From Macrostomum lignano (lineage: Eukaryota): 38,028 nt of DNA. The position numbers and the translations under genes were made by a program. This document shows positions 1-38,028 of the stretch, in pieces. Numbering within the stretch: the first letter of the stretch is position 1; each line of letters opens with the position of its first letter. The notes under the pieces are model-generated. The model did no database searches. It saw only the letters and a program-made list of their open reading frames with translations, and was not told the origin of the DNA. Location: the NCBI GenBank assembly GCA_002269645.1, contig NIVC01000580.1, positions 1 through 38,028 of the forward strand. Direction: 5' to 3'.

Positions 1-189
1 TGCGCACGCTTGTTCAGGCTTCGAGCCCTCTAATAGAATTCATGTCAAGTTGGTTTGCTTAGGCAACCTGGCTTTCAAGAGAGTCCACTGGAACCACTGG
101 AGTCAAAGGCTCCCTGGAGTCAAGATCGGAGGCTGGGCGGATATTGTCTTAGAGGAGCCGCAAGTGAATTGTTGAACTAATTCACTTAC

Positions 190-780
190 TAAGACAGGTG
201 GAGCTTCCAAAATTAGCAATCCCAAAATGCACACACTGTCATTCCAAATGGATGGATTTGTGGACAAGTGACAGGCCAGCTAAAAAAAGCAATGAAATTT
301 TAAGTACACGAGGAGACAGAAAATGTTGAGTAAGTTTGAGCTTCTATCAGGCACCGGAGCACTACGACCCTTGACTCCAGTTCTTACATTTGAATCTTGA
401 ATTGATTTTAAAGACAGGCATGCAGTAGAAATGCAGGGTGGGGGGGGGGGGTTGGCAGCCATACCCACAAAGCACTGTGCATGCTCTACACAGCTGTATT
501 GCAGCGGCTGTATCATTAGCTAGCTGTTGTTGCCTTGGTTACCTTACAGCTGGCCAGACGTCTTCCAATGTCATCTTGTGTTACTACTATTTTTACATAA
601 TAGCGATTTCCAGTCCAACACACACTACAAGTTCCTTCGATTCTGAGAGAGATAGTGTGGCTGAAAGCAGAAAATACACAAAAAATACCTGGCCAAGAGG
701 AGAAAAAGCAGATGAGTACAAAAGAGAATAGACTTGAATTTCCGCGTCACAGCTACGCTAAAAAAGCAACTTCTTTGCAT
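190..780 (-). CDS. Possible small spliced gene of unknown function
   Basis: Open exon-like blocks with strong splice signals: 543-660 (HTISLRIEGTCSVCWTGNRYYVKIVVTQDDIGRRLASCK) and 190-279 (GTAAGT donor). ATG 780 gives a hydrophobic N-terminus but needs a 28-nt intron. No homology recognised. Confidence 0.2.
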
Positions 781-929
781 CTCCAATGCTTCTACGCTGT
801 GGATTCTGCAGGATCATTTATTGAAAAATCTGTCATTCAATATCCTCAGTTACAGGATGCAGATTTGGCTTTCGCTGACTGAGAGAAATGTGCTACATCA
901 GCTTGTCTGTAATTTTTTTTGAAATTGTT

Positions 930-1430
930 TAATCATCGATTCACAGTTGACTCGAAAAGTACAAAAATAATGTCAAGATAAGTGCACGATTATTCGTACT
1001 TCGAATAAGTCTAGACAATGACTAGTGAATTACCCGTTCTAAATTTAACTTCTGGTTGCTAATCTCTTTCAAAACTTAAACTATGCGATATATCGTATAA
1101 TGTCAAGTCCATATCGACTAGTGACATTAAACAACCTGCGTTTTAATGAACGATTATCGTCGATAATTGATGGCAATATTAACAAACTTCCATGAAAAAT
1201 ACATTCTACACCACCATTGTCGCAATAGCATCGATGTTTCTTTTTTTATTCGTTTCTAAACCAGATTTTAACAATTTTCATCGACTTTTAAGACACGAAA
1301 GTCGACGAAAGTTGGTATATGTTTGTACGCTTTTTGTCTGCGTTTCAGCAACTTTCAAAAGTTGATAATCGATTGTAAGACCGCTATCTACAGGAGGCCG
1401 CTACTCTCTTGTGTAACTCACGTCGAACAA
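930..1430. promoter_or_regulatory. Candidate promoter: AT-rich, TCGA-dense island
   Basis: Ten TCGA sites in about 490 bp and the perfect palindrome ATTATCG-T-CGATAAT at 1153-1167. Promoter function is inferred only. Confidence 0.3.
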
Positions 1431-2498
1431 AAATGAAGCGGGGGTGCAGGTTGCAGATCAACTGGTATTCGCACCAGACGTGACACTACTTAACCGCAAA
1501 CATTCCCGTACGCATGTCTGACTTGTCAGGCGTAAGTTCATTAACTACGCAATCGTGTTTTAGTGAATTTTCTCACAGGATCTTTGTATTGAATATTTCC
1601 ATCTCTACATTTCCCGTGGACAGGCAAATGCCGTATCATCTTTGGAGAAGCTTAACGGCTTTGATTTCGTTATCAGATGTCCGTCCCCGCTTCCTGCACT
1701 AGTTTGACGGTGGTGTGGTGTCTGTCCGATGGCTCTTGCGACAGCTTATTTATGCCAGAACGAGACCAGCCGATCTAAACAACGCCATCTTTAAACCAGC
1801 GAAAGTCTATTTATAAATGGTGTCCGCAGCCATCAAACTCGGGCTCATTCACGTCGGCAGCAGAAAATCAGAGTGCCGAAAGCTGCCAGTCAGTCGCCAC
1901 ATTGACAGACTTTGAGCAAGCAACGTGGAGAATGATTAACGCGATCAAGCCATGTAAATTTAGTAGGAATTAAACTTCACGTAAACAGCACCAGAATGAA
2001 AATAGATTTCATGGTGCAACTCTGCAAATGGCCTATTCCTGGAACTAAGAAAAAGACTGACTGAAGACGGCTTCACGCTTCGTTGCAATCAGTGCCGACT
2101 CTTCAACAAGCTTCCGTTTCGGGCGATGAAGGCCATTCAAGCGGATTTTGATGCCAGCCTCTGTCCAATGTATTGCGCAAAAACGTACGCCCGTGTATTG
2201 CGCAAAATAAATGCAACATACGAAGGGTCGCCTTCCCCACCTCGTCGCTGCTTTGTGCTCGCTGCCAACCTGCTACCTTTGCCTTCCTTTTGCTGCTGGT
2301 GGGGTTGCGGGTTAACTCATAATATTCAGTTAATATACAGGCGTTTACTGAATATTCAGGTGTATATTCAGATATATATTCATTTTAGGAGCTAAATTAG
2401 ACGTACATTCAGTGTGTATTCAGATGTACATTCAGATGTATCTTCATTTGTACGAGCTATATTCAGATGTACATACAGGTGCTATATTCACTACTCAC

Positions 2499-26078
<23,580 letters not shown>

Positions 26079-26134
26079 TCAACTGCTGAAACTGCTGGAA
26101 TATTTACTTATGTTTTGCTGTTTCAAAGGAGATC

Positions 26135-26710
26135 CAGGGGAATTATCAATGGAGATCGAGGGCGATTCTCAATGGAGATTGAGGGCGATTATCAATGGAG
26201 ATCGAGGGCGATTATCAATGGAGATTGAGGGCGATTATCAATGGAGATTGAGGGCGATTATCAATGGAGATTGAGGGCGATTATCAATGGAGATTGAGGG
26301 CGATTCTCAATGGAGATTGAGGGCGATTATCAATGGAGATTGAGGGCGATTATCAATGGAGATTGAGGGCGATTATCAATGGAGATTGAGGGCGATTATC
26401 AATGGAGATTGAGGGCGATTATCAATGGAGATTGAGGGCGATTATCAATGGAGATTGAGGGCGATTATCAATGGAGATTGAGGGCGATTATCAATGGAGA
26501 TTGAGGGCGATTATCAATGGAGATTGAGGGCGATTATCAATGGAGATTGAGGGCGATTATCAATGGAGATTGAGAGCGATTAATCAATGGAGATTGAGGG
26601 CGATTAATCAATGGAGATTAAGGGCGATTATCAATGAAGATTGAGGGCGATTATCAAAGGAGATCGAGGGCGATTATCAAAGGACATTGAGGGCTATTCT
26701 CTATTAAGGC
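26135..26710. repeat. 23-bp minisatellite GAGGGCGATTATCAATGGAGATT, about 25 copies
   Basis: Lies between the COQ7 3' end and the tentative THADA first exon. Confidence 0.97.
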
Positions 26711-27353
26711 GATTGAATGAGATTCTAGAGGGAGTTTGAGCGTCATTCTAGATGTTGACAGATTATTTCTTGTTGATACAAAATTGAAAATGAAAAATAC
26801 GATTTAATAAACAACTCCTTTGCAGATTAATATTTGTATATTTAAGCATCAGGCTATGACAAGCCTGATAACAAAGCTATTGAAAATGAAGTACAATTTC
26901 AAAACTGTTCAAAATGCTTCGAAGAAAAGCAGATGGTTAACAGTCAGATAGAAATTCAAATAAAAAGCACTGGGTGACTTTCCGGTTTGAACTAAGTTTA
27001 AGCTAAGCAAAGGTTTCATTATTGTGGGTCAGTTTGCTTACACAGGAATACCTACTTGTAAGTTAACAAAATATAGCCAAATATTCAAGGATTCAAATAT
27101 TCAAGGAGCAAATTTAGACCGTTCGACTCCGAACCCACTGGACTACAACTCTTTCTCTACAACATGTAACTGGGTAAACGAAACGTGTGATTTTTAATGG
27201 CATATCTGTGGGGTTTTGAAAAAATCAATTTTCTTGGAATTTCTGCGGATATTTTTGGAATTTCTGGAATTCCCTCGGCATTTCCATGGAATTTCCCCGG
27301 CATTTCTATGGCATTTTATCGTTCTAAGGCTATTTACCAATATCTTTTGCGAA

Positions 27354-27363
27354 TTTATTTATT
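27354..27363 (-). terminator. COQ7 polyadenylation signal (overlapping AATAAA)
   Basis: The minus strand reads AATAAATAAA just after the frame-corrected stop codon. Confidence 0.6.
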
Positions 27364-27373
27364 GTGAATTAGT

Positions 27374-28779
27374 TCAGATCCGCTCCGACAAGAAGATGGC
27401 AACCCGACAGCCAGCTCGAATGGCGGCGGACAAAGCCGGATAAGCGGCGCAGACTCAGCGTCCTCGCGTAGTCCAGTGTCGTGATGCTCGGCCTCCTCGT
27501 CGCGGAATCGAGCGATGACCCGCATTAAGTCGGCGTGTAGCTCGGGATTATCGGCTAGCAGGCTGCGCAGCTGAGCATTGTAGTGTTCCTGAATCTCGGC
27601 TTCAACAGCCACAGTGCAGGCCATGGCGGCCTCTTTGCCAATTAAAGCGGTGCCGGCGCCCAAAGCGAAGCCGGCCACACGCCAGAACGGCATCAGCACG
27701 GTGGGCCGGGCGCGCAACGCCGGGATGAGGGCTTCGAACGCGGCCAGATGGTCCTGCTCCTGCTCGTGCATGTGGCGGATCAGCGGGCCTGTTGGGGTGC
27801 CGCCCAGCACAGCTAGCTGGCCGGCGTAGATCCGGTCGGCGCCGAATTCGCCTGCGGAAGTTGAGGCGGATTTAACTGAAATAGGAGCAGATCTATCGGA
27901 ACTGGTAGCGGGTTTCTCTGGGGTGCAGGTGGATCTGTTCGAACTAGAGGGAGATTTAACTGAGAACATGTACAGCAGGGGCGGATTGATGCAAACTAGG
28001 GGCAGATTTATTTAATCTAGGGGCGGATTTACAGGGAATCGAGGCTAATTTATTTAAACTATGGGCGGATTTATCTAAACCAGGATCGGATTTATCCAAA
28101 CCAGGGTCGGATTTATCTAAACTAGAGGCAGTTTTATTTAAACCAGGGGTGGATTTATCTAAACTAGGGGCAGGTTTATATAAACCAGGGGCGGATTTAT
28201 CTAAACTAGGGGCAGGTTTATCTAAACCAGGGGCGGATTTATTTAAACCAGAGGCAGGTTTATCTAAACCAGGGCGGATTTATATAAACCAGGGGCGGAT
28301 TTATCTAAAACAGGGGCGGATTTATCTAAGTCAGAGGTGGATTTATTGAAACTACATGTAGGGACGGATTTATCTAGTTTCAATTAATCATGTCAATAGT
28401 TATAAATGCATTAATAAATGGCGGAATATAACTGTGAACTGCAGATTGCGACCATTATAGGAATCGATAAAGTTGCACAAATACACACAAGCAGCAAACT
28501 GTTTAAATCACCAGCATGATCAACTCGAACGATCCGATCTAGCAGGGCCCGAGTCTCCGGCGTCAGCTTGGCCAAATCCAGGCTGGCAATTCGGCCAAGA
28601 AGCTGGGCGAGCTCTGGGTCGCGATGAAGCGGCGGCCGAGACTGCTGCTGTTGCTCCTGCTGTTGTTGTTGCTGCTGACTGCCAGACGATAGCAGACGAA
28701 TTGCCACGCGGGAAACGCTTTGGCCTGCGTTAACTGATCGGCGAGACAGGCGGACAATGCCGCCGCTTAATCCGGTAGC
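27374..28779 (-). CDS. COQ7: 5-demethoxyubiquinone hydroxylase COQ7 (CLK-1), mitochondrial di-iron protein; 2 exons with a 1-nt frameshift near the C-terminus
   Basis: Exon 28512-28779 (R/S-rich presequence, Q7EQ4 tract, LLDRIVRVDHAG) splices in phase 1 to exon 27374-27851 (EFGADRIYAGQ, EQDH, ACTVAVE, HYNAQL, RDEEAEHHDTGL). Adding one base near 27445 restores APAYPALSAAIRAGCRVAIFLSERI*, with TGA at 27374-27376 and AATAAA about 11 nt downstream. Confidence 0.95.
27960..28378. repeat. 21-22-bp minisatellite AAACCAGGGGCGGATTTATCT, degenerate toward 27865
   Basis: Fills COQ7 intron 27852-28511. Confidence 0.92.
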
Positions 28780-29162
28780 CTATGGACAGGTGTGTCATAG
28801 TGCACGTGCACTAATGTTACTAAAATATGCTCGCATTGATGAGTCATGTAACTAACACTTTAGCCTTACTCATAAATCAAGTTCCAGGTTATAAATCGCT
28901 AACAAACTATCAGAAATTATTAAGAGGCTTAAAGTCTGAATTCGATATAAGCAATTGTAAATCAAATCTGTGTAAAGGCACCATATTTTATTGAATTATT
29001 AATGAAAACAAACCTCATAAAATCGTTTCATTATAGCAAAGGTACTGAATTTGAATCAGCATTAAATTTGAATTGCTCTTTTCTGGATTAGGACATCTGG
29101 ATCTCGTTCGAGTTATTGCTAAATGGGATTATGATCAGGGCTTCACAGGCTTTCAGAACCAT

Positions 29163-29912
29163 CTGCTCCCCTCTCTTGCCTCTGCTCCCTTCTCTTCCTT
29201 CCGCTCCCCTCTCTTTCCTCTGCTCCCCTCTCTTCCCTCTGCTCCCTTCTCTTCTCTCTGCTCCCTCTCTTTCCTCTGCTCCCTCTCTTCCCTCTGCTCC
29301 CTTCTCTTCTCTCTGCTCCCTCTCTTCCCTCTGCTCCCTTCTCTTCTCTCTGCTCCCTCTCTTCTCTCTGCTCCCTCTCTTCCCTCTGCTCCCCTCTCTT
29401 CTCTCTGCTCCCCTCTCTTCTCTCTGCTCCCTCTCTTCCCTCTGCTCCCTTCTCTTCTCTCTGCTCCCTCTCTTCCCTCTGCTCCCTTCTCTTCTCTCTG
29501 CTCCCCTCTCTTCTCTCTGCTCCCTCTCTTCCCTCTGCTCCCCTCTCTTCCCTCTGCTCCCCTCTCTTTCCTCTGCTCCCTTCTCTTCTCTCTGCTCCCT
29601 CTCTTCTCTCTGCTCCCCTCTCTTCCCTCTGCTCCCTTCTCTTCTCTCTGCTCCCCTCTCTTTCCTCTGCCTCCCTTCTCTTCCTTCCGCTCCCCTCTCT
29701 TTCCTCTGCCTCCCTTCTCTTTCCTCTGCTCCCTTCTCTTCTCTCTGCTCCCCTCTCTTCCCTCTGCTCCCTTCTCTTCTCTCTGCTCCCCTCTCTTTCC
29801 TCTGCCTCCCTTCTCTTCCTTCCGCTCCCCTCTCTTTCCTCTGCCTCCCTTCTCTTCTCTCTGCTCCCCTCTCTTCCCTCGGCTCCCCTCTCTTTTCTCT
29901 GCTCTCCCTACT
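29163..29912. repeat. CT-rich minisatellite (CTCTGCTCCCCTCTCTTC-like units)
   Basis: Lies between the CISD3 stop and the COQ7 5' end; source of the L/S/P/F ORF artefacts. Confidence 0.97.
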
Positions 29913-29962
29913 CCATTATTCTGTGCAAATCAGAGACAAAAATACTGCTACACCGCTACGCA

Positions 29963-30400
29963 TCAGAACTGAAACTTTGGACACCAGCCGCAACTGCTGC
30001 ACAATGTTAAATCTTGTGCGTGATTAGATTTGTCTTTGCAATCGGCCTGTTTAGCCATCAGTTGGCAAGGCAGATTGGTATGACTGCCGTCGCACAGCGG
30101 TGGGCTCTTCGTGTACTTGCAATTGCAAAGCTGGTAGAGAGCCTGCGGCTTATCAGGCACAGTCCAGGCTAAGGGCTTGTACCCTGGCGGCGCCCGCCTG
30201 TGAGACCCGTCGCACCAGGGCTGCGATTGGCTGAGGCCGCATGCGCACCAGCGCAGCGACTGGCCGGGCCGGAGGCTGCTGCCGCGTACGTTGGACGGCC
30301 CGAATGTGGGACAGGCAGGCGCAGGGACTGCCGGCGAAGGCGGCTCCTTTGAATTGTCGGCCTGAAGGCGAGCATGTTGGAGGAGGCGACCAAGGCTGTA
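29963..30400 (-). CDS. CISD3: CDGSH iron-sulfur domain protein with two CDGSH motifs (CISD3/MiNT-like)
   Basis: Open frame from the acceptor at 30401-30402: YSLGRLLQHARLQ...WCACGLSQSQPWCDGSH...LCNCKYTKSPPLCDGSH...LCSSCGWCPKFQF*. It has two complete CDGSH motifs. There is no in-frame Met before the domains, and an in-frame TAA lies 7 codons upstream of the acceptor. Confidence 0.9.
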   Translation of the reverse strand, partial: YSLGRLLQHARLQADNSKEPPSPAVPAPACPTFGPSNVRGSSLRPGQSLRWCACGLSQSQPWCDGSHRRAPPGYKPLAWTVPDKPQALYQLCNCKYTKSPPLCDGSHTNLPCQLMAKQADCKDKSNHAQDLTLCSSCGWCPKFQF

Positions 30401-30479
30401 CTGTTGGGATAGAATTAGCAGTTAATCAAGCGGGCACCTAAAGGCTACAAGCATTGACAGTTAAGCTAAAAAGTGAAGA

Positions 30480-31172
30480 CTTGGGCTATATATGTGCATT
30501 AGTGGGGATGGGGGAGGCGCCAGCCAATTAGATCCGATCAGGGCTATATTTGTACATTAGTGGGGGTGGGGGAGGCGCCAGCTATATTAAATTGGATCAG
30601 GGCTATACTCGTATTTAGTACATTACTGGGGGTGGGGGAGGGGCGCCAGCTAATTAAATAGGATCAGGGCTATATTTATACATTAGTGGGGATGGGGGAG
30701 GCGCCAGCCAATTAGATCCGATCAGGGCTATATTTGTACATTAGTGGGGGGGGCAGAGGCGCCAGCTAATTAAATAGGATCAGGGCTACATTTGTACATT
30801 AGTGGGGATGGGGAGGCGCCAGCCAATTAGATCCGATCAGGGCTATATTTGTACATTAGTGGGGGGGCAGAGGCGCCAGCTAATTAAATAGGATCAGGGC
30901 TACATTTGTACATTAGTGGGGATGGGGAGGCGCCAGCCAATTAGATCCGATCAGGGCTATATTTGTACATTAGTGGGGGGCAGAGGCGCCAGCTAATTAA
31001 ATAGGATCAGGGCTATATTTGTACATTAGTGGGGATGGGGGAGGCGCCAGCCAATTAGATCCGATCAGGGCTATATTATACATTAGTGGGGATGGGGGAG
31101 GCGCCAGCCAATTAGATCCGATCAGGGCTATATTTGTACATTAGTGGGGGGGGGGCAAAGGCGCTGATCTGG
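30480..31172. repeat. About 58-bp G-rich minisatellite, about 12 copies, with two alternating unit types
   Basis: GGGCTATATTTGTACATTAGTGGGG...AGGCGCCAG followed by either CCAATTAGATCCGATCA or CTAATTAAATAGGATCA. Confidence 0.95.
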
Positions 31173-31833
31173 GCTAATACGAGTATGATAAAAATATGTA
31201 AAAATATCAAAAATCAAGACAAAAAGAAGGCAACTAACATTAATGCTTGTTCATCAAATTGAAAGCACAAGTGAGCAGATTGAGAACACTTCAGTTATAT
31301 TTTTTATCTGTAATCTAATTTGACTGCGTCACGCAGTGCAGTACAAGTGCTTACTTAAGAGTACAAAGTTAATTCTTATAAGATAAAACTAAGAGACACA
31401 ATAAATCATCGATGACTTATATCGAATTACTGTCAAACTATAGTGTACATCATTGAATATTAAAAGCAACATTAAAAGCTTCCTCAGAAGTCCGCAGAAC
31501 AATGCACAAACAGAGATCCACAGGCATATATTTTAATATAGAGATATCGAAACTCGATTTCTTATTAAAATGCCTAAATTAACTACTTAATTAGTAGTAT
31601 ATCTTTGTCGAAAAATAGTGGGCTTTGCCGTAGACATTTTTTTAACCACAAGATTTCTACGACCAGCTACTCTCAGCAGTTATGTCAGTAATATATACGA
31701 TTGCATCATATCGAATTTACAGTCTATAGCTACTCATTTCGAGCTTGATGCTTCTAACCATAGACAACCTGACTGCGCCAACAGCTATTGGCAGATGTAT
31801 CAAATCAATGGCAAGCAATGCAATAAAAGCTAC

Positions 31834-34800
31834 TCAACGTCTTATAACCACCACAAGTGAATCCCGTTCTAGTCGTTCTTCAACCATCTGCCGGCTCAGT
31901 CCCGTGCTGGCGCAGATCTCATCCATAGACCGGTATCCGTCTAGCAGCCGGTTCAGCTGGTCGGTTCCTCTTAGCCCGACAGAGCAGTCAGCCGATCCGG
32001 TTTGACTCCAGTGCAGCCGAACCGGATAGGCGCTAACCCGCCGGATTAGGCAGTGCAGCAGGCCGAACTGCACTAATCTGAGCACGTCTACATTCGCTGC
32101 CAGGCCGCTGTGCAGGGTCAGCAGGTCTTTCAGAGTGGAGCCCGGCGACATGCACGAGAATAAGCGGAACAGCCGCCCGATGCTGGGCGTTCGCTCCTGC
32201 GTTCGGGAGCGGGGTGGTGGGCGATTGAGGATGAGTAGACATCCTCTAGACATGTGCCTATCGATTCTCTAGAGATAGGGGACAGATTCTCAAGAGATAG
32301 GGGCAGATTCTATAGAGATAAGATGGGATTCTATAGAGATGGATAGGATTCTATAGAGATGCGATCAGATTCTATAGAGATGGATCAGATTCTATAGAGA
32401 TGGGATATTATTCTATAGAGATGGGATCGGTTTCTATAGAGATGGGATCAGATTCAATAGAGATGAAAACGGATTCTACAGAGATGAAATAGGATTCTAT
32501 AGAGATGGGATATGATTCGCTGGAGATCTCTAGATACCCGGGTGTAGAGCGCAGATGAATTGCGAGCATCACCTTGTTAGACAGTGTGACAGCTTCCTGG
32601 CAGAGCTGGCCCAGTCTGGGATCGGACACGAGCCTATGCAGTCCGGTCAGACAGGCGTAAGAGTCAGAGTACAGGGTCAGCGGCAGGAATCTGACAGCGT
32701 GCAGGCTGCAGAGATTCTGCAGGCAGGTTTTCACTATGCTCTTGTCTACGTCGGCCATGCAGGCTATTTTAGCGACGTGCGAGACTCCGTCAATGTAGGG
32801 CAGGATTAGGCTGGTGACAATGTCTGTCTTGACTGGCGGAGACCGGCCAACCAGAACTGGCACCTGCCGGATTGAATCGGTGACAGATGCTGATGTTTGA
32901 TGCTGGTGACAGATGATGATGACAGATGATGGTGACAGATGATGGTGACAGATGCTGGTGGCAGATGTTGGTGACAGATGATGGTGACAGATGCTGGTGA
33001 CAGATGCTGGTGACAGATGATGGTGACAGATGCTGGTGGCAGATGTTGGTGACAGATGCTAGTGACAGATGCTGGTGACAGATGCTGGTGACAGATGATG
33101 GTGACAGATGCTGGTGACAGATGATGGTGACAGATAATAGTGACAGATGCTGGTGACAGATGATGGTGACAGATGCTGGTGACAGATGATGGTGACTGAC
33201 AGATGATGGTGACAGATGCTGGTGACAGATGATGGTGACTGACAGATGATGGTGACAGATGACAGATCTGGTGACAGATGATGGTGACAGATGATGGTGA
33301 CAGATGCTGGTGACAGATGCTGGTGACAGATGCTGATGACAGATGCTGGTGACAGATGATGGTGACAGATGCTGGTGACAGATGATGGTGACAGATGCTG
33401 GTGACAGATGCTGGTGACAGATGCTGGTGACAGATGATGGTGACAGATGATGGTGACAGATGCTGGTGGCAGATGTTGGTGACAGATGATGGTGACAGAT
33501 GCTGGTGACAGATGATGGTGACAGATGATGGTGACAGATGCTGGTGGCAGATGTTGGTGACAGATGCTAGTGACAGATGATGGTGACAAATGATGGTGAC
33601 AGATGATGATGACAGATGATGGTGACAGATGCTGGTGACAGATGCTGGTGACAGATGATGGTGACAGATGATGGTGACAGATGCTGGTGACAGATGTTGG
33701 TGACAGATGCTGGTGACAGATGCTGTTGACAGATGATAGTGACAGATGCTGATGACAGATGCTGGTGACAGATGCTAGTGACAGATGCTGATGACAGATG
33801 CTGGTGACAGATGATGGTGACAGATGTTGGTGACAGATGCTGATGACAGATGCTGGTGACAGATGATGGTGACAGATGTTGGTGACAGATGCTGGTGACA
33901 GATGCTGTTGACAGATGATAGTGACAGATGCTGATGACAGATGCTGGTGACAGATGATGGTGACTGACAGATGATGGTGACAGATGATAGTGTCAGATGC
34001 TGGTGACAGATGATGGTGACAGATGCTGATGACAGATGCTGGTGACAGATGATGGTGACAGATGCTGGTGACAGATGCTGGTGACAGATGCTGGTGACAG
34101 ATGATGGTGACAGATGATGGTGATAGATGCTGGTGACAGATGATGGTGACAGATGATGGTGACAGATGCTGGTGACAGATGCTGGTGACAGATGCTGATG
34201 ACAGATGCTGGTGACAGATGATGGTGACAGATGCTGGTGACAGATGATGGTGACAGATGCTGGTGACAGATGATGGTGACAGATGATGGTGATAGATGCT
34301 GGTGACAGATGATAGTGACAGATGCTGATGACAGATGCTGGTGACAGATGATGGTGACTGACAGATGATGGTGACAGATGATAGTGTCAGATGCTGGTGA
34401 CAGATGATGGTGACAGATGCTGATGACAGATGCTGGTGACAGATGATGGTGACAGATGCTGGTGACAGATGATGGTGACAGATGATGGTGATAGATGCTG
34501 GTGACAGATGATGGTGACAGATGATGGTGACAGATGCTGGTGACAGATGCTGGTGACAGATGCTGGTGACAGATGCTGATGACAGATGCTGGTGACAGAT
34601 GATGGTGACATCTGTCGATGGTGATCTGTCGGGGATCTGTCGGGACTCGGGATCTGTCGGGGATCTGTCGATGGCGACGATGGTGAGTCCTGCGCCGCGA
34701 AGCTGTTCAACCGCATGCTGCTATCGCGGTTACAGCCTGTGCTGGACCCGTACCTGCGACCTGAGCAGAACGGATTCCGGCCCCATCGCGGCACAGTGAC

Positions 34801-37693
34801 GCAGATCCTGGCTCTTCGACGAGTCATCGAGGAGGCGCGCATCCGCCAGTTGACCCTGATCCTGATCTTCGTCGATTTCAGGAAGGCTTTCGACTCGGTC
34901 GTGAGGGACGCGCTCCCAGAGGTGCTCCGTGCGTACAACGTGCCAGAGCTGCTGATTTCTGCTGTCATGGCGCTGTACCACGGCACGACGGCTGCTGTCT
35001 CAACACCAGACGGCCTATCGGATTTCTTCGAGACATCCTCCGGGGTGCTCCAGGGAGATACGCTAGCGCCGTTTATTCTGGTGCTTGACTGGGTGCTACG
35101 GACTGCTCTGCCTTCCAACGACGACGGCTTCCTGCTGCGGCGACGCGTGGGTCGACGCCAACCGGAGAGACGGCTCAGCGTGCTTGGCTACGCCGATGAC
35201 CTCGCCCTGCTGTCCTCGACCGTCGAGGGCGCCCAACGACAGCTGGATAGGCTGGTTGCCGTTGCGGCGAGCGTCGGCCTGGTGGTCAACACGCAGAAGA
35301 CCGTCGTGCTATGCGTGCCGGACGACACCGAGGCTGCAATCTTCTGCCGAGGCGCTGACGGACAGGCGAGTGAGCTTCCAAGATGTCAGCAGTTCGTCTA
35401 CCTCGGCGGTCTGGTTCCCGACGTCCGCGAGGATCTGCGGCGTCGCCGAGGACTTGCTTGGGCTGCCTTTCGTTCTATAAGGTCAGTCCTGCAGTCCGAG
35501 GCCCTACCGGACCGCCAGAGGGCGGCGCTGTTCCAGGCGGTGATCGAGACCGTCCTGTTATACAACGCCGAGACTGGACGCTGACAGACTCGCTCGAGGC
35601 TCAAGTCGACGCGGCGCACGCTGGCCTGCTGCGCCGCCTTCAAGATCGGCAACGAGCGAGTCACCAACACGGCGCTCTATCATCGCGCCGGCCTGGCCCG
35701 TCCTAGCGATCTGCTGCGCCGTCGGCGACTCCAGCTGGCAGGCCACGTCATCCGCGCCGAGGCCTACTGCCCGGAGCCGGTGCAGGAGGTGCTGCTACTT
35801 ACGTTGCAGGCACCCTACCGGCGGGGACAGGCGAGGACTCGGCGCTACGTCGACTGTCTGCTGGCTGACGCCGGCGCCCCGGACTCTGCCGGCGGTGCGG
35901 CTTTTGTTCGCGCCCAAGCTTTGAAGCGCGCCATCTGACGCTGCTTTTGTGATCTGGCAGCGTACTCTGTTGTTGTTGTTGTTATGGTGACAGATGCTGG
36001 TGACAGATGATGGTGACAGATGCTGGTGACAGATGATGGTGACAGATGATGGTGATAGATGCTGGTGACAGATGATGGTGATAGATGCTGGTGACAGATG
36101 ATAGTGTCAGATGCTGGTGACAGCTTCAGGAAGCAGACATTGGTGCAATCAATTCGTCACAGTAGTTGACATTTAAGAGAACAGTACTAGATAATTAGTG
36201 ACACACAGGGACCAGTAGTTGGTAAACAGTAATAATATGGCATTTAAATAAGTAGCAATCGATCAGCAAGGCAGATAAACAAACCTCAAAATCCTGCGGC
36301 ATTGCGGCGGCCTCTAAAGGCGCGGCCGGTTTCAGAAAGAGCTCCAAAGATCTGCCTGGCAACACCTGCAGCTTGCAGGAGCCGGGCCCGTTAAGACTGG
36401 CTCGAATGCTGGTCAGTACAGGAAGCAGTTTGGTCTGGGCGTCCGGGTCGGATAGGAATGCGGTCTCAACCTCCAGGCTGTGAAAGTAGCGGCCAAGCTT
36501 TCTCACAATCAGCTCGTATTTGACTGGCACCTACGGGTGAACAAAAAGGGTTTAACATACTGCTAATAGTAGCAACTTCAGCTAGACCAGGGGTCGATAA
36601 ACGGGCCAGATAAGGAATCCATCACAAGGATGCGGCCCAGATCAGAGAAGAAATGAGAAGGAAGACAAGAAAGGAAAGTAGATAAGAGTGAAGTCGTGAG
36701 TGGAGAGTTGACAGTAGAATCGGCATAAACCCTAACGGATTGCTATTACCACGAAGTTTCAATGGACCAGAGGGTCGGATAGATAGCGGAGTTGCCGATC
36801 CCCGAGCCCTCTCTTGTATTAGAAACCATTTGTGCACGCACAAGAGATTCAATTTTAATTATTTTTGTTACTTTTGTTAGTAGGAGGTCTCTTAATTTAA
36901 CTTTTTTTGTATTTGTAGGGGTAACCGTTGGCTCGTTGAAAAATCATCCTGCCTGCTTGCGTCTGACTTTGGTCTCTCTCCTTACTGCTCTCTCATTGGC
37001 TGAGCTAGATTAAGCCTGCCCCCCACGCTGAGTTACGTCTGTCTGACTTTGATCTCTCTTTTTACTGCTCTCTCATTGGCTGAGCTAGATTGGGCCTGCC
37101 CCTTAGGATGAGTTTCGTTTGTGTTGCGTTCACTTGTGTACATGGAGTTAAATGTCTGTTGTTCATTTATTAATCACATATGCTTCCAAAGAAGGAAAGG
37201 AAATTTTAGTTGCCAAATTTAATTTTGAAATGACACTGCGCATAAACTACTGAAAAAGTAGATGCTCCGATTTTTTCACAAATTTAATTATCTGGTTATT
37301 CTAGTATCAGTGGTCCAAACAGAACTTTTCAAACCAAAAGACAAAAGGCATAGCAATAGTGCAGATTCCAACCTGACAGTCCATACTGATAACCAGGCCG
37401 ATGTTAAAGTGCATAGCGTTCCGTTTATACCGCTTATCCTCGATGCACTGAGCACAGCCCATAATCCGGGATCCAAACGCGTCCAACCAGATGAATCGAT
37501 TGTCAAAATCCGTCTTAGTAATCAGATAGCGGCTGACCTTGTCAAAGCTTTCCTTCACTATGAAATCCGCCGGCTCTTGCACCTCGATTTTTGGCCCAGC
37601 CTCGTGATGGAATATGCAATAAAATATGCATTGAACATCCGATCTCTGACCAGCAACTGGCTGTCCACTGTGCTGCACGGCTGGCACTCTCAT
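31834..37693 (-). CDS. NPRL2: GATOR1 complex subunit NPRL2 (nitrogen permease regulator 2-like), 4 exons, about 406 aa
   Basis: Exons 37373-37693 (ATG; CIFYCIFHHEAGPKI, RNAMHFNIGLV), 36285-36530 (ELIVRKLGRYFHSLEVE), 32573-32863 (VPV...ILPYIDGVSHVAKIACMADVD), 31834-32196 (CMSPGSTLKDL, LVQFGLLHCLIRR, SMDEICASTG). All junctions are phase 0 GT-AG. Confidence 0.95.
32262..32535. repeat. About 21-bp minisatellite GATTCTATAGAGATGGGATCA
   Basis: Fills NPRL2 intron 32197-32572. Confidence 0.92.
32878..34610. repeat. 13-bp satellite (GTGACAGATGMTG)n, left part
   Basis: In NPRL2 intron 32864-36284; interrupted by the retroelement. Confidence 0.98.
34685..35983 (+). mobile_element. 5'-truncated non-LTR retrotransposon (RTE/RTEX-like), reverse transcriptase plus C-terminus, decayed
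   Basis: ESCAAKLFNRMLL...EQNGFR...FVDFRKAFDSV...GVLQGDTLAPF...LGYADDLAL...FVYLG. Two frameshifts at about 35572 and 35635, then RRRLQLAGHVIR...RRGQARTRRYVD to TGA at 35936-35938, a short 3' UTR and a (GTT)5 tail at 35969-35983. No endonuclease domain is present. It lies antisense within an NPRL2 intron. Confidence 0.92.
35984..36123. repeat. 13-bp satellite, right part
   Basis: The same unit resumes directly after the (GTT)5 tail. Confidence 0.97.
36955..37102. repeat. Two-copy direct repeat, 80-bp period
   Basis: TCTGACTTTG...TTACTGCTCTCTCATTGGCTGAGCTAGATT...GCCTGCCCC occurs at 36962 and 37042, in NPRL2 intron 36531-37372. Confidence 0.9.
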
Positions 37694-38028
37694 TATTGAC
37701 AGTTCAGATTGTGCTACTTTTTATTTGTTAGATTGAACCGAGGCTAGTGCATATTAGTAGTATATGTAGCTCATTATCGGCTTATTGATTGAAATCTGTC
37801 GCCTGAAATTCTGTAGATTAACAAAAAAACTACATTTGTCATTTCGAACTTTTGTTTGAGGCAGGGAAGGGAGCTAATTGTTTAAGGCTGACAGCTTAGT
37901 CAGTTGAAGCGAGAAAAGCTAACTAAGGTTGCGAAAATGAAAAATCGACATTCGATCAACGCCTCGGCGTAAAACTCAGCTAAATATTCAACAAGATGAA
38001 AGAGGAAAATTCAGTCCAAATCTGGAAT

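What the first reader, a model, noticed from the sequence alone, without database searches (positions are those of the whole stretch)
26078..37693. Candidate trans-spliced operon NPRL2-CISD3-COQ7-THADA in which the spliced leader may supply the start codon
Seen: four co-oriented genes with only about 1.2-1.4 kb from stop to next coding start, roughly half of it tandem array. COQ7 exon 1 has no Met; an in-frame TAG (28782-28780) doubles as an acceptor, and the frame opens in phase 0 as ATGLSGGIVRLSRRS. The first in-frame Met lies after the first iron-ligand Glu. CISD3 likewise opens in phase 0 right after CCCAACAG (30401) as YSLGRLLQHARL, with an in-frame TAA upstream and no Met before its CDGSH motifs. 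Established: flatworm spliced leaders end in AUG that can initiate translation, and SL trans-splicing resolves operons. Inference: SL-AUG would create M-ATGLSGG and M-YSLGRLL, both resembling mitochondrial presequences, for two adjacent mitochondrial iron proteins.
Basis: partly seen in the sequence, partly recalled or inferred. Interest (0 to 1): 0.8.

Follow-up and report, generated by a model that had tools for sequence, protein, structure and literature searches.

The report
Flatworm genes that borrow a start codon
This is a gene cluster of the flatworm Macrostomum lignano in which two genes (COQ7 and a CDGSH iron-sulfur protein) have no start codon of their own and most likely get it from the AUG at the end of the trans-spliced leader; that mechanism and this kind of operon are already known in flatworms, so it is a tidy but ordinary example.

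Summary
The sequence observations are correct. The window is the whole contig NIVC01000580.1 of Macrostomum lignano (assembly Mlig_3_7). This flatworm's single 35-nt spliced leader (SL) ends in ATG. About 30% of its genes are trans-spliced and about 15% lie in operons whose spacers are swollen by repeats.

NPRL2, a CDGSH protein, COQ7 and THADA sit head to tail on the minus strand. The gaps are 1.2-1.5 kb, 45-63% tandem array, and 435-805 nt once repeats are subtracted.

COQ7 and the CDGSH gene lack any usable genomic ATG. GenBank's RNA-seq-based annotation calls COQ7, and the one CDGSH record whose name is shown, 5'-partial. CCATAGG at the COQ7 start is identical in four separately assembled copies, so the assembly-insertion escape is not supported.

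Corrections:
It is the annotated CDS start, it matches the published SL-acceptor motif, and it is also in frame.
- The mitochondrial-presequence argument holds for COQ7 but is weak for the CDGSH protein.
- At THADA the SL AUG would be out of frame.
- No SL-joined read could be inspected here.

It is a new example of a known kind, of low novelty.

The parts
37803..37816 (-). Two overlapping matches to the SL-acceptor motif (CTACAG ending 37811, TTTCAG ending 37803), about 110 nt upstream of the NPRL2 ATG
   Evidence: Motif scan. TTTCAG|GCGACAG is also present in the paralogous locus L005. The SL AUG here would open only a 7-codon uORF.
31834..37693 (-). NPRL2 (Mlig004773g2 or g3). CDS exons 37693-37373, 36530-36285, 32863-32573 and 32196-31834. 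It has its own ATG.
   Evidence: The exon join gives 406 aa. Exact match to PAA80470.1/PAA80472.1. Pfam NPR2, E=3e-57.
30483..31149 (.). 57-bp tandem array (11.4 copies) in the NPRL2-CDGSH spacer
   Evidence: TRF. The spacer is about 1 kb shorter in copy L001.
30401..30406 (-). The first exon base would be 30400, in frame, giving M-YSLGRLLQHARLQ...
   Evidence: In frame, but it does not match [T/C]TNCAG and is not the annotated 5' end.
30362..30367 (-). CTTCAG: the most likely SL acceptor of the CDGSH gene. The first exon base is 30361, in frame, giving M-ADNSKEPP...
   Evidence: One of only two motif hits in the 1472-nt gap, and exactly at the annotated 5'-partial CDS start. Best pyrimidine tract among the candidates, 0.74.
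29963..30361 (-). CDGSH iron-sulfur protein CDS as annotated (132 aa, 5'-partial, single exon, two CDGSH motifs)
   Evidence: Pfam zf-CDGSH, two stretches. Identical in WIN, L002 and L004.
29162..29909 (.). 19-bp tandem array (about 40 copies) in the CDGSH-COQ7 spacer, probably inside the CDGSH 3'UTR
   Evidence: TRF. The only AATAAA in this gap lies downstream of the array. The spacer is 1193 to 2419 nt among the four copies.
28987..28992 (-). AATAAA: the only canonical poly(A) signal between CDGSH and COQ7, about 200 nt upstream of the COQ7 acceptor
28780..28782 (-). TAG that is both the in-frame stop closing the COQ7 frame upstream and the proposed SL acceptor (CCATAG|GCT)
   Evidence: It is the only AG that gives a full-length in-frame COQ7. 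Identical in all four copies.
28512..28779 (-). COQ7 exon 1, with no ATG. With the SL AUG it reads M-ATGLSGGIVRLSRRSVNAGQSVSRVAIRLL... The annotated CDS begins at 28758 (IVRLS).
27852..28511 (-). COQ7 intron (GT...AG) containing a 21-bp array at 27976-28346
   Evidence: The splice restores RVDHAG|EFGADRIYAGQ.
27374..27851 (-). COQ7 exon 2. This copy lacks one C in the run at 27446-27447, which shifts the frame of the last ~25 codons. The true stop, by comparison with the other copies, is TGA 27376-27374.
27354..27363 (-). Two overlapping AATAAA signals just after the COQ7 stop
26123..26698 (.). 23-bp tandem array (25 copies) in the COQ7-THADA spacer
   Evidence: TRF.
26086..26100 (-). TTCCAG (ending 26095) and TTTCAG (ending 26086): SL-acceptor motifs immediately upstream of THADA
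   Evidence: Conserved in L001 and L002. The SL AUG would be out of frame and open a 23-26 codon uORF across the THADA ATG.
26076..26078 (-). THADA's own ATG, the annotated CDS start. The gene continues toward lower coordinates.
   Evidence: A DUF2428 exon lies at 11709-11960.

Best explanation
The window is a Macrostomum lignano contig carrying a co-oriented cluster: NPRL2, a CDGSH iron-sulfur protein, COQ7 and THADA. In a sister contig WDR75 lies upstream as well.

The cluster is most likely transcribed into long precursors. These are cut into single mRNAs by 3'-end formation and by trans-splicing of the species' 35-nt spliced leader.

COQ7 and the CDGSH gene have no genomic start codon. Each ORF opens in phase 0 right after a 3' splice acceptor: CCATAG|28779 for COQ7, and CTTCAG|30361 for CDGSH, with CAACAG|30400 as a possible alternative. 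The leader ends in AUG, so joining it there creates AUG-GCU-ACC... (M-ATGLSGG...) and AUG-GCC-GAC... (M-ADNSK...). Translation of both proteins therefore depends on trans-splicing. NPRL2 and THADA use their own ATGs.

Shown here: the species, the gene identities, the missing ATGs, the phase-0 acceptors, identity across four copies, and the partial RNA-seq-based CDS models.

Taken from the literature: the SL sequence, the acceptor motif, the operon criteria, and use of the SL AUG as initiator in flatworms.

Inferred: that the SL is actually joined at these sites, that its AUG initiates, and that the genes share one precursor.
For: Species and contig:
- The COQ7 product is 100% identical to M. 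lignano PAA80468.1 on a 38028-nt contig.

Literature:
- The SL ends in ATG. The SL-acceptor motif is [T/C]TNCAG. About 30% of genes are trans-spliced and about 15% lie in operons. Operon spacers are inflated by repeats and are ~100 nt once adjusted, with a 1-kb threshold (PMC8629364).
- Macrostomum workers already describe the SL's final ATG as a translation start codon (PMC10468722).
- In S. mansoni the SL AUG is in frame in 28% of trans-spliced transcripts, and more than 40 cDNAs need it (Cheng 2006, as summarised in PMC9851317).

This locus:
- COQ7 is named partial in all listed records and so is the L001 CDGSH copy. The 132-aa CDGSH CDS also starts without an ATG. No model has an upstream ATG exon.
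- The CDGSH CDS starts exactly at a CTTCAG motif, a 1-in-512 coincidence per position.
- CCATAG| is the only acceptor that yields full-length in-frame COQ7.
- The 5' regions are identical in four copies that differ elsewhere.
- No other COQ7 cluster is annotated in the species.
- Repeat-adjusted gaps are 805, 435 and 667 nt.
- NPRL2 and the window's COQ7 share the transcriptional-unit prefix Mlig004773. The naming rule is given in PMC5730564.
Against: - No SL-containing read, cDNA or polycistronic RNA was seen here.
- The annotated COQ7 CDS starts at 28758, 21 nt downstream of the TAG acceptor and not after any AG, so the exact COQ7 junction is unverified.
- CCATAG does not match the consensus SL-acceptor motif, and the CDGSH-COQ7 gap contains no such motif at all.
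- In the sister contigs COQ7 carries other unit prefixes (Mlig014096, Mlig006855), so the shared-unit evidence rests on one contig and on my reading of the naming convention.
- About 60% of trans-spliced M. lignano genes are not in operons (PMC8629364).
- M-ADNSKEPP is not a mitochondrial presequence.
Confidence: 0.65

Rival explanations
1. Each gene has its own promoter in the unique part of its spacer. COQ7 and CDGSH are trans-spliced as monocistronic pre-mRNAs and still take the SL AUG. The cluster is just a run of co-oriented genes, not an operon.
For: Most trans-spliced M. lignano genes (about 60%) are not in operons (PMC8629364). Raw spacers are 1.2-1.5 kb with 435-805 nt of unique AT-rich sequence. 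COQ7 in the sister contigs belongs to other transcriptional-unit clusters.
Against: The repeat-adjusted gaps fall below the published 1-kb operon threshold. The window's COQ7 shares a transcriptional-unit prefix with NPRL2. The authors state that units tend to break in repeat-rich operon spacers, which explains the differing prefixes.
Confidence: 0.25
2. COQ7 and/or CDGSH have an unannotated upstream cis exon carrying a normal ATG that splices to the same acceptors.
For: Flatworm SL acceptors are often shared with cis-splicing (PMC12582326). ATG|GT occurs at 28984 and elsewhere in the spacers.
Against: None of the phase-0 ATG...GT candidates has the species' donor consensus GT[G/A]AG. The StringTie/TACO RNA-seq models start these CDSs without an ATG in every copy and name COQ7 and one CDGSH copy partial.
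Confidence: 0.06
3. The missing ATGs are artefacts or decay. Either there is an assembly insertion (CCATGG read as CCATAGG), or these are pseudogenised duplicates in a hidden polyploid.
For: The assembly or its copies do carry coding indels: a 1-bp C-run deletion in this window's COQ7 exon 2, another in L004 exon 1, and a scrambled CDGSH 5' half in L001. Removing one A would give CC-ATG-GCT.
Against: CCATAGG is not a homopolymer site and is identical in four separately assembled copies that differ at nearby SNPs and indels. The CDGSH 5' region is identical in three copies. No alternative intact COQ7 is annotated in the species.
Confidence: 0.03
4. Translation starts at a near-cognate codon inside exon 1 (for example AUU at 28758 or CUG nearby), without any contribution from the SL AUG.
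For: The annotated COQ7 CDS happens to begin at ATT 28758. Near-cognate starts exist in SL-bearing mRNAs of other taxa (PMC9851317).
Against: An in-frame AUG supplied by the SL would be the first AUG a scanning ribosome meets. There is no evidence of a capped transcript starting at 28760. This does not explain the CDGSH start lying exactly at CTTCAG|.
Confidence: 0.03

Closest known systems
Flatworm SL 3'-terminal AUG used as initiator methionine (Cheng, Cohen, Ndegwa & Davis 2006, Schistosoma mansoni; 'slORFs' in PMC9851317)
   Same: The SL ends in AUG. The recipient ORF lacks its own start. The acceptor is in phase 0, so the SL AUG completes the reading frame.
   Different: Different species (a free-living macrostomid) and different genes. 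Here there is only genomic and annotation evidence, with no cDNA or translation assay. Two neighbouring genes of one cluster both depend on the SL AUG.
Macrostomum lignano operons / transcriptional units (Wudarski 2017, PMC5730564; Ustyantsev & Berezikov 2021, PMC8629364)
   Same: Co-oriented conserved genes. Spacers are inflated by tandem repeats and fall under 1 kb after repeat subtraction. SL-type acceptors lie at the downstream genes. Two of the genes share a transcriptional-unit prefix.
   Different: I could not see the SL or T-fill tracks. The COQ7 acceptor (TAG) is non-consensus. The unit is split differently in the sister contigs.
C. elegans SL2-type operons
   Same: A poly(A) signal of the upstream gene is followed by an intercistronic stretch and then a trans-splice acceptor. 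For CDGSH-COQ7 this is AATAAA at 28992 and the acceptor at 28780, about 200 nt apart.
   Different: M. lignano has a single SL with no SL1/SL2 specialisation. Nematode SLs do not end in AUG. The spacers here carry large minisatellites.
CISD3/MiNT (mitochondrial two-CDGSH protein)
   Same: Two CDGSH motifs in one chain (Pfam zf-CDGSH, two stretches).
   Different: The closest relatives form a subgroup with a conserved CP...YGPxNxRG lead-in and an extra C-terminal Cys motif (C...LCxxCG). Their N-termini are short and not presequence-like. Mitochondrial location is not established for this subgroup.

Membership tests
SL-AUG-initiated flatworm mRNA | The host's spliced leader ends in AUG | tested here: met
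   Host identified as M. lignano. The SL CGGTCTCTTACTGCGAAGACTCAATTTATTGCATG is followed by a GTAAG donor in the SL RNA gene (PMC8629364).
SL-AUG-initiated flatworm mRNA | No genomic in-frame AUG upstream of essential residues | tested here: met
   COQ7: the first in-frame Met lies after the HAGE ligand. CDGSH: the first Met lies after both CDGSH motifs. The same holds in all intact copies.
SL-AUG-initiated flatworm mRNA | A 3' splice acceptor in phase 0 with the ORF, with the frame closed upstream | tested here: met
   CCATAG|28779, where the TAG is itself the in-frame stop. CTTCAG|30361 and CAACAG|30400, with TAA at 30424-30422.
SL-AUG-initiated flatworm mRNA | SL sequence found joined to the acceptor in RNA | not testable with these tools
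   No M. lignano RNA-seq or transcript collection is reachable. The indirect evidence is partial CDS models lacking an ATG, with the CDGSH CDS starting exactly at the motif. The COQ7 model starts 21 nt downstream of the AG, which is unexplained.
SL-AUG-initiated flatworm mRNA | Translation actually starts at the SL AUG | not testable with these tools
   Needs Ribo-seq, N-terminal proteomics or a reporter assay.
M. lignano operon (criteria of PMC8629364) | Adjacent genes on the same strand with no opposite-strand gene between them | tested here: met
   Gene calls on the contig.
M. lignano operon (criteria of PMC8629364) | Repeat-adjusted intergenic distance below 1 kb | tested here: met
   1472-667=805, 1183-748=435 and 1295-628=667 nt, measured CDS to CDS. 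Distances from transcript ends would be shorter.
M. lignano operon (criteria of PMC8629364) | The downstream gene is SL trans-spliced | tested here: inconclusive
   Motif-perfect acceptors lie at CDGSH and THADA, and a TAG acceptor at COQ7.
M. lignano operon (criteria of PMC8629364) | A polycistronic precursor exists | tested here: inconclusive
   NPRL2 (Mlig004773g1-g3) and the window's COQ7 (Mlig004773g5) share a transcriptional-unit cluster prefix. The sister contigs use other prefixes.
COQ7 (PF03232, di-iron hydroxylase) | Full-length match to the family profile | tested here: met
   Pfam COQ7 E=7e-67, profile positions 2-169 of 169. 58-73% identity to metazoan COQ7. The window copy has a frameshifted tail.
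CISD3/MiNT | Two CDGSH motifs plus a mitochondrial presequence | tested here: inconclusive
   The two motifs are present. The N-terminus from the annotated acceptor carries acidic residues and is Pro-rich. Relatives have short N-termini. No targeting predictor was available.

The most novel reading that the evidence does not exclude
Both start codons were lost in evolution because the SL AUG made them redundant. In COQ7, a single-base insertion may have turned an ancestral CC-ATG-GCT into CC-AT(A)G|GCT. That would destroy the start codon and create the TAG acceptor in one step, so that SL-AUG|GCU recreates exactly the old N-terminus. Two neighbouring iron-protein genes would then be translatable only after trans-splicing, which couples their expression strictly to SL supply.
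Probability: 0.12. Interest if true: 0.45.

Novelty: new member of a known kind. Interest (0 to 1): 0.2.

Why it matters
Practically, this explains why GenBank lists M. lignano COQ7 (and the named CDGSH copy) as partial. It also gives their likely true N-termini. Annotation pipelines for SL-bearing flatworms should add the SL AUG before calling ORFs. Biologically, it is one more case in which translation of conserved genes depends on trans-splicing, and in which minisatellites sit inside operon spacers or 3'UTRs without breaking the unit. It opens no new question, because the mechanism, the operon type and the gene models are already published.

Tried and rejected
1. Assembly insertion (CCATGG). 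Rejected: four copies all read CCATAGG.

2. A frameshift hiding a genomic start for CDGSH. The out-of-frame ATG at 30374 gives MLAFRPTIQRSRLRR..., which looks like a presequence. Rejected: WIN, L002 and L004 are identical through this region, and all three frames of this GC-rich stretch give Arg-rich peptides.

3. Cis mini-exons ending in phase 0. No candidate has a GT[G/A]AG donor.

4. Other in-frame acceptors for COQ7. Only sites inside the poly-Gln tract or later qualify, and they would delete the presequence.

5. SL RNA gene or other known RNA in the window. There is no SL match and no Rfam hit.

6. Gene-level SL or operon tables. The supplements held for PMC5730564 and PMC5816591 have no entry, none is held for PMC8629364, and no paper mentions Mlig004773.

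7. THADA locus tags, to test unit sharing. The first query was too short. The DUF2428 exon query returned no M. lignano protein.

8. Cheng 2006 is not held, so it is cited through PMC9851317.

9. Unexplained: why the COQ7 model starts at 28758. Possibly it is a StringTie 5' end, truncated because SL-bearing reads cannot map in EndToEnd mode. That is my inference and was not tested.
Full report
**What the window is.** A search with the conceptual COQ7 protein found a 100%-identical Macrostomum lignano protein. Its cluster includes PAA80468.1 (BOX15_Mlig004773g5, 'partial') on a contig of exactly 38028 nt. The contig look-up shows that the window is NIVC01000580.1 of assembly GCA_002269645.1 (Mlig_3_7). 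It also lists the annotated genes on the minus strand:
- NPRL2, 37693-31834, 406 aa
- a CDGSH protein, 30361-29963, 132 aa
- COQ7, 28758-27355, 247 aa
- THADA, from ATG 26078

Pfam confirms NPR2, zf-CDGSH (two stretches), COQ7 and DUF2428.

**Observation check.**
- COQ7 exon 1 (28779-28512) opens directly after TAG 28782-28780 and reads ATGLSGGIVRLSRRS with no Met. The first in-frame Met (IRHMHEQ) follows the HAGE iron ligand.
- The CDGSH ORF has an in-frame TAA at 30424-30422, CCCAACAG ending at 30401, and no Met before its CDGSH motifs.
- The gaps are 1472, 1183 and 1295 nt. Tandem arrays of 57-, 19- and 23-bp units fill 45-63% of them.

**Host biology, from the literature.** M. lignano has one 35-nt spliced leader, CGGTCTCTTACTGCGAAGACTCAATTTATTGCATG, followed by a GTAAG donor in the SL RNA gene. 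About 30% of genes are trans-spliced. The enriched SL-acceptor motif is [T/C]TNCAG. About 15% of genes lie in operons. Operon spacers are inflated by repeats, peak near 100 nt after repeat subtraction, and were classed with a 1-kb repeat-adjusted threshold (PMC8629364).

The GenBank models derive from StringTie/TACO 'transcriptional units' (TUs). These are cut into genes at SL-read peaks and poly(A) sites. The locus-tag prefix is the TU cluster (PMC5730564).

Macrostomum workers already call the SL's final ATG a translation start codon (PMC10468722). [quoted passage not shown]

1. The lineage's SL does end in AUG.
2. I fetched three further copies of the locus: L001 (NIVC01001608.1), L002 (NIVC01000579.1) and L004 (NIVC01004961.1). 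All four copies read CTATGACACACCTGTCCATAGGCTACC, although they differ at nearby SNPs and indels. The CCATGG assembly-error idea is therefore not supported.
3. COQ7 is named partial in all listed records, and so is the L001 CDGSH copy. The 132-aa CDGSH CDS likewise starts without an ATG. No upstream ATG exon appears in any copy. A scan for phase-0 ATG...GT mini-exons found no donor matching GT[G/A]AG.

No other COQ7 cluster is annotated in the species, so these loci are the working gene.

**Where the leader would join.**
- *COQ7.* CCATAG|28779 is the only AG that yields a full-length in-frame protein. It gives M-ATGLSGGIVRLSRRSVNAGQSVSRVAIRLL, which has five Arg and no acidic residue in the first 40 positions and so resembles a presequence. 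The acceptor is a TAG and does not match the consensus motif, and that gap holds no consensus motif at all.
- *CDGSH.* The 1472-nt gap contains only two [T/C]TNCAG matches. One of them, CTTCAG ending at 30362, lies exactly at the annotated 5'-partial CDS start and is in frame, giving M-ADNSKEPP.
- *THADA.* TTCCAG and TTTCAG sit 8-17 nt upstream of THADA's own ATG. The SL AUG would be out of frame there and would open a 23-26 codon uORF.

One detail remains unexplained. The COQ7 model begins at 28758, 21 nt downstream of the TAG and not after any AG. I suspect a truncated StringTie 5' end, because SL-bearing reads cannot map in EndToEnd mode. This is inference only.

**The presequence argument.** It holds for COQ7. 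For the CDGSH protein it is weak. The nearest relatives form a subgroup whose conserved core begins at CP...YGPxNxRG. They carry an extra C-terminal Cys motif, and their N-termini are short and not presequence-like.

**The operon question.** Repeat-adjusted CDS-to-CDS gaps are 805, 435 and 667 nt, all under the published threshold. The only AATAAA between CDGSH and COQ7 (28992) lies beyond the 19-bp array and about 200 nt before the COQ7 acceptor. This fits a 3'UTR that runs through the array, followed by a short intercistronic stretch.

NPRL2 copies are Mlig004773g1-g3 and the window's COQ7 is Mlig004773g5. By the naming rule, this implies a TU spanning both genes in this contig. In the sister contigs COQ7 has other prefixes. 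That is consistent with the authors' remark that TUs break in repeat-rich spacers, but it leaves the point short of proof.

In L005 a co-oriented WDR75 gene lies 1.2 kb upstream of NPRL2, so the cluster has at least five genes.

**Verdict.** Trans-splicing with an SL-supplied AUG is the best explanation for both ATG-less genes (about 0.65-0.75). Operon status is likely but unproven (about 0.6). The mechanism, the operon type and the gene models are already published, so this is a new member of a known kind and of low interest.

Noticed in passing
window 27446-27447 (minus strand, COQ7 exon 2): This copy has CC where the three other copies have CCC. The frameshift replaces the conserved tail ...APAYPALSAAIRAGCRVAIFLSERI with ...APLIRLCPPPFELAVGLPSSCRSGSELIHNK in the deposited protein PAA80468.1. 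This is either a homopolymer assembly error or a copy-specific lesion.
   Followed up: yes
L004 about 9975-9985 (COQ7 exon 1); L001 7225-7345 (CDGSH 5' half): The other copies carry their own lesions. L004 has a 1-bp C-run deletion, so its COQ7 model starts at DLAKL (181 aa). In L001 the first ~200 nt of the CDGSH gene are replaced by sequence resembling the 57-bp spacer repeat, leaving a 74-aa remnant.
   Followed up: partly
window 34625-35581, + strand: A reverse-transcriptase ORF fragment (Pfam RVT_1, E=2.6e-23), antisense to NPRL2. It is embedded in the 13-bp minisatellite that fills NPRL2 intron 2, with arrays at 32879-34610 and 35984-36123 on either side.
   Followed up: partly
L005 3396-3411 (NIVC01000579.1): TTCAATTTTTTGCATG matches 14 of the last 16 nt of the spliced leader. 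It is genome-encoded immediately upstream of the WDR75 CDS, and its ATG is in frame with it (ATG CCT CCT | ACT...). The annotated CDS starts 9 nt after that ATG. It could be a relic of an SL-bearing retrocopy or a side effect of SL trimming. Not resolved.
   Followed up: partly
window 1-38028, e.g. 2923-9574: Tandem arrays cover 49% of the contig (18751 nt). They include a 6.6-kb array of a 20-bp unit (338 copies) and arrays in most introns and spacers. Array lengths differ between the four copies while the flanks stay nearly identical.
   Followed up: partly
window 30374-30168, minus strand: An out-of-frame ATG inside the CDGSH 5' region opens a 69-codon ORF, MLAFRPTIQRSRLRRQSLRLPVPH..., that looks like a mitochondrial presequence. 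Splicing at CTTCAG|30361 would remove it with the outron. It is probably a by-product of GC-rich sequence.
   Followed up: yes
window 29963-30100, minus strand (CDGSH C-terminus): The CDGSH protein has a C-terminal extension with conserved cysteines (C...LCxxCGxxPxF/W). A small set of eukaryotic relatives share it, but classical CISD3 proteins do not. It may be a distinct subfamily.
   Followed up: partly
L005 3418-6986: A co-oriented WDR75-like gene lies 1.2 kb upstream of NPRL2 in the sister contig, and that spacer has no tandem array. The window ends 335 nt upstream of NPRL2, so its own upstream neighbour is not visible.
   Followed up: partly
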